A stretch of 64,000 nucleotides of DNA from Pseudomonadota bacterium (GCA_018896025.1 JAHIND010000004.1:66512-130511), one strand, 5' to 3'. Numbered from the stretch's first letter, positions 1 to 64,000 are shown. The notes: generated from the sequence alone by a model not told the origin. Numbers and translations are program-made.

Positions 1-1
1 A

Positions 2-1246
2 GTGCGCATCGCCTTTTCCCTGGGCATGGTCGGCGCGTTGGGGGTTTTGTTTTTGCTGCCCACCCCCCAACTGCAGGTGATAGCCGAGCGGGCCTGGACC
101 AGCGTGAACTCCTTCGCCTTCACCGCGGTGCCCATGTTCATCCTCATGGGGGCCTTTTTGCTGCGTAGCGGGGTGACCAGCGACCTCTTCGGAGTGATGC
201 TCAAATGGCTGGGCCGCTTCCCCGGAGGCATAGCCCACGCCACGGTGGGAGCCTGCGGCATCTTCGCGGCGGTGTCGGGCTCCAGCCTGGCCACCGCCGC
301 CACCATGGGCATGACCGCCTGCCCCGAGATGACCGAGCGGGGCTACAGCCCCCGCCTCACCTATGGGGTGGTGGCTGCGGGCGGCACCCTGGGCATCCTC
401 ATCCCGCCCAGCATCGCCATGATCATCTACGGCTCCCTGGTGGGCGAGCCCATCAGCGCCCTGTTCATCGCTGGCATCCTGCCCGGCGTGTTCCTGATGA
501 TTTCGTTCATGTTGGTCGTCTTCGGCTGGTCTTTCATCTGGCCCTCGGCGGCCCCCCGCGGCGCTCACTACACCTGGGGCCAGAAGTTCCGCTCACTCAC
601 CGGGGTGCTGCCCTTTGTCCTACTCATAGTGGGAGTGCTGGGTTCGCTGTACATGGGCGTGGCCACGCCCACCGAAGCCGGCGCCCTGGGCGCCCTCATC
701 GCCGCCGGGTTGTGCTTCCTCAAAAAGAAGATGACCTTCAAGCTCTTGATGGACTCGGTGATGGAGACGGCCAAGGTCACCTCCTTTTTGATCTTCATCG
801 TGGCCGCCTCCTCGGTGATGGGTTACGCCTTTGACTACATCCGCCTGCCCAAGGTGCTGGTGGAGGTTATGCAAGGGGCCGACCTTACGCCCGGCCTGGT
901 AATCACGGCGTTGGTGATCATCTACATGATCCTGGGCATGTTCATCGACCCGGTGTCCATGATGCTCATGACCCTGTCGGTCTCCTTCCCCATCGTCACC
1001 GCCCTGGGCTTCCACCCCATCTGGTTCGGAGTGGTGCTGGTCATGATGATCGAAATCGGCCTGATCACCCCGCCGGTGGGAGTGATTCTGTTCATCTTGA
1101 AGGGCATGAGCGGAGACATACCCCTCAAGGAGATCGTCATGGGCGTGCTGCCCTTCGTGGGGGTGTTTTTGGCCAACATCGTCCTGTTCTACTTTTTCCC
1201 CGACTTGATTATGTGGCTGCCCGGCCAAATGGGCGCGGCGCAATAG
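2..1246 (+). CDS. dctM: TRAP transporter large permease (DctM family), probably 5'-truncated by the window edge
   Basis: Highly hydrophobic; motifs AVPMFILMG, SGSSLAT, GGTLGILIPPSI, TPTEAGA, ITPPVG typical of DctM. Confidence 0.9.
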   Translation: MRIAFSLGMVGALGVLFLLPTPQLQVIAERAWTSVNSFAFTAVPMFILMGAFLLRSGVTSDLFGVMLKWLGRFPGGIAHATVGACGIFAAVSGSSLATAATMGMTACPEMTERGYSPRLTYGVVAAGGTLGILIPPSIAMIIYGSLVGEPISALFIAGILPGVFLMISFMLVVFGWSFIWPSAAPRGAHYTWGQKFRSLTGVLPFVLLIVGVLGSLYMGVATPTEAGALGALIAAGLCFLKKKMTFKLLMDSVMETAKVTSFLIFIVAASSVMGYAFDYIRLPKVLVEVMQGADLTPGLVITALVIIYMILGMFIDPVSMMLMTLSVSFPIVTALGFHPIWFGVVLVMMIEIGLITPPVGVILFILKGMSGDIPLKEIVMGVLPFVGVFLANIVLFYFFPDLIMWLPGQMGAAQ

Positions 1247-1277
1247 GCCCGGCCGCTAAGCATAAGGAGCAACCTCA

Positions 1278-2081
1278 ATGCCTGAAGCAAACATCGGCGA
1301 AATCACGCTTTACTACGAGATTCACGGCAACGGCCGCCCCCTGGTGATGATCCGGGGCTTGGGCAGCAACGCCGACCACTGGTACAGCCAGGTCCCCACC
1401 TTGTCCGCATGCTACCGGGTCATCGTATTCGACAACCGGGGCATGGCCCGCTCCAGCGATTCGGGCGGACCCTTCACCGTGCGCCAAATGGCCGAGGACA
1501 CCCTGGGCCTGCTGGACGCCCTGGGGCTGGACAAGCCCCTGATCTTCGGGCTCTCCATGGGGGGCATGATCGCCCAGGAGTTGGCCATCAACTATCCGGA
1601 GCGGCTCTCGGGGCTGGTCTTGGCCTGCACCCATCCCGGGGGACCCAATCAGGTGCGGCCCACCGCCGAGGTGGAGGATCTATTCAAGGAGATGGTCTAC
1701 AAGGCCACCCCCGAGGCCAAGCGCGCCGCCGCCGCCACCCTGTTCGACCCCAAGAACCTGGCGGAGCGCCCCCAGGTGGCCGCCGAATACGCCGAGATCA
1801 GCCTGCGCCACCCCGCCGGGCCCGACACACTCACCAAGCAATGGAACGCGGTGCTGGGCCACGACACCTATGACCGCCTTCCCCAAATAAAGGCCCCCAC
1901 CATGGTGCTTACCGGCGACGCCGACAGGCTCATCCCGCCGGGCAACTCCGAGATATTGGCCCAGCGCATTCCCGGCGCCAAGCTGGTGGTGGTCCCCGGC
2001 GGCGGGCACCAGATATTGGTGGAGCAGCCTGAGGCCTGCAACCAGGCGGTGCTGTCTTTTCTGGCGGGACTGGATGACTAA
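1278..2081 (+). CDS. Alpha/beta-fold hydrolase (enol-lactonase/aminoacrylate hydrolase-like)
   Basis: GLSMGG nucleophile elbow, FDNRG, C-terminal GGGH; AGGAG RBS. Confidence 0.85.
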   Translation: MPEANIGEITLYYEIHGNGRPLVMIRGLGSNADHWYSQVPTLSACYRVIVFDNRGMARSSDSGGPFTVRQMAEDTLGLLDALGLDKPLIFGLSMGGMIAQELAINYPERLSGLVLACTHPGGPNQVRPTAEVEDLFKEMVYKATPEAKRAAAATLFDPKNLAERPQVAAEYAEISLRHPAGPDTLTKQWNAVLGHDTYDRLPQIKAPTMVLTGDADRLIPPGNSEILAQRIPGAKLVVVPGGGHQILVEQPEACNQAVLSFLAGLDD

Positions 2082-2154
2082 GCGAACTTTCCCGCTGCTC
2101 ACGACCCAAATTAGGTAGAGGTAAGGCGCTTCCCCTAGAGCATGCCTTGGCCAC

Positions 2155-2196
2155 CATGGGCCGGGCGTCCCGTTAGCCGGGGCGGCCCGGCCCATG
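2155..2196. repeat. GC-rich inverted repeat (hairpin) downstream of the hydrolase
   Basis: CATGGGCCGGGC (2155-2166) pairs with GCCCGGCCCATG (2185-2196). Confidence 0.6.
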
Positions 2197-2251
2197 CCTA
2201 TTTTCTATCCCGCTCCCCATGTGAAATCGGAATTACTCCGCAAAACCCGCC

Positions 2252-2312
2252 TTGACTTTCGCATTGGCAGCGAGCCAAAATGTCATTATTCACATATGTC
2301 ATATGTGACATT
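2252..2312 (+). promoter_or_regulatory. Putative sigma70 promoter and overlapping palindromic operator of the mop operon
   Basis: TTGACT (2252-2257), CAAAAT (2276-2281); perfect palindrome TCACATATG-T-CATATGTGA (2290-2308) overlapping ATGTCA-N4-TGACAT (2296-2311). Confidence 0.55.
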
Positions 2313-2601
2313 ATATTCAGCAGAAACCGGGTGATAACACCTCGAGTTCAGCTACTGTGCAAGGCTTTGCAGGCATACACGGCTCTCTGGAATCCACCGG
2401 TCATCCGCCGGTAGGGGACAACACGGGCCGGAAAACCTGGAAGCCGAAACCACGCCCGGCCAACGGGCATCCTGCGCGCACACCACGACCATTTCAACCA
2501 GATCGCCAAAGGGTTCCCAAACAGTTGCCCAGCCATGTGGCCGGCCTGATCGGACCGGCGCATCTGAGCGCTAAATCGCCACCGACAAAAGGGGGACAGA
2601 G

Positions 2602-5319
2602 ATGCTGAAATTGACTTTGGAGATCAACGGCCAGCCCAAGACCGTGGTGGCTGCCTCGGACGAATCCCTGGCCAACGTGCTGCGGGAAAACCTGGGCCTG
2701 ACCGGAACCAAGGTAGGATGCGGCGAGGGGCAGTGCGGCTGCTGCAACGTCATTTTGGACGGCAAGCTGGTGCGCTCCTGCGTCACCAAGATGTCCAAAG
2801 TCCCCAACGGCGCCTCGGTGGAGACCATCGAGGGAGTGGGCACCCCCAAGGACCCCCATCCCTTGCAGGTGGCCTGGATGGTGCACGGCGGGTCCCAGTG
2901 CGGCTTCTGCACCCCCGGCTTCATAGTCTCGGCCAAGGCCCTGCTGGACAGCAACCTCAGCCCCACCCGGGAAGAGGTGCGCGACTGGTTCCAGGTGCAC
3001 CGCAACGCCTGCCGCTGCACCGGCTACCGCCAGCTGGTGGACGCGGTGATGGACGGAGCCAAGGTGCTCCGGGGCGAGATGACCATCGAGGAGCTTAGCT
3101 ACAAGCTACCCGACGACGGCCAGATATGGGGCGGCACCTACCCGCGCCCCTCGTCCCTGGCCAAGGCGACCGGCACCCTGGACTACGGCGCGGACCTGGG
3201 TATCAAGATGCCTCCCGGCACCCTGCAACTGGCTCTGGTGCAGGCCGACGTGTCCCACGCCAACATCCTGTCCATAGACACCAGCGCGGCCGAAAAGATG
3301 CCCGGCGTGGTCAAGGTGGTGACCGCCAAGGACATCAAGGGCAAGAACCGCATCACCGGCCTGATCACCTTCCCCACCAACCTGGGCGACGGCTGGGACC
3401 GCCCCATTCTCTGCGACGAAAAGGTCTATCAATACGGCGACGCCATTGCCATCGTCTGCGCCAACACCCTGGCCCAAGCCAAGGAGGCGGCGGCCAAGGT
3501 CAAGGTGGAGTTGGAAAAACTGCCCGCCTACATGAGCGCCCCGGCGGCCATGGCCGAGGACGCCATGGAGATCCACCCCGGCACGCCCAATGTCTACTAC
3601 ATCCAAAAAATCGCCAAGGGCGAGGAAACCGGCCCCATCTTTGAAAAGGCCGCGATGGTGGTGGAGGACGACTTCTACGTGGGCCGTCAGCCCCACATGC
3701 CCATGGAGCCGGACGTGGGCTTCGCCTTCGTCAACCACGAGGGCAAGCTCTACATCCACTCCAAGTCCATCGGCCTGCACCTGCACGCGGCCATGATCGC
3801 CCCCGGCCTGGGGGTGGAGATGGAAAAGCTGGTGATGGTGCAGAACCCGGCGGGCGGGACCTTCGGCTACAAGTTCAGCCCCACCATGGAGGCCCTGGTG
3901 GGCGCGGCCTGTCTGGCCACCGGCAAGCCGGTGTTTTTGCGCTACAACTACCACCAGCAGATGACCTACACCGGCAAGCGCTCCCCCTTCTTCGTCAACA
4001 TGCGCCTGGCCGCCGACAACGAGGGCAAGCTCCTGGGCATGGAGACCGACTGGTCGGTGGACCACGGCCCCTATTCGGAGTTCGGTGATCTGCTCACCCT
4101 GCGCGGAGCCCAGTTCATGGGCGCGGGCTACGACATCCCGGCCATCCGGGGCGAAGGCCGCACGGTGTGCACCAACCACGCCTGGGGCTCGGCCTTCAGG
4201 GCTTACGGCTCGCCCCAGAGCGAGTTCGCCTCCGAGGTGCTCGTGGACGAGTTGGCCGAGAAGCTGAGCATGGACCCCTTGGAGCTGCGCTACAAGAACG
4301 TCTACCGCCCCGGCTCCACCACCCCCACCGGCCAGGAGCCGGAGGTCTACTCCCTGCCCGAGATGATCGACATCCTGCGGCCCAAGTACGAGGCCGCCAT
4401 GGCCAAAGCCAAAGAAAACTCCACCAACGAGGTCAAGCGGGGAGTAGGCATCTCTCTCGGGGTATACGGCTGCGGCCTGGACGGACCCGACGCCTCCGAG
4501 GTGCAGGTGGAGCTGAACCAGGACGACACGGTGACCATCTACTCCTGCTGGCAGGACCACGGCCAGGGTGCGGACATGGGCGCCTTGGGCACCGCCCACC
4601 AGGCCTTGCGCCCCCTGGGCCTGTCCCCCGAGCAGATCCGTCTGATCATGAACGACACCGCCCTGGCCCCCAACAGCGGCCCCTCCGGCGGCAGCCGCCA
4701 GCAGGTGATGACCGGCCAGGCCATCAAAAACGGCTGCGAAAACTTGCTTGGCGCCATGCGCAAGGACGACGGCGGCTACCGCAACTTCAGCGAGATGATG
4801 GGCGCGGGGATTGCGGTGCGCCATGACGGCAAGTGGACCGCCCCGGCCAGCAACTGCGACGAGAACGGCCAAGGCAATCCCTTCTCGGTGTACATGTACG
4901 GCGTGTTCATGGCCGAGGTGGCGGTGGAAGTGTCCACCGGCAAGACCTCGGTGGAGAAGATGACCCTGGTGGCCGACATAGGCGAGATCAACAACCGCCT
5001 GGTGACCGACGGCCAACTATACGGAGGACTGGCTCAGGGCATCGGCCTGGCGCTGACCGAAGACTTCGAGGACATCCAAAAGCACTCCACCCTCCGGGGC
5101 GCGGGCTTCCCCTACGCCAAGGAGATTCCCGACGACTTGGAGCTGATCTACGTGGAGAGTCCGCGTCCGGCAGGCCCCTTCGGCGCGGCAGGGGTGGGCG
5201 AGCTTCCCTTGACCAGCCCTCACGCGGCCATAATCAACGCCATCTACAACGCCTGCAGGGCCCGCATCACCGTGCTGCCCGCCAGGCCGGAAAAGGTGCT
5301 GGCCGCCCTGCAAAGCTGA
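2602..5319 (+). CDS. mop: Molybdopterin-dependent aldehyde oxidoreductase (Mop/MOD type, 2x[2Fe-2S] + Mo domains)
   Basis: 905 aa; CGEGQCGCC and QCGFC...CRCTGY Fe-S motifs; GGTFGYK, AFRAYG, SGGSRQ, GVGE Mo-hydroxylase motifs; no FAD domain. Confidence 0.93.
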   Translation: MLKLTLEINGQPKTVVAASDESLANVLRENLGLTGTKVGCGEGQCGCCNVILDGKLVRSCVTKMSKVPNGASVETIEGVGTPKDPHPLQVAWMVHGGSQCGFCTPGFIVSAKALLDSNLSPTREEVRDWFQVHRNACRCTGYRQLVDAVMDGAKVLRGEMTIEELSYKLPDDGQIWGGTYPRPSSLAKATGTLDYGADLGIKMPPGTLQLALVQADVSHANILSIDTSAAEKMPGVVKVVTAKDIKGKNRITGLITFPTNLGDGWDRPILCDEKVYQYGDAIAIVCANTLAQAKEAAAKVKVELEKLPAYMSAPAAMAEDAMEIHPGTPNVYYIQKIAKGEETGPIFEKAAMVVEDDFYVGRQPHMPMEPDVGFAFVNHEGKLYIHSKSIGLHLHAAMIAPGLGVEMEKLVMVQNPAGGTFGYKFSPTMEALVGAACLATGKPVFLRYNYHQQMTYTGKRSPFFVNMRLAADNEGKLLGMETDWSVDHGPYSEFGDLLTLRGAQFMGAGYDIPAIRGEGRTVCTNHAWGSAFRAYGSPQSEFASEVLVDELAEKLSMDPLELRYKNVYRPGSTTPTGQEPEVYSLPEMIDILRPKYEAAMAKAKENSTNEVKRGVGISLGVYGCGLDGPDASEVQVELNQDDTVTIYSCWQDHGQGADMGALGTAHQALRPLGLSPEQIRLIMNDTALAPNSGPSGGSRQQVMTGQAIKNGCENLLGAMRKDDGGYRNFSEMMGAGIAVRHDGKWTAPASNCDENGQGNPFSVYMYGVFMAEVAVEVSTGKTSVEKMTLVADIGEINNRLVTDGQLYGGLAQGIGLALTEDFEDIQKHSTLRGAGFPYAKEIPDDLELIYVESPRPAGPFGAAGVGELPLTSPHAAIINAIYNACRARITVLPARPEKVLAALQS

Positions 5320-5333
5320 CCAACCTAAAACGC

Positions 5334-5366
5334 GCGGCCGGGGCGCAGGCCCCGGCCGCCTTTTTT
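5334..5366 (+). terminator. Intrinsic terminator-like hairpin inside the operon after mop
   Basis: GCGGCCGGGG / CCCCGGCCGC stem followed by CTTTTTT. Confidence 0.7.
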
Positions 5367-5388
5367 CCGGCGGAATTAAGTAGCGCCT

Positions 5389-7695
5389 ATGGACCAAAAG
5401 CAGCTGCGAGAGCTGGAGAGCCGCTGCATCGAGGAGAACCCTCCCTGGTGCGCCGCCGCTTGTCCGTTGCATGTCGACGCCAGGGCCCTGTGCGGCCGGG
5501 TGGCGGGGGGCGACTGGGTCGGGGCCTGGAAGGTTCTGCTGCGCACCATGCCCCTGCCCGGCGTCCTGGGCCGCATCTGCGATGCCCCCTGCCGCGAGCG
5601 CTGCAAACGCGGCCAGGCCGGGGAGGCCATCGCCATCAACCAATTGGAGCGGGCCTGCGTGATGCACGCCACGCCTGCTAGGCCCAGGGCGATACTGCCC
5701 GCCCGCCGGGAACGGGCCGCCGTGCTGGGTAGCGGGCTGGCCGGGCTCACCGCCGCCTGGGACCTGGTGCGCAAGGGCTTCCAGGTCACTTTGCATGAGC
5801 CGGACGCGACCCTGGCCGCTGGCCTTCAAGAACGCTACGCCAAGCAGGTGCCCCCTGAGGTGTTCGCGGCCGAGCTGGCCCTGCTCACCGGCTCCGGGGT
5901 GCGGGTGGAGCTGAACGCGCCGCTGTATGAAGACAATTTTCTGGAGCGCTGCCTGGCCGAGGGCGGAGCGGTGTTCCTCTCCCTGGACGCCCTGGACCCA
6001 GAGCCCTGGCCCTTGGAGCGCGACACCAAGGGCCGCATCGCCGTGCCCTCCCCGGCCCAGACCACGGCCCGCAAAGGCGTGTTCGCGGGCGGCCTGGAGC
6101 ATGGCGACTCGCCGGTGTGGCAGGCGGCCCAGGGGCGCTGGGGGGCCACCTCCATTGACCGCTATTTGCAAGGCGTGTCCCCCACCGCCGGGCGGGAAAA
6201 AGACGGCCCCTACGAGACGCGCCTGTTCACCAGCCTGGAGGGGGTGGAGCCTTTGCCCATGGTGCCCGTCGGGCCCGAAGGCTACGACGACGCGACGGCG
6301 GCCCAAGAGGCGGGGCGCTGCTTGCAGTGCCACTGTCTGGAGTGCGTCAAGGTCTGTCCCTATCTGGAGAGCTTCGGGGCCTATCCCAAAAAATACGCCA
6401 GGGAGATATACAACAACCAGTCCATCGTCATGGGAGCCCGCCAGGCCAACAAGCTCATCAACTCCTGCAGCCTGTGCGGCCTGTGCGAGGCGGTGTGCCC
6501 CGAGGACTTCCCCATGCAGACCCTGTGCCTGGCCACCCGGCAAGAGATGGTGACCAAGGGAAAGATGCCGCCCTCTGCCCACGAGTTCGCCTTGCTGGAC
6601 ATGGAGTTCAGCCTGGGGGAACGCTTCCGCCTGGCCCGTCACCAGCCGGAGCACCAGACCAGCGCCCGGCTGTTCTTTCCCGGCTGCCAGCTGGCCGCCT
6701 CGGCTCCCGGCCAGGTGCGCCGGGTGTACCAGCACTTATGCACCAGCCTACCCGGCGGGGTGGGCCTGATGCTGGCCTGTTGCGGAGCCCCGGCCCACTG
6801 GGCCGGACAGGAGGCCAAGAGCCGGGAGGTGGTCCAGGACTGGCTAAAGGACTGGCGCGGCCTGGGGTCGCCGCAGGTGATCATGGCCTGTTCCTCCTGC
6901 CGCGATATTTTCCGCACCTACCTGCCCGAGGTGGAGCAGGTGTTCTTGTGGGAGATGCTGCGCGAGACGGGCCTGGAAATAGAGCAAGCGCCCGGAGCCC
7001 CCCTGGCCATACATGATCCCTGCACCACCCGCCACGATCCCCAGGCCCAGGCCACCATGCGTGCCGTGCTGGGCGAGGCCGGGGTGGAGTTGGAGGAGCT
7101 GCGCTTGGGCCGGGAACTGACCGAGTGCTGCGGCTACGGCGGGCTTATGGCCAACGCCAACCCCGAGCTGGCCAAGGAAGTGATCACCCGCCGGGGCGGA
7201 CAGAGCCCCAGAGACTTTCTGGCCTACTGCGCGGTGTGCCGCGACCGCTTGGCCGCTGTGGGCAAGCGGGCCTTGCACGCCCTGGACCTTTATTTCCCCG
7301 AGCCCGGCAGTGACGACCCGGCGGCCCGGCCCAGCCCCGGCTGGTCTGAACGCCGAGAGAACCGGGCCCGCCTCAAGGACGAGCTCTTGCGCGACCTATG
7401 GAAGGAGGAGCCCCCGGCCATGGAGGCCCACCGCGAAATAGCCTTGCTGATCACCCCCGAGGTGGCCGGGCTGCTGGAGCAGCGGCGCATTCTCATAGAT
7501 GACTTGCAAAGGGTCATCCACCACGCCGAGCGCAGCGGCGACAAGCTGACCCACCCGGACAGCGGCCATTTCTTGGCCTCGTTTCGGCCCTACAAGGCCA
7601 CCTTCTGGGTGGAGTACAGCCCCGCCCAGGACGGGTTCCAGGTGCACAATGCCTACTCCCACCGCATGACCATCAAGGCGGGAGGGCGGCCATGA
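5389..7695 (+). CDS. Pyridine nucleotide-disulfide oxidoreductase / dicluster-binding / CCG-domain protein (mop-operon accessory)
   Basis: GltD-like N-terminal CAAACP...CDAPC, GSGLAG dinucleotide motif, CLECVKVCP and CSLCGLCEAVCP ferredoxin motifs, two CCG motifs. Confidence 0.85.
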   Translation: MDQKQLRELESRCIEENPPWCAAACPLHVDARALCGRVAGGDWVGAWKVLLRTMPLPGVLGRICDAPCRERCKRGQAGEAIAINQLERACVMHATPARPRAILPARRERAAVLGSGLAGLTAAWDLVRKGFQVTLHEPDATLAAGLQERYAKQVPPEVFAAELALLTGSGVRVELNAPLYEDNFLERCLAEGGAVFLSLDALDPEPWPLERDTKGRIAVPSPAQTTARKGVFAGGLEHGDSPVWQAAQGRWGATSIDRYLQGVSPTAGREKDGPYETRLFTSLEGVEPLPMVPVGPEGYDDATAAQEAGRCLQCHCLECVKVCPYLESFGAYPKKYAREIYNNQSIVMGARQANKLINSCSLCGLCEAVCPEDFPMQTLCLATRQEMVTKGKMPPSAHEFALLDMEFSLGERFRLARHQPEHQTSARLFFPGCQLAASAPGQVRRVYQHLCTSLPGGVGLMLACCGAPAHWAGQEAKSREVVQDWLKDWRGLGSPQVIMACSSCRDIFRTYLPEVEQVFLWEMLRETGLEIEQAPGAPLAIHDPCTTRHDPQAQATMRAVLGEAGVELEELRLGRELTECCGYGGLMANANPELAKEVITRRGGQSPRDFLAYCAVCRDRLAAVGKRALHALDLYFPEPGSDDPAARPSPGWSERRENRARLKDELLRDLWKEEPPAMEAHREIALLITPEVAGLLEQRRILIDDLQRVIHHAERSGDKLTHPDSGHFLASFRPYKATFWVEYSPAQDGFQVHNAYSHRMTIKAGGRP

Positions 7696-7904
7696 ACATG
7701 GAGAACATCCGCCCCGGCGATCTGGAGTGGCGCTGCCAAAAGTGCGGCGGCAACCTGGAACCGGCCATGGTTACCGTGGAGTACCTGGGCAACGAATTCA
7801 CTACCGAGCTGCCCCGCTGCCCGCGCTGCGGCCTGGTGATGATCTCCGAGTCCCTGGCTCTGGGCAAGATGGCCGAGGTGGAGCAGATACTGGAGGACAA
7901 ATGA
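7692..7904 (+). CDS. Small CxxC...CxxC zinc-ribbon/redox protein (DVU_1557-like)
   Basis: CQKC...CPRC; ATGA overlap with both neighbours. Confidence 0.75.
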   Translation: MNMENIRPGDLEWRCQKCGGNLEPAMVTVEYLGNEFTTELPRCPRCGLVMISESLALGKMAEVEQILEDK

Positions 7905-8632
7905 GCCGCGAATCCGCCGCGCCCTATGAATCGCCCGAGTTGCGCCGGGTGACCGGCCCGGCTCTGCGCCCCGGCGGCCTGGCTCTGACCGAGAGGGCAG
8001 TGGAGTTGTGCGGTTTCGCGCCGGGGGAGCGGGTGCTGGACATCGGCTGCGGCTTGGGGACCAGCGTGCATCACCTGGCCGAGGCGCACGGCTTCAACGC
8101 CTTGGGCCTGGACCTGTCGCCAATGATGCTGGCCCAGGCCCGCCAAGAGCACCCTGGCCTGGTCTTGCTGCGCGGCGAGGCCTCGGCCCTTCCCCTGGCA
8201 TCGGCCAGCCTGCATGGAGTCTTTCTGGAATGCGTGCTCTCCCTGGCCGCCTCGCCATCAGCCGCGCTGGCCGAGTGTTACCGAGTGCTCCGGCCCGGCG
8301 GCTGGCTGGTGCTCAGCGATCTCTATTTTCGTGCGCCGCAATTGGTTGCCGTAGATTCGCCCTTGCCCGGTTGCCTGGGCGGGGCGCGCGGCCGCGAGGG
8401 TTGGCAGGATATGGTGCGTGCGGCAGGGCTGGAGTTGACGATTTGGGAAGACCATTCCGACTACCTGCGGCAACTGGCCGCCCAACTCGCCTGGTCCCAG
8501 GGATCGGCCACGGCCCTGTGGGGAGACTGCGGCAGCGGAGACAGCTGCCGAGACATGAATGAAAAAATTGCACGAGTGCGGCCCGGCTATTTTCTATTGC
8601 TGGCCCGGAAAAAGGCGGAGCGCCATGGATGA
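7901..8632 (+). CDS. Class I SAM-dependent methyltransferase (DVU_1556-like)
   Basis: VLDIGCGLG motif I, LRPGG, GCLGGA; start set at ATG 7901 overlapping the upstream stop. Confidence 0.85.
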   Translation: MSRESAAPYESPELRRVTGPALRPGGLALTERAVELCGFAPGERVLDIGCGLGTSVHHLAEAHGFNALGLDLSPMMLAQARQEHPGLVLLRGEASALPLASASLHGVFLECVLSLAASPSAALAECYRVLRPGGWLVLSDLYFRAPQLVAVDSPLPGCLGGARGREGWQDMVRAAGLELTIWEDHSDYLRQLAAQLAWSQGSATALWGDCGSGDSCRDMNEKIARVRPGYFLLLARKKAERHG

Positions 8633-9086
8633 CACCACGATCAGAGTTATGCGCCTGGCCTCCCAGGGCCTTTATTGCAGCCAAATAATCATGGCCCTGG
8701 CCCTGGAGATCAGCGGGCGCAGCAACCCGGATCTGATCCGCTCCCTGGCCGGGCTGGCCTTTGGCTGTGGCACGGGCAAGGGAAACTGCGGGGTGCTCAC
8801 CGGCGGCTGTTGCGTACTGGCCCTGCACGCGGGCAAGGGAGGCGCGGAGGAGCAAGAGCATCCTGCGCTTATGCCCATGCTGGAGGAGTTCGGCGACTGG
8901 TTCGCGGCCCAGGCCCAGGGCGAGGGCGGCGCGGTGAGCTGCTCGGCCATCATGGGCGACGTCGCGCCCCGCCAGCCCCAGCAAAAATGCGGCCTGATGG
9001 TGGCCCAGGCATTCGGCAAGCTGATGGAGCTGCTCGCGGCCAACGGCTTCGATCTGGCCGACCCCGGCGAGGACGATGGATACTGA
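8625..9086 (+). CDS. C-GCAxxG-C-C family protein (DVU_1555-like)
   Basis: CSQ...GLAFG...CGVLTGG...C...C pattern; start ATG 8625. Confidence 0.85.
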   Translation: MDDTTIRVMRLASQGLYCSQIIMALALEISGRSNPDLIRSLAGLAFGCGTGKGNCGVLTGGCCVLALHAGKGGAEEQEHPALMPMLEEFGDWFAAQAQGEGGAVSCSAIMGDVAPRQPQQKCGLMVAQAFGKLMELLAANGFDLADPGEDDGY

Positions 9087-10437
9087 ACACGGACCGGGCC
9101 AGAGCCTGTGCCCAGTGTGTCTGAGCCTGATCCCCGCCCGCTACGAACAAGAGGGCGACGAGGTCTTCCAGGTAAAGCAGTGCCCGGAGCACGGCAGCTT
9201 TCGCACGGTCATCTGGCGAGGGCCGCCGGATATGGCCACCTGGCAACGCCCCAAGATTCCCGCCAAGCTCGATTACTACGCCAGCGAGATGGAGCGCGGC
9301 TGCCCTTTTGACTGCGGCCTGTGCCCCGAGCATCGCCAGCGCACCTGCACCGCCATCCTGGAGGTGACCCAGCGCTGCGACCTGGGCTGCCCGGTGTGCT
9401 ACGCCGACTCGGGCGACCAGGGTCCCGACCCCAGCCATACGCAGATCGAGGCCTGGTACCGGGCAGTGCTGCGCGGGGGCGCCGGGTGCAACATCCAGCT
9501 ATCCGGCGGCGAGCCCACCCTGCGCGACGATTTGCCCGAGCTGATTGCCCTGGGCCGGGAGCTGGGCTTCGGCTTCGTGCAGGTAAACACCAACGGCCTG
9601 CGCCTGGGCCGGGAGCCACAATATCTCGAGGCCCTGGTCCAGGCCGGGCTGGCCTCCATCTTTTTGCAGTTCGACGCGGTGGATGACCGCGCCTATGAGA
9701 GACTGCGGGGCCGCGCTCTTTTGGAAGACAAGCTGCGCGCCCTGGAGGCCTGCGCCCGCCTGGGCGTAGGCGTGGTTCTGGTGCCCACCATTTTGCCTGG
9801 CGTGAACCTGGACCAGGTGGGCCCTATCCTGAAGCTGGCTCTGGAGCACTCGCCCACGGTACGGGGGGTGCACTTCCAGCCTATGAGCCGCTTCGGCCGC
9901 TTTCCCGGCGGCCTGAGCGATGACCAGCGCCTCACCCTGCCCGAACTCATCCAAGCCATCGACCGCCAGACCGAGGGGCGTTTCCCGGCGACCAGCTTCC
10001 GGCCGCCGGGCTGCGAAAATTCCCTGTGCTCTTTTCAGGGCAATTTTTTGCTGCATCCCGACGGCCGGGTGCAGGCCCTGAGCCAGGCCCACGACCCGGC
10101 CTGCTGCCCCGCGCCCGAGCCCGCCGAGCAGGGGGCCCTGCGCACCATCGCCAGGGTGTCGCGCAACTGGGCCGCGCCCGAGCCCACCGTCTCGCCCCAG
10201 GCCTGCGGCTGCGGCGCGCCCCAGCCCGAGGGCCCCTTGAGCCTGGAACAGTTCATCGAAATGGCCCGCCGTCGCACTTTGTCCGTGTCGGCCATGGCCT
10301 TTCAGGACGCCTGGAACCTGGACATCGACCGGGTGCGCGACTGCTGCATCCACGTGGTGTCGCCCCAGGGTAAGCTGGTCCCCTTTTGCCTGTACAACCT
10401 GACCAGCAGCAGCGGAGAGAGGCTCTACCGGCCATGA
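9076..10437 (+). CDS. Radical SAM protein (TrsS-like, Cys form)
   Basis: CDLGCPVC (CxxxCxxC), LSGGEPT, N-terminal CPVC...CPEHG and CPFDCGLC, C-terminal DCCIH...PFCLYN. Confidence 0.85.
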   Translation: MDTEHGPGQSLCPVCLSLIPARYEQEGDEVFQVKQCPEHGSFRTVIWRGPPDMATWQRPKIPAKLDYYASEMERGCPFDCGLCPEHRQRTCTAILEVTQRCDLGCPVCYADSGDQGPDPSHTQIEAWYRAVLRGGAGCNIQLSGGEPTLRDDLPELIALGRELGFGFVQVNTNGLRLGREPQYLEALVQAGLASIFLQFDAVDDRAYERLRGRALLEDKLRALEACARLGVGVVLVPTILPGVNLDQVGPILKLALEHSPTVRGVHFQPMSRFGRFPGGLSDDQRLTLPELIQAIDRQTEGRFPATSFRPPGCENSLCSFQGNFLLHPDGRVQALSQAHDPACCPAPEPAEQGALRTIARVSRNWAAPEPTVSPQACGCGAPQPEGPLSLEQFIEMARRRTLSVSAMAFQDAWNLDIDRVRDCCIHVVSPQGKLVPFCLYNLTSSSGERLYRP

Positions 10438-11750
10438 GCGCCATTGACCGCACCCCGCTGCACGCCTGGCTGGGACGCAAGCTGGGCCTGCCCGCGAGCA
10501 GCGAGCCCGGCCCCGAGTCCCTGGCCGCCTATCAGCTGGACAAGCTGCGCCACACTGTTTCCTACGTACGTCAGCACAGCCCCTTTTACCGCAAGCATCT
10601 AGCCGGGCTTCCCGTTGATGTCTTGGGCAGCTTGCCGGACCTGGCCCGCCTGCCTTTCACCACGGAGCAGGACCTGCGGGAGCATCACCTGGGAATGCTT
10701 TGCGTGTCCCAGGGCCAAGTGGCGCGGGTGGTGACGCTCAACACTTCGGGCACCACCGCCGCACCCAAGCGGCTCTATTTCAGCGATGCGGACCTGGAAA
10801 CGACCCTGGACTTTTTTCACCACGGCATGGCCACCATGGTGCAGCCCGGCGGCCGGGTCCTGATCCTGCTGCCCGGCGCCACCCCGGACAGCGTGGGCGA
10901 TCTGCTGGCCCGCGCCCTGGCCCGCATGCAGGTGACGGGCGTGGTCCATGGCCCGGTGGGAGATCCCCAGGCGGCCCTTGAGCACGCTGAGGGGGCCGAC
11001 TGCCTGGTGGGCATCCCGGTGCAGGTGCTGGCCATGGCAGAGCAGCCCGGCGCTGATAAATTGCGGGGCGCGATAAAAAGCGTGCTGCTCACCACCGACT
11101 ACGTGCCCCAAGCCCTGGCCCGGCGGGTGGAGGCCACCTGGGGCTGCGAGGTGTTCGAGCACTACGGCATGACCGAGACCGGCCTGGGCGCGGGAGTGGA
11201 TTGCCGGGCCCACCAGGGCTATCACCTGCGGGCGGCGGACCTGTACTACGAGGTCGTGGAGCCGGCCAGCGGCGCGCCCCTGCCGCCGGGTGAGGAGGGT
11301 GAGTTGGTGCTGACTACCCTCACCCGCTCGGCCATGCCCCTGGTGCGCTACCGCACCGGCGACTTGGGCCGCCTGCTGCCCGGTCCCTGCCCCTGCGGCG
11401 GCTTCACCCCGCGCCTGGATCGGGTGCCCGGCCGCCTGAGCAACCGTTTGAATCTGGGCAAAGGCGATTTACTACCCATGTGGCTGCTCGACGAAGCCCT
11501 GTTCGCGGTGCCGGGGCTGCTGGACTATCGGGCTGCCCTGCGCCTCCAGGACGGCGGGTATTGCCTGGAGCTGACCGTGCAGGCCGCTGAGGATGTGCAC
11601 CCCACGCTGGCCGCGGAAGTGGAGGAGGCCCTGGCCGAGGTCTCGGCTTTGACCCATGGCGACATCGCGCCGGGGCCCATCGAGATCAGCCACCAGGCCT
11701 GGTCCGACGACGGCACCGGCAAACGCTCCTTCCTGAGTACAGCGGGCTGA
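10434..11750 (+). CDS. AMP-dependent CoA ligase, PaaK-like (DVU_1553-like)
   Basis: TSGTT, HYGMTE, RYRTGD motifs; ATGA overlap. Confidence 0.85.
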   Translation: MSAIDRTPLHAWLGRKLGLPASSEPGPESLAAYQLDKLRHTVSYVRQHSPFYRKHLAGLPVDVLGSLPDLARLPFTTEQDLREHHLGMLCVSQGQVARVVTLNTSGTTAAPKRLYFSDADLETTLDFFHHGMATMVQPGGRVLILLPGATPDSVGDLLARALARMQVTGVVHGPVGDPQAALEHAEGADCLVGIPVQVLAMAEQPGADKLRGAIKSVLLTTDYVPQALARRVEATWGCEVFEHYGMTETGLGAGVDCRAHQGYHLRAADLYYEVVEPASGAPLPPGEEGELVLTTLTRSAMPLVRYRTGDLGRLLPGPCPCGGFTPRLDRVPGRLSNRLNLGKGDLLPMWLLDEALFAVPGLLDYRAALRLQDGGYCLELTVQAAEDVHPTLAAEVEEALAEVSALTHGDIAPGPIEISHQAWSDDGTGKRSFLSTAG

Positions 11751-12193
11751 ACGGCGAGCCGAACAAAACACGCCAAAGCACCACCCGCCCTCATCACAAA
11801 GGCCATTACCAGCCGCCCCATACCGACCGCCTAAAACAGCCGCGCAAATGGTTTTGCCAGCTGGTTTTAGCCCAAAAATTCGGCTTATCATCACGTAAAA
11901 CCTAATGAATCAGTTCCTGCTATTGGTTATCAAATACAAACGGCAATCACCTTAAACCCACGGTGGCTTATTAACCGCCAAAGGCGAGGCCACCACAATA
12001 TAATCGCCGACCTTCTGGCGGGCACACCACGTATCTAACCAAATTTATTAATGTAAATATGTTTCTTCATCTGAACCCACAAGATTTCAATCAACCAAAA
12101 CGACAACCGGCTGACCATTGCCAACCTTGGGCTCGATAAGCAGGGCAGTTTTTTTGCTAGGGACAAATATTCCGCAGAGCGCCGTAAAAGGGG

Positions 12194-12246
12194 TTGACAC
12201 CGAAGCTCCAGATTAAATACGATTAAATTCGTTAACAATTAACGAA
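12194..12246 (+). promoter_or_regulatory. Sigma70 promoter with overlapping inverted-repeat operator (likely IclR site)
   Basis: TTGACA (12194-12199), TACGAT (12218-12223); perfect repeat TTCGTTAA-CAA-TTAACGAA (12228-12246). Confidence 0.7.
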
Positions 12247-12256
12247 GAGCGTTAAT

Positions 12257-13072
12257 TTGACCAGAAAACAACGTCATTTCGTACAATCATTGGCCAGGGG
12301 ACTAAACGTTCTCCAGGCGTTTTCCGCCGAACATTCACGCCTTACCTTGTCCCAAATATCAGAGCGCACCGGATTCAACGTGGTGGCGGTGCAGCGCTAC
12401 ACCGACACTCTCATGGAAATGGGCTTTTTGAAGCGCAACCGGCACCGGGAGTTCTTTTTGGGGCCCGGGGTCTTGTCATTGGGGTTCGCTTTTTTAAACC
12501 GCACCGAGCTCAAGAAAATCGCCGAGGAATACATCTCCGAATTTTCCGACCGGGTGGGCCGGACCCTGAACATGGCCATCCTGGACGGCGCCGAGATAAT
12601 TTTCATATATCGCAAGGAAGTGCACCGCTTCCTAAGCTACGACCTGCACGCGGGTTCCAAGCTCCCGGCCCATTGCACCGGCTCGGGCAAGTGCCTGCTG
12701 GCCGGGCTGGACGACGTCAGCCTTAAGGAGCTTTTGTACAGCACCGACCTCTACCGGGTGACCGCCCACACCATCGTGGACCCCGAGGTGCTTTGGAAAG
12801 ACCTTATGCTCACCCGCAAGCGGGGCTACAGCATCGCCGACCGGGAGTGGATCTCCGACCTCTACTCCCTGGGCGTGCCCATCATCAACCGGGAGGGAAA
12901 GATGGAGGCGGCGGTCAACCTCTCCCTTTCCCTGGAAGAGGCCAAGGGGGCCCACCTCAAGGACATGGTGAACCAGTTCATTGAACTGGGGCGCAGCCTG
13001 TCGTTGGCCATGGGCTACCAAGGCCCCTACCCCGTGATTCCCATCGCCGACCCATCAGGAGACGCCAGGTGA
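12257..13072 (+). CDS. IclR family transcriptional regulator (PcaR/PobR-like)
   Basis: FVQSLARGLNVL N-terminal HTH; LPAHCTGSGKCLLA; RKRGYS. Confidence 0.92.
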   Translation: MTRKQRHFVQSLARGLNVLQAFSAEHSRLTLSQISERTGFNVVAVQRYTDTLMEMGFLKRNRHREFFLGPGVLSLGFAFLNRTELKKIAEEYISEFSDRVGRTLNMAILDGAEIIFIYRKEVHRFLSYDLHAGSKLPAHCTGSGKCLLAGLDDVSLKELLYSTDLYRVTAHTIVDPEVLWKDLMLTRKRGYSIADREWISDLYSLGVPIINREGKMEAAVNLSLSLEEAKGAHLKDMVNQFIELGRSLSLAMGYQGPYPVIPIADPSGDAR

Positions 13073-14604
13073 ACGTAGGATCATTGCTGGTCAACGCGGT
13101 GGGCAAGTTCCCCACTTCCATCGCCATCGTGGACGGCCCAACCAGGCTGAGCTTCGCTGAACTGGACCAACGCACCCGCCGCCTGGCCTCGGCCATGCTG
13201 GAGACGGGGCTGCACCCCGGCGACCCGGTGGCCATGCTCTTCTACAACAGCGCCCACATGGTGGAGGTCTACTACGCCACGGTGCGGGCGGGCCTGGTGG
13301 CCGTGCCCATCAACTTCCGCCTGGCCGGGCGGGAGATGGCCTTCATGCTGGCGGACTCCGGGGCCAGGGTTTTGTTCTACGATCCCGAGTTCGACCCCTT
13401 GATCGCTGGGATCAGGGACGGCCTGGAGGAGCTGCGCTTTTTGGTGTCCCCCCGGCCCGGCCCCTCGGGCCTGGCCCAAGACTATGAGGAATTTCTGGCC
13501 ACGGGCCAGGCGGCCGAGGATCGCGGCGGCGTGAGCGAGGATCATCCCTGCCAGCTCATGTACACCTCCGGCACCACCGGACGCCCCAAGGGGGCGGTTA
13601 TCACCCATCGCAACGTGATCTGGAACCTGTTCAACACCATCCACGGCCGGGAAGACCGGGCCGGGCAGATATCCATCATCGTGGGCCCGCTGTACCACAC
13701 CGCCGCCCTGAACAACCACCTGACCATCCAGGTGGCCCTGGGCGGCACCAGCGTGCTGGTCAAGAGCTTCGACGCCGAGGGGCTGCTGGCCACTATCCAA
13801 GCGGAGCGGGCCACGGTGATCTCCGGCTCGCCGGCCATGTACAACCTGCTGATGCAGCATCCCGCCGCCGGGAGCTACGACACCACCAGCATCACCAAAT
13901 GCACCACCGGGGCCGACAAGCTGGCCATGGAGACCAAGCGCCGCCTGATGGAGTTCTTCCCCAACATAGAGGGGGTGTACGACGTCTACGGCTGCACCGA
14001 GGCCTCTCCCTGCATCGCCATCCTGGCCGCCCGGGACTCCCTGCGCAAGGACGGCTCCATCGGCCCGCCCCTGCCCTTTTTGCAGGCGCGGGTGGTGGAC
14101 GAGATGGGCCGGGTGCTGGGCCCGGACCAGGTGGGCGAGCTGGTGTGCAAGGGGCCCAACGTGATGCGGGGCTACCACAACAACCCCGAGGGCACCGCCG
14201 AGGCCATCCGCGATGGCTGGCTGCACACCGGCGACCTGGCCCGTATGGACCAGGAAGGCTACCTGTACATCGTGGACCGAAAGAAGGACATGATCGTCAG
14301 CGGCGGGGAGAACATCTATCCTCGCGAGTTGGAAGAGGTGCTCTACACCCACCCGGCCATAGCCGACGCCGCGGTGGTGGGCCTGCCCGACGAGGTATGG
14401 GGCGAGAGCGTGTGCGCCTTCGTGGCCCTGCGGCAGGGCAGCAGCCTGGGGGCCGAGGAGGTGGTGGCGCTGTGCAAGGCCAACCTGGCCAGCTACAAGA
14501 AGCCCAAGCGGGTGGAGTTTCTGGATGAGATCCCCCGCAATCCTTCGGGCAAGGTCCTCAAGCTGGAGCTTCGCCGCCAGTGGTTGGATAAATCCGAAAA
14601 ATAA
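13069..14604 (+). CDS. Long-chain/aryl acyl-CoA synthetase
   Basis: YTSGTTGRPKG, YGCTE, GWLHTGD, SGGENI, RNPSGK. Confidence 0.92.
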   Translation: MNVGSLLVNAVGKFPTSIAIVDGPTRLSFAELDQRTRRLASAMLETGLHPGDPVAMLFYNSAHMVEVYYATVRAGLVAVPINFRLAGREMAFMLADSGARVLFYDPEFDPLIAGIRDGLEELRFLVSPRPGPSGLAQDYEEFLATGQAAEDRGGVSEDHPCQLMYTSGTTGRPKGAVITHRNVIWNLFNTIHGREDRAGQISIIVGPLYHTAALNNHLTIQVALGGTSVLVKSFDAEGLLATIQAERATVISGSPAMYNLLMQHPAAGSYDTTSITKCTTGADKLAMETKRRLMEFFPNIEGVYDVYGCTEASPCIAILAARDSLRKDGSIGPPLPFLQARVVDEMGRVLGPDQVGELVCKGPNVMRGYHNNPEGTAEAIRDGWLHTGDLARMDQEGYLYIVDRKKDMIVSGGENIYPRELEEVLYTHPAIADAAVVGLPDEVWGESVCAFVALRQGSSLGAEEVVALCKANLASYKKPKRVEFLDEIPRNPSGKVLKLELRRQWLDKSEK

Positions 14605-14694
14605 GCACCGGGCCCGCATGGGGTATTAGCGGACCGGGCTGTTGCATAGAGGAGTGCTAAACGTCGGGAACGATTAACGGGAGGATATAGTTCC

Positions 14695-15672
14695 ATGAAA
14701 GCTACCAAAACCGTGAAGACCATTTTGGCCGTATTTTTGGCCCTGGCCTTGGCCATGAGCCTGGCCGGAGGAGCCCTGGCCGCCGATCAACGCCTGTCCA
14801 TCGGCACCGCCAGCACCGGCGGCAGCTGGTATCCCCTGGGCGGAGGGGTGGCCAACATGATCAACAAGTACGTCAAGGGCTACTACGCCTCGGCCCACCC
14901 CTCGGGCGCGTCCATCGAAAACATCCGCGCGGTCATGAAGGGCCAAGACGCCCTGGCCCTGTCCATGCCCGACGCCACCCTGTACGCCTATGAAGGCAAG
15001 GGCGCCTTCGAGGGCAATCCCCAGAAGAAGCTGCGGGGCCTGTTCTCCACCTACCCGGTGGACATCCAGTTCTACGTGCTGGCCGACTCGCCGGTGAAGA
15101 CCATCGCCGACCTCAAGGGCAAGAACCTCAAGGTGGCTGTGGGCGCGCCGGGCAGCGGCACCGAGAAGATGGCCCAGTACGTGCTCAAGGTCTATGACAT
15201 CACCTACGATGACATCGACGAGCAGTTCCTGAGCGCCACCGAGACCACGGCGGCCATGAAGGACGGCAACATCGACGTGGGCATCGTCACCCTGGGCACC
15301 CCCGCCCCCACCCTGATGGACCTGGCCACCCAGCGCGAGATCCGCTTCCTGGACATCGAGCCCGCCGTGGCCGCCAAGATCAACAAGGCCTTCCCGGCCT
15401 ACTTCCCGCGCACCATTCCGGCCGGCACCTACAAGAACATGACCAAACCTCACCACACCCTGGCCTGGATGGGCCTGTTCGTGGTCAGCGCCGACATGTC
15501 CGACCAACTGGCCTACGACATCTGCAAGGCGGTGTTCGATCACAAGGCGGAGTTGGACAAGATCCACAAGAAGTTCGCCCTGATCAACCTGGAAAGCGCC
15601 ACCAGCGGCATGTCGGTTCCCCTGCATCCGGGCGCCGCCAAGTTCTTCAAGGAACGCGGGATTCTGAAGTAG
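14695..15672 (+). CDS. TAXI family TRAP solute-binding protein
   Basis: Signal peptide; IGTASTGGSWY, GAPGSGT, VPLHPGA. Confidence 0.92.
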   Translation: MKATKTVKTILAVFLALALAMSLAGGALAADQRLSIGTASTGGSWYPLGGGVANMINKYVKGYYASAHPSGASIENIRAVMKGQDALALSMPDATLYAYEGKGAFEGNPQKKLRGLFSTYPVDIQFYVLADSPVKTIADLKGKNLKVAVGAPGSGTEKMAQYVLKVYDITYDDIDEQFLSATETTAAMKDGNIDVGIVTLGTPAPTLMDLATQREIRFLDIEPAVAAKINKAFPAYFPRTIPAGTYKNMTKPHHTLAWMGLFVVSADMSDQLAYDICKAVFDHKAELDKIHKKFALINLESATSGMSVPLHPGAAKFFKERGILK

Positions 15673-15681
15673 GGATTCGCC

Positions 15682-16248
15682 TTGCGCCCTAGCGAGAGAA
15701 AAGCCTGGGGAGCGCGGCCGCCTTTGCCACGGGGCAAGGCGGCCCGCTCCACGGCCCGGCGGCTACTGGGGTTGGCCGGGGCCCTGCTGCTGACGCTCTT
15801 GTGCGCGGCGGCAACCCCGGCGGCCGAGCCCGGTCTGGTGCTGAACCTGGTGGAGACCGACACCGGACGGGTGGCGCTCAGCGTGCCCATAGCGCCCGGC
15901 GAGGACTTCACGGTGTGGTTCCTGCATTCCTACGACCGCGCCTTTTTCGCGGAGCACTACCGCGCCTTGGCTCCGGGCCGCATTTTGCTGACCCACATGA
16001 CCTTCAAGTCCAACCTCAACGGTGAGGGCTTTGAGTACCACGACTTTCATCTACGCCCGGACGGGGTGGGCGAGCTGCGCAACATCAACGAACCCCGCGG
16101 GGAAGTCCACTTCATGATGGGCTCCCCGGATATGGCTAATCACACCCTCATCCTGCGGGGGAAGCGCATTCGGCTGGTGAACTACGTTTCCCCCCGCACG
16201 CTGGTGAGTTTCAGGGTCTGTTCCGCGCCGCGAAAAAATAAGGATTAG
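15682..16248 (+). CDS. DUF1850-like TAXI accessory protein (start uncertain)
   Basis: FxVxFxHSY motif; sits between TAXI SBP and fused permease as usual for this family. Confidence 0.7.
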   Translation: MRPSERKAWGARPPLPRGKAARSTARRLLGLAGALLLTLLCAAATPAAEPGLVLNLVETDTGRVALSVPIAPGEDFTVWFLHSYDRAFFAEHYRALAPGRILLTHMTFKSNLNGEGFEYHDFHLRPDGVGELRNINEPRGEVHFMMGSPDMANHTLILRGKRIRLVNYVSPRTLVSFRVCSAPRKNKD

Positions 16249-16256
16249 GTACCGTC

Positions 16257-18149
16257 ATGCCCAGCATTAGCTCCAAAAGCCTCACCGCCTGGATCATCAC
16301 CGTGGTGGCCTTGGGAATGAGCGCTTTTCAGTTGTACACCGCCCAGTTCGGATTGTTTTCGGCCATGGTGCAAAGGCCGGTGCACCTGCTGTTCGCCGCC
16401 GCCCTGGTGTTGTTGATCTTCCCGGTGGCGCGCAGCATGTCCGGCGGGTCCTATCCCCTGTACCTGCGCATATGGGATTGGGTGCTCATCACCGCCTCGG
16501 CCGCCTCGCTGTTGCACATCGTGGCCACCTACAGGGATCTGGTGTCCCGGGGCGGCGCGGCCACGGAGACCGATCTGTGGCTGGGAGGCCTGGTCATCCT
16601 CCTGGTGCTGGAAACCACCCGCCGGGTCATGGGGCCCTCGCTGCCCATAATCACCATAGTGGCCATCGCCTACACCCTTTTTGGCCACCACATTCCCGGC
16701 ATGTGGGGGCACCGGCTCATCGACCTGGAGCAGCTCATCAGCTACCAGTACCTCACCACCGAGGGATTGTTCACCATCCCCCTGGGGGTGTCGGCCAGCT
16801 TCATCTTCATCTTCATTCTCTTCGGGGCCTTTTTGGTGGCCTCGGGCACCGGCGAGTTTTTCATACAGTTCGCCAACGCCCTGGCCGGCCACCTGCGCGG
16901 CGGACCGGCCAAGGTGGCGGTCCTTAGCAGCGCAACCTTCGGCTCCATCTCCGGCTCGGCGGTGGCCAACGTGGTCAGCACCGGATCGTTCACCATTCCC
17001 CTGATGAAGAAGATCGGCTACCGCCCGGTGTTCGCCGGGGCCATCGAGTCGGTGGCCTCCACCGGGGGCCAGTTCATGCCCCCGGTGATGGGCGCGGCCG
17101 CCTTCATCATCGCCGACATGCTGGGCGTGACCTATCTGGACGTGTGCAAGGCTGCCCTGATCCCGGCGGTGCTCTACTTCTTCGCCCTCATCTACATGGT
17201 GCATCTGGAAGCCCAGCGCCGGGACCTCAGGGGCCTGGACCGCTCGGAGCTGCCCAACCTGCTCAAAACCATCAAGGAAGGTGGGCATCTGCTGCTGCCG
17301 GCGGTGCTGTTGGTGACCCTGTTGGTGCAGGGCTACTCGCCCATGAAGGCCGGCCTCTGGGCCATGGTGGCGGTGGTGGTGATCAGCTGGTTCAAGAAGG
17401 AAACCCGCATGGGGCCCAAGGCCATCTTGTTGGCCATGGAAAAGGGCGCCAAGGGAAGCCTGGAAGTGGCCCTGGCCTGCGCCTGCGCGGGCATCGTCAT
17501 TGGCTGCGTCACCCAGTCCGGCCTGGGGCTCAAGTTCTCCAGCTTGGTCATCCAGGCCTCGGGCGGCAGCCTGATCCTGTCGCTGGTTTTCGTGATGATC
17601 GCCTCGCTGGTGCTGGGCATGGGGCTGACCACCTCGGCGGCCTACATCCTCACCATCATCCTGGCCGGGCCGGTGCTGGTGGACCTGGGGGTGGCCCCCT
17701 TGGCGGCCCACATGTTCGTGTTCTACTATGCCTGCCTCTCCTGCATCACCCCGCCGGTGGCCTTGGCCGCCTTTGCCGCCGCGGGCCTGGCCGGGTCCAA
17801 GCCCTTTGCCACCGGCTTCGAGTCCATGCGCCTGGCCATCATCGCCTATATCGTGCCCTTCATATTCGTGTACCACCCGGTGCTGATCTGGCAGGGGGCC
17901 TGGTGGGCCATCGCCCTGTCCTTCGTCAGCGCCACCCTGGGCTGCGTGGCCATCGGTTCGGCCGTGATGGGCTTCATGAACTACCGACTCAACCTGCTGC
18001 TGCGCCTGGCCCTGTTGGCCGCGGCCTTTGGCTTGATCATGCCCGGCGTCCAAAGCGATCTGTTAGGTGGGGCCCTGCTGGCGGCCGTCTATCTCTTCAC
18101 CAGTTATCAGGCCCGCAAGATGGGGCCCGATACGGCCTTGGCCGCCTAG
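16257..18149 (+). CDS. TRAP transporter fused 4TM/12TM permease
   Basis: GGPAKVAV, SGSAVANV, PPVMGAAAF, ITPPVALA. Confidence 0.92.
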   Translation: MPSISSKSLTAWIITVVALGMSAFQLYTAQFGLFSAMVQRPVHLLFAAALVLLIFPVARSMSGGSYPLYLRIWDWVLITASAASLLHIVATYRDLVSRGGAATETDLWLGGLVILLVLETTRRVMGPSLPIITIVAIAYTLFGHHIPGMWGHRLIDLEQLISYQYLTTEGLFTIPLGVSASFIFIFILFGAFLVASGTGEFFIQFANALAGHLRGGPAKVAVLSSATFGSISGSAVANVVSTGSFTIPLMKKIGYRPVFAGAIESVASTGGQFMPPVMGAAAFIIADMLGVTYLDVCKAALIPAVLYFFALIYMVHLEAQRRDLRGLDRSELPNLLKTIKEGGHLLLPAVLLVTLLVQGYSPMKAGLWAMVAVVVISWFKKETRMGPKAILLAMEKGAKGSLEVALACACAGIVIGCVTQSGLGLKFSSLVIQASGGSLILSLVFVMIASLVLGMGLTTSAAYILTIILAGPVLVDLGVAPLAAHMFVFYYACLSCITPPVALAAFAAAGLAGSKPFATGFESMRLAIIAYIVPFIFVYHPVLIWQGAWWAIALSFVSATLGCVAIGSAVMGFMNYRLNLLLRLALLAAAFGLIMPGVQSDLLGGALLAAVYLFTSYQARKMGPDTALAA

Positions 18150-18158
18150 GGGGCAGGC

Positions 18159-19742
18159 ATGCAAAATCTGCGCGAACTGATGGAGGCGCGCGCCGCCGAG
18201 TTGGGCTCCAAGCCCTACCTGGTGTTCGGCGAGCGGTCTTACTCCTTTGCGGAAATGAATGATCGGGTGAACCAGGCGGCCCAGGGCCTGCGGGCCTTGG
18301 GCTTGGGCCCCGGCCAAAAGGCGGCCATGCTGGTGGGCAACTCGCCGGAGTTCCTCTGGCTGTGGTGGGCCATCCTCAAGCTGGGGGCAGTCTTGGTGCC
18401 GGTGAACCTGCGCCTCACCGCCGGGGAGGTGGCCTACATCCTCAACCACTCGGAAACCAAGGTGGTGCTCCTGGGGGACCAGTCCGTGCCGCTGTTGGCC
18501 GAGCTGCAAGCAGAGTGCCCCGGCGTGACCCATTGGTTGGGGGTGGGCCTGGGGCCCGAGCAGGACCTGGCCCCCAGCGAGGATTTCTACGGCCTGCCCG
18601 CCGAGGCGCCGCCGCCGGTGGAGCTGGGGCTGGACCACCCGGCGGGGCTGCTCTACACCTCGGGCACCACCGGCTTTCCCAAGGGGGTGGTGCACACCCA
18701 CGGCAACTATTTGCGCACCGCCGCCAGTTTTGCCCGCACCTGCGGCCTTGAGCCCCAGGACCGCCTCATGACCGCCAACCCCCTGTTCCACGTCAACGCC
18801 CAGTACTATTCGTGCATGGGCACCTTGTACAAAGGAGCCACCTTTGTGCTGGCCGAAAAGTTCAGCGCCTCGCGCATGTGGGGCTGGACCCGCCAGCACC
18901 GGGTGAACAAGGTGGTGATGCTCCTGCCCCTGACCACCATCCTCTACAACCGCCCACCCCAGGACGACGACGCCGACAACCCGGTGGAGCTGGTGGTGGC
19001 CGGGGGAGCGCCCAAGGGCCACTACGCCGATTTCGAGCGCCGCTTCGGGGTGAAGCTGCAAACCCTCTACAGCCTCACCGAGGCCCCCCTGGCCCTCATG
19101 GGGGCGCGGGACCGGCCGGTGAAGGACGGCTCGGTGGGGGTGCCCATGATTCCCGACTGGCCCGGCCTCACCAACCAGGTGGCCATCGTGGACGAGCAGG
19201 ACCAACCGCTGCCTCCCGGCCAGACCGGGCAGATCGTGCTGCGCAACCAGGCCCTGATGAAGGAGTACTTCAAGGACCCGGAGGCCACGGCAGAGGCCCT
19301 GGGGGGCGGCTGGCTGCACACCGGCGACCGGGGCCGCATGGACCAGGAGGGCTGGGTCTATTTCCTGGGCCGGGGCAAGGACGTGATCCGCAAGAAGGGC
19401 GAGAACATCGGCGCGGTGGAGGTGGAGAACGCCCTGGCCGCCTCGGAGCTGGTGGCCGAAGCGGCGGTGCTGGGGGTCATGCCCCCGGACGCGGTGGGCG
19501 AGGAGGAGATAATGGCCTTCGTGGTGCGGTCTCCCGGAGCCGCTCCGGGCTGGGAGGCCCTGATCGCCCATTGCCAGAGCTATCTGGCCGACTTCAAGGT
19601 GCCCCGCTTCTGGCTGGCCGTGGAGTCCCTGCCCAAGAACGCCATGAACCGAGTGGTGAAAAACAAGCTGCGGGACCGGGAGGACCTGGAAAACACCCCA
19701 GGCACCTATGACCGCCAGGCGCAAAAGGAGGTGGGAGCATGA
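18159..19742 (+). CDS. Acyl-CoA ligase (CaiC-like)
   Basis: YTSGTTGFPKG, PLFHVNAQ, GWLHTGDRG, KGENI. Confidence 0.88.
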   Translation: MQNLRELMEARAAELGSKPYLVFGERSYSFAEMNDRVNQAAQGLRALGLGPGQKAAMLVGNSPEFLWLWWAILKLGAVLVPVNLRLTAGEVAYILNHSETKVVLLGDQSVPLLAELQAECPGVTHWLGVGLGPEQDLAPSEDFYGLPAEAPPPVELGLDHPAGLLYTSGTTGFPKGVVHTHGNYLRTAASFARTCGLEPQDRLMTANPLFHVNAQYYSCMGTLYKGATFVLAEKFSASRMWGWTRQHRVNKVVMLLPLTTILYNRPPQDDDADNPVELVVAGGAPKGHYADFERRFGVKLQTLYSLTEAPLALMGARDRPVKDGSVGVPMIPDWPGLTNQVAIVDEQDQPLPPGQTGQIVLRNQALMKEYFKDPEATAEALGGGWLHTGDRGRMDQEGWVYFLGRGKDVIRKKGENIGAVEVENALAASELVAEAAVLGVMPPDAVGEEEIMAFVVRSPGAAPGWEALIAHCQSYLADFKVPRFWLAVESLPKNAMNRVVKNKLRDREDLENTPGTYDRQAQKEVGA

Positions 19743-20836
19743 AAACCCGTGCGGTGGTGGTCACCGAGCCCGGCAAGCTGGAGATGCGCGAGTTTCCCCT
19801 GCCCGAGATCGGAGAGGAGGACGGCATCCTCAAGCTGGAGATGGTGGGAGTGTGCGGTTCGGACCCCGGCATCTTCAAGGGCAAGTCCGCCCGGGGCGCG
19901 CGGCCCTATCCCATCATCCTGGGACACGAGATGGTGGGCCGGGTCTATAAGATGGGCCAGGCGGCCCAGAAGCGCCACGGGGTGAAGGAAGGCGACCGGG
20001 TCATCATCGAGTACGCCTTTGGCTGCGGCAAGTGCCGCCCCTGCCTGGAGGGGCGCTACACCCTGTGCCAGAACTTCTACACCTACGGCTCCATGATCTC
20101 CTGCGCCGAGCCGCCCCATCTTTACGGGGCCTACGCCGACTACCTCTACATTCATCCCAGGGCCATGCTGCACAAGATCAGCGAGGAGCTGTCCGCCGAG
20201 GCGGCGGTGCTGACCTGTGCGGTGTTGGGCAACGGGGTGCGCTGGCTGCACCAGATCGGCGGATGCGGCATCGGCAAGGCGGTGGCCATCGTGGGGCCGG
20301 GCCAGCAGGGCCTGGCCGGGGTGGCCGTGGCCAAGGAGTCCGGGGCGGGCCCCATCATGGTGGTGGGCCTGGAGCGTGACGCCCCGCGCCTGGAAATGGC
20401 GGTGCGCTTCGGGGCGGACGTGGTGATCAACGCCGAGCGCGAGGACCCGGTGGAGGCGGTGCGCCGGGCCACCGGCGGGGGCATGGCCCAGGTGGTCATG
20501 GACGTAACCGGCCATCCCCAGGGGGCGCGCCTGGCCCTGGACCTGGCCGGGCTGGGGGCCACCCTGGTCTTGCCCGGCCTCTACGGCACCGGGGTGGAGA
20601 TTCCCCTGGCCCTGGACAAGGTGGTGTTCAACGAGATCACCCTCAAGGGGGTCTTCTCCCACGACTACCCGGCGGTGGAGCCGGCCATCAAGATCGCCGA
20701 GTCCGGCAAATATCCCCTGGAGGAGCTGGTGACCCACCGCCTGCCTCTGGAGGACGCCCTGCACGCCATCAAGCTGGTGGCCGGGGAGGTGCCCGGCGAG
20801 ACGGCCATGAAGGTGCTTCTGGACCCGGCGCTCTAA
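19739..20836 (+). CDS. Zinc-dependent alcohol/polyol dehydrogenase (MDR family)
   Basis: CGSD, GHE, structural CGKCRPC...C, GPGQQG. Confidence 0.9.
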   Translation: MKTRAVVVTEPGKLEMREFPLPEIGEEDGILKLEMVGVCGSDPGIFKGKSARGARPYPIILGHEMVGRVYKMGQAAQKRHGVKEGDRVIIEYAFGCGKCRPCLEGRYTLCQNFYTYGSMISCAEPPHLYGAYADYLYIHPRAMLHKISEELSAEAAVLTCAVLGNGVRWLHQIGGCGIGKAVAIVGPGQQGLAGVAVAKESGAGPIMVVGLERDAPRLEMAVRFGADVVINAEREDPVEAVRRATGGGMAQVVMDVTGHPQGARLALDLAGLGATLVLPGLYGTGVEIPLALDKVVFNEITLKGVFSHDYPAVEPAIKIAESGKYPLEELVTHRLPLEDALHAIKLVAGEVPGETAMKVLLDPAL

Positions 20837-20862
20837 CCTCCCGCCCGCGCCCGACTACATTA

Positions 20863-20897
20863 CGCCCGCCCGGTCATTCCACCGGGCGGGCGCTTTC
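20863..20897 (+). terminator. Hairpin between convergent genes (probable terminator)
   Basis: CGCCCGCCCGGT / ACCGGGCGGGCG stem followed by CTTTC. Confidence 0.6.
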
Positions 20898-20899
20898 GT

Positions 20900-21721
20900 C
20901 TAAAAGTAGAGCGTGCCTCTTTTTTGGCGTAGCGACTCGGGCGTTTCCTTGTCTTTATCCATCTTGAACTGGAAGAAGGGGGTCATGTCGCCCACCTTCA
21001 ACGCCTCGTCCGGGCAGTCTTTGACGCATTGCAGGCACACGATGCACTTGGCCGGGTCGGCCACGCCGGTCTCGGCGTCCATGGCTCCGCTGGGGCACTG
21101 CTCCTGGCACAGCAGGCACATCTGACACTCCGCCCCCTGGCGGTTGGGCAGCATGGCCCCCATTTTGAAACGGAAGGACTCGAATTCGTCCAGCTGCTCC
21201 TGGGTGTAGGGGCCGGGGTCCAGCTCGGTCAGCACCGCCTGGTCCTGGCCGCTCAGCCGGGGGTAGAGCTTCTGGGCGTATTCGGCCGCCAGGTCCAGGT
21301 CCTGCTGGTCTGGCCTGCCCTGCATGGATTGCCAGCCCGCCAGGTTGTAGGTGTGGGCGCCGGGAAAAGTAGCCGAGGCCACCACCACGAAGCCGCGCTC
21401 TTGCAGCCTACGGCGGGTGTCGAAAGGCGCGGGGTGTATCTGGAAGCCGCCGTAGGTGAAGAAGGTGGCGCAGCGCTTGCCGTTGCCCTCCAGGGTGGCC
21501 AGCCATTCCCGGAACAGGCGCGGGGAGCGCATGGAATGGATGGGCGAACCGAAAATCACCGCGTCGTATGTGGCCAAGGATACCGGCTCCTGCCGAGCCT
21601 CCAGGGCAGTGACGTTCTTCAGCTCCACCTCGGCCCCCAACTGACCGAGGCGATCGTTTATGGCCTGGGCGATTTGTCCGGTATTTCCAGTGGCGCTGAA
21701 GTAGCAGATCAGAACTTTCAT
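20900..21721 (-). CDS. Flavodoxin-ferredoxin fusion (EFR1-like)
   Basis: YFSATGNT flavodoxin loop; CQMCLLCQEQCP and CIVCLQCVKDCP. Confidence 0.88.
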   Translation of the reverse strand: MKVLICYFSATGNTGQIAQAINDRLGQLGAEVELKNVTALEARQEPVSLATYDAVIFGSPIHSMRSPRLFREWLATLEGNGKRCATFFTYGGFQIHPAPFDTRRRLQERGFVVVASATFPGAHTYNLAGWQSMQGRPDQQDLDLAAEYAQKLYPRLSGQDQAVLTELDPGPYTQEQLDEFESFRFKMGAMLPNRQGAECQMCLLCQEQCPSGAMDAETGVADPAKCIVCLQCVKDCPDEALKVGDMTPFFQFKMDKDKETPESLRQKRGTLYF

Positions 21722-22147
21722 ATTCGGCTCCCGGCTATGAATTGAAGCGGCGTTTGGGCCTGGGGAGAGGCTTGCTTTTTGCTGAAGGTCATTTTTAGGC
21801 GATCAATGGGCACCCTGAGGCATTATTGCACGTTGCCGGAACACATGAAACCGGTTTGGCTTTTTGTTTATGGATGCGGTGCCGGCTAAAATACCAGCCT
21901 GCTTTTCTAGCAAGGCCGTAAAGTAGCTGACGGCATATCCATTCGGCGTTACCACTTTTGCCGGACAAGGGCCACATGCCTGGGCCGGTCAACCCGCTCT
22001 ATCCTGGATTCTTGCCAACCGGCAACAAGCAGTGTAATGTCGACTAATCATCCAGGTTTATAATGTCTTTGCCGTTCTTTCGAAAGCAGGAGGGCCGGGC
22101 AGGCCTGAAAGGCTTCTGCCAAACCTCACGTAATTTCGAGGGATTCC

Positions 22148-23906
22148 TTGCCATACCACTCATTAAAAATCTTTGTTATTTGCCTGGTGTGCCTGCTGGC
22201 TGCCGTTGGGTATGCGTGGCCTGGTGAGCACGGCCCAGTGATGGAGCTGGGAGGGCGGCCCCGCTACGACTTGGCCCCCTACCTCGAAGTATTGGATGCC
22301 GCGGAAAGCCAGCTCACCATCGAACAGGTCAGCACAGAGCCTTGGAGCCGGCGTTTCAAGCCCCTGGGCGGGCCGACCCTGAATGTCCCCTCCCGCGACC
22401 TGCACATCTATTGGCTGCGCTTCAGCGCAGTCGCGCCAAAGGGCAGCCCTGCCGCAAAGACCACCTGGCTGATGGCCACCGACTACGTCTACCTGGACAA
22501 AATCGATTTTTACCGGCCGACCTCCGAGGGGTGGGAAGTGGTCCAGACCGGTCTCGACCGCCCCTTCGCCACCCGCGAGCTGACCAACCGGAGTTTCGTT
22601 TTCACATTGCCTCAAACAGACAAAGGGCCGTTCACCTGCTATTTGCGCCTGGAAACCAAAGGGGTCAACCCCCTGCGTTTTTATGCCTGGTCCCTTCCCG
22701 CCTTCATCAGCCGCACCGTCAAGGAGGATTACCTTTTCGCCATTTGCTATGGTGTGCTGCTCAGCATGATCGCCTTTCAATTTGTTCATCACCATTTCGC
22801 TGAGAGATCGAGTTTATCTTTATTACGTCGGATACATCCTGTTCGCCCTGGTCAGCATGACCTTCCTGCACGGCCAAATAACGGCCCTCTGGGACTTTGG
22901 CACCCAGACATTCGTGACTATGCTCTGGATCAACATGGGGCTATTCACCGCCTTTGCCTACCTGTTCATGCGCGGGATCCTCAATACAAACAGCTTGTCC
23001 CCGCTGGTGGACAAGCTGCTCATATTCGGTTTTTACTATGGCCTGTCAATCACGGCGGCCGGCCTGCTGAACTTGCCCTGGATCAGCCGCTGGCTGACTC
23101 TGGGAAGCGGCATTTTTTCACCTTGGCTGGCGCTGACGGCGGGCATAGTCAGCCTGCGCCGCGGCTTCGCGGCCGCCCGCTACTTCCTGTTGGCCTGGGG
23201 AGTGCTGGCCGCAGCCGTGGCCATTTTTGTCATTCAAGAGCTGGGGCCCATGCAAGGCGAGTATTGGGCCAGAAATTCCCTGCTGGTCGGCACGGCGTTG
23301 GAATCGATTCTGTTGTCCCTGGCCCTGGCCGCGCGTATCAGGGATCTCAAGGAAGAACGGAGGGTTTTGGCCGAGAGCGAAAGCAGGTTCAAAAACCTCA
23401 GCTACACCGACGGCCTCACCGGGCTGTTCAACAAACGCTTCTTTTCCCTGCACCTGGAAGAAGCCCTGCGCAGCGGCCAAGTCTCCGATAACCGCCCGTG
23501 TCTCTTGTTCATTGATCTGGATGATTTCAAGCTTTTTAACGACACCTACGGCCATGACCAGGGTGATCTGGTGCTCAAGGGCCTCGCTGGAATCATCACC
23601 GACAGCGTGCGCTCCAACGACATGCCCTGCCGTTGGGGTGGTGAGGAATTCGCGGTGATTCTGCTCGGGGCGACCTTGGAGTCGGCAGCCGCCATCGCTG
23701 AACGCATACGCCAGCGTTTTGCCCAATACGTTTTTTCCCCGAACGGGCAAACGGTTCGGCAAACTTTAAGCGTTGGCCTGGCCCGAGTTCAACAAGGCGA
23801 AAGCTCCGACGACTTCATCCGGCGCGCCGACCAGGCGCTTTACCGAGCCAAGCGGGCAGGCAAGAACCAACTTTACGTCAGCGCGGTAAGGCCATCTAAT
23901 CCTTGA
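22148..23906 (+). pseudogene. 7TM-DISM sensor diguanylate cyclase interrupted by a single-base frameshift (true lesion or sequencing error)
   Basis: DISM2-like periplasmic domain in frame to GCC 22772; removing one T from TTT 22775-22777 gives YGVLLSMIAFNLFITI continuing into the 7TM region and GGDEF domain (GGEEF, RSND I-site). Confidence 0.8.
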
Positions 23907-24032
23907 ACGATGTCGGAGCCCATTTAGTGCCGCCAGGGCTCTGAACATCCGCTCCTCCGCCTCCAATCAACCAATAGCGCAACCCAGAACTATCTTCGCC
24001 CGGCCATGAAATTCGGCACCCGAATAAAACGA

Positions 24033-24067
24033 AGGCGGTTAGTTCTTGCGAACTAACCGCCTGTTTT
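24033..24067. terminator. Intrinsic terminator downstream of tRNA-Ala (possibly bidirectional)
   Basis: 13-bp stem AGGCGGTTAGTTC / GAACTAACCGCCT, loop TTGC, T-runs on both strands. Confidence 0.8.
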
Positions 24068-24071
24068 TACT

Positions 24072-24147
24072 TGGTGGAGCTGAACGGGATCGAACCGTCG
24101 ACCTCATGACTGCCAGTCATGCGCTCTCCCAGCTGAGCTACAGCCCC
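24072..24147 (-). tRNA. tRNA-Ala (GGC)
   Basis: 76 nt GGGGCTGTAGCTCAGCTGGGAGAGCGCATGACTGGCAGTCATGAGGTCGACGGTTCGATCCCGTTCAGCTCCACCA; anticodon stem CATGA/TCATG; encoded CCA. Confidence 0.97.
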
Positions 24148-24159
24148 TGAGACCGGTAT

Positions 24160-24188
24160 TTTCTATCAGAAGCCCGAGGGGTTGTCAA
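24160..24188 (-). promoter_or_regulatory. Sigma70 promoter of tRNA-Ala
   Basis: Minus-strand TTGACA, 17-nt spacer, TAGAAA. Confidence 0.6.
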
Positions 24189-24291
24189 CGCCGGGGGCGG
24201 CACTGATTGGTTATTAGTCACAGTTTTGTTGACCCGGCGGTCGAGCGCATGTTACCAAGTGGCAAGATATCAAGATCGTGGAGGAAAACAT

Positions 24292-25956
24292 TTGCCCCCC
24301 CGCTGGTTTACAGAGGCCCAAGTCGGCGAGTTGGGCCTGTGGGACCTACTGGAGCATAAAAAACCCGGCGGCACCCTGGCCCAAGTGGCCCAAGCTCTGG
24401 ATTTCCTACACGTAAACCAAGGCCTGTTGGAGCCCTACAGCGCGCAATACCCCCTGGTGGAAGCCAGGGAGCTAATCCCCCCCTTTGACGCACCTCTGAT
24501 CGAATACCGCGATCTGCCCGCCTTTTCCATGGTGGCCCTGGACCGTGAGCTGAGCTACCAGGACGAAGGCTTTCAGTATGATCAACTGGTTACCGAAGGA
24601 GACCCCCCGGATCGATTCCTGGCCGCGGCCAACCGGGCCACCCTGCGCCAGAGGGTGCCCCGCAACCTGCGGCCCGAGATGGAAAAGATGCTGGGCCAGT
24701 CCGGGGCCACGGCGGTAAGGCAATACGTACAGCTTCTGCCCCTGCTCACCTCCATGGACCGGGGGCACGTGTTGGCCCGCGACCACGAGGGACAACTATA
24801 CCTGGGCGGGGTGTTCGCCTCCTTCCCCTCGGACCTGGACGGCGAGATCAAGCGCTTCGGAAGGCGGGTGGGCAAGTTCGCCCTGGGCGACAACCAGGCT
24901 TACGCCGAAAACCGCCAGTTCGTTTACAACTTCCTCATGGAGCAAACCGGTTTCCCGGTGTGCGGCGAGCGCCACACCTCGGCGGCCCTGTTCGCCCGCC
25001 GCCTGTTGCGCCGCAGGGAGAATTTCATCGTAAAAGTCCAGGGACACAGCGACCGGGCCATAACCAGCCTCACCAGTCTGGACGCCCGCAACCGCCTGCC
25101 TCGGGTGGAAAAGATCGCCCTGATGCAAGCCGCCTCCTGCAATCAGGCGGGCAAGGACCGCATACGCGACGGCGGCTTTTTCGTGGACCCCGAGCGCGAG
25201 GTGGTGCTGCTCCGGGTGCACTACGCCCAGCACGCCTATCACCCGGCCAACGTGCTGGAGGATCGGGCGCTGAGCGTGTCCTCCCAGGAGATAGTCCACC
25301 CCCAGAGCGGCGAGGTGCTGGGCGGCCTTGACGTGCTGGGGCTCAGCGTGGACCGGGTGCTGGTGTTGCAGGACATCGTGCGCGGCGAGCACACCGGCAG
25401 CATCGTCTACCAAGGCCTGGTGCGCCTTACCAGCACCGCCGACCCCCAGACCCGCCTGAAATTCCTTAGCGCCTGGCTGGGCAAGCATCGCTACATTCTG
25501 GCCGACTACAGCTCCGAGCAGTTCGACCGATGTCTCAAGGTCATCAACTCCTACCTGGACGACCCGGAGCAGCGGGCGGAGATGGCCCGCTATCCCGAGC
25601 TTTACGAGGAGGCCCGCCGCACCGTGCGCGACGTGAAGTGGGCCCACCGCCTGCGCCTTTTGGAAAAGCTGGTCAGAAACCGGGCCGACGCCTTTGGCCG
25701 CCAGTTCAAGCACGTGCAGATACTGATCATCCTCACCCACGTGCTCAGCCAGGAGGGCGACGACCTGGCCCAGAAGCATCCCCAGCAGCTGGACAAGCTG
25801 CTATCCATCTGCGCCGGGTATCTCAAAAACCCCTACCTGCGCCGCCGCTACCTTTCCCGCGAGCCTCAAACCACGGTGGAGCGCGAGGTCATAGGGCATC
25901 ACCGCCTGCTGACCACCCTGGTGGAACGCTACCGCCAGGCGCTGACCCAGCGTTGA
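24292..25956 (+). CDS. Hypothetical protein (~554 aa)
   Basis: Long ORF with host-like codon usage; GGAGG RBS at 24280-24284 favours TTG 24292; no family recognised. Confidence 0.75.
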   Translation: MPPRWFTEAQVGELGLWDLLEHKKPGGTLAQVAQALDFLHVNQGLLEPYSAQYPLVEARELIPPFDAPLIEYRDLPAFSMVALDRELSYQDEGFQYDQLVTEGDPPDRFLAAANRATLRQRVPRNLRPEMEKMLGQSGATAVRQYVQLLPLLTSMDRGHVLARDHEGQLYLGGVFASFPSDLDGEIKRFGRRVGKFALGDNQAYAENRQFVYNFLMEQTGFPVCGERHTSAALFARRLLRRRENFIVKVQGHSDRAITSLTSLDARNRLPRVEKIALMQAASCNQAGKDRIRDGGFFVDPEREVVLLRVHYAQHAYHPANVLEDRALSVSSQEIVHPQSGEVLGGLDVLGLSVDRVLVLQDIVRGEHTGSIVYQGLVRLTSTADPQTRLKFLSAWLGKHRYILADYSSEQFDRCLKVINSYLDDPEQRAEMARYPELYEEARRTVRDVKWAHRLRLLEKLVRNRADAFGRQFKHVQILIILTHVLSQEGDDLAQKHPQQLDKLLSICAGYLKNPYLRRRYLSREPQTTVEREVIGHHRLLTTLVERYRQALTQR

Positions 25957-26012
25957 CGGGATAGGCTCCCAGGACTAAACTTGAGTCCCACTAACAGCTC
26001 CTGGAAAGAGGC

Positions 26013-27050
26013 ATGACCACCCCCAGCCAGTCCACCCCAGCTCCCGCCCAACTTTTGGACAGTTTCGGACGCCGCCTGCACTATTTGCGTTTGTCCATAA
26101 CCGACCTGTGCAACCTGCGCTGCCGCTACTGCATGCCCCCCGAGGGCATCGAAAAGCTGCCCCAGGACATGGTGCTGACCTTGGAAGAGCTGGCCCGGGT
26201 GTCGCGCATCGCGGTGGGCCTGGGAGTGGACAAGATACGCCTCACCGGCGGCGAGCCCCTGTTGCGCAAGGGCCTGTCGCGGCTGCTGGACGAGCTGAAA
26301 TCCCTTAAGCCCCGCCCGGACCTGCGCATCACCACCAACGGCCTGCTCTTGGCCCAGAAGCTGCCCGAGTTGGTGGCCGGAGGGGTGAGCACGGTCAACG
26401 TGAGCCTGGACAGCCTCAAGCCCGAGCTTTACGGCCAGATCACCGGCCTGGGGGCCCAGGCCGGGCATGAGGCCCTGGCCAAGGTGTGGCAGGGCATCCG
26501 GGCGGCCCTGGACGAGCCAAGCCTTCAGGTGAAACTCAACGTGGTGCTCTTGGGCGGGGTCAACGAAGAAGAGATCGTGGATTTCGCCCGCCTGACCCTG
26601 GAGCATCCCCTGGCGGTACGTTTCATCGAATACATGCCCGTGGGGCGCAACACCCCCTTCCAGCCGGAGCGCTTTTTGGCCGCCGAGCAGGTGTTGCAGC
26701 GCATCCGGTCCCTGGGCGAGGTGGAGCCCCTGCCCCAGCGCCCCGGCGACGGCCCGGCCCAGCGCCTGCGCCTGGCCGGAGCGCCCGGCGAGCTGGGGGT
26801 GATCAGCGCCCTGTCCAGCCACTTCTGCGCCACCTGCAATCGCATCCGCCTGTCCAGCGAGGGCCAGGTGGTCCCCTGTCTGCTCTCCGACGTGGCCGTG
26901 GAGCTCAAGCCCCTGCTCAGGGGCGGGGCCGACGACGCGGCGGTGGCCAAGGCCCTGCTGGAGGCGGCCCGCCTCAAGCCCCGCAACCACCACCAGGCGG
27001 TGGTGAGCCCCCACGCCGCCGGTTGCCAGATGTCGCGCCTGGGTGGCTGA
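26013..27050 (+). CDS. moaA: GTP 3',8-cyclase MoaA
   Basis: CNLRCRYC, GGEPL, FCATCNRIRL...PCL, C-terminal GG. Confidence 0.95.
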   Translation: MTTPSQSTPAPAQLLDSFGRRLHYLRLSITDLCNLRCRYCMPPEGIEKLPQDMVLTLEELARVSRIAVGLGVDKIRLTGGEPLLRKGLSRLLDELKSLKPRPDLRITTNGLLLAQKLPELVAGGVSTVNVSLDSLKPELYGQITGLGAQAGHEALAKVWQGIRAALDEPSLQVKLNVVLLGGVNEEEIVDFARLTLEHPLAVRFIEYMPVGRNTPFQPERFLAAEQVLQRIRSLGEVEPLPQRPGDGPAQRLRLAGAPGELGVISALSSHFCATCNRIRLSSEGQVVPCLLSDVAVELKPLLRGGADDAAVAKALLEAARLKPRNHHQAVVSPHAAGCQMSRLGG

Positions 27051-27202
27051 GCATAATATTCATTAAGAGACTGAATCCCATTCATCACCTTGATTCACCT
27101 TGCGAATACCTACTACTTTAGGCTACCATCGAAGCTCAACCGCAAGGGTCCCCTGCCGCGGGCCCGTACCCTGGCCGTACGGGTCTGGAGGATAACCTAA
27201 CC

Positions 27203-27604
27203 TTGAGCATGTCCATCTTTGGGAAACTGGCCGAGGAGCGCATCAAGCAAGCCGCCGAACGCGGCGACTTCGACGACCTCCCCGGCAAAGGCAAGCCTCT
27301 CAAGTTGGAAGACGACTCCAACGTGCCCGAGGACCTCAGGCTGGCTTACAAAATCCTCAAGAATGCGGGCTACACCCCACCTGAGCTGGAGGCTCAAAAA
27401 GAGCTGATGCGGGTGGAGGACCTCTTGGCCAACGCGCCGGACGAAAAGACGCGTTACCAGGCCCTCAAGCGGCTGAACTACCTGACCATGAAATTTAGCC
27501 ATCTGCGGCCCAACTCTGGGATATTCACCGACAACGAATACAGCGATCGGGTGGTGGACCGCTTATGCCGCCCGCGCAAGGCCTCAGACTCCGACAAAAA
27601 GTAA
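27203..27604 (+). CDS. DUF1992 / DnaJ-C28-like domain protein
   Basis: AEERIKQAAERGDFDDLPGKGKPL...KILKNAGYTPP. Confidence 0.85.
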   Translation: MSMSIFGKLAEERIKQAAERGDFDDLPGKGKPLKLEDDSNVPEDLRLAYKILKNAGYTPPELEAQKELMRVEDLLANAPDEKTRYQALKRLNYLTMKFSHLRPNSGIFTDNEYSDRVVDRLCRPRKASDSDKK

Positions 27605-27633
27605 AATATAGCTTCCGGAGGAAGCCCGCGCCC

Positions 27634-28683
27634 ATGGACATGAAGCGCGACTACTATGAGGACATCCGTCTGCTGGACAGCGGGCCGCAGGTCTTTTGGC
27701 TGGTGGTGTTGCTGGGAGCCTTGGCCGCCTTTCCTTTGGTGGCCGACTCCTACCAGATCTACACCGTCAACCTGATCGCCATTAACGTCATCGTGGCCCT
27801 GGGGCTAAACCTCCTGGTGGGCTACACCGGCCAGATCAGCCTGGGGCACGCCGGGTTTTTCGCCATCGGCGCCTATTCCACCCTGGCCCTGATGCTTAAC
27901 GCCCACCTGCCCTTTTTCCTGGCCCTGCCCCTGGCCGGCTTCATCAGCGCGGCCTTCGGCTTTCTGCTGGGCCTGCCCGCGCTCCGGCTGGAGGGCCCCT
28001 ACCTGGCCATCGCCACCCTGGGCTTCGGCCTGACCATCACCCAGATTCTGGGCCGCCTGGACGTGTTCGGCGGGCACATGGGCCTGCAGGCCCCGCCCCT
28101 GGAGCTGTTCGGGCTCAAGGTGGCCAGCGACGCCGGGCGCTATGCAGTGATAATGCCCATCTGCGTGATCCTGACCTGGGGGCTGCGCAACCTCACCAAG
28201 ACCAGGGTGGGCCGAGCCTTCGTGGCGGTGCGCGACAGCGACATCGCCGCCGAGTGCATCGGGGTGAACCTCACCTATTACAAAACCCTGGCCTTCGCGG
28301 TCAGCGCCTTTTACACCGGCATCGGGGGAGGCCTCATGGCCTTCATCCTGGGCTTCATCAGCCCCCACACCTTCAACGTAATGGTCAGCATCATGTTCCT
28401 GGCCATGGTGGTGGTGGGCGGCCTGGGCTCCATTTTGGGCTCGGTGATGGGCGCGGTGCTCATCACCTGGCTGCAACTGGAGCTGGCCCGCATCGGCGAG
28501 CTACCCCTGGTGGGGCCGGTGCTAACCGAACTGAGCAACCAGGTGTTCACCCTGAGCGGGCTGCCCAACGTGCAGTACGTGGTGTTCGGCCTGATCATGG
28601 TCCTGATAATCATCTTCGAGCCCCTGGGGCTCTACGGCTTCTGGATCCGCACCAAGATCTACTGGCGCACCTGGCCCTTCTAG
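27634..28683 (+). CDS. livM: Branched-chain-amino-acid-type ABC permease (LivM-like)
   Basis: GQISLGHAGF, LRLEGPYLAIATLGF, VVVGGLGS; start ATG 27634 after GGAGG. Confidence 0.9.
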   Translation: MDMKRDYYEDIRLLDSGPQVFWLVVLLGALAAFPLVADSYQIYTVNLIAINVIVALGLNLLVGYTGQISLGHAGFFAIGAYSTLALMLNAHLPFFLALPLAGFISAAFGFLLGLPALRLEGPYLAIATLGFGLTITQILGRLDVFGGHMGLQAPPLELFGLKVASDAGRYAVIMPICVILTWGLRNLTKTRVGRAFVAVRDSDIAAECIGVNLTYYKTLAFAVSAFYTGIGGGLMAFILGFISPHTFNVMVSIMFLAMVVVGGLGSILGSVMGAVLITWLQLELARIGELPLVGPVLTELSNQVFTLSGLPNVQYVVFGLIMVLIIIFEPLGLYGFWIRTKIYWRTWPF

Positions 28684-28713
28684 GGCCCAAAACAAGGGAG
28701 CGGTACTTAAGGG

Positions 28714-29589
28714 ATGCTGGGACAGCTAATCACCAGCGGCATCGCCATCGGGGCCACCTACGCCCTCATGGCCCTGGCCATGGTCATCATCTACAAAACC
28801 AGCGAGGTCCTGAACTTCGCCCAGGGCGACATGGCCATGCTCAGCGCCTTCGTGGCCTACATGTGCCTGAGCACCTACGGCCTGGGCTTCGCCATGTCCT
28901 TCACCCTGGCCCTGGCCTTCGCCTTCGCCCTGGGCGCGTTCCTGGAGTTCGCCTTTTTGCGCCGGGCCAAGGAGCCCAACGTGCTGGGCCTTATCATCAT
29001 CACCCTGGGCCTGGAGATGATGCTCTACGGCCTGGCCTCCTGGCGCTGGGGCAGCGACCAGAAGGACTTCCCCTTCCCGGTGAGCGACTTTGAGGTGCAC
29101 CAGTTGGGTGGGGGCGTGGTGATCAGCGAACTGAACCTGGTCACCCTGGGGGTGGCCTGCGCCCTGATGATTCTGTTGTTCATGTTTTTCCGCTACACCA
29201 AGGTGGGCGTGGCCATGAAGGCCACCCAGCAAAACCAGCAGGCCGCCCGGCTCATGGGCATCAGGGTGGGGCGCATCATGATGCTCACATGGGGAATGAG
29301 CTCGGTAGTGGGGGCCTGCGCCGCCTTCTTGATCGCCACCACCGACACCCTGGACCCCAACCTCATGTGGACCCCGCAGCTCAAGGGCTTTTCCGCCGCG
29401 GTGCTGGGGGGCATGACCTCTTTGGTGGGGGCGGTGTTGGGAGGCTTCATCCTGGGGGTGGTGGAGAACCTTTTCGGCGGCTACGTGTCCGTGGAGTTCA
29501 AAGCGGTGGTGGCCTTCGCGGTCATCGTCCTGATTCTGTGCGTCAAGCCCTCCGGGCTTTTCGCCAAGCACTACGTGCGCAAGGTTTAG
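28714..29589 (+). CDS. livH: ABC permease (LivH-like)
   Basis: LNFAQG, AVLGG; hydrophobic. Confidence 0.9.
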   Translation: MLGQLITSGIAIGATYALMALAMVIIYKTSEVLNFAQGDMAMLSAFVAYMCLSTYGLGFAMSFTLALAFAFALGAFLEFAFLRRAKEPNVLGLIIITLGLEMMLYGLASWRWGSDQKDFPFPVSDFEVHQLGGGVVISELNLVTLGVACALMILLFMFFRYTKVGVAMKATQQNQQAARLMGIRVGRIMMLTWGMSSVVGACAAFLIATTDTLDPNLMWTPQLKGFSAAVLGGMTSLVGAVLGGFILGVVENLFGGYVSVEFKAVVAFAVIVLILCVKPSGLFAKHYVRKV

Positions 29590-29638
29590 GCGGCCCGGAC
29601 CGGCCGCCTCTTATCGGTCTTTTTTGGAGGGAGGGATC

Positions 29639-30838
29639 ATGAAAAAGATACTGTGGCTTATGGTGTTGGTGTTTAGCTTGGCCCTGGCCGGGGCCGCCGT
29701 GGCGGCCGAGGTGCAGGGAGTCACCGACACGTCCATCAAAATCGGCCAGTGGGGGCCCCAGACCGGTCCGGCCGCCCTGTGGGGCGCGGTGGCCCGGGGC
29801 ACCAAGGCGTATTTCGAGCTGATTAATTCCGAGGGCGGCATCAACGGCCGCAAGATAGAGTATTTCCTGCGCGACGACGGCTACAACCCCAACCGCACCA
29901 AGGCCATCGCCAAGGAGCTTTACGAGCAGGAAAAGATCTGGGGATTCGCCTGCGGCGTGGGCACCAGCCCGGGCATGGCGGTGATGCCCTACATCATCAA
30001 GAACAACATCCCCTGGGTGGGCATGGCCACCGGTTCGCCCCACTGGGCCTATCCGCCCAAGAAGACCATCTTCGCGGTGTACCCCCTGTACCCCGACGAG
30101 GCCCAGATTCTCACCGCCTACGCCATCGACACCCTGGGCAAGAAGAAGATCGCCTTTTTCTACCAGAACGACGACTACGGCAAGGGCGGCCTGGTGGGCG
30201 CGGTGCGCGAGCTTAAGAAGCGGGGCATGACCCTGGCCGCCGACGTGCCGGTGGAAGTGGGCGAGACCGACCTGGCCAGCCACGTGCTCAAGATGAAAAA
30301 GGCCGGGGCTGACTGCGTGATCATGTGGGTCTATCCCAAGCACGCGGCCATCGTCCTGGGCACCGCGGCCAAGCTGGGCTACAAGCCCCAGTGGATGGCC
30401 TGCTCCACCCTAAGCGATGTGGCCCTGATGTTCAAGATCACCAAGGGCCTGTGGAACGGCATGATCTTCGGCAACTTCGCCGAGTTGGCCGACAGCAAGG
30501 CCCCCCTGATGGTCAAGTACCACAAGGCCCAGATGAAGTTCGCCCCCAAGGAGCGCTGGGGCGTGTTCTTCTACGCGGGCTTCGGCTTCGTGGAGCCCAT
30601 GGTGGAGGGCATCAAGCGCGCGGGCAAGGATCTGAGCGCGGACAACTTCGTCAAGGCCATGGAGAGCCTCAAGAACTTCCAGGGCATCATGGGCCCCATC
30701 ACCTACAGCGCCGAGCGCCGCCAGGGCATCAAGAAGGTCTTCCTGGCCAAGTGCGTGCCCGCCACCATGGAGGTGCAGGGCAAGAAGATCACCTACGGCA
30801 AGGGCCAGCGCCTCAGCGACTGGATGGGCGTGGAATAA
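29639..30838 (+). CDS. ABC substrate-binding protein (LivK-like, type I)
   Basis: Signal peptide, GVTDTSIKIG, GGINGRKI, DDGYNP; flanked by hairpins at 29588-29609 and ~30853-30880. Confidence 0.9.
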   Translation: MKKILWLMVLVFSLALAGAAVAAEVQGVTDTSIKIGQWGPQTGPAALWGAVARGTKAYFELINSEGGINGRKIEYFLRDDGYNPNRTKAIAKELYEQEKIWGFACGVGTSPGMAVMPYIIKNNIPWVGMATGSPHWAYPPKKTIFAVYPLYPDEAQILTAYAIDTLGKKKIAFFYQNDDYGKGGLVGAVRELKKRGMTLAADVPVEVGETDLASHVLKMKKAGADCVIMWVYPKHAAIVLGTAAKLGYKPQWMACSTLSDVALMFKITKGLWNGMIFGNFAELADSKAPLMVKYHKAQMKFAPKERWGVFFYAGFGFVEPMVEGIKRAGKDLSADNFVKAMESLKNFQGIMGPITYSAERRQGIKKVFLAKCVPATMEVQGKKITYGKGQRLSDWMGVE

Positions 30839-30900
30839 TATCCGTTGAACCTGGGGCGGGGGCCGTCTGGCCTCCGCCCCTCCCAGCAGCCCGGAGCCCC

Positions 30901-31688
30901 ATGGCCATCTTGGAAATACAAGACCTCTCCATGGTCTTCGGCGGCATAACCGCCCTGGACCACGTGTCGCTCAGCCTGGAGGCGGGCAGCATCACCGCTG
31001 TCATTGGCCCCAACGGCGCGGGCAAGACCACCCTGTTCAACTGCATCACCGGCCTGTACAAGCCCACCCGGGGCCAGGTCCGTTTCAAGGGCAAGCGCAT
31101 CAACGGCATGAAGCCCTACAAAATCGCCGCCCTGGGCCTGGGCCGCACCTTTCAGAACATCGAGCTTTTCTCCAAGATGACCACCCTGGACAACCTGCTC
31201 CTGGGGCGGCATTTGCACATGAAAAGCGGCGTCTGGAGCGGCTCCACCTTTTTCCGCCGGGGCAGCCGGGCCTCGGCCGAGGAGATCGCCCACCGCCAAA
31301 AGGTGGAGGAGATCATCGACTTTCTGGACCTGCAGCACGCCCGCAACCGTTTCGTGGGCGGCCTGCCCTACGGCACCCAAAAGGTGGTGGAGCTGGGCCG
31401 AGCCCTGGCCATGGAGCCGGAGGTGCTCCTGCTGGACGAGCCGGTGGCGGGCATGAACATGGAAGAAAAGCAGGATCTGATGATCTGGCTGGGCGACATC
31501 AAGGAAGAGCTGGGCATCACCCTGTTGGTCATCGAGCACGACATGCGTTTGGTCATGGAGATCAGCGACGAGATCATGGTGCTCAACTACGGCGAGCCCA
31601 TTGCGCGCGGCAAGCCCGAACACGTCCAGAACCACCCCGAGGTGCTCAAGGCCTATCTGGGCGAAGAGTCCGCCCTGGAGGTGGCCTG

Positions 31689-31689
<1 letters not shown>
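30901..31689 (+). CDS. livG: ABC ATP-binding protein (LivG-like)
   Basis: GPNGAGKTT, RTFQN, LPYG, LLDEP. Confidence 0.92.
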
Positions 31690-32456
<767 letters not shown>

Positions 32457-32545
32457 GCGGCCGTTGTGCCAGACGCGGCTTTGCTGATGAGATGGGTTTG
32501 TTTGGTGCAGGGTAATCCTAGGAACAGACCTACCCAAAAGGCAGT

Positions 32546-32570
32546 GTAGGGGCGGGGTTTATCCCCGCCC
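32546..32570 (+). repeat. GTAG-type REP-like palindrome
   Basis: GTAG followed by GGGCGGGG-TTTAT-CCCCGCCC, between convergent genes. Confidence 0.6.
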
Positions 32571-32574
32571 TTTC

Positions 32575-33378
32575 TTAATCCAGCCCTTTTAGAAAATCCA
32601 GGAGCAGCGATTTGACCTTAGCCTGAGGGTCTTCCAGCCACAGGTCGTGGGGCGCGTTCTCCAGCACCTCGTAGTCGGCCCCCAGCTGGTCGGCCAGGGT
32701 TTTTTGGGTGCCGGGCGGGAAGAAATAGTCCCGGCCCGCCGCGATCAGCAGGCGGGGCTGCTTGGACTTGCGGCGCTTGAGGCGCATGCCGGGCAGATGC
32801 AGGAACAGGGCCATTTGCAGACAGACCAAAGCCGGTTCCGGCACCAAGTGGGCCAGGTGGTCGGCCACGGCGGCCTCGTCCAGGTCTCGGAAAAACAGGC
32901 GCCGGGCCATGGCCGCATTCTTGATGGCCAGGGGCAGGCCCACCATGGTTTTGAACATCTGGAGGGGATAGCGCAGGAACAGGCACAAAAACCGGAGCCA
33001 GGGCAGTCCTGAGCCCGGCAGAGGGGCCAGGAGCACGCCGGGCAGATCCACGGTCTGCCATATCTTCTGCACCTGGTAGCCGCCCAGGGAGTGGCCCACC
33101 AGCACCGGCCTCCCCAGGGAGGCGGCGGCCCGGCGGCTGAGGTCGGCGTAGTCGTTCACCGAGGTCAACGACGGCAGGTCCCAGCGGTCTTGGCCATGGC
33201 CAGGCTGCTCGATGAGGTTGACCCCGTAGCCCTCGGCGGCCAGGTCCTGGGCCAGACCCTCCCACACCCAGGCCCCGCCCCAAGCGCCGTGGATAAGCAG
33301 CACCTCTCGCCGGGCCGTCTCCGGAGGCGGTCCCAGGCGGGTGAGGGCAGGCCGCATGCTTTCAAATGGACGGGCCAT
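32575..33378 (-). CDS. Alpha/beta hydrolase (lysophospholipase/esterase-like)
   Basis: HGAW, GHG, GHSLGG, APHD. Confidence 0.85.
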   Translation of the reverse strand: MARPFESMRPALTRLGPPPETARREVLLIHGAWGGAWVWEGLAQDLAAEGYGVNLIEQPGHGQDRWDLPSLTSVNDYADLSRRAAASLGRPVLVGHSLGGYQVQKIWQTVDLPGVLLAPLPGSGLPWLRFLCLFLRYPLQMFKTMVGLPLAIKNAAMARRLFFRDLDEAAVADHLAHLVPEPALVCLQMALFLHLPGMRLKRRKSKQPRLLIAAGRDYFFPPGTQKTLADQLGADYEVLENAPHDLWLEDPQAKVKSLLLDFLKGLD

Positions 33379-33418
33379 GGTTCAACCTACCCCAGCAATC
33401 TCCCAATAAGCAATGGGC

Positions 33419-34144
33419 TTATAGGGCGAACCGGATCACTCCGGCCAGGGCCAGGGAAGCGGTCTCTGCCCTGAGGATGGTGTGGGGCAAACGGCAGGAT
33501 ACGAACCCCGCCGCCACGGCCTGGGCCGCCTCCTCGGGAGTGAAGCCGCCCTCCGGGCCGATGAGCGCCCACACCTCGGCCGCGCCGTTCAGGCCGGGCA
33601 GAACCTGGGAAAGGCTGGTGCGCCCCTCGTCTTCGTAGAGCAAGAGCTTGGCCGCCTCGGGCGGGGCGGCGGCCAGCACCTCCGCCAGGGAGGCGGGGGG
33701 TAAAATCTCCGGGGCCCTGGCCGCGCCGCATTGTTTTAGGGCCTGGCCCGCCAGGCGCTGCCAGCGCTCCAGCTTGGCCTTGCCTCCGTCCGCCTTGGGC
33801 ACGGCCCGCCGGGTGAGCACGGGGCGCACCTGGTCCACGGCCAGCTCGGTGAGCTTCACCGCCAACAGATCCATGGCCGGGGCCTTGAGCAGGCCGGGGC
33901 ACAACACCAGGCGCGGGCTGGGCGGGGCGGCCGCCTCCACCGCCTCCACCATCACCGCCCCGCCGCTCTTGTCCAGGCGGGTGAGCACCCCCTGGGCCCG
34001 GCGGCCCTGGCCGTCGATAAGCTCCACCTCGGCGCCCGGCGCCAGGCGCAACACTTTGCGGGCGTGGGCCGCCTCCTCGGCGGGCAAAGCCACCTCGCCC
34101 GCGGCCAGGGCCTGGGGCTCCACCAGAAAGCGCCGAAGGCTCAC
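33419..34144 (-). CDS. rsmE: 16S rRNA (U1498-N3)-methyltransferase
   Basis: HARKVLRL, IGPEGGF, ILRAETA; GTG 34144 overlaps prmA stop. Confidence 0.92.
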   Translation of the reverse strand: MSLRRFLVEPQALAAGEVALPAEEAAHARKVLRLAPGAEVELIDGQGRRAQGVLTRLDKSGGAVMVEAVEAAAPPSPRLVLCPGLLKAPAMDLLAVKLTELAVDQVRPVLTRRAVPKADGGKAKLERWQRLAGQALKQCGAARAPEILPPASLAEVLAAAPPEAAKLLLYEDEGRTSLSQVLPGLNGAAEVWALIGPEGGFTPEEAAQAVAAGFVSCRLPHTILRAETASLALAGVIRFAL

Positions 34145-35043
34145 GCCAGCACCAACGCCGCCCACCCGCCCAGGGAGTCCTGCTCCACCACCTTGAGGCC
34201 CTGGGCGACGAACAGCTCGGTCATCTCTTGGATTTGGTCCACCAGGATGCCGCTGATCACCAGTTCGCCGCCGGAGGCCACGTGCCCGGCCAGGGGCTCG
34301 GCCAGCTCGGTGAGTTCCCTGGCGATCATGTTGGCCAGCACCAGGGGGAATTTCTCCTCGATCTCCTCCAGGGGAGTGGTCCCGGCGGTGACGCCCTGGC
34401 CCAGGTTGTTGCGCTCGGCGTTGGCCATGGTGGCGTTTATGGCCTCGGGGTCGATGTCGATGCCCACCGCCTCCCGCGCCCCGAACAGGAGGGAGGCCAG
34501 GCACAGGATGCCCGAGCCGCAGCCCACGTCCAGCACCCGGGCAGGCAGGCGGCCCCGCTCGGCCAGGCGCTCGATGCGCCGGAGCACCAGTTGGGTGCTC
34601 TGGTGCTGCCCGGTGCCGAAGGCCTGGCCCGGATCGATGATCACCACCATCTGCCCGGCTTCAGGCTTGGCCTTTTCCCAGGGCGGGGCCACGATGAGCC
34701 GCCTGGACACCAGGCGGGGGTGGAAGTAGGCCTTCCAGGCCCCGGCCCAGTCCTCGTCGGGCAGGTCGCAGAAGCTCACCTCCACCGTGCCCTCCTCCGC
34801 CTCGTCGGCCAGGGAGGCAGCGTAGCGCTCCAGCAGGGCCTTTTGGGCGGGTAGCTCGGCGCTGGTCTCCAAGAAGGCCCGCACGGTCACCAGCCCCGGC
34901 GCGCCCAACTCGTCGATGAGCTGCACCCCGTGGCCGGTGATGCTGGTGAGGAAATCCGCCGCAGCCTCGGCCTGGGGGACCGGAGCCCTCAGGCGCACCT
35001 CCTGCCATACGGGGGCAGGGGTGGATTGGTTTGTCTTTTTCAT
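34141..35043 (-). CDS. prmA: Ribosomal protein L11 methyltransferase
   Basis: DWAGAWKAYF, IDPGQAFGTGQH, VLDVGCGSGIL, LVISGIL. Confidence 0.93.
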   Translation of the reverse strand: MKKTNQSTPAPVWQEVRLRAPVPQAEAAADFLTSITGHGVQLIDELGAPGLVTVRAFLETSAELPAQKALLERYAASLADEAEEGTVEVSFCDLPDEDWAGAWKAYFHPRLVSRRLIVAPPWEKAKPEAGQMVVIIDPGQAFGTGQHQSTQLVLRRIERLAERGRLPARVLDVGCGSGILCLASLLFGAREAVGIDIDPEAINATMANAERNNLGQGVTAGTTPLEEIEEKFPLVLANMIARELTELAEPLAGHVASGGELVISGILVDQIQEMTELFVAQGLKVVEQDSLGGWAALVLA

Positions 35044-35132
35044 GAGCCTCCAGATTTGCGCGCCCGGCATGGGCAGGCTAAAATACCTATTTCAAATATT
35101 AAGTTAGGTTACCTTGAAAGGACAAGGCTTCT

Positions 35133-35882
35133 GTGAACAGCGACAAGCTCAAACAACTTTTAGACCAAGTGGCCTCCGGGACCATGGCTCCGGACCAGGC
35201 TATGCAGCGGCTCAAAAAGTTGCCCTACGAAGATCTGGGTTTCGCCAGGGTGGACCACCACCGGGTGCTCCGGCGGGGCTTCCCCGAGGTCATCTTCGGC
35301 CAGGGCAAGACCGCCGAACAGATTACCGCTATTTCCCGCGCCCTGCACGGCCAGGGCGCGGCGGTGCTGGTGACCCGTGTGGACCCGGCCAAGGCCCAGG
35401 CGGTGATGGCCGAATATCCCGAGCTGACCTATCATGCCGATTGCGCCTGCCTCAGCCAATTGGCCTCCGAGCCGCCCCGGCCGGGCAAGGGCACGGTGGT
35501 GGTCATCGCCGCCGGAACCAGCGACCTGCCCGTGGCCCAGGAAGCGGTGCTAACCGCCAGCCTCATGGGCTCCAAGGTGGAAACGGTCTACGACGTGGGG
35601 GTCAGCGGCCTGCACCGCCTGGCCGGCGCGGCGGACGTGCTCATGAACGCCAGCGCCTACGTGGTGGTGGCGGGCATGGAAGGGGCCCTGCCCAGCGTGG
35701 TGGCGGGCCTGGTGGACAAGCCGGTGGTGGCGGTGCCCACCAGCGTGGGCTACGGCACCAGCTTCGGCGGCCTGGCCGCCCTGCTGGGCATGCTCAACTC
35801 CTGCGCGCCGGGCCTCAGCGTGGTCAACATAGACAACGGCTTCGGCGGGGGCTACCTGGCCGGGCTCATCGACCACCTGTAG
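35133..35882 (+). CDS. larB: Nickel pincer cofactor biosynthesis protein LarB (PurE-like)
   Basis: FARVDHHR...[38 protein letters not shown]. Confidence 0.9.
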
Positions 35883-35892
35883 GACCCCAGCC

Positions 35893-36342
35893 GTGCGGGG
35901 GATAGTGCAAAGGGTGTCGCGGGCCTCGGTGGAGGTGGCGGGGACCACGGTGGGGGCCATCGGCCCCGGCCTCATGGTGCTGTTGGGAGTCAGCCAGGAC
36001 GACGGTCTCAAAGAGGCCGCCTGGCTGGCCGGCAAAATCGCCGGGCTGCGCATCTTTCCCGATCACGAAGACAAGCTGAACCTCTCGGTCATGGACACCG
36101 GCGGCGAGGTGCTGGTGGTGAGCCAGTTCACCCTGTGGGGCGACTGCGCCAAGGGACGCCGCCCCTCTTTCGTGCGCGCCGCCGGAGGGGAAAAGGCCGA
36201 GCCCTTGTATCTGGCCTTTGTGGAAGAGCTGGGGAAGCTGGGCCTTAGCGTGGCCACCGGCAGCTTCGGGGCCATGATGGAAGTGAGCCTGATCAACTCC
36301 GGTCCGGTGACCTTATTGGTGGACACGGAAAAAGCTTTTTAG
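35893..36342 (+). CDS. dtd: D-aminoacyl-tRNA deacylase
   Basis: MRGIVQRV, VVSQFTL, GRRPSF, NSGPVT. Confidence 0.95.
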
Positions 36343-36351
36343 GAGGCCCCA

Positions 36352-36831
36352 ATGAATCAGGACAAGCCGGACCTGAGCGCCTTCATGCCCGAGGGATGGA
36401 CCGGGAAATACCCCCCCTGCCAGATCCAGGTGAACGCCGAGGGCGAGCTGCAACACGACGGCGCGCCCCTGGTGCACCCCACCATCATCAAGCTCATCTT
36501 CCAGTCGGTGCACCTGGAGGACGGCCACTACATCGTGCGCATGGACAACCAGGCCTGCGAGCTGGAGGTGGCCGACACCTTCTTCGTGGTGAGCCGGGTG
36601 GAGTTCAGCGGCGAGGGGGCCACCTTGACCCTCAACGACGCCGGCAGCGAGCCCCTGGACCCCAAAAGCCTCAGCCTGGGGAACAACGGCATCGTCTATT
36701 GCCGGGTCAAGGGCGGGAGCTTCCCGGCCCGCTTCGGCCGGGCGGCCTACTACCAGCTTGCCGACAAGATCGTGGAAAAAGGCGAGGGCTTCGCGTTGGA
36801 GCTGGGGGAGAAAAGCTGGGCGCTGGGCTAA
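36352..36831 (+). CDS. DUF1285-like protein
   Basis: Motif pattern I..EG.L.H.G.P...R(A)AYYQL recalled for this family. Confidence 0.6.
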   Translation: MNQDKPDLSAFMPEGWTGKYPPCQIQVNAEGELQHDGAPLVHPTIIKLIFQSVHLEDGHYIVRMDNQACELEVADTFFVVSRVEFSGEGATLTLNDAGSEPLDPKSLSLGNNGIVYCRVKGGSFPARFGRAAYYQLADKIVEKGEGFALELGEKSWALG

Positions 36832-36868
36832 CCCGTCCGAACTGGTACGGGCAGGAGGATCCGCGATT

Positions 36869-37339
36869 ATGACCGAAGAACACGAAAAACTCATCGGCAT
36901 CTGCGGCCTTTATTGCGGGGATTGCTCGTACTATCTGGCCGGCAGGCTGGGCGACGAGGAGCAACTGGCGGCGCTTAGCCGTAAAACAGGCCTGCCGGTC
37001 GAGGAAATCCAATGCGACGGCTGCCTGTCGGAGCGGGTCTTTCGGGATTGCCGGGAATGCAGACATGGCTTCCGAACCTGCGCCGCCCAGCGCGAGGTGA
37101 CTTGGTGTTTCCAGTGCGGGGAATTTCCCTGTGACCGCCTGCGCGCCTTTTCAACCGAGCATGTGGTAAACGGGATTTGCCATCACCAGCGAGTTATCGA
37201 GGATCTCACGTACCTCAAGGCCAAGGGCACCGAGGCCTGGGTGGCCGCCCAAGAGCACCGCAGCGACTGCCCCGCCTGCGGCAGGCCCGGCTATTGGTTC
37301 AGCACAGAGTGCCCGGCCTGCGGGGCGCAGATACGCTGA
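36869..37339 (+). CDS. DUF3795 Cys-rich protein
   Basis: CGLYCGDC...CDGC...C.EC...C...CFQCGEFPC; C-terminal CPAC...CPAC. Confidence 0.85.
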   Translation: MTEEHEKLIGICGLYCGDCSYYLAGRLGDEEQLAALSRKTGLPVEEIQCDGCLSERVFRDCRECRHGFRTCAAQREVTWCFQCGEFPCDRLRAFSTEHVVNGICHHQRVIEDLTYLKAKGTEAWVAAQEHRSDCPACGRPGYWFSTECPACGAQIR

Positions 37340-37358
37340 GGCGCTGACACACCACGGC

Positions 37359-37385
37359 AAGGCCCCCGGAGTGGGGCCTTTTCTT
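37359..37385 (+). terminator. Intrinsic terminator
   Basis: AAGGCCCC / GGGGCCTT stem then TTCTT. Confidence 0.7.
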
Positions 37386-37441
37386 CGCACAAGTTGTTGT
37401 GATAATCCGGCCCGTGTGGGCCGAGGTTTTTGGCGCGTCGG

Positions 37442-39124
37442 CTAGCGCAGGCCCGCCACCGCCTGGGCCACGTTGTAGCAGTAGTCGCCCACCTTCTCGA
37501 AGTTGGTGAGCATGTCCACGAACACCAGGCCTGGATCCACGGTGCACACGCCTGAACGCAGGCGGGTGAGGTAGTCGTCGCGCATCTCCTCGCGCATGAA
37601 GTCGATCTCATCTTCCATGGTCTGGGCCACTTCCATGATCTCCCGGTTGCGCTCCGCCGCGCCGGTGACCACCAGCTCCAGGAAACGCCCGACCTTGTTG
37701 CGCATGGTGCGGTAGTCTTCCATGCCGCGCTCGGCCAACTCCAGCTTGTTCTCCACCATCTCTTCGGTAAGTTCGGCCAGGTTCTCGGTGGCATCGCCCA
37801 CGCGTTCGATGTTGTTGACCATGCGCAGCAGGGAGTTGATCTCGCGGCTTTCCGTGTCGGTGATGGCGCCCTGGCTGACCTGCACCAGAAAATCGGTGAT
37901 GGCTTTCTGCAGGTTGTCCAAGGCCTCCTCGGACTGCTTCCAGCGGGCCAGGTTCTCCAGCTTGCGGTTGAACATCACCTCGGTGACGTCGCGGTACATG
38001 ACCTGGGCCAAGCGGCCCATGCGCACCGTTTCCTCGCGAGCCATGGTAAGGGCCACGCTGGCGTTGTCCACGAACTTGTAATCCAGGTGAATGGGCCGAC
38101 CCATATCCTGCAAGACCGTATCCGGCTCCTTGCCGAAGGTCAGCTTGATCGACGCCTTGACCAATAGGGGCATCAAGAACAAAAACACGACGCAGTTGAC
38201 CACGTTGAACAAGGTGTGCGCGTTGGCGATGTAGCGGGAGATATTGGGCTTTTCGCCAGCCACCACCGCTTCGGCGGCGCCGGTCCCCATTAGGGTACTG
38301 GTCATCCAGGACACGACCCCCACGAACGGATCAAATAACACAACTATGTACAACACACCGAATATATTAAATATAGTGTGCGCCATCGCCACCCGGCGAG
38401 CATGAATGTTGCTGCCGATGGCCGCCAGTTGGGCCGTTACGGTGGTGCCGATGTTGTCGCCCAAGATAAGGGCCACCGAGCCGGGCAGATTGAGCAAGCC
38501 CTGGCTGGCCAAGGCCATGGTTATACCCACGGTGGCCGAGGAAGACTGCACCAAAACCGTCAGGATGGTTCCGGTGAGCACGCACAGAGCGATGCCGCCT
38601 ATGCTGTTGGCGTCGAATTTGGTGAAAAAGGATATGAAATCAGGGTGGGTCCTGAGCGGCTTGAAGCCGTTTTTCATCAGCTCCATGCCGTAGAACAACA
38701 GGCCGAAGCCCAGGATGATCTCGCCCAGATAACGCCACTTGCGCCGCTTGGCGAAAAAGCTGATGGCGACGCCGATGAAAATGGCCGGCAGGGCAATGTC
38801 ACTGATTTTGAAGGCGATCAACTGGGCGGTGATGGTGGTGCCCACGTTGGCGCCCAGGATGACTCCCACCGCCTGGGTGAGGTTCATGAGTCCGGCGTTG
38901 ACAAAACCCACCATGGTCACGGTGGTGACCGAGGAGGACTGAACCACGGCGGTGACCAGGGCCCCCACCATGCAACCTACCAGCCGTTTATTGCTCACCG
39001 CCTCCAAAAAGGCGCGTAAACGGTCGCCGGCCACCTTTTGCAACCCATCGGACATCAGCTTCATGCCGAAGAGGAAAAGGCCCAGCCCACCGAGGGCTTG
39101 AATTATTATGTTGGTGAAATTCAC
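37442..39124 (-). CDS. Na+/phosphate cotransporter with PhoU-like domain
   Basis: GGLGLFLFG, VQSSS, GANVGTT, GDNIGTT; C-terminal ERVGD helical bundle. Confidence 0.92.
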   Translation of the reverse strand: MNFTNIIIQALGGLGLFLFGMKLMSDGLQKVAGDRLRAFLEAVSNKRLVGCMVGALVTAVVQSSSVTTVTMVGFVNAGLMNLTQAVGVILGANVGTTITAQLIAFKISDIALPAIFIGVAISFFAKRRKWRYLGEIILGFGLLFYGMELMKNGFKPLRTHPDFISFFTKFDANSIGGIALCVLTGTILTVLVQSSSATVGITMALASQGLLNLPGSVALILGDNIGTTVTAQLAAIGSNIHARRVAMAHTIFNIFGVLYIVVLFDPFVGVVSWMTSTLMGTGAAEAVVAGEKPNISRYIANAHTLFNVVNCVVFLFLMPLLVKASIKLTFGKEPDTVLQDMGRPIHLDYKFVDNASVALTMAREETVRMGRLAQVMYRDVTEVMFNRKLENLARWKQSEEALDNLQKAITDFLVQVSQGAITDTESREINSLLRMVNNIERVGDATENLAELTEEMVENKLELAERGMEDYRTMRNKVGRFLELVVTGAAERNREIMEVAQTMEDEIDFMREEMRDDYLTRLRSGVCTVDPGLVFVDMLTNFEKVGDYCYNVAQAVAGLR

Positions 39125-39302
39125 TGTCCTACGGGCAGCCTTGTGTGCGGTGGGAAAGCTCTATGTAACCAGATTGCAACCTTGCGGCATTTTTATCCCC
39201 CATCTTTCCCAGCGTCAACCCCAAAAGGCCTATCGCCGTCTATCGAAATAGTAGATGGGGTTGAAGATTAGGCGGGCAATCGGGCGGCGCCGCGTCAAGC
39301 CC

Positions 39303-39737
39303 TCAGGGAGCCAGGCTGTCCCGGACCTGCTCCTCCAACTTGGCCAGGCGCTCGATGAGGACCTCCTGCTCGTCGGGGGGCAAAAGAGAAAGCTCGCCGC
39401 CCAGTTCGGGGCTGCTGACCATGAAGCGGGGGTTGCCCTGCACGCTGTTTTCCAAAAACAGCGACCGCCCGTATTCCAGGGAAAGGCGGTCCAGGGCCAG
39501 GTCGCGGGGGTCGTCGATCTCCGGGGCCAGGCGGTGACGCCGCTGCCCCAGACCGGCCACTATGTCGCCGGTGATCTTGGCCACCACCTGCCGCCGCCGC
39601 GCCTCGATGCTCTGGGCCACCGGGTTGGGTGCATCGCCTTCCGGGGCGCTCACCCGGCGGCTACGGGACAGCTCCCGGCTTATGCGGCGGGCGTGGGCGC
39701 TCAACACTTTGCGCAAATCTTGATCGGCAATGCTCAC
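39303..39737 (-). CDS. Hypothetical protein, weakly reminiscent of DVU0524-like (FlgM-associated) proteins
   Basis: GGAG RBS + GTG; SIEARRRQVVAKIT resembles that family from memory; no flgM adjacent. Confidence 0.5.
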   Translation of the reverse strand: MSIADQDLRKVLSAHARRISRELSRSRRVSAPEGDAPNPVAQSIEARRRQVVAKITGDIVAGLGQRRHRLAPEIDDPRDLALDRLSLEYGRSLFLENSVQGNPRFMVSSPELGGELSLLPPDEQEVLIERLAKLEEQVRDSLAP

Positions 39738-39837
39738 CTGAGGGCTCCGGTGCAGCAGGGGTTAAGCACATAACGTGTGATTGATTCTAACTCTTTTTCC
39801 CAAGGCTGCACAACCTTTCCACGCCGGGCCGATCAAC

Positions 39838-39867
39838 TTGACCCTGAGCCGGGGGGAGGGCTATTCT
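39838..39867 (+). promoter_or_regulatory. Putative sigma70 promoter
   Basis: TTGACC-N18-TATTCT. Confidence 0.5.
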
Positions 39868-40057
39868 GAATATATGGTTGGGTGATTAATTTAAACTTTC
39901 TGCACCCAGATTGGAGGTGCGATGTTCTGTCCATCATTGGACAGGCACATCTCCCGCCTAGCTCTCTCCGGGCTTCGCCCCCGGGACACTCCCCCACGGC
40001 AAGCGCCAAGGCGCATCATGCATAGGGCCGGCTTATGTCCGGTCCAAGGAGAGATTT

Positions 40058-41185
40058 ATGCTACAAGACCGTCAACTGCATCAACTCGCGTCTATCCGAA
40101 CCACTCCCCACGCCACCCTGAGCTTGTACCTGGCCCTGGACCAATCCAGGGATCAGCGGCTTTTGGCCTTGGGTGACCTGATAAAAAGAAAGGAGCAGCA
40201 ACTGAGCGGCAACGGCACCGCCGCCATGTGGTCTGCCTTCAGCGACGACCTGCAAAAAATGGAGAGGCTGGTGGAGGAGTTGCCGGCCAGTCCGGGCCGA
40301 GGCTTGGCCGTGTTCGCCTGCGGTCCTGCGGGCCTGTTCGAGAGCCTCAGCCTGGAGGTGCCGGTAAGCAACCTGCTGGAGACCGGTCCGGCTCCTTATA
40401 TCCGCCCCCTGGCCGCCCTGGCCGGGGACCTCAGCCATACCCTGGCCGTGCTCCTGGACGGCAAACGGGCCCGCTTTTTCAGCTGCTTCCTGGGAACCGC
40501 CGAGGAATTGCCCGAGGCGGAGATCATCGGCGAGGCCGGTCCCACCCTGGAGGGCGGCAGCCAGGGCCGCACCGGCGACAGCCACCTGTCGCGCAAATCG
40601 GGACAGGCCAGGATGCGTTACCTCAAGGACGTGGCCATTCAGGCTCGCGGGCTCATGGAAAGCTCGGGCTACAAGCATCTGGTCCTGGGCGGATCGCACG
40701 CAGTGGTGGACGAACTGAGCGAGCAACTGCATCCCTATCTGGAGCAACGTCTGGCTGGAGAATTCAGCCTGGACATCACCGCCGGTCCCACTCAAGTGGC
40801 CCAGGAAGTGGCCCTGGCCTTGCAGGAGTCGCGGCGTAAAAACCAAGAGAAGCTGTTGGCCAACCTGGCCGACAACCTGGGGCCGGGCGGCCAGGCGGCC
40901 ACCGGGCTCAACCAGGTGCTGGGTGCCTTGTACGAGGGCCGGGTGCACACCCTGTTCGTGCGCCGGGGCCACACCGCGTCGGGCGGGTGCTGCCCCTCCT
41001 GCGGCCGCCTGCGCCACGTGGCGGGCCGCTGCCCCATCTGCAACCAGGCCATGACCCAGGTGGACGACGTGGTCAACCTGGCCGTGGCCGGGGCCCTGGT
41101 CGGCGGGGCCCGTTTGGAGCAGATCGACGGCGACTCACCCCTGGATGAGCTGGGTGGCGTGGCCGCCCTGCTGCGCTATGCTTAG
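40058..41185 (+). CDS. Bacterial archaeo-eukaryotic release factor-like protein (baeRF10 / Vms1-like)
   Basis: aeRF1-like layout: GLAVFA, PAPYIRPL, GGSQ loop, GLNQVL.AL.EGRVHTL, CPSC...CPIC, GGVAALLRY. Confidence 0.8.
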   Translation: MLQDRQLHQLASIRTTPHATLSLYLALDQSRDQRLLALGDLIKRKEQQLSGNGTAAMWSAFSDDLQKMERLVEELPASPGRGLAVFACGPAGLFESLSLEVPVSNLLETGPAPYIRPLAALAGDLSHTLAVLLDGKRARFFSCFLGTAEELPEAEIIGEAGPTLEGGSQGRTGDSHLSRKSGQARMRYLKDVAIQARGLMESSGYKHLVLGGSHAVVDELSEQLHPYLEQRLAGEFSLDITAGPTQVAQEVALALQESRRKNQEKLLANLADNLGPGGQAATGLNQVLGALYEGRVHTLFVRRGHTASGGCCPSCGRLRHVAGRCPICNQAMTQVDDVVNLAVAGALVGGARLEQIDGDSPLDELGGVAALLRYA

Positions 41186-41190
41186 GAGGT

Positions 41191-41676
41191 ATGGCTAAGA
41201 AAGACAAGATACCGGCCACGCCGGCCCTGCACGCCTTGAAGGGGGCCGGCGTGGCCTTTACTCCCCGCCCCTACGACTACGTACCCCACGGCGGCACCGG
41301 CGAGGCCGCCTCCCAACTGAAAGTGGACGAGCACCAGGTGATCAAGACCCTGGTGATGCAGGACGAAAGCGGGGAGCCCTTGCTGGTGCTCATGCACGGC
41401 GACAAGGAGGTCTCCACCAAGAACCTGGCCCGCCAACTGGGGCGCAAGTCGGTGGAGCCCTGCGCCGAGCGCGACGCCCAGCGCTACACCGGCTACCAGG
41501 TGGGGGGCATCAGCCCCTTTGGCATACGCCGCAAGATGCCGGTGTTCGTGGAAAAAGGCATCCTGGACCTGGAGCGGGTGTACATCAACGGCGGCAAGCG
41601 CGGCCTGCTGGTGGAGATAACCCCGGCGGTCTTGCTGAAGATGCTGAACCCCACCCCGGTGGAGGCGGCGCTTTAG
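41191..41676 (+). CDS. ybaK: Cys-tRNA(Pro) deacylase
   Basis: TPA, VIKTLV, TGYQVGGISPFG, INGGKRG. Confidence 0.93.
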   Translation: MAKKDKIPATPALHALKGAGVAFTPRPYDYVPHGGTGEAASQLKVDEHQVIKTLVMQDESGEPLLVLMHGDKEVSTKNLARQLGRKSVEPCAERDAQRYTGYQVGGISPFGIRRKMPVFVEKGILDLERVYINGGKRGLLVEITPAVLLKMLNPTPVEAAL

Positions 41677-41680
41677 ATAC

Positions 41681-42163
41681 TTACTCCGAGTCCTTGGCCG
41701 CCCCCGCTTCTTCCAACAACTCGCCCAAATACTTAGCCAGCTTGCCGGTAAGCTCGGTGCAGATGGTCCGGCGGCTGTCCGGCTGGCCGTAGAAGGTCTT
41801 GACCTCGTCCTTGGCCTTCCAGTTCACCCGGGCGATGTCCGCGCAGTTGGTGCCGCCATAAGGCTCGCTCATCTGGGCAAAGGCCTTGCTCAGCTTGAAG
41901 CTCAGGAGCCACATCTTGGGGTCGTCCTGTTCATCGGGACGGGACTTGCCGTAGCGAGCCGAGACCGCGGCGATGGCCCCCAAAAGAATGCCGCAGGTGC
42001 GGCCCGAGGAGGCGATGCCTCCGCCATAGGCCCCAACCGCCCGGACAATTTCCGGGCTGGACATGCCCATCTTTTCCAAGCCAACGGCCACCAGGGCCTG
42101 GCTACAGTGCATCCTTTTTTTAAAAAGCTCCTCGGCCTTGACGCGCATCTCCTCGGGGGTCAT
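41681..42163 (-). CDS. C-GCAxxG-C-C family protein, Cys form
   Basis: HCSQ (Cys20), GAYGGG, TCGILLG, NC, IC. Confidence 0.88.
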   Translation of the reverse strand: MTPEEMRVKAEELFKKRMHCSQALVAVGLEKMGMSSPEIVRAVGAYGGGIASSGRTCGILLGAIAAVSARYGKSRPDEQDDPKMWLLSFKLSKAFAQMSEPYGGTNCADIARVNWKAKDEVKTFYGQPDSRRTICTELTGKLAKYLGELLEEAGAAKDSE

Positions 42164-42209
42164 GCATCTTCTCCCACTGTACGATGTTGCTCCACTCGCC
42201 CAATCGCCC

Positions 42210-42689
42210 CTAGCCTTCGGGCCAGGGACGGTTATCCTCCAACATCTGTCCCAGGTAGACCGCCATGTCGCAGATCAGGCTCTCGCAGCGCCGCCTGGTG
42301 CTGTCGGGCGCGGTGCGGAACCAGGTGAGCTTTTCCCGGTCGTTCAGGTCGAAGCCCAAGATGCAGCGGCAATCCACCCCGCCGTAGGGGGCGGTCAACT
42401 CCTCGAACCGCTCCACCAGGCTGCGCGACAGGGCCTTGAGCTTGGGGTCCTCCTGCACAGTGGGGTCGCCGGTTCCGTAGAGGCTGGCCACCATGCCCAC
42501 CGCCCCGGTGAGGATGCCGCAGACCCTTCCGCTGCGGGCCACTCCCCCCCCATAGGCACCCATGGCCTTGATGATCTCCGGGTTCACCCGCCCGGCCTTT
42601 TCCTGGCCCACGGCCAGGATGGCCTGGCTTCAATGATAGCTTTGATTGAACAACTCCAGGGTGCGCCTACGAATCTGCTGTGGGGTCAT
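42210..42689 (-). CDS. C-GCAxxG-C-C family selenoprotein (Sec at codon 20, UGA 42632-42630), 159 aa
   Basis: GGGAGA RBS + ATG 42689 reads MTPQQIRRRTLELFNQSYH-UGA-SQAILAVGQEK..., colinear with neighbour MTPEEMRVKAEELFKKRMH-C-SQALVAVGLEK; SECIS-like hairpin follows. Confidence 0.85.
42601..42629 (-). promoter_or_regulatory. Bacterial SECIS-like element
   Basis: 8-bp stem UCCUGGCC / GGCCAGGA with G-initiated GUG loop starting 18 nt after the UGA. Confidence 0.75.
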
Positions 42690-42723
42690 GATGTCTCCCA
42701 AGGATATTGCCGCCGGCTGCCGC

Positions 42724-43482
42724 TCAGGCTGCCGCGCCAAAGCTGGCCACGGTGTAGGTGCCGCTGCGGGCGTCTTTGTTCAGGGTGACGATGCCCTGCT
42801 TTTCCGCGTCCAGGAGCAGGTCTGAGAAGGAACGGTAGCCGTGGTAGGACTCGTCGAAAGAGGGCTGCTTGCGCTTCATGGTGTCCTTGACCATGGAGGC
42901 GTAGATGATCTCCTTGTTTTCCCGTTGCAGGGCCAAGAGCGACTGGATGACCAGTTGAAAGACTTCGCGCTTGGCCAGGGGCAGGCCCTTGGGCAGGGAG
43001 GGAGGCTGGCTGTTCTGGCGCTCCAGGTCCTCGTAGTAGACGAACTCGTCGCAGTTGTCGCGCAAAAGGTCGCTGGTGGAGGCCTTCATGCCCAGGCCGA
43101 TGACCCGCTTGCCGTTTTCCTTGAGTTTGCTCACCAGGGGGGAGAAGTCGCTGTCCCCGCTGACGATGACGAAGGTGTCCACGTGGCCCTTGGAGTAGCA
43201 AAGGTCGATGGCGTCCACCACCAGGCGTATGTCCGCGCTGTTCTTGCCGGTTTGGCTGCGCTTGGGTATCTCGATGAGTTCCACGGCCAACTCGTGCATC
43301 TGGTGCTTGTAGTTGCCGTAGCGGGTCCAGTCGGCGTAGGCCTTCTTGACCACCACCTTGCCCTTTTCCACAAGGCGCTCCAGGATCAGACGGGCGTCGA
43401 AGTTTTCCTTGCGGTTGTTCAGGCCCAGGGCCAGGTTTTCAAAATCGATGAACACGGCCAACGTGTGTTCGCTATCGGGCAA
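42724..43482 (-). CDS. NYN domain (LabA/DUF88) protein with C-terminal OST-HTH/LOTUS domain
   Basis: FIDFEN, KNSADIRLVVDA, VSGDSDF; FDESYHGYRSFSDLL. Confidence 0.9.
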   Translation of the reverse strand: MPDSEHTLAVFIDFENLALGLNNRKENFDARLILERLVEKGKVVVKKAYADWTRYGNYKHQMHELAVELIEIPKRSQTGKNSADIRLVVDAIDLCYSKGHVDTFVIVSGDSDFSPLVSKLKENGKRVIGLGMKASTSDLLRDNCDEFVYYEDLERQNSQPPSLPKGLPLAKREVFQLVIQSLLALQRENKEIIYASMVKDTMKRKQPSFDESYHGYRSFSDLLLDAEKQGIVTLNKDARSGTYTVASFGAAA

Positions 43483-43669
43483 AATTTCCTCCTGGAATTT
43501 GGTGGCGCCCCGGTATGGGCTTTTGCTCCCCTCCGGTGTAAGTTACCATACCTTGAACATTGGGGGCACACGCAAGGTGCGGCCTTGCTATTTGGTCGCT
43601 TACGTGCTCAAAATTGAGCATCCGTCCCCAAGACGTGGATGAGCCTGAAAACCCAAAAAGGGGGTTGCC

Positions 43670-46222
43670 GTGCGGCCCAGCCTTACATTTCAAATAAAGC
43701 CCGATCTCCCCGAGCCTCTGGCTCCCTTGGCCGAGATAGCGGCCAACCTATGGTTCAGCTGGCACGCCGAGGCGGTGGACCTGATGCAGCGGGTGGACCA
43801 CAACCTGTGGCGCGAGGTATGCCACAACCCGGTGGCCCTGCTGAACCAAACCAGCCAGGAGCGCCTGGAGGCCCTGTCCCAGGACAGCGGGTTCCTGGCC
43901 CAGTTGGACCGGGTGGCCGAGCTGATGCACGCCTACCTGGACGCCACCAAATGCACCTTCCTGAACGGCCGGGCCCCGGCAGGGCTCAAGATCGCCTACT
44001 TCTCGGCCGAGTACGGCCTGGCCGACTGCCTGTCGCTGTACTCCGGCGGTCTGGGGGTCCTTAGCGGCGATCATCTGAAAAGCGCCAGCGACCTCAACCT
44101 GCCCCTGGTGGCGGTGGGTCTGGCCTACGGCCAGGGCTACTTCAACCAATATCTGGACGCCGGCGGCTGGCAGCAGGAGGAGTACCACACCAACGACTTC
44201 TACAATCTGCCCATGGCCCTGATGACCAACGACGACGGCAGCGAGCTGCGCATCAGCGTGGACATCGAGGGCCGTCCCCTGCAGGCCAGGGTGTGGCGGG
44301 TGTCGGTGGGCCGGGTTCCCTTGTACCTCATGGACGCCAACCTGGAGGACAACCCCCAGGACCTGCGCTCCATAACCTTTCAGCTCTACGGCGGCGACCG
44401 TCAGATGCGCATCCGCCAGGAGATACTCCTGGGCATCGGCGGGGTGCGCCTGCTGGACGCCCTGGGCATCGAGCCCAACGTGTACCACATGAACGAGGGC
44501 CACAGCGCCTTCGCAGGGTTGGAGCGCATCCGCCAGATCCGCCAGGAGCGGGGGCTCAACTTCAACGAGGCCCGGGAGGTGGTGCGCGCCTCCAACTGCT
44601 TCACCACCCACACCCCGGTGCCCGCGGGCAACGACTATTTCGACCCCGATCTGGTGCGGCGGCACTTCGGCAGTTACGTGGCCGACCTGGGAATCTCCCT
44701 GCCGGTGCTCATGGCCTATGGCCGGGTGGACCCGCGCAACGACAGCGAGCAGTTCTGCATGACCGTGCTGGCCCTAAGGCTCAGCGGCTTCGCCAACGGG
44801 GTCAGCCGCCTGCACGGCCGGGTGAGCCGCCAGATGTGGCAGGGAGTGTGGCCCCACTTCCCCGAGGTGGACCTGCCCATCGGCCACGTGACCAACGGGG
44901 TGCATATCCCCTCCTGGATCAGCAACGACATGGCCTACCTCTACTACCGCCACCTGGGGCCGGGATGGCACGAAAACCCCGACAGCGAGGCAGTGTGGAA
45001 GACGGTGGAGGACGTGCCCGACTCGGAGCTTTGGCGGGTGCGGGAGCGCCGCCGCAGCCAGATGGTCACCTTTATCCGCAACACCCTGGTGGCCCAGCTC
45101 AGCCGCCGGGGGGCGGGCACCGAGGAGCTGCGCCGGGCCAGCGAGACCCTGAACCCCGAGGCCCTGACCATCGTCTTCGCGCGGCGCTTCGCCACCTACA
45201 AGCGGGCGGTCTTGATCGCCCAAGACGCCGACCGCCTGGCCGAGATCATGAACGACCCCAAAAAGCCGGTGCAGATCATCTTTGCGGGCAAGGCCCACCC
45301 CAGGGACGAAGAGGGCAAGGAGTTCATCCGCCGGGTGGTGGCCCTCACCCGGGACAAACGCTTCATGGACAAGTTGGTGTTCATCGAGGACTACGACATC
45401 AACACGGCCCGCTATCTGGTGCAGGGGGCCGACGTGTGGCTCAACACCCCCCGGCGGCCCATGGAGGCCTGCGGCACCAGCGGCATGAAGGCAGTGGCCA
45501 ACGGCGGCCTGCACCTGAGCATCCTGGACGGCTGGTGGGACGAGGGCTTCAAGCCCGGCCTGGGCTGGGCCATCGGCCGGGGGGACGAGCCCTCGGACAA
45601 ATACCCCCTGGACGATATGGAGGCCAAGGCCCTGTACCGTTTGCTGGAAAACGAGGTGGTGCCCCTGTTCTACCGCCGCGACGCCTACGACCTGCCCCGG
45701 GAGTGGATCGGCTACGTCAAGAGCAGCCTGCGCAACCTGTGCCCAGCCTTCAACAGCCACCGCATGGTGGAGGACTACGCCGAGGGGGGCTACCTGCCCG
45801 CTTGTGAGCGCTATCAAGCCCTGGTGAAAGACGACTTTAGCGGAGCCAGGGAACTGGGCTCCTGGGCCCAGCGCATCATGGAAAACTGGAGCCAGGTTCA
45901 GGTGACCGATGCCCAAAGCTCAGCGCCCCGCTCCATGACCTGGGGCCAGGAGTTCCCGGTCAGCGCCTCGGTGCGCCTGGGCGGTTTGCAGCCCGGCGAC
46001 GTGGCGGTGGACGCCTATTACGGGCGCCTGGGTACCGACGGGGAGTTCGCCGAGCGCATGACCCACCCCCTGGAGCCGGTGGGCCAAAACGACGGGGTGT
46101 GGCGCTTCGAGGGCAAGGTTTTGGCCCAGAGTACCGGACGCCTGGGCGTGGCGGTCAGGGTGGTGCCCTATCACCCCTTGGCGGGCAACAAGTATGCCCT
46201 GGGACTCGCCGCCTGGAGCTAG
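43670..46222 (+). CDS. glgP: Alpha-glucan (glycogen/maltodextrin) phosphorylase
   Basis: YSGGLGVLSGD, NEGH, FARRFATYKR, EACGTSGMKA PLP-lysine motif. Confidence 0.95.
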   Translation: MRPSLTFQIKPDLPEPLAPLAEIAANLWFSWHAEAVDLMQRVDHNLWREVCHNPVALLNQTSQERLEALSQDSGFLAQLDRVAELMHAYLDATKCTFLNGRAPAGLKIAYFSAEYGLADCLSLYSGGLGVLSGDHLKSASDLNLPLVAVGLAYGQGYFNQYLDAGGWQQEEYHTNDFYNLPMALMTNDDGSELRISVDIEGRPLQARVWRVSVGRVPLYLMDANLEDNPQDLRSITFQLYGGDRQMRIRQEILLGIGGVRLLDALGIEPNVYHMNEGHSAFAGLERIRQIRQERGLNFNEAREVVRASNCFTTHTPVPAGNDYFDPDLVRRHFGSYVADLGISLPVLMAYGRVDPRNDSEQFCMTVLALRLSGFANGVSRLHGRVSRQMWQGVWPHFPEVDLPIGHVTNGVHIPSWISNDMAYLYYRHLGPGWHENPDSEAVWKTVEDVPDSELWRVRERRRSQMVTFIRNTLVAQLSRRGAGTEELRRASETLNPEALTIVFARRFATYKRAVLIAQDADRLAEIMNDPKKPVQIIFAGKAHPRDEEGKEFIRRVVALTRDKRFMDKLVFIEDYDINTARYLVQGADVWLNTPRRPMEACGTSGMKAVANGGLHLSILDGWWDEGFKPGLGWAIGRGDEPSDKYPLDDMEAKALYRLLENEVVPLFYRRDAYDLPREWIGYVKSSLRNLCPAFNSHRMVEDYAEGGYLPACERYQALVKDDFSGARELGSWAQRIMENWSQVQVTDAQSSAPRSMTWGQEFPVSASVRLGGLQPGDVAVDAYYGRLGTDGEFAERMTHPLEPVGQNDGVWRFEGKVLAQSTGRLGVAVRVVPYHPLAGNKYALGLAAWS

Positions 46223-46339
46223 CCCGGCACAGCCAGCCACCGGTATACTGCGTTGCCGGCTACACTTAGGCCTCGGCGTAGGTAAGGCTACGCCTGCGGC
46301 CTGCGCTTGCCGGACGCCTTGTCTACCTGATTATGCGGC

Positions 46340-46858
46340 CTATCCCTCGTTGGGGCCGGGCTTGGACTTGGAGGCGAAATGCAGGCGGCGCGGCGCGTGC
46401 AAGGAGGGGCGGTTGGCCGCCAGGTTGCGCTCTTGCCAGGAGCGGCTGAGCACGAAAGTGGGGGAATCGTCGCGGGTCTTGGAGGCATGGCTCAGGAAGT
46501 CCTGGTCCAGCCAGTCCTGGGTCAGGGCTTGGCCGTCCTGGGGCAGGATGCCCAGCACCCGGCAGATCTCGGGCAGGGTGACGGTCTCGTTCTCGTCGAA
46601 CATGGGCAGCACCCGCTTTTGCAGCTTGGTCAGCTTGCGGCGGGCCTCGGCTTCCAGGCGCTGGCGGCGTTCTTCCTCGGTCTCCACGCCGGGAGGTCCG
46701 CCCAGCTTGAGATAGTCGTTGACCTTGTTCATGAAACCCAGGGCCACCCAGTCGCCCAGGAGACCGGCCTCCACCAGGCGGTCCCCCTGCTGGGAGCCCA
46801 GGAACTCCCGCCAGCGACGGTACACCTCATCGGAGAGATTTAGCTCTATGACCGGCAT
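46340..46858 (-). CDS. Hypothetical protein, possible RHH + winged-helix DNA-binding protein
   Basis: GGAGG RBS; N-terminal beta-strand/helix pattern MPVIELNLSDEVYRRW; VTLPEICRVLGI HTH-like segment. Confidence 0.6.
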   Translation of the reverse strand: MPVIELNLSDEVYRRWREFLGSQQGDRLVEAGLLGDWVALGFMNKVNDYLKLGGPPGVETEEERRQRLEAEARRKLTKLQKRVLPMFDENETVTLPEICRVLGILPQDGQALTQDWLDQDFLSHASKTRDDSPTFVLSRSWQERNLAANRPSLHAPRRLHFASKSKPGPNEG

Positions 46859-46912
46859 GCTCGCCCTCCTTTGGCCAATGATTTACCAGCAACCCCGCCC
46901 GGAGTCCAGGCG

Positions 46913-54474: not shown

Positions 54475-56751
54475 TTACTTTATTTTATCCAAGGCCCGCA
54501 GCACCTTTTCGGGGGTGATGGGGGTCTCCATGCAGCGGTAGCCGGTGGCCTCATGCACCGCGTGGGTGATGGCTGGCGCCGTGGGGATGGCCAGGCCTTC
54601 GCCCGCCTCCTTGGCCCCGTAAGGCCCCTCGGGCTCGTAGGTGAACACGTCGGCCGACTCGCCGGGAGGCATGTCCTCGGCGGTGGGCATCTTGTAGTCC
54701 AGGAAGGTGGTGTTCAGGGTGCGGCCCTTGTCGTCCATAATGAGGTTTTCCATGAGCGCGTAGCCCAGGCCCATCTGGATGGCCCCCTCCAGCTGGCCCT
54801 CCACGGCCATCTTGTTGATGGGCATGCCGCAGTCGTGGGCGGTGTACATCTTCTCCACCTTGATCAGCCCGGTACCGGTGTCCACGTCCACCTCAGCGAT
54901 CTGGGCCCCGAAGCTGAAGGCCGGACTCACCAGGCCCTTGTTGCGCGGGGTGTAGAAGCCCCGGGCGGTGAGCGGCTCGCCCCGGCGGCCCCGGAGGGCC
55001 TTGTACACGCACTCGCCGAAGGTGATGCCCTTCTTGGGGTTGGCCTTTACAAACACTCGGCCGTCCTCAAAGGCGATGTCGTGGATCTGGTTGAGGTCCA
55101 TCTCCTCGAACAGCACCGGGATGAGCATTTCCTTTATCTTCTTGGCCGCGTCGATCACCGCGTTGCCGTTCATCAGGGTGACCCGGCTGCCCCAGGAGCC
55201 CAGGTCGGCCTTGGGGGTGGTGGCGGTGTCCATGGCGATGAGCCGGATGTTCTCGATGGGTATGCCCAGTTCGGCGGCCAGAATCTGGCGCATGGCCGTG
55301 TCCGGCCCTTGGCCGATGTCGCAGGCCATGGTGGCCAGTTGGGCGGTGCCGTCCTCATACACCGAGACCTCGGCCGCGCTGAAGTTGTACTTGGTGTTGA
55401 ACCAGTTGAACACCCCGCCGCTGATGAAGCTGAAGCAGCCGATGCCCAGGCCCTTGCCCTGCTTGGGGTTCTTGCGCTTTTCATCCCACCCGCTGATCTC
55501 GCGTACCTTTTCCAGGCACTCCTTGAACCCGCAGGAGCTGATGGTGGCCACGTCGGGGATCACGTCGCCGGTCTGCATGGCGTTGATGATGCGGATGTCG
55601 ATGGGGTCGATGCCCAGGTCCTCGGCGGCCATGTTCATCTGGGTCTCGGCCACGAAGGCGGCCTGGGGCGCGCCGAAGCCGCGCATGGCGCTGGCCGGGG
55701 GCTTGTTGGTGTACACGTGGCGGCCGAAGTAGCGGTAGGCCGGGTAGTTGTAGAGCATGTTGCCGAAGGTGCCGCACAGGAAGGTGGCCGTGGGGCCCAT
55801 GGCGTTGTAGGCCCCGCCGTCCAGCATCACCTGGAAGTCCTTGGCCAGCAGCTTGCCGTCCTTCGTAAAGCCCACCTTGGAGTAGATGCTCATGGGGTGG
55901 CGGCGGCGGCCGAAGGCCAACTCGTCGGCCCGGGTCAAGGTGAACTTCACCGGGCGGCCGGTGCGCATGGCCATGAAGGAGGCGCAGAACTCCCAGGGGC
56001 GAAGCTCCATCTTGCCGCCGAAGCCGCCGCCCACCTGCACCTTCATCACCCTGACGTTGTTCTCGGGCAGGCCCAGGGTGGAGGCCAGCAGGCACTGCAC
56101 GATGTAGGGGGTCTGGGTGGAGGTCCACAGGGTGACCCGGTTGGCCTCCTCGCTGTGGGCCACGCAGGAGCAGGGCTCCATATAGGCGTGCTGCACCGGG
56201 TGCACCTTGAAGGTGTCCTCGCGGATATAGTCGGCCTTGGCGAACATGCCCTCCAGGTCGCCGTAATCGATCTTGCGCACCAGGCTGACGTTGCCCTTGG
56301 ACTCGTCGTGGACCAGCCCCGCGCCCTCGGCGGTGGCCTCCTCCACGCTGAGGATCAGGGGCAGCTCCTCGTACTCCACCTCGATAAGGTCGATGGCATG
56401 TTGGGCGGTGTCCGCGTCGATGGCGCAAACCGCAGCCACCTCGTCGCCCACGAAGCGCACCTTGTCCACGGCCAGGGCCAACTCGTCCTGGCTCTGGGGC
56501 ACCAGGCGCCAGTTGCCGTACTTCACCTGGGGGATGTCCGCCCCGGTGATGACGTCCTTGACGCCGGGCAGGGCCTTGGCCTTGCTCACGTCGATGCGCT
56601 TGATTAGGGCGTGGGCCAGGGGGCTTCTGAGCAGCTTTCCGTGCAGCATGGCCGGCATCTTCAGGTCATCGGCGTACAGCGCCCGGCCGGTCACCTTGGC
56701 CGGGGCGTCCATGCGGGGAATGCTCTTGCCGATGATGGCGGGGTTTTTCAC
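54475..56751 (-). CDS. Xanthine dehydrogenase family molybdopterin-binding subunit
   Basis: GGGFGGK, AMRGFGAPQ, GSRVT, VEGQLEG, GAKEAGE. Confidence 0.92.
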   Translation of the reverse strand: MKNPAIIGKSIPRMDAPAKVTGRALYADDLKMPAMLHGKLLRSPLAHALIKRIDVSKAKALPGVKDVITGADIPQVKYGNWRLVPQSQDELALAVDKVRFVGDEVAAVCAIDADTAQHAIDLIEVEYEELPLILSVEEATAEGAGLVHDESKGNVSLVRKIDYGDLEGMFAKADYIREDTFKVHPVQHAYMEPCSCVAHSEEANRVTLWTSTQTPYIVQCLLASTLGLPENNVRVMKVQVGGGFGGKMELRPWEFCASFMAMRTGRPVKFTLTRADELAFGRRRHPMSIYSKVGFTKDGKLLAKDFQVMLDGGAYNAMGPTATFLCGTFGNMLYNYPAYRYFGRHVYTNKPPASAMRGFGAPQAAFVAETQMNMAAEDLGIDPIDIRIINAMQTGDVIPDVATISSCGFKECLEKVREISGWDEKRKNPKQGKGLGIGCFSFISGGVFNWFNTKYNFSAAEVSVYEDGTAQLATMACDIGQGPDTAMRQILAAELGIPIENIRLIAMDTATTPKADLGSWGSRVTLMNGNAVIDAAKKIKEMLIPVLFEEMDLNQIHDIAFEDGRVFVKANPKKGITFGECVYKALRGRRGEPLTARGFYTPRNKGLVSPAFSFGAQIAEVDVDTGTGLIKVEKMYTAHDCGMPINKMAVEGQLEGAIQMGLGYALMENLIMDDKGRTLNTTFLDYKMPTAEDMPPGESADVFTYEPEGPYGAKEAGEGLAIPTAPAITHAVHEATGYRCMETPITPEKVLRALDKIK

Positions 56752-57632
56752 GGCGTACCTCCTTTGGCCATGTCCAGGCTCTGGGTCAGCACCCGCTGGG
56801 CCAGCACCTGCACCATCGCCCGGCGATAGGCGGCGGTGGCCCTGAGGTCGTCTATGGGGCGGCTGGCGCGCACGCAGGCCGCGGCGGCCTGGGCGATCAG
56901 CTTTTCATCGGGGGTCTGGCCTTCCAGAATCTGCTCGGCCTCGGGACAGCGTAGCGGGGTGGGGCCCACCGAGCCCAGAGCCAGGCGGCAACGGATCACC
57001 CTGCCCTCCAGGTCCAGGTTCAGGAACCCGGCCACGCTCACGGCGGCAATGTCCACCTTGCTGCGGGCGCTCAGGCGCAGATAGCAGGAGCCGGAACGCG
57101 GGGACACGTCGGGCACCCGGATGGCTTCGACCATCTCGCCGGGCTCCAATACGGTGAGGCCGGGGCCGGTGAAGAAGTCGACCAGCTTGATCTGGCGGCG
57201 GCCACCCCGCTCAACGGCCACCACCGAGGCGCCGTAGGCCAACAGCGGTGCGGCGGTGTCCGCCGAGGGCGCGGCGTTGACCAAGTTGCCGGCCACGGTG
57301 CCCATGTTGCGGATCTGCACGGTGGCCATCACCGAACAGGCGTGGGCCAGGCCGGGGTACAGGCGGCGCACCTCGGCGTTTTTGCCCACCTGGCTGATGC
57401 GGGCCGCCCCGCCGATGACCAGGCCGTCGCCCCCGGCATAGGAGATGGTCTTGAGCCCGGCCACCCGGTTGAGGCTGACCAGGTGCTCGGGGGCCTGGGC
57501 CCCGGCGCGCATTTTGATGAGCAGGTCGGTGCCGCCGCAGAGCAGCTTTACGCTGGAGCGATGCCGCCCCAAAAGGTCCAGGACGGATTCCAGCGTCTTG
57601 GGCTGGTGCACTTGGAATTGAGGCATGGCCAT
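56748..57632 (-). CDS. Xanthine dehydrogenase family FAD-binding subunit (CoxM-like)
   Basis: GGTDL, ATVQIRNMGTVAGN, SAD; no Cys-rich [4Fe-4S] insert. Confidence 0.9.
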   Translation of the reverse strand: MAMPQFQVHQPKTLESVLDLLGRHRSSVKLLCGGTDLLIKMRAGAQAPEHLVSLNRVAGLKTISYAGGDGLVIGGAARISQVGKNAEVRRLYPGLAHACSVMATVQIRNMGTVAGNLVNAAPSADTAAPLLAYGASVVAVERGGRRQIKLVDFFTGPGLTVLEPGEMVEAIRVPDVSPRSGSCYLRLSARSKVDIAAVSVAGFLNLDLEGRVIRCRLALGSVGPTPLRCPEAEQILEGQTPDEKLIAQAAAACVRASRPIDDLRATAAYRRAMVQVLAQRVLTQSLDMAKGGTP

Positions 57633-57634
57633 GA

Positions 57635-58126
57635 CTAGCCCTCCTTTGCCGAGGAGGCCATCTTGTCGGCGGCCGCGCCGATGGCTTCGACGATTTTGTT
57701 GTAGCCGGTGCAGCGGCACAGGTTGCCGCTGAGCCCTTGGCGAATCTCTTCCTCGCTGGGGTGGGGATTCTCGTTCAGCAGGTGCTTGGCCGACATCACC
57801 ATGCCCGGGGTGCAGTAGCCGCATTGCACCGCCCCATGCTGCACGAAAGCGGCCTGGATGGGATGCAGCTCCTGGGGCGAGGTGGCCAGGCCCTCGATGG
57901 TGGTGACGTCGCGCTGGTGCGCTTCCACCGCCAGGGTGAGACAGGAGCTGATGCTCACGCCGTCCATGATCACGGTGCAGGCCCCACAATCGCCCTGGGC
58001 GCAGCCGATCTTGGTGCCGGTGAGCCCCAGGTCTTCCCTGAGCACGTCCACCAGCATCCGGTTGGGTTCGACAGCTACCTCGTAGCGATCGCCGTTCACT
58101 ATAAGCTCTATGTTCTGTTTGGCCAT
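57635..58126 (-). CDS. Xanthine dehydrogenase family [2Fe-2S] subunit
   Basis: [11 protein letters not shown]...SC; QCGYC...NLCRCTGY. Confidence 0.93.
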
Positions 58127-58167
58127 TCTCGACCTCCTTGCCCGGAGTTGGGGCCAATCTTCGTTGG

Positions 58168-58181
58168 ATTTGTGCACAAAT
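58168..58181. promoter_or_regulatory. Perfect 14-bp palindrome upstream of the xdh-like operon (operator candidate)
   Basis: ATTTGTGCACAAAT. Confidence 0.45.
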
Positions 58182-58275
58182 ATGCAGGCTTTTACCGCAT
58201 GACAGAAAAATATCACCACTAAGGCCCTGGGTCAAGCAAACTCTTTTACCTATTTAGCGTTCACCATAGTGAACA

Positions 58276-59070
58276 TTAGGTATTGCCGGGGGCCCCTGGG
58301 CGCAACTGCTGGGCCGGGGTGAAAAGACGGCGTCTGGCCAGGCTGACCGCCAACACGCTGCCCAGGGTGGTGGCGCCCACCAGCATGAGCATCACCACAA
58401 TCTGATATTTGATGGCCAACAGGGGGTCGGCCCCGGCCAATATCTGGCCGGTCATCATGCCTGGGATGAACACCAGACCCACCCCCATCATGGAGTTGAT
58501 CGAGGGGATCATGCCCGCGCGGATGGCTTCGGCGTTGATGGTCGCCGTGGCCTCACGGGGGTCCGCCCCCAGGGACAAGAGCAGCTCCACCTGGTCGCGG
58601 CGGTTGGCCATCTCCCCGAACAGGCGCTCCAGGGACAGGGCCATGGCGTTCATGGAGTTGCCCACCACCATGCCCCCCAGGGGCAGGAAATAGCGGGCGT
58701 CCCACCAGGGCTGGGCCTGCACCACCACTCCGGTCACCAGAAAGCTCACCACCATATAGGATAGAAGCATGGAGAGGAACACCGGCCAAAACACCGGCAC
58801 ACCCTTGCCCTTGACCCGCCCAGCCACGATGCGCGCCGCGAAGAAGATCATGCCCGCGAACAGCAGCAGCACCAGCCAGGCCTGATTGATGGCGAAGATG
58901 TAGAGAAGCACGTAGCCCATGAGGGCCAGCTGGGCCACGGTGCGCAGGGTGCCCACCAACAGGTCGCGGCCCAGGCCCAGCTTGAGCCAAAGCGAGGCCC
59001 CGCCCGCCAGCACCACGAAGCCCAGGGCAAGGGCCAGTTGCCCGTAGCCTATGTCCACCGCTCCGCTCAT
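58276..59070 (-). CDS. ABC permease, YbbM/FetB (UPF0014) family
   Basis: RTVAQL, PLGGMVVGNSMN, IPGMMTGQILAG...AIKYQI. Confidence 0.92.
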   Translation of the reverse strand: MSGAVDIGYGQLALALGFVVLAGGASLWLKLGLGRDLLVGTLRTVAQLALMGYVLLYIFAINQAWLVLLLFAGMIFFAARIVAGRVKGKGVPVFWPVFLSMLLSYMVVSFLVTGVVVQAQPWWDARYFLPLGGMVVGNSMNAMALSLERLFGEMANRRDQVELLLSLGADPREATATINAEAIRAGMIPSINSMMGVGLVFIPGMMTGQILAGADPLLAIKYQIVVMLMLVGATTLGSVLAVSLARRRLFTPAQQLRPGAPGNT

Positions 59071-59765
59071 GACCCTTCCTCGCGCAGACGGCCCTGCTCC
59101 AGGACCAGGCGGCGCATGCTTTGCGCCTGGGGCGGGGGCTGGTGGCTGACCATGAGCACCGCCCGGCCCTCCCCGGCCTGGGCCACGGCGGTGGCCTCCA
59201 CCAGCTCCTTGGACTCGGGGTCCAGGGCGCTCACCGGCTCGTCCAGGAGCAGCACCTGTGGCTCCAGCAGCAGCAGGCGGGCCAGGGCCAGGCGCTGGCG
59301 CTGGCCCAGGGAGAGCCCCTGGGCCAGGGCCCCCAGCTCCACCCCTTGCAGGCCCAGGCGGTCCAGAGCCCCGCGCAGGGCGGACTGGTCAGGAGCGGTT
59401 TGGCCCTGGGCGGCCTTGAAGCCGAAGGCCAGGCTGAGGTTGTGCTCCACCGTGCCCGGCAGCATCACCGGGCTCTGGGCCAACAGCCCCACGTGCCGCC
59501 GAAGCTGGGGCGGCTCCCAGGCGGCCAGAGGCTTACCCAGGAGGGTTATGAGCCCGCCGCTGGGCTCGGCCAGGCGGTTTATGAGTCGCAGGAGGGAAGA
59601 CTTGCCCCCGCCCGAGGGGCCGCGCAGCCAGGCCAGCTCGCCCGGCGCCAGGCTGAGCGACACACCCTCCAGCACCAGGCGGCCGTCCGGGGCCTGCCAT
59701 GAGACATTTTCAAGGCGAAGCAGGGCGGCGGCGGCCACGGCCTCTTGGGACAGCGGCTGAGGCAT
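59067..59765 (-). CDS. ABC ATP-binding protein (YbbL/FetA-like)
   Basis: GPSGGGKS, LSLGQRQR, LLDEPVSALD. Confidence 0.9.
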   Translation of the reverse strand: MPQPLSQEAVAAAALLRLENVSWQAPDGRLVLEGVSLSLAPGELAWLRGPSGGGKSSLLRLINRLAEPSGGLITLLGKPLAAWEPPQLRRHVGLLAQSPVMLPGTVEHNLSLAFGFKAAQGQTAPDQSALRGALDRLGLQGVELGALAQGLSLGQRQRLALARLLLLEPQVLLLDEPVSALDPESKELVEATAVAQAGEGRAVLMVSHQPPPQAQSMRRLVLEQGRLREEGS

Positions 59766-59768
59766 GGC

Positions 59769-60920
59769 CTATATCTTGACCAGGTTGTAGTCGCGCCGGC
59801 CCAGGCCGATCTCCTGGGCGTACTCCAGCTGAATCTGCCAATCCACCTTGGGGTAGAGGTCGTGGAACTTATCCTCGCCCGGGGCGTGGGCGTGCTTGAG
59901 CTCGGTGCCCGGCAGGCCGGGGGCCTGGTTCACCAGATCCACCGACGCCTGGTCTATGGCCACCACGTCGGTGGAGGCCAGGATGCCGATATCGGACACC
60001 ATGGGCGCGTCGTTGAAGGGGTAGCAGTCGCAGGCCGGACTGATCTGAGTGAGGAAGGAGAAGTGCACTGCCTTGTCCTGCTTGCCCGCCAGGACGCCCT
60101 TGGTGTAGGCCACCATGCGCCGCAGGAAGTCGGGGATCTGGGCGTCCCAGCCGATCTGGATGGCCTCCTTGGGGCAGGCCAGGATGCAGTCGCCGCAGCC
60201 GATGCACTTGGCCGGGTCCTTGCTCGCCTTCACCTCGTGGTTCTTGGTTCCCTTGGGGGCGGGCTCCTCCGGCCCGCGCCGCACGAACTTGATGGCCCCC
60301 ACCGGACAGCGCTCGATACAGCGGCCGCAGGAGATGCATCGAGTGGAATCGATGGAAGGGGTGATGTTGCTGTGCATGAACAGCTTGCCCCTGCGGCTGG
60401 CCGCGCCCATGCCCAGGTTCTTGATGGCCCCGCCGAAACCGGCCAACTCATGGCCCTTGAAGTGGCTAAGGCTCACCAGGCTGTCCGCCTGCACCACCTC
60501 GGCCCCGATCCAGGCCTCCTTGCACTCGGGCAGATCAACCGGCACGGCCACGGTGCTGTGGCCCCGAAGGCCGTCGGCGATGACCAGGGGCGCGCCCACC
60601 ACGCTGTAGGCGAAGCCGTTTTCCGTGGCGGTGACCAGGTGGCTCGGCGCGTCGGAGCGGCTGCCCACGTACAGGGTGTTGGCGTCGGTGAGGAAAGGGT
60701 GCCCGCCCGCGGCCTTGACCGCCTCCACGAAGCGGCGCGCGAACACCGGGCGGATGAAGGCGGTGTTGCCCTTTTCGCCGAAGTGCAGCTTGATGGCGGT
60801 GAGCCCGCCGGGCTTGACCGTGGCGGCCAGCCCCACCGCCTCGATGAGCTCGTCCAGCTTGCGCACCAGGGATCGTTTGATAGTGGCCCGAAGGTCAATG
60901 AAATACACCGTACTCGGCAT
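59769..60920 (-). CDS. DUF362 domain Fe-S protein
   Basis: IKLHFGEKGN, SHFKGH..AGFGGAIKNLGMG, two CxxCxxC...CP motifs, SPACDC. Confidence 0.9.
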   Translation of the reverse strand: MPSTVYFIDLRATIKRSLVRKLDELIEAVGLAATVKPGGLTAIKLHFGEKGNTAFIRPVFARRFVEAVKAAGGHPFLTDANTLYVGSRSDAPSHLVTATENGFAYSVVGAPLVIADGLRGHSTVAVPVDLPECKEAWIGAEVVQADSLVSLSHFKGHELAGFGGAIKNLGMGAASRRGKLFMHSNITPSIDSTRCISCGRCIERCPVGAIKFVRRGPEEPAPKGTKNHEVKASKDPAKCIGCGDCILACPKEAIQIGWDAQIPDFLRRMVAYTKGVLAGKQDKAVHFSFLTQISPACDCYPFNDAPMVSDIGILASTDVVAIDQASVDLVNQAPGLPGTELKHAHAPGEDKFHDLYPKVDWQIQLEYAQEIGLGRRDYNLVKI

Positions 60921-61020
60921 GGCTAGGCTCCTTTGCCCGCGTTGATTTATTTCGGCACATATCCAGGTTATGGGGTGGGGGCGGGGGTGTCAAGGCAGGC
61001 CAGACATTTTGACATTTTTG

Positions 61021-61048
61021 TTGACAAAATTAATTTACTGCATACTAT
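61021..61048 (+). promoter_or_regulatory. Sigma70 promoter of the fic gene
   Basis: TTGACA (61021-61026)-N16-TACTAT in an AT-rich stretch. Confidence 0.55.
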
Positions 61049-61086
61049 AACTACTGTGATTAACTAATAATACTTGTGACATTTTT

Positions 61087-62229
61087 ATGGACAAAAATAC
61101 TGTCAGAAAAGTCATGACCTTCAAGTCGGGCCAGTTCGCCTTCAGCGCGAACTATGACCGCGTGGGGCTAACCCCTCTAATTATTGAAGCCAGGGTGCTG
61201 CGCCAGGCGGTGGAAGACTTGCCCGTGCTCCCCGCCGTGGCCTCAAGTCTTGAGGAAGAAACCATCAGGCGCTCCATCTTCAGCACCGCCGCCCTGGAAG
61301 GCAACCCCCTAAACGAGGAACAAGTAGCCGAGGTCTTGGACCAAAAACACGAGCACGCGCAACGAGAACAGGCGGAGAACGAGATAAGTAATCTGAAGGT
61401 GGCCTATTTGGCCTGCCGGGAGCTGAAAATTTCTGATGAAGAATTTCGAATATCAGAGAATCTGATTAAAAGCATACATAAAACCATCACTCATGGGCTT
61501 GAACATCCAACTAACACCCCCGGTGTCTACCGAGAGCATTCGGTCAAAGTAGGCAACCGGGAGCATGGCGGAGTCTACACCCCACCCAAAATCCTACCTG
61601 ATATCGAAAAGTTGATGGGGGAATTCATAAGCTGGATCAACTACGAAAGCCTGTTGAAAAAAGAACCTCTGCTCCGGGCGGCCCTGGCTCATTTTCATTT
61701 CGCGGCCATCCATCCTTTTGCTGACGGCAACGGGCGCACCGCTCGCTTGCTGGAGTCAGTTATCTTAAGAGCCGACGGCGTCCGCTATGTCCCGGCCATG
61801 CTTTCAAACTACTATTACAATCACATGGATGAGTATTACTGGGCCTTCTCACGCTCTGAGAGGAACAAGGAAAACGACCGCACGCCCTTTGTCGAGTTCG
61901 TGCTTCAGTCCTTCATCGCCTCCTTGCGGGAAATTCAAGGAAAACTGACCACCGTGATACGTCAACTGGCCATGCGGGATTATATTTTCTTCCTCCGTGC
62001 CAAAAAGGAAATAACTCAGCGACAAGCCGACCTTCTTAATCTACTTATCGAGCATCCCAGGCAGCTCTCATTGCTTAATTTGTCTACGGACTCAATTTTA
62101 AAGCCCTTATATCGGCAAGTAACCGGACGCACTGCCAGACGTGACTTGGACAGGTTAAAAGAAAAAGGGCTGCTACTGGAAAACAATAAGCTCTACCGGC
62201 TGAATTTGAATCTCCTGGACCATACTTAA
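61087..62229 (+). CDS. Fic-domain protein (class II, intramolecular inhibitory helix) with C-terminal HTH
   Basis: HPFADGNGRTAR catalytic motif; STAALEGN fits (S/T)xxxE(G/N); AT-richer than flanks. Confidence 0.92.
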   Translation: MDKNTVRKVMTFKSGQFAFSANYDRVGLTPLIIEARVLRQAVEDLPVLPAVASSLEEETIRRSIFSTAALEGNPLNEEQVAEVLDQKHEHAQREQAENEISNLKVAYLACRELKISDEEFRISENLIKSIHKTITHGLEHPTNTPGVYREHSVKVGNREHGGVYTPPKILPDIEKLMGEFISWINYESLLKKEPLLRAALAHFHFAAIHPFADGNGRTARLLESVILRADGVRYVPAMLSNYYYNHMDEYYWAFSRSERNKENDRTPFVEFVLQSFIASLREIQGKLTTVIRQLAMRDYIFFLRAKKEITQRQADLLNLLIEHPRQLSLLNLSTDSILKPLYRQVTGRTARRDLDRLKEKGLLLENNKLYRLNLNLLDHT

Positions 62230-62243
62230 ACCAAAACAAAAAA

Positions 62244-62278
62244 AGCCGCCCCGCTCTGGCAGAATGAGCGGGGCGGCT
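62244..62278 (-). terminator. Intrinsic terminator of the minus-strand Fe-S operon
   Basis: AGCCGCCCCGCTC / GAGCGGGGCGGCT stem with A-tract at 62238-62244 (T-run on minus). Confidence 0.75.
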
Positions 62279-62300
62279 GCTGGGAGGTAGGGCTTGTCTC

Positions 62301-62777
62301 TCAGCTAACAAGCCCACGGAGGTTCGGTTTGGGTTTGGGCTTCACCAGCGCCGCCAGGCCGGTGAACATAAAGGCCATGGCGCTGCCCAGGTGGGTGAAG
62401 TCCAGCACCATGATCAGGGGCGGCGGCAGGAAGACGCCCGCGTTGCGCAGCACCTTGGCCGCGCCGGAGATCATCAAGAGCCCCAGCAGGGTCCAGCCCC
62501 ACCAGGTGCGCGGGCCCCAGGACCAGGCCGCGCCGGTGGTGCGGGTGTCCAGGGCCAGGCGCCAGGCCAGCATGCCCAATAGCAGGGCTGCGGCCAGGTA
62601 GTGAATGTCGCTGGTGGCGTAGTAGTTCGCGGTCCATCCCAGGCCGGGAATGTCGGCCAAATAGTAGCGCTTGAATATGGGCATCTGGCCGAAGCCGCTG
62701 AACAGGGCGAAGCCCACCGCGATGCCGTAGAACCAGTGGGCCACCCGCCCGCCGGGGGAGTAGCTCATCGCGCTCAT
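62301..62777 (-). CDS. Small membrane protein, cytochrome b/b6-like partner of the 4Fe-4S protein
   Basis: Four hydrophobic segments with His residues (AHW, IHY, THL); FGQMPIFKRYY; ATGA coupling. Confidence 0.7.
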   Translation of the reverse strand: MSAMSYSPGGRVAHWFYGIAVGFALFSGFGQMPIFKRYYLADIPGLGWTANYYATSDIHYLAAALLLGMLAWRLALDTRTTGAAWSWGPRTWWGWTLLGLLMISGAAKVLRNAGVFLPPPLIMVLDFTHLGSAMAFMFTGLAALVKPKPKPNLRGLVS

Positions 62778-63892
62778 GATTGGCCTCCTTGCTCACTGGA
62801 TGGCTGCTCTTGAGGCGGTTGCTCGCTGGGCGGCTTCTTGCCGAAGAGGCGCGTAAACCCGGCGGCCAGCCCGGCTAGAGGAGCCAAAACCAGGGCGGTG
62901 GTGAGATTCTCGGCGCTTTCCATGCTGTTGGCCACGGGCCTCATGGGCGGACGCCCGGCGAATCCGGCCTTGCGGCGCTTGCCGCCCTGCTTGCCCGCCG
63001 CGCCCTTGCCCTTGCCCCCGCCGGGAGCGGCCGAAGCGTGGGCCTGGTCGATGGCCGCGCTCACCACGCTGAAGGGCACCGGCGAGACGTAGAGCGTGTT
63101 GGTGCCGCCGTTTTCCTCCAGGCCGTAGACGTAATCCCGCCACTTGTTGGGGTCCGCGCCATCGGCGGCGGCCTTTTGCCGGGCCATGGCCTCGGCCTGG
63201 GACAGCATCTGGGGCCTAAGGCCGATGCTCTGCACCTGCTCGGGGCATACCTGCACGCACTGGGGCTGCTTGCCCTCACGGACCAGGGGCAGGCAGCGAT
63301 GGCATTTGAACATAACCCCGTTGCCCGCGTAGCTGGGCATGATGTCCAGGTAGACTCCCACCCCGCTCTGGCGCTGGGGTATGTGCCAGGGACAGGCCTG
63401 CTTGCACTTGGCCCCGCCCAGGCACACGTCCGGGTCGATGTTCACGATGCCGTTTTTCTCCACCCGCCCGGCCCCGAAGGGGCACAGGTTGGTGCAGGGA
63501 GGGTTGACGCAGTGCATGCAGCGCCGGGGCACGTGCAGCTCCACGGCCTGGCCCTTGTGCTCAAAGTCCAGGTGCTCCACGTAGAGGAAGTTGTAGGGGG
63601 TCAGGCGGTCGGAGACATCCTTGCGCTTGCTCCAGTCCTGGGTGGGCACCCGGGCGGGAAAGGGCTTAGGCATGGGGCTCACCGGGTCGGGCACCGTGTC
63701 CTGCCAGGTCTCGCGGCAGGAGTCCACGCAGGCCTCGCAGCCGATGCACTTGGACAGGTCCAACACGGTGCACAACTCTTGGCCGCCAGCGGCCTTCACC
63801 GCCTGAGGCAGTACCACCCCGCTGGCCGCCACTCCGGCGGCCGCGGCCAGTCCCCCTCTCAGGAAATTTCTTCGACTAATGGCGTTGGCCAT
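62774..63892 (-). CDS. Tat-exported 4Fe-4S dicluster protein (HybA/NrfC-like)
   Basis: SRRNFL twin-arginine signal; CIGCEAC...C, CMHCVNPPC..LCP, CLGGAKC..ACP, CHRC...C..VCP. Confidence 0.9.
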   Translation of the reverse strand: MANAISRRNFLRGGLAAAAGVAASGVVLPQAVKAAGGQELCTVLDLSKCIGCEACVDSCRETWQDTVPDPVSPMPKPFPARVPTQDWSKRKDVSDRLTPYNFLYVEHLDFEHKGQAVELHVPRRCMHCVNPPCTNLCPFGAGRVEKNGIVNIDPDVCLGGAKCKQACPWHIPQRQSGVGVYLDIMPSYAGNGVMFKCHRCLPLVREGKQPQCVQVCPEQVQSIGLRPQMLSQAEAMARQKAAADGADPNKWRDYVYGLEENGGTNTLYVSPVPFSVVSAAIDQAHASAAPGGGKGKGAAGKQGGKRRKAGFAGRPPMRPVANSMESAENLTTALVLAPLAGLAAGFTRLFGKKPPSEQPPQEQPSSEQGGQS

Positions 63893-63953
63893 GTTTGATC
63901 CTTTTCGCTTTCGGTCTTGGCCCAGGGGCCGCTCAAAGCTTGCCCTGAGATAG

Positions 63954-63969
63954 AGCAAAGGCCGTGCCG
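63954..63969 (-). promoter_or_regulatory. Sigma54 (-24/-12) promoter of the 4Fe-4S operon
   Basis: Minus-strand CGGCACGGCCTTTGCT: GG-N10-GC, matching the TGGCACG-N4-TTGC consensus. Confidence 0.75.

Positions 63970-64000: not shown

Follow-up and report, generated by a model that had tools for sequence, protein, structure and literature searches.

We analyzed a 64,000-nt window of DNA from a Pseudomonadota bacterium (GCA_018896025.1, JAHIND010000004.1:66512-130511). Two adjacent genes of the C-GCAxxG-C-C family, here called gene 1 and gene 2, lie in tandem on its minus strand, preceded by a NYN/OST-HTH gene (Table 1). Gene 1 has an in-frame TGA at codon 20 followed by a hairpin; gene 2, which lies downstream and has the same architecture, has a Cys codon at that position. 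Homologs with TGA at this site are referred to below as Sec (selenocysteine) forms and those with TGC or TGT as Cys forms.

TABLE 1 Features of the locus in window coordinates, with the evidence on which each assignment rests
Feature	Coordinates	Strand	Description	Basis
NYN/OST-HTH (LabA-like) gene	42724..43482	-	Normal UGA stop 34 nt before the gene 1 ATG	Pfam
Shine-Dalgarno-like GGGAGA	42694..42699	-	4 nt 5' of ATG 42689	Sequence
Gene 1, predicted full selenoprotein CDS, C-GCAxxG-C-C family	42210..42689	-	159 aa, Sec at codon 20	Translation; Pfam PF09719; orthologs with the same TGA
In-frame UGA, predicted Sec codon	42630..42632	-	Codon 20 of gene 1	Position of Cys20 in the paralog; TGA in 73 distinct homologs
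SECIS-like hairpin	42601..42619	-	Arms 42619-42612 and 42608-42601; loop GUG 42611-42609	Fold
Gene 2, Cys paralog	41681..42163	-	160 aa; ATG 42163, stop 41683-41681	Translation; Pfam; BLASTP
Recombinant (mosaic) segment	41590..42490	-		Sliding identity; protein identities

Reading frames of the two genes

The mechanical ORF call for gene 1 starts at GTG 42611 and gives 133 aa. The original prediction moved the start upstream to an ATG with its own ribosome-binding site (RBS), and our analysis agrees: from the ATG at 42689-42687, 19 sense codons (MTPQQIRRRTLELFNQSYH) lead without interruption to the TGA, which is followed by 139 sense codons and a TAG at 42212-42210. The mechanical call is therefore 26 codons short, and the GTG at which it starts is the loop triplet of the hairpin. 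A TGGGAGA motif is also found 5' of the ATG in the related loci L001-L004. The TGA falls, as had been claimed, exactly where gene 2 has Cys20 (H-U-SQA in gene 1 and H-C-SQA in gene 2), which is the first conserved Cys. The conserved site residues of gene 1 are thus U20, C57 (42521-42519), C107 (42371-42369), and C135 (42287-42285).

Because the exact 141 nt that contain the RBS, ATG, TGA, and hairpin recur in three independent assemblies from groundwater metagenomes, a sequencing error at the TGA is excluded. Elsewhere in the genome UGA serves as a normal stop codon: of the 60 ORFs called heuristically, ~24 (~40%), the NYN gene among them, end in TGA.

An N-terminal truncation to ~133 aa was found in 32 of 34 database homologs, including the entry for the cultured species Desulfoferula mesophila. 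These truncated entries carry the same mis-annotation as gene 1, and they lack the residue that is most likely catalytic.

Gene 2 follows gene 1 after a spacer of 46 nt and has an RBS (GGGAGAAG) at 42175-42168; its codon 20 is TGT (42106-42104). The two proteins are 45% identical over 152 residues with no gaps (BLASTP). Two scans of the window for TGA read-through ORFs with coding-like GC3, in which the best candidates were translated, gave no further selenoprotein genes. The other in-frame-TGA candidates in the window were shadow-frame artefacts, as seen from the translations of the best ones.

Family assignment

Against the Pfam model PF09719 (C_GCAxxG_C_C), which has a cut-off of 27 bits, gene 1 (with Cys in place of Sec) scored 76.6 bits and gene 2 scored 71.0 bits. 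Positions U/C20, C57, C107, and C135 do not vary among 20 full-length homologs and follow the four-cysteine order of PF09719. At the second of these positions gene 1 reads C57-G-I-L-T-G, with Ile where the family consensus C-G-A-x-x-G has Ala. Scores against NCBIfam TIGR01909 were 46.9 bits for gene 1 (C for U) and 41.4 bits for gene 2, below the cut-off of 47.4; the placeholder residue and the divergence of the clade probably account for the 0.5 bits that gene 1 falls short. The best-scoring NCBIfam model was NF045669 (DVU_1555 family C-GCAxxG-C-C protein), with 85.3 and 83.5 bits for genes 1 and 2, respectively, also below its cut-off (103).

It had been stated at the outset that Sec forms of this family are known, and this is borne out by both model names and the literature. 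The NCBIfam names already allow for Sec (TIGR01909, "C-GCAxxG-C-C family (seleno)protein"; NF045501, "HUGP/GUXX-star fusion selenoprotein"). Zhang and Gladyshev (2007; PMC1976440) reported three Sec genes with SECIS elements, encoding a "putative redox protein," in the Olavius delta-1 symbiont. Selenoproteins of the family are also covered by reviews of 2022 (PMC9312934) and 2026 (PMC13188914), the latter of which lists the family's Sec proteins as "form 1" and "form 2". Because the family is already recognized as a selenoprotein family, gene 1 is a new member of it and not a new kind of selenoprotein.

Conservation of the UGA and coding selection around it

The original prediction named a residue other than Cys at this site in orthologs as the observation that would speak against it. 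Among the homologs collected by a profile-based scan of genomes and metagenomes, 73 distinct sequences have TGA at the site and 12 have a Cys codon (TGC or TGT); no other residue occurs there. Three GTDB genomes and cultured D. mesophila share the locus, and in each of them codon 20 of gene 1 is TGA.

The segment upstream of the UGA has the properties of coding sequence. Its 19 codons are free of in-frame stops in 73 of 73 Sec forms, whereas of the other two frames of the same segment one is interrupted by stops in 72 and the other in 54 of the 73. The start codon is ATG in 71 Sec forms of 73. Across the Sec forms, pN for the upstream segment is 0.25 and pS is 0.83, and third-position variability is dominant. 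Downstream of the UGA, pS declines to 0.61, a drop that is expected from an overlapping RNA element. Gene 1 thus has what is looked for in a bacterial selenoprotein gene: an in-frame UGA opposite the Cys of its homologs, with conservation, and coding selection, on both sides.

The hairpin downstream of the UGA

The hairpin has the 5' arm UCCUGGCC, the loop GUG, and the 3' arm GGCCAGGA, joined by 8 Watson-Crick pairs. An 8-bp hairpin with a G-first loop, starting 18 nt after the UGA, had been proposed. The hairpin is present, but the distance of 18 nt applies to its loop only; the stem starts at 10 nt. In the bSECIS model the distance is 16-37 nt and a G is among the first two bases of the loop. 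When tested manually, the hairpin had the distance and the G in the apical loop that are typical of a bacterial SECIS, although its covariation is weak.

We estimated how often such a structure arises by chance in the window, which is 64% G+C, by counting hairpins whose loop begins 16-37 nt after a TGA and has G as its first or second base. A perfect 8-bp hairpin follows 8 of the 1624 TGA trinucleotides (0.5%), and the value rises to 4% when G.U pairs are allowed. By itself the hairpin is therefore only suggestive. Taken together, however, the hairpin, the alignment with Cys, and the comparative data are far beyond chance.

RNAalifold, applied to 64 Sec forms, gave a consensus without the hairpin. 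In folding energy over the 42 nt after the codon, Sec and Cys forms showed no significant difference (p = 0.16). Covariation is sparse: there are three changes from G-C to A-U, all at pair 19-27, and the remaining changes are wobbles or the pairs are invariant. A search of the hairpin region against Rfam returned no matching family, only noise (E > 1). We therefore used pair counts and a synonymous-codon null instead.

With the U of UGA numbered 1, the hairpin pairs positions 14-21 with positions 25-32. In this fixed register at least 7 of the 8 pairs are kept in 68 of 73 Sec forms but in only 1 of 12 Cys forms. Among the 64 Sec forms that could be aligned without gaps, 93.2% of the cells are paired, compared to 32-68% when the register is slid by 1-3 nt; a U.C mismatch at pair 18-28 is found in 16 of the 64.

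The stem overlaps a conserved peptide, LAVGQE. In the synonymous null the peptide was held constant and codons 25-31 were redrawn from the codon usage of the same genes in 2000 resamplings. The Sec forms have on average 7.45 pairs, versus 6.18 ± 0.12 expected, a value reached in 0 of the 2000 resamplings. The Cys forms, with 5.17 pairs versus 5.31 expected, conform to the null. The excess in the Sec forms can be read from individual codons: Ala27 is GCC in 94% (background, 47%), Gly29 is GGC or GGU in 93% (background, 60%), and Gln30 is CAG in 93% (background, 66%). The Val codon in the stem is GUY, and for the Val in the loop no codons other than GUG and GUU are used. In three Cys forms with the identical peptide CSQAILAVGQEK, GGG together with GCA or GCG codons disrupts the stem. 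Gene 2 of the window has also lost the hairpin; the corresponding segment is CUGGUGGCCGUUGGCUUGGA, encoding ALVAVGLEK.

Taken together, these results show RNA-level selection on a position-fixed hairpin, and only in UGA forms, which is what a SECIS predicts. The proposal of a SECIS-like element at this place is thereby supported.

The tandem pair and the origin of the Cys allele

In a neighbor-joining tree of 92 family members, the orthologs of gene 1 and the orthologs of gene 2 form separate clades. All members of the gene 1 clade are Sec forms, and they are found only beside a gene 2. The tree indicates that genes 1 and 2 are distinct paralogs that diverged anciently.

The pair is conserved in the same order, with a spacer of ~46-50 nt, in at least eight Desulfarculaceae-like lineages. 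Gene 1 has Sec and gene 2 has Cys in four of them (the window together with L035, L009, L010, and L115), whereas both genes have Sec in four others (L008 together with L036, L004, which is D. mesophila, L011, and L037). The Cys alleles of gene 2 make up one subclade nested among Sec alleles, so the change from Sec to Cys in gene 2 is the derived one, and it was accompanied by loss of the hairpin. Cys forms are also found at several other places in the family tree, an indication of repeated switches between Sec and Cys.

The identity of the window to its relatives is not uniform across the pair. On both flanks the window and L001 are ~96% identical in nucleotides, and the flanking proteins are 94-98% identical, but across ~42490-41590 the identity falls to 74-85%. 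In comparison with L002, the window is 93-99% identical across gene 2 (~42189-41490), which is above the level of the L002 flanks (~90%). The gene 2 alleles of L001 and the window, Sec and Cys, respectively, differ by 23% at the protein level in genomes that are otherwise near-identical. This mosaic pattern shows that the Cys allele of gene 2 reached this genome by homologous recombination.

Genomic context and Sec machinery

The NYN gene and gene 1 are probably in one transcription unit. The NYN gene keeps its position in L001, L002, L004, L037, and L115, and within the Desulfarculaceae clade the NYN/OST-HTH gene precedes the pair, while a YbaK-like gene and a baeRF gene face it in convergent orientation. 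In four other lineages, outside this clade, conservation of the gene neighborhood is lacking, and the neighbors offer no clue to function. A scan for promoters and terminators found nothing beyond the shuffled expectation.

If the UGA is decoded as Sec, the host must have selA, selB, selC (tRNA-Sec), and selD, as the original prediction pointed out. ARAGORN found no tRNA-Sec in the 64-kb window or in the fetched loci, and an Rfam search of the window found only tRNA-Ala. No sel genes were recognizable with Pfam among ten neighboring genes. A search of the literature on selenocysteine or selenoproteins in Desulfarculus or Desulfoferula returned nothing useful, and from the metatranscriptomes of the groundwater study only short, diverged fragments mapped to the locus.

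Protein structure and possible function

A confident AlphaFold model of gene 2, the Cys paralog (pLDDT, 89.7), consists of eight helices and is all-alpha. In this model the invariant positions 20, 57, 107, and 135 are all at or beside helix N-termini. A Foldseek search with the model against the PDB found nothing at E < 0.001. The sole PDB match in profile searches, a weak one (E = 1e-4), was to the split-Soret cytochrome c 1H21. Abreu et al. are said to have found, in 2003, that the extra cysteines of split-Soret cytochrome c bind a novel [2Fe-2S] center; their study is cited in PMC5701242.

We suggest that U20, C57, C107, and C135 would form one redox-active site. Judging from the invariant Cys positions, the helix N-termini in the model of the paralog, and the weak HMM match to 1H21, the site may be either a selenol/thiol redox center or a metal or Fe-S center in which the selenolate is a ligand, and we rate the two about equally.

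Interpretation and alternatives

The explanation that we favor, with a probability of about 0.88, is that gene 1 is a bona fide selenoprotein gene cut short by ORF callers, its UGA encoding Sec and its hairpin serving as the SECIS, and that gene 2 is an ancient paralog with a recombined Cys allele. Translation of gene 1 would start at ATG 42689. The mRNA hairpin, 10-32 nt 3' of the UGA, would act as a SECIS by recruiting SelB.GTP.Sec-tRNASec to the ribosome, and the UGA at codon 20 would then be decoded as Sec. The predicted product is a 159-aa cytoplasmic all-alpha protein with Sec in place of the first of four invariant cysteines. Gene 2 is an ancient tandem paralog that has a derived Cys allele without the hairpin here and is a selenoprotein in sister lineages.

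Compatible with this explanation, though less likely than not, is the idea that genes 1 and 2 encode the partners of an obligate heterodimer, both of which contribute to its active or metal site. In its favor is the strictness of the tandem, whose order and spacing are alike in all of the at least eight lineages. Moreover, other members of the family are mostly single-copy, and the gene 1 clade never occurs without gene 2. However, the single-copy homologs evidently function alone or as homo-oligomers, and the differing recombination histories of genes 1 and 2 in this genome would be less expected for co-adapted partners.

It is conceivable, but rather doubtful, that gene 2 represents a standing Sec/Cys polymorphism in near-identical populations of groundwater Desulfarculaceae, maybe kept by fluctuating selenium, and that the Sec may be a ligand of a novel metal or Fe-S center in an all-alpha fold without a solved relative. 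In such a polymorphism two deeply diverged alleles, a Sec allele with a SECIS and a Cys allele without one, would be exchanged by homologous recombination.

Sec/Cys isoenzyme pairs are known from other organisms; examples are the Vhu/Vhc and Fru/Frc hydrogenases of Methanococcus. These precedents, the adjacent Sec and Cys copies in one genome here, and the same arrangement in the three other Sec/Cys lineages speak for the backup for selenium availability that the original prediction named as a possibility. The two proteins would then be interchangeable isoforms, and the Cys copy would be used when selenium is scarce. We consider this unlikely, since it fits the data poorly. At 45% identity and in separate, old ortholog groups, the paralogs are too different to interchange, and gene 1 has conserved features of its own (VARSGRVCG, APDSTRRRCE, and an NRPWP tail) that argue against isoforms. 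Both genes are Sec forms in four lineages, including cultured D. mesophila, which leaves half of the lineages without a Cys copy. The Cys copy, a derived and recombined allele, takes the place of a Sec form of gene 2 rather than of gene 1. Finally, the pair has one short intergenic spacer in common, and separate regulation is not in evidence.

Two further alternatives deny that the UGA is read as Sec. UGA is the leakiest of the stop codons, and it has been reassigned in some bacteria, so the codon might be decoded as a standard amino acid (Trp, Cys, or Gly), through near-cognate reading or reassignment. This is very improbable: UGA terminates ~40% of the called ORFs, the homologs at this site have only Cys and never Trp or Gly, selection on the position-fixed hairpin is confined to UGA forms, and the host lineage, the Thermodesulfobacteriota, is among the most selenoprotein-rich (PMC13188914). 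It is equally hard to believe that the UGA is a genuine stop, leaving either a nonsense pseudogene or a 133-aa product that starts at GTG 42611 and lacks the first Cys; this is the form in the gene calls and in most database entries, and UGA is a normal stop elsewhere in the genome, but 73 distinct sequences retain the TGA, the exon upstream of it is free of in-frame stops, is under purifying selection, and has its own ATG and Shine-Dalgarno sequence, GTG 42611 has no Shine-Dalgarno sequence and lies inside the hairpin loop, the 133-aa form loses one of four invariant Cys positions, and the codon choice that preserves the hairpin would be left unexplained.

The interpretation of gene 1 as a hidden selenoprotein gene of the C-GCAxxG-C-C family, as first proposed, is thus retained on the strength of its Pfam score and the comparative data. 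What it adds is modestly new: the dominance of Sec (73 to 12), the systematic truncation in databases, the conserved pair, and the recombinational exchange of Sec and Cys. The general understanding of selenoproteins is unchanged. With a ratio of 73 Sec to 12 Cys forms in the subfamily, and because 32 of the 34 database homologs are truncated at the N terminus, the Sec forms of the family are heavily under-annotated. The Sec position also singles out U20/C20 as the residue critical for function in a widespread domain of unknown function. In addition, Sec/Cys allele pairs in near-identical genomes, with matched loss of the hairpin, provide a clean comparative system in which to follow how a SECIS inside a coding sequence persists or disappears.

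Comparison with known systems

The split-Soret cytochrome c of Desulfovibrio desulfuricans ATCC 27774 (1H21) resembles gene 1 in that its CG(A/I)xxG lines up with the motif of C57 and its RxxC with the motif of the last Cys. Unlike gene 1, which has neither heme motifs nor a signal peptide, 1H21 is a 247-aa periplasmic diheme cytochrome; moreover, the alignment stops short of the first Cys (the Sec position), and Foldseek did not retrieve 1H21.

Residues 4-137 of gene 1 match the N-terminal half of the HUGP/GUXX-star fusion model (NF045501; E = 2.4e-8), and the H-U motif indicated by its name corresponds to the H-U-S-Q of gene 1. However, gene 1 scores only 33.8 against a cut-off of 325. NF045501 describes a fusion of 236 positions with a second, Sec-containing C-terminal module, which gene 1 does not have.

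In E. coli fdhF the loop of the SECIS, GGUC, starts 18 nt after the UGA. The hairpin of gene 1 differs from that of fdhF in having a loop of 3 nt (GUG or GUU) instead of GGUC and in having no bulged U; there is also no conserved lower stem, as relatives do not conserve the one seen in the window. It is like fdhF and the bSECISearch consensus in these respects: the hairpin is directly 3' of the UGA and inside the CDS, the loop is at 18 nt with G as its first base, and the upper stem is stable and G+C-rich.

A further close likeness is to the C-GCAxxG-C-C family selenoproteins themselves. Gene 1 stands apart from them in belonging to a divergent, Desulfarculaceae-specific clade, and the conserved tandem and the swap of Sec and Cys alleles by recombination are absent from the family literature cited above. 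Gene 1 nevertheless shares with the known members the PF09719 domain, the size, the four Cys positions, the Sec/Cys pair, the hairpin 3' of the UGA, and a deltaproteobacterial (Thermodesulfobacteriota) host.

Sec forms are systematically truncated in the protein database

Of the 34 homologs matched in the protein database (P0001 to P0034), 32 are stored as proteins of ~121 to 138 amino acids (aa) that start at or downstream of the hairpin-loop Val. These shortened entries include FAK_32010, from the cultured Desulfoferula mesophila, as well as entries from NCBI MAGs that are named "C-GCAxxG-C-C family protein." Thus, truncation of the Sec forms in the protein database is systematic.

Variation in the hairpin and the adjacent codons

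We compared the 73 distinct homologs with TGA at codon 20 (the Sec forms), numbering from the U of the UGA. Among nts 14 to 33, a minority, the metagenome loci L070, L072, and L081, have CUU for Leu, GGG or GGA for Gly, and CAA for Gln, and these codons break the standard stem register. A stem moved by one position is possible in these three loci (UUCUUG paired with CAAGAA, with a loop of 8 nts); this may be a SECIS in an alternative register, in which the codon changes are correlated. After the stem, at nts 31 to 36, is a conserved A-rich tract, GAAAAR. The codon for Glu31 is GAA in 88% of the Sec forms versus 59% in the background; because position 33 lies outside the helix, pairing does not explain this bias.

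Features of the window discussed in the text
Feature	Position	Strand
Genes for baeRF_family10 protein (375 aa), then YbaK-like protein (161 aa)	40058-41676	+
Mosaic segment, C-terminal half of gene 1	42290-42490	-
GAAAAR tract	42602-42597	-
Region upstream of the pair, with NYN/OST-HTH gene	42700-43490	
Low-GC3 stretch	about 51300-54400	

Gene order and neighbors of the pair

A tandem pair is also found in the Desulfarculaceae MAG JAIPEN01 (positions about 970 to 2000), in the opposite order: the upstream member is a Cys form like gene 2, and the downstream member is a divergent Sec form (T-U-SQT) that is sister to the gene 1 clade.

Convergent with the pair, with stop codons 5 nts apart, are genes for a bacterial archaeo-eukaryotic release-factor-like protein (baeRF_family10) and, starting 6 nts downstream of it, an aminoacyl-tRNA editing-domain (YbaK-like) protein. 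This arrangement is syntenic in the related genomes L001 to L003, in D. mesophila, and in another lineage, L115. That two translation-related genes adjoin a recoded gene may be a coincidence. The NYN/OST-HTH gene upstream is not an obligatory partner of the pair because it is absent from a relative, L003/L010 (JAHLLJ010000053.1), in which the matching region is a different sequence (0 to 18% identity).

Farther away, GC3 falls to 0.70 to 0.73, versus 0.85 to 0.93 elsewhere, among heuristically called ORFs separated by large gaps. This stretch may be foreign or noncoding DNA.

A mosaic segment in gene 1

Comparison with L001 to L003 also revealed a hypervariable, mosaic segment in gene 1, with nt identities of 65 to 82% versus 90 to 97% around it. 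RCI(L/V)GFDL(N/G)DREKL(T/H)WF is common to the window and L003, and ACIVEIDFNDEQKRRWF is common to L001 and L002. This grouping conflicts with the kinship of the flanks.
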